A stretch of 5,679 nt of DNA from a virus. Lineage: Duplodnaviria > Heunggongvirae > Uroviricota > Caudoviricetes. The stretch lies in the IMG/VR virus record IMGVR_UViG_3300000357_000115, one strand, 5' to 3'. The notes under the pieces were generated by a model that did no database searches, had not been told where the DNA came from, and worked only from the letters and a program-made list of their open reading frames with translations. Below are positions 1 through 5,679 of this stretch, one piece after another; the first letter of the stretch is position 1, and every line of letters starts with the position of its first letter. A program made the position numbers and the translations under genes.

Positions 1-988
1 TGGACAAAATTACCGGAAAAACGCCGGTGGCGGCCTATGTCTCCCCGATCGTTGAAGGAAAAGTGCTTCGCCATCGCGGTGGTGAAACCCGCGTGTTACG
101 TCCGGGCTACGTCAAGCCCAAACACGAATTTAATTACCAGCAGGCGGTTGAGCTCCTTCCTGGTGAAGATCCGGCTCAGCTGAACGACCCGGCCTACCGT
201 CGTCTGCGTATCATTACCGATAACCTCAAACAGGAAGAGCACGCCATTGTCCAGGTGGAAGAAATGCAGGCGGTGAATGCCGTGCTGTATGGCAAATACA
301 CCATGGAAGGGGATCAGTTTGATACTGNNNNNNNNNNNNNNNNNNNNNNNNNNNNNNNNNNNNNNNNNNNNNNNNNNNNNNNNNNNNNNNNNNNNNNNNN
401 NNNNNNNNNNNNNNNNNNNNCGGGCGCTCTGAAGGAAATAACATTGAGCAGGCTGACGGTAAAAAATGGTCTGAGCAGGACCGTGATACGTTTGATCCGA
501 CGCATGATATTGACCTCTACTGCGATCAGGCCAGCGGCCTTGTGAATATCGCCATTATGGACGGTACGGTCTGGCGTCTGCTGAATGGCTTTAAGCTGTT
601 CCGCGAAAAACTGGATACCCGTCGCGGCTCAAATTCACAACTCGAAACGGCAGTGAAAGACCTGGGGGCGGTGGTGTCCTTCAAGGGGTATTACGGCGAT
701 CTGGCCATTGTGGTGGCGAAAACGTCTTATGTGGCAGAGGACGGTACCGAAAAACGTTATCTGCCGGAGGGCACACTGGTCCTGGGGAATACGGCAGCAG
801 AGGGCATTCGTTGCTATGGTGCCATTCAGGATGCGCAGGCGTTGTCCGAAGGTGTGGTGGCCTCTTCCCGTTATCCGAAACACTGGCTGACTGTGGGCGA
901 TCCGGCCCGTGAATTCACCATGACGCAGTCCGCACCGCTGATGGTGCTGCCGGATCCGGATGAGTTTGTGGTGGTACAGGTGAAATAA
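1..988 (+). CDS. E: Major capsid protein, lambda gpE-like (5'-partial; continues upstream of window; interrupted by N gap 328-420 with apparent frame change)
   Basis: Translation from position 3 (frame of ORF 27..545) gives DKITGKTPVAAYVSPIVEGKV...GYVKPKHE...DPAYRRLRII...VEEMQAVNAVLYGKYTM, and after the gap (frame of ORF 542..988, readable from 422) GRSEGNNIEQ...FREKLDTRRGSNSQLETAVKDLG...RYPKHWLTVGDPAREFTMTQSAPLMVLPDPDEFVVVQVK, ending at TAA 986-988. These motifs match my recollection of lambda gpE nearly residue for residue. GTG at 27 is internal, not the start. Confidence 0.9.
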
Positions 989-995
989 TCCGTGA

Positions 996-1026
996 GCGGG
1001 GGCGAAATGCCCCCGTGTCTTTTTTC
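996..1026 (+). terminator. Candidate intrinsic terminator/attenuator hairpin in the E-FI intergenic region
   Basis: Read directly: GCGGGGGC (996-1003), loop GAAAT (1004-1008), GCCCCCGT (1009-1016) gives 7 G:C/C:G pairs plus a terminal G:U, followed by TGTCTTTTTTC with six consecutive T at 1020-1025. It sits 8 nt after the E stop and immediately before the FI RBS (AGGAGG 1029-1034). Confidence 0.5.
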
Positions 1027-1039
1027 ACAGGAGGCTGAG

Positions 1040-1423
1040 ATGGCAACAAAAGAAGAAAATCTGAATCGTCTTCGTCAACTGGCTGGCCTGCTGGGGCGCG
1101 AGGCGGATATGTCGGGGAGTGCTGCGGATATTGCTCAACGTGTGTCTGAGTGGGAAGAGGAGCTTGCTGTTTCCCCGGAGGGCATTATGCACTCTGATGA
1201 GAGCGGGGCTGATCAAAATCACACAGACGATGGTGAGCAGTTGCACAACACTGATGCTACGGATGATGTTAAAGCGGTCCGTGTGCGGAAATGCCTGCAT
1301 GTGATGGGGTATTGCCCGGAGACAGGCCGTCCCGTTGAACTGACGTACCGGGGCATGCGTGTTATGGTGCCATCACCACTGGCGACAGCCATGATACAGC
1401 ACGGAACGGCTGAGCATGCGTGA
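1040..1423 (+). CDS. FI: DNA-packaging / head completion protein, lambda gpFI-like (127 aa)
   Basis: ATG at 1040 is preceded by AGGAGG (1029-1034) at 5 nt spacing; stop TGA 1421-1423. Position between E and FII, size (lambda FI is about 132 aa) and an acidic central linker (SDESGADQNHTDDGEQLHNTDATDD) fit gpFI. The track's upstream GTG start at 992 lies inside the hairpin and lacks an RBS, so it is disfavoured. Confidence 0.75.
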   Translation: MATKEENLNRLRQLAGLLGREADMSGSAADIAQRVSEWEEELAVSPEGIMHSDESGADQNHTDDGEQLHNTDATDDVKAVRVRKCLHVMGYCPETGRPVELTYRGMRVMVPSPLATAMIQHGTAEHA

Positions 1424-1769
1424 TTTTCAGAATGCCTTTGATGCTGCCCTTGCCGGGGTGGACAGCACGATTGTTGAAGTGATGGGGCTCTGTGCGCAGT
1501 TCACCTCGGGAGCACAGCGTGGAAGCGAAGTTCAGGGGGTTTTTGACGATCCGGAGTCGCTGGGTTTTGCCGGTGGCGGGGTCCGTATTGAAGGAAGCAG
1601 CCCGTCATTATTTGTGCGGACGGATACGGTGCGTGCCGTGCGGCGTGGTGACACGCTGACCATTAACGGCGAGATGTTCTGGGTGGATCGTGTTTCTCCG
1701 GATGACGGGGGCAGCTGTTATCTCTGGCTCAACCGTGGGCAACCACCCGCTGTTAACCGGCGACGATAA
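1416..1769 (+). CDS. FII: Head-tail joining protein, lambda gpFII-like (117 aa)
   Basis: Protein MRDFQNAFDAALAGVD...GVFDDPESLGFAGGGVRIEGSSPSLFVRTDTVRAVRRGDTLTINGEMFWVDRVSPDDGGSCYLWLNRGQPPAVNRRR matches lambda gpFII closely as I recall it, including the identical length of 117 aa and the C-terminal PPAVNRRR. The start ATG 1416 overlaps the FI stop (ATGCGTGA, 8-nt overlap). Confidence 0.9.
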   Translation: MRDFQNAFDAALAGVDSTIVEVMGLCAQFTSGAQRGSEVQGVFDDPESLGFAGGGVRIEGSSPSLFVRTDTVRAVRRGDTLTINGEMFWVDRVSPDDGGSCYLWLNRGQPPAVNRRR

Positions 1770-1784
1770 ACGCAGGGTGAAATT

Positions 1785-2482
1785 ATGGCGATAAAAGGGC
1801 TTGATCAGGCGATTGATAATCTGAGCCGGGTTCGTAAAAACGCCATTCNNNNNNNNNNNNNNNNNNNNNNNNNNNNNNNNNNNNNNNNNNNNNNNNNNNN
1901 NNNNNNNNNNNNNNNNNNNNNNNNNNNNNNNNNNNNNNNNNNNNNNNNNNNNNNNNNNNNNNNNNAACGGCGATTAATCAGTCTTCATCACAGGTTGCCC
2001 GGGAGACAAAGGTACGCCGGAAACTGGTAAAGGAACGGTCCAGACTGAAACGGGCGACGGTCAGAAATCCGAACGCAAAAATTATCGTTAACCGCGGTGA
2101 TCTTCCAGTGATTAAGCTGGGGATCAGGATGCTGGGCCGTCGTCCGAACAGCATACTTAAAGCCGGTCAGCATCGGTATCAGCGGGCATTCATTCAGCNN
2201 NNNNNNNNNNNNNNNNNNNNNNNNNNNNNNNNNNNNNNNNNNNNNNNNNNNNNNNNNNNNNNNNNNNNNNNNNNNNNNNNNNNNTTAAAAAACGGTCGCT
2301 GGCATGTCATGCAGCGTGTGGCCGGGAAAAACCGTTACCCTATTGATGTGGTGAAAATCCCGATGGCGGCCCCACTGAAACAGGCGTTTGATGAGAATGT
2401 TGACCGTATCCGGTGTGAACGCCTGCCCGGAGAACTGGCATCCGCGCTGAAACAACAACTGAGGATTGCGATAAAACGATGA
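1785..2482 (+). CDS. Z: Tail completion protein, lambda gpZ-like (interrupted by N gaps 1849-1965 and 2199-2284; frame changes across the first gap)
   Basis: N-terminus MAIKGLDQAIDNLSRVRKNAI (ATG 1785, upstream AGGGTGA). Between the gaps, the frame starting at 1967 reads TAINQSSSQVARETKVRRKLVKERSRLKRATVRNPNAKIIVNRGDLPVIKLG... After the second gap: LKNGRWHVMQRVAGKNRYPIDVVKIPMAAPL...LRIAIKR, stop TGA 2480-2482. All three segments match my recollection of lambda gpZ. Confidence 0.85.
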
Positions 2483-2874
2483 AACACACTGACATTCGTG
2501 CCGCAGTGCTGGATGCACTCGAGCAGCATGAACACGGGGCGACGCTGTTTGATGGTCGCCCCGTTGTTTTTGACGAAGAGGATTTTCCTGCGATCGCGGT
2601 TTATCTGACGGATGCAGAGTATACCGGTGAAGAGCTGGATGCAGATACCTGGCGGGCCACGCTGCATATTGAGGTGTTTTTACCGGCACAGGTACCGGAT
2701 TCAGAGCTTGATCAGTGGATGGAAAGCCGGATTTACCCGGCGATGACCGCGATCCCGGCACTGGCAGGACTGATTACCACGATGGTTACGCAGGGCTATG
2801 AGTATCGTCGTGATGACGATATGGCGTTATGGAGTTCTGCAGATCTGACTTATTCCATTACATACGAGATGTGA
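2479..2874 (+). CDS. U: Tail terminator protein, lambda gpU-like (131 aa)
   Basis: Protein [131 protein letters not shown] is near-identical in length and sequence to lambda gpU as I recall it. The start overlaps the Z stop in an ATGA arrangement (2479-2482). Confidence 0.92.
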
Positions 2875-2881
2875 GGACGAT

Positions 2882-3800
2882 ATGGCAACACCAAATCCCC
2901 TTGAGCCGGTAAAAGGTGCCGGTACCACTCTGTGGGTTTACAACGGCAAGGCTGATGCTTATGCAAACCCGTTGTCAGACGATGGCTGGCAGCGACTGGC
3001 TAAGGTGAAGGATCTGACGCCGGGCGAGATGACGGCTGAACCCTANNNNNNNNNNNNNNNNNNNNNNNNNNNNNNNNNNNNNNNNNNNNNNNNNNNNNNN
3101 NNNNNNNNNNNNNNNNNNNNNNNNNNNNNNNNNNNNNNNNNNNNNNGGATGATGAAGACGCGGACTGGACCGCGACCGGGCAGGGACAGAAATCTGCAGG
3201 TGATACCAGTTTTACGCTGGCCTGGAAACCGGGAGAGGAAGGTCAGAAAGGGCTTATAGGCTGGTTTGAAAGCGGCGANNNNNNNNNNNNNNNNNNNNNN
3301 NNNNNNNNNNNNNNNNNNNNNNNNNNNNNNNNNNNNNNNNNNNNNNNNNNNNNNNNNNNNNNNNNNNNNNNGCCTATAAAATCCGTTTTCCGAATGGCAC
3401 GGTGGATGTGTTTCGTGGCTGGGTCAGCAGTATCGGTAAGGCCGTGACGGCGAAAGAAGTGATCACCCGCACGGTGAAAGTCACTAACGTGGGTAAACCT
3501 TCTGTAGCGGAAGAACGCAGCAAAATTACGCCGGTCACTGCGATTAAGGTAACGCCGACAGGTACGGTTGAAAAAGGGAAAACAACCACCCTGACCGTTA
3601 CTGTGGAACCGGAAAATGCAACGGATAAGACATTCAGGGCGATTTCCGCCGATCCATCAAAAGCCACCATTAGCGTGAAAGATATGACGATTACTGTGAC
3701 GGGGGTTAAGGATGGAAAAGTCAGCATCCCTGTGATTTCCGGTAATGGTCAGTTTGCTGCGGTGGCTGAAATTACCGTTAATAATGTGCCGGGTGGCTAA
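2882..3800 (+). CDS. V: Major tail tube protein, lambda gpV-like, with C-terminal Ig-like (Big_2-type) domain (interrupted by N gaps 3046-3146 and 3279-3371; frame changes across both)
   Basis: ATG 2882 preceded by GAGGA. N-terminus [53 protein letters not shown]; middle segment (frame from 3148) [44 protein letters not shown]; C-terminal segment (from 3372) [44 protein letters not shown]...[17 protein letters not shown], stop TAA 3798-3800. All match my recollection of lambda gpV. Confidence 0.92.
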
Positions 3801-3818
3801 AGAGCTGAGAGATAAGCG

Positions 3819-4250
3819 ATGTTCCTGAAAACAGAACAATTTGAATATAACGGTGTATCCGTCACGCTTTCTGAGCTGTCTGCGCTGCAGCGTATTGAGC
3901 ATCTTGCCCTCCTGAAACGGCGGGCAGAAGAGGCTGAAGCCAGCGGCAACCTGCAGGTGAGTGTGGAAGATCTTGTCAGAACCGGCGCGTTTCTGGTGGC
4001 GATGTCCCTGTGGCATAACCATCCACAGAAAACGCAGTCACCGTCAATGAATGAGGCCGTGATGAAGATAGAGCAGGAAGTGCTCACCACCTGGCCTGCC
4101 GATGCCATTGCCCGGGCGGAAGACGTGGTGTTGTGCCTGTCCGGGATGATCGAAGCTGTTCGTCCGGATACTGATATTACTGAAGTGGCGAAAAATAACA
4201 CGCTGACTGATGATGATTTTTCTGCGGGAAAGTCTTCGACGGCGAGCTGA
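3819..4250 (+). CDS. G: Tail assembly chaperone, lambda gpG-like (143 aa)
   Basis: Protein MFLKTEQFEYNGVSVTLSELSALQRIEHLALLKRRAEEAEASGN...GAFLVAMSLWHNHPQKTQSPSMNEAVMKIEQEVLTTWP...SAGKSSTAS matches lambda gpG as I recall it. It ends at TGA 4248-4250, shortly after the slippery heptamer. Confidence 0.92.
   Translation: MFLKTEQFEYNGVSVTLSELSALQRIEHLALLKRRAEEAEASGNLQVSVEDLVRTGAFLVAMSLWHNHPQKTQSPSMNEAVMKIEQEVLTTWPADAIARAEDVVLCLSGMIEAVRPDTDITEVAKNNTLTDDDFSAGKSSTAS
4226..4232 (+). other. Programmed -1 ribosomal frameshift slippery heptamer G GGA AAG (G to G-T fusion)
   Basis: In the G frame the codons are GCG GGA AAG (A-G-K), so the heptamer G_GGA_AAG is in the canonical X_XXY_YYZ register at 4226-4232, 16 nt before the G stop. 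The -1 frame from here reads GKVFDGELNFALRLAREMGRPDWRAMLAGM..., which is the gpT reading frame. Confidence 0.85.
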
Positions 4251-4644
4251 ACTTTGCCCTCAGACTGGCGCGTGAGATGGGGAGACCCGACTGGCGCGCC
4301 ATGCTTGCCGGGATGACATCCACCGAATATGCCGACTGGCACCGTTTTTACCGCACGCATTATTTTCAGGATACCCAGCTGGATATGCATTTTTCCGGGC
4401 TGACGTACGCTGTACTCAGCCTGTTTTTTTGCGATCCGGATATGCATCCCTCTGATTTCAGTCTGCTTGTCCCCCGGCATGAGGAAGAACAGGTGGAGAG
4501 GCCGGATGAGGACAAAATGCTGATGCAGAAAGCGGCAGGACTTGCCGGAGGCGTCCGGTTCGGTGGGGACGGAGGGCGCGATATTTTATCGTCTGCGGAT
4601 GTGGCGGATGTCATGGTGGATGATGCCGCATTAATGATGGCTTC
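4226..4644 (+). CDS. T: Tail assembly chaperone gpT-like -1 frame extension, expressed only as G-T fusion (3' end lost in N gap 4645-4752)
   Basis: The -1 frame continuing from the slippery site encodes ...LNFALRLAREMGRPDWRAMLAGMTSTEYADWHRFYRTHYFQDTQLDMHFSGLTYAVLSLFFCDPDMHPSDFSLL...LMQKAAGLAGGVRFG...DVADVMVDDAALMMA, matching my recollection of lambda gpT. No RBS or independent start is needed; the ATG at 4277 used in the ORF track is internal. The stop is not visible because of the gap. Confidence 0.8.
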
Positions 4645-4753
4645 NNNNNNNNNNNNNNNNNNNNNNNNNNNNNNNNNNNNNNNNNNNNNNNNNNNNNNNN
4701 NNNNNNNNNNNNNNNNNNNNNNNNNNNNNNNNNNNNNNNNNNNNNNNNNNNNT

Positions 4754-5679
4754 ATGTCCCAGCCGGTTGGTGATCTTGTTATTGACCTTAGTCTGGATGC
4801 TGTCCGTTTCGATGAGCAGATGAGCCGGGTAAGGCGTCATTTTTCAGGTCTGGATACCGACGCCAGAAAAACCGCCAGTGCTGTTGAACAGGGCCTGAGC
4901 CGCCAGGCGCTGGCTGCACAAAAAGCAGGGATTTCCGTCGGGCAGTATAAAGCGGCCATGCGAACCCTGCCCGCACAGTTTACGGATATCGCCACGCAGC
5001 TTGCCGGTGGTCAGAATCCCTGGCTGATCCTGCTGCAACAAGGCGGTCAGGTGAAGGACTCCTTCGGCGGGATGATCCCCATGTTCAGGGGGCTTGCCGG
5101 TGCGATCACCCTGCCGATGGTCGGGGTCACCTCGCTGGCGGTGGCGACAGGTGCGCTGGTGTACGCCTGGTACCAGGGAGATTCCACGCTTTCAGCGTTT
5201 AATAAAACCCTGGTTCTTTCCGGTAATCAGTCCGGACTGACTGCCGATCGCATGCTGACGCTCTCCAGAGCCGGACAGGCCGCAGGGCTGACGTTTAACC
5301 AGGCGAGTGAGTCACTGGCAGCCATGGTGAATGCCGGTGTGCGTGGTGGTGAACAGTTTGATGCCATCAACCAGAGTGTCGCGCGTTTTGCTTCTGCATC
5401 CGGTGTGGAGGTGGACAAGGTTGCAGAGGCTTTNNNNNNNNNNNNNNNNNNNNNNNNNNNNNNNNNNNNNNNNNNNNNNNNNNNNNNNNNNNNNNNNNNN
5501 NNNNNNNNNNNNNNNNNNNNNNNNNNNNNNNNNNNNNNNNNNNNNNNNNNNNNNNNNNNNNNNNNNNNNNNNNNNNNNNNNNNNNNNNNNNNNNNNNNNN
5601 NNNNNNNNNNNNNNNNNNNNNNNNACCGGGGCATTGCAGGCGGCGAACGAGGCCGCAACGAAAGGGTTTGATGACCAGA
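4754..5679 (+). CDS. H: Tail tape measure protein, lambda gpH-like (3'-partial; continues beyond window; N gap 5434-5624 with frame change)
   Basis: ATG 4754 gives MSQPVGDLVIDLSLDAVRFDEQMSRVRRHFSG...QKAGISVGQYKAAMRTLPAQFTDIATQLAGGQNPWLILLQQGGQVKDSFGGMIPMFRGLAGAITLPMVGVTSLAVATGALVYAWYQGDSTLSAFNKTLVLSGNQSGLTADRMLTLSRAGQAAGLTFNQ...GVEVDKVAEAF. After the gap (frame from 5625): TGALQAANEAATKGFDDQ. Both segments match the lambda gpH N-terminal region as I recall it. Confidence 0.9.

What the first reader, a model, noticed from the sequence alone, without database searches (positions are those of the whole stretch)
4226..4250. Conserved G GGA AAG -1 programmed frameshift site producing the G-T tail chaperone fusion
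The slippery heptamer is in the correct register of the G frame, 16 nt before the G stop, and the -1 frame continues as a gpT-like sequence with no start codon of its own. This is the lambda G/GT recoding mechanism, conserved across long-tailed phages, that fixes the G:GT ratio needed for tape-measure-directed tail assembly. It would be missed by standard ORF calling, as the provided track shows by starting 'T' at an internal ATG at 4277.
Basis: partly seen in the sequence, partly recalled or inferred. Interest (0 to 1): 0.45.

Follow-up and report, generated by a model that had tools for sequence, protein, structure and literature searches.

The report
Lambda-type G/GT tail chaperone frameshift site
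This is the textbook ribosomal frameshift site of lambda-like phages, here in an E. coli prophage, that lets a few ribosomes slip back one base to make a G-T fusion protein needed for tail assembly; it is real but already well known.

Summary
GGGAAAG lies at 4226-4232, in the register G GGA AAG of the gpG ORF (3819-4250), five codons before the G stop. It sits inside the only 31 nt where a -1 shift gives a long product. The -1 frame has no ATG, GTG or TTG before 4277. It encodes a gpT homologue (Pfam PF06223), and G is PF06894. The pair lies between the tail tube gene V and the tape-measure gene H.

The unmasked parts of the window match an E. coli CFT073 prophage exactly, apart from one mismatch in H. 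The G-T region is 98.4% identical to phage PhiR12_1 and about 78% identical to lambda, with the same 15-nt block around the site.

In 62 distinct relatives the AAA of the motif is invariant. The -1 frame protein is conserved from the slip site onward, including 15 residues upstream of ATG 4277. That ATG is a Phe codon in 8 of the 13 relatives aligned as protein.

So this is the lambda G/GT -1 programmed frameshift: already known and low interest.

Side points:
- The N runs in the window do not preserve length, so the listed T-H fusion ORF is an artefact. The true T stop is at 4771-4773.
- A predicted stem starts 7 nt after the site. It is only weakly supported by comparison with relatives.

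The parts
3819..4250 (+). Gene G (tail assembly / tape-measure chaperone gpG), 143 aa, zero frame
   Evidence: ORF and translation. Pfam PF06894 E 3.5e-51. Annotated 'phage tail assembly chaperone G' in the identical CFT073 sequence.
4226..4232 (+). Slippery heptamer G GGA AAG, the -1 programmed ribosomal frameshift site
   Evidence: Single copy, in register. Identical to lambda's site. AAA is invariant across 62 relatives.
4217..4247 (+). G/T overlap: the only stretch where the -1 frame is open while G is still being read
   Evidence: Three -1 frame stops end at 4216 and the G stop starts at 4248.
4232..4644 (+). T segment read in the -1 frame after the shift (VFDGELNF...), up to the N run at 4645-4752
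   Evidence: Translation. Pfam PF06223 E 3.4e-14. Protein conserved from the slip site on. No start codon before 4277.
4753..4773 (+). Last codons of T (YVPAGW) and the T stop TGA at 4771-4773, after the mask. The reading frame here differs from the pre-mask numbering because 108 N replace 26 real bases.
   Evidence: Mapping to CFT073 L006. The reconstructed GT is 290 aa.
2882..3800 (+). Gene V (major tail tube protein with C-terminal Ig-like Big_2 domain), interrupted by two N runs; upstream neighbour
   Evidence: Pfam PF16461 and PF02368. CFT073 annotation.
4754..5679 (+). 5' part of gene H (tail length tape-measure protein), downstream neighbour and binding partner of G/GT in lambda
   Evidence: Pfam PF06791 E 2.8e-59. 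CFT073 annotation.
4240..4310 (+). Predicted RNA structure starting 7 nt 3' of the heptamer: outer stem 4240-4247 with 4303-4310, inner hairpin 4266-4301. It is a possible stimulator only and is not established.
   Evidence: MFE -38.2 kcal/mol, z -3.5. On 62 relatives 73% of cells are paired, against 24-45% for slid controls. Pair 28-96 is AU 21, GC 17, CG 4. The two most distant phage relatives in the 13-sequence set, mEp460 and Gifsy-2, break the inner stem. The structure was derived from the window sequence, which biases the test.

Best explanation
This is the G/GT tail-assembly-chaperone recoding site of a lambda-like prophage of E. coli.

Most ribosomes translating gene G read ...GCG GGA AAG TCT TCG ACG GCG AGC TGA and release the 143-aa gpG. 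A small fraction slip back one base while tRNA-Gly and tRNA-Lys occupy GGA AAG. The tRNAs re-pair with GGG AAA, and translation continues at GTC (4232) in the -1 frame. This yields a 290-aa GT fusion (...SAGK-VFDGELNF...) that ends at TGA 4771-4773.

By analogy with lambda, the G part of both proteins coats the tape-measure protein H. The rare T domain recruits the tail tube protein V. The slip frequency sets the G:GT ratio (about 30:1 in lambda) that is needed for correct tail assembly. Neither protein ends up in the virion.

Shown here: the sequence anatomy, the homology, the synteny and the comparative conservation.

Inferred from lambda experiments: that the shift actually occurs, its efficiency, and the chaperone roles.
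For: Anatomy:
- The heptamer is in register inside the 31-nt productive overlap.
- The chance of any in-register heptamer there is about 2%, and this is the only X_XXA_AAG in 12 genes.

Homology and context:
- G matches PF06894 and the -1 part matches PF06223.
- PHROG 32165, a 290-position profile, matches G over positions 1-142 and the T part over 140-275.
- The gene order V-G-T-H holds.

Closeness to lambda:
- The block TTTCTGCGGGAAAGT is identical to lambda, although the G sequence just upstream is diverged with indels.

Conservation:
- All 15 sequences analysed (the window, 13 phages and the CFT073 prophage), and the genome loci where both ORFs are intact, have G and T in the 0 and -1 frames, with a Lys-codon slip motif at the same aligned position. 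The motifs are GGGAAAG, GGAAAAG, AAAAAAG, GGTAAAG and GGCAAAA.
- Residues K2, E7, F10, L14, A15, R16 and E17 of the -1 product are invariant. All lie upstream of ATG 4277.
- That ATG is TTC (Phe) in 8 of the 13 relatives aligned as protein.

No independent start:
- There is no properly spaced Shine-Dalgarno sequence before ATG 4277.

Function in a near-identical sequence:
- The deposited phage genome PhiR12_1 (host listed as E. coli K-12 MG1655) carries a G-T region that is 98.4% identical overall and identical from the heptamer to the mask.

Literature:
- Lambda G_GGA_AAG -1 frameshifting occurs at about 4% and gives a 30:1 ratio required for tail assembly. It depends on the modification state of tRNA-Lys (PMC3296357, PMC5009743, PMC7618472).
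- G_GGA_AAG is highly shift-prone in E. coli (PMC5009743, citing Sharma et al. 2014).
Against: No expression or protein data exist for this locus. Frameshift efficiency cannot be computed. The middle of the T C-terminus (26 real bases) is masked in the window and had to be read from the identical CFT073 sequence. The element sits in a prophage whose inducibility is unknown. No stimulatory element could be established.
Confidence: 0.95

Rival explanations
1. T is made as a separate protein by ordinary initiation at ATG 4277, as RefSeq/PGAP annotates, and the heptamer is incidental.
For: ATG 4277 exists in the T frame. Automatic annotation of CFT073 and PhiR12_1 starts T at an internal ATG.
Against: There is no properly spaced Shine-Dalgarno sequence: CTGGCGCGTGAG abuts the ATG. 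The ATG is a Phe codon in 8 of the 13 relatives aligned as protein. The 15 residues encoded upstream of it in the -1 frame are conserved as protein, seven of them invariant, which ordinary initiation at 4277 cannot explain. In lambda, T sequences are produced as the GT fusion (PMC5009743).
Confidence: 0.03
2. The frame change is achieved mainly by slippage of the single A-site tRNA-Lys on A_AAG, not by tandem slippage of two tRNAs. The GGG part of the heptamer is then an enhancer rather than a requirement.
For: Most relatives carry only G_GAA_AAG or G_GTA_AAG, where the P-site tRNA cannot re-pair well. AAA is the only invariant part of the motif. Z_ZZN tetramers are recognised -1 motifs in E. 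coli (abstract of PMC4066793, shown).
Against: In this window the full X_XXY_YYZ heptamer is present and identical to lambda's, so tandem re-pairing is available. G_GGA_AAG is reported as highly shift-prone as a heptamer (PMC5009743). This is a refinement of the same mechanism, not a different function.
Confidence: 0.2
3. The G and T frames are joined by transcriptional (RNA polymerase) slippage, or the arrangement is simply a frameshift mutation in a decaying prophage.
For: The locus is a prophage. One relative fetched (Shigella flexneri L069) has truncated G and T ORFs.
Against: The A run is only three bases, far shorter than the long homopolymer runs at known RNA polymerase slippage sites (my own knowledge). 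The same two-frame arrangement is present in lambda, phage 21, HK225, mEp213 and other sequenced phages, and in dozens of genera, so it is not a recent mutation.
Confidence: 0.01

Closest known systems
Bacteriophage lambda G / GT -1 programmed frameshift (Levin, Hendrix & Casjens 1993; Xu, Hendrix & Duda 2004, 2013, 2014)
   Same: Same heptamer G_GGA_AAG, same register, and the same 15-nt spacing to a TGA stop. The 15-nt block TTTCTGCGGGAAAGT is identical. The Pfam families (PF06894, PF06223) and the V-G-T-H order are the same.
   Different: About 78% nucleotide identity overall. G is 143 aa against 140, with a diverged C-terminal linker containing indels. GT is 290 aa against 279. The codon after the slip is GTC, not GTG, so even the spurious GTG 'start' used for T in the old lambda annotation is absent. 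T overlaps H by 20 nt against 8 nt.
G/GT sites of the HK225 / mEp213 / LLS group (HK225's genes are annotated as similar to phage N15) and of Gifsy-2
   Same: Homologous G and T, the same aligned slip position, the same A-site Lys codon AAG, and a downstream -1 ORF without a start.
   Different: The motif is G_GAA_AAG (annotated as such in phage LLS), not a full X_XXY_YYZ heptamer. In some relatives the stop is only 3 nt, or 0 nt, after the motif. The T protein lacks the roughly 35-aa C-terminal extension.
Lactococcus phage TP901-1 gpG/gpT
   Same: It uses GGGAAAG at the 3' end of gpG for a -1 shift. Mutating the site abolishes tails, and permanent fusion gives non-infectious particles (PMC4493119).
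   Different: A Gram-positive phage. Homology to this locus was not tested here.
E. coli dnaX -1 frameshift (A_AAA_AAG)
   Same: The same class of -1 slippage on a Lys AAG codon, read by the single E. coli tRNA-Lys.
   Different: From my own knowledge, dnaX has an upstream Shine-Dalgarno-like stimulator and a downstream stem-loop, shifts at about 50%, and gives a shorter product. Here no upstream SD-like element is present, only a tentative downstream structure exists, and the product is longer.

Membership tests
Lambda-type G/GT tail assembly chaperone frameshift | Two ORFs between the major tail (tube) gene and the tape-measure gene | tested here: met
   V (PF16461 and Big_2) lies upstream and H (PF06791) downstream. 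The CFT073 annotation gives the same order.
Lambda-type G/GT tail assembly chaperone frameshift | The downstream ORF is in the -1 frame relative to the upstream one, overlaps its 3' end, and lacks its own start codon near its opening | tested here: met
   The -1 frame opens at 4217 and the G stop is at 4248. The first ATG/GTG/TTG is at 4277.
Lambda-type G/GT tail assembly chaperone frameshift | A slippery motif (X_XXY_YYZ, or at least Z_ZZN) in the zero-frame register inside the overlap | tested here: met
   G_GGA_AAG at 4226-4232. The chance of any such heptamer there is about 2%.
Lambda-type G/GT tail assembly chaperone frameshift | Sequence homology to gpG and gpT | tested here: met
   PF06894 E 3.5e-51 and PF06223 E 3.4e-14. 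PHROG 32165 matches both parts. The T part is 76% identical to lambda's.
Lambda-type G/GT tail assembly chaperone frameshift | Conservation of the site and of the -1 frame protein across relatives | tested here: met
   AAA is invariant in 62 distinct sequences. Seven invariant residues lie between the slip site and the first ATG.
Lambda-type G/GT tail assembly chaperone frameshift | A GT fusion protein is actually produced at a few per cent of G | not testable with these tools
   Needs western blot, mass spectrometry or a reporter assay. Established only for lambda (PMC3296357, PMC5009743).
Lambda-type G/GT tail assembly chaperone frameshift | G and GT are required for tail assembly, bind the tape-measure and tube proteins, and are absent from virions | not testable with these tools
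   Inferred from lambda (PMC5009743) and TP901-1 (PMC4493119).
-1 PRF sites with a 3' RNA stimulator (dnaX / IS3 type) | A conserved stem-loop or pseudoknot 5-9 nt downstream, supported by covariation | tested here: inconclusive
   A predicted stem starts 7 nt downstream, z -3.5. On relatives, 73% of cells are paired and a few pairs covary. However, 26% of cells are unpaired, the most distant phage relatives break the inner stem, and the structure was derived from the window itself. No Rfam family matches.

The most novel reading that the evidence does not exclude
The predicted structure at 4240-4310 starts 7 nt after the heptamer, and its outer stem shows GC/AU/CG exchanges at one pair across relatives. 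It could be a genuine, conserved 3' stimulator that tunes the G:GT ratio in the lambda/N15 family. No stimulator for this site came up in the reviews I consulted, though I did not search them specifically for one.
Probability: 0.15. Interest if true: 0.3.

Novelty: already known. Interest (0 to 1): 0.1.

Why it matters
The main value is for annotation. Automatic pipelines still call T from an internal ATG and omit the slippage join (CFT073 in RefSeq, PhiR12_1 in GenBank). They therefore lose the real 290-aa GT product and 15 conserved residues. Biologically, the site sets the chaperone ratio needed to build a tail of the right length, and this is already textbook knowledge for lambda. Nothing here changes that picture.

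Tried and rejected
- Rfam scan of the whole window at E<=1 gave only two sub-threshold chance hits (a miRNA and a lncRNA). No frameshift element family matched.
- The downstream RNA structure is favourable in the window, but the comparative tests are only suggestive. I rejected it as an established part of the signal.
- An upstream Shine-Dalgarno-like stimulator is absent from the 24 nt before the heptamer.
- Independent initiation of T at ATG 4277 was rejected.
- I tried to identify the window's source contig. E. albertii L017 matches the T protein at 100% but differs elsewhere. The CFT073 prophage matches all unmasked segments, with one mismatch.
- Xu et al. 2013 (PMC3762263) is not held in the library. 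Levin et al. 1993 and Xu et al. 2004 could not be read either. Statements about them rest on reviews that cite them.
- The other in-register heptamers in neighbouring genes (1562 GGGTTTT, 2287 AAAAAAC) lead to -1 ORFs of only 9 and 19 codons and were dismissed.

Full report
**Observation**

The heptamer GGGAAAG is present once in the window, at 4226-4232 on the + strand. On composition alone about 0.8 copies per window are expected, so the bare motif means nothing. Its placement is what matters.

- The ORF that starts at ATG 3819 reads ...GCG GGA AAG TCT TCG ACG GCG AGC TGA and stops at 4248-4250. The heptamer is therefore in the X_XXY_YYZ register, G_GGA_AAG, five codons (15 nt) before the stop.
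- The -1 frame is blocked by three consecutive stop codons up to 4216 and opens at 4217. A -1 shift can give a long product only within 4217-4247, which offers nine register positions.
- In the 12 genes of the identical CFT073 block, in-register X_XXY_YYZ heptamers occur at 6 of 2707 codon positions. That gives about a 2% chance of one falling in the overlap.
- This is the only X_XXA_AAG heptamer in the block.
- Two other in-register heptamers in neighbouring genes (1562, 2287) hit -1 frame stops after 9 and 19 codons.

No ATG, GTG or TTG occurs in that frame before 4277.

**What the genes are**

- The zero-frame protein matches Pfam PF06894, lambda tail assembly chaperone G (E 3.5e-51). The -1 frame product matches PF06223, minor tail protein T (E 3.4e-14).
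- PHROG 32165, a 290-position profile, matches G over positions 1-142 and the T part over 140-275.
- Upstream lies the tail tube gene V (PF16461 plus a Big_2 Ig-like domain). Downstream lies the tape-measure gene H (PF06791).
- Further upstream are U, Z (annotated 'phage tail protein' in CFT073 and 'tail component protein Z' in PhiR12_1), FII, FI and the 3' part of the capsid gene E. This is the lambda late-gene order.

**Source and masks**

All unmasked segments of the window map exactly to the prophage at about 1.355-1.360 Mb of E. coli CFT073, with one mismatch at 5041.

- The G-T region is 98.4% identical to the deposited phage genome PhiR12_1 (host listed as E. coli K-12 MG1655) and about 78% identical to lambda.
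- Related G-T sequence is found in 3648 of 5426 complete E. coli genomes.
- The seven N runs do not preserve length. For example, 93 N stand for 13 real bases, and 108 N stand for 26. Reading frames therefore cannot be followed across them.
- The 464-aa ORF 4277-5671 in the mechanical list fuses T to H only because of this.
- Using the CFT073 bases for the masked 26 nt, T ends ...MMASAGIPGGVRYVPAGW at TGA 4771-4773. This overlaps the H start (ATG 4754) by 20 nt. The full GT product is 290 aa, against 279 aa in lambda.

**Comparative evidence**

Against lambda, the block TTTCTGCGGGAAAGT is identical. The G sequence immediately upstream is diverged with indels, and the T sequence downstream is about 90% identical.

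A tblastn search with the fused protein found 185 phage records. All but one of the 60 listed rows match in two pieces, that is, with a frame change at the junction; the Gifsy-2 row matched only the T part.

I fetched 13 phage loci and 79 loci from genomes of many Enterobacterales genera and analysed every junction mechanically. In an ungapped alignment of 62 distinct sequences:

- The AAA of the motif is invariant, and the flanking G residues are nearly so.
- The motif is GGGAAAG in the lambda type (which includes the window), GGAAAAG in the commonest type (HK225, mEp213, LLS), AAAAAAG in some Stx phages, GGTAAAG in Pantoea, and GGCAAAA or GGGAAAA in a few others.
- The zero-frame stop follows 0, 3 or 15 nt later.

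The translated -1 frame is conserved from the slip site onward. K2, E7, F10, L14, A15, R16 and E17 are invariant, and all lie upstream of the window's ATG 4277. That codon is Phe (TTC) in 8 of the 13 relatives aligned as protein. These residues can be under protein-level selection only if ribosomes enter the frame at or just before the motif. With no start codon available, a frameshift is the only route.

**Mechanism**

The G_GGA_AAG site in lambda G is an experimentally established -1 programmed ribosomal frameshift.

- About 4% of ribosomes shift, which gives a G:GT ratio of about 30:1 that is required for tail assembly.
- G and the G part of GT bind the tape-measure protein. The T domain recruits the tube protein. 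Neither protein is in the virion (PMC5009743, PMC3296357, PMC7618472).
- The shift depends on the single E. coli tRNA-Lys (mnm5s2UUU), and hypomodification raises slippage (PMC3296357).
- G_GGA_AAG is among the most shift-prone heptamers in E. coli (PMC5009743).

I infer the same mechanism and function here, with high confidence, because the site is identical and the proteins are close homologues in the same context. Nothing about expression was measured.

One mechanistic nuance comes from the family comparison. Only the A_AAG part is universally kept, so A-site tRNA-Lys slippage is probably the core event. The GGG that allows P-site re-pairing would then be an enhancer specific to the lambda type.

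**Stimulators**

No Shine-Dalgarno-like element lies in the 24 nt upstream of the heptamer.

Downstream, the window folds into a structure that begins 7 nt after the heptamer. It has an outer stem (4240-4247 with 4303-4310) and an inner GC-rich hairpin (4266-4301). Its energy is -38.2 kcal/mol with a z-score of -3.5.

- Across the 62 relatives, 73% of cells pair, against 24-45% for slid controls. One outer-stem pair alternates AU, GC and CG.
- Against this, a quarter of cells are unpaired. The two most distant phage relatives in the 13-sequence set, mEp460 and Gifsy-2, break the inner stem. The inner stem arises from the repeated, partly palindromic codons for LAR and WRA. The structure was also derived from the window itself, which inflates the comparison.

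I treat it as a lead, not a finding. Rfam has no matching family.

**Rivals**

- Independent initiation of T at ATG 4277 is what PGAP annotates. It is contradicted by the lack of a spaced ribosome-binding site, by the non-conservation of the ATG, and by the conserved residues upstream of it.
- Transcriptional slippage is implausible on a three-base A run.
- A decay mutation is excluded by the presence of the same arrangement in lambda, phage 21, HK225, mEp213 and other sequenced phages, and in dozens of genera.

**Verdict**

The feature is a standard member of the lambda G/GT frameshift family, with a slip site identical to the type example. It is already known. Its only practical interest is that routine annotation still misses the fusion product.

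Noticed in passing
window 328-420, 1849-1965, 2199-2284, 3046-3146, 3279-3371, 4645-4752, 5434-5624: The seven N runs are not length-preserving. Each of the six that could be measured is about 80-86 bases longer than the real sequence it replaces in the identical CFT073 prophage (for example 93 N for 13 bases, and 108 N for 26). They create apparent frame breaks in E, Z and V, and a false T-H fusion ORF at 4277-5671.
   Followed up: yes
window 4240-4310: A predicted stable RNA structure starts 7 nt after the slip site (z -3.5). It has partial comparative support: 73% of cells are paired in 62 relatives, and one pair alternates AU, GC and CG. It may tune the frameshift or may be a by-product of the conserved LAR / DWRA codons.
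   Followed up: partly
loci L019-L025, L027-L033, L049, L055, L073 (genome-contig hits): G-T sequences at lambda's level of similarity (nine checked are identical to lambda over 400 nt) appear in assemblies labelled Neobacillus, Oceanobacillus, Kitasatospora, Pseudomonas, Shewanella, Chromatium, Enterococcus, Paenibacillus and others, mostly on low-coverage contigs (cov about 1). This is almost certainly lambda DNA contamination of those assemblies, not real prophages.
   Followed up: partly
L082-L084, L086, L088, L090 (Ewingella, Kluyvera, Providencia, Proteus), aligned to window 4226-4235: In these relatives the zero-frame stop (TAG or TAA) immediately follows the Lys codon of the slip motif (for example GGC AAA A|TAG). 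This suggests P-site slippage next to a stop codon rather than tandem slippage. Pantoea relatives use G_GTA_AAG.
   Followed up: no
window 4150-4225 versus lambda (alignment A1 columns 330-400): The last 25 or so codons of G before the slip site are very divergent, with indels, between this prophage and lambda. Identity becomes perfect 9 nt before the heptamer. This suggests a variable linker, or a recombination boundary, abutting the conserved recoding signal.
   Followed up: no
window 4560-4644 and 4753-4773; alignment A3 columns 105-154: Lambda-type T proteins, including this one, carry a C-terminal extension of about 35 aa that ends in a second copy of the GGVR(F/Y) motif. The shorter T proteins of the HK225/mEp213 type have the motif only once. 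T overlaps the H start by 20 nt here, against 8 nt in lambda.
   Followed up: no
window 3797-4480, minus strand: A 227-aa antisense ORF spans the whole G gene and the start of T. No evidence of coding was sought, and it is probably a by-product of the codon composition of the sense genes.
   Followed up: no
window 1562-1568 (FII) and 2287-2293 (Z): Two other in-register slippery heptamers (G_GGT_TTT and A_AAA_AAC) lie in neighbouring genes. Their -1 frames stop after 9 and 19 codons, so they look incidental.
   Followed up: yes
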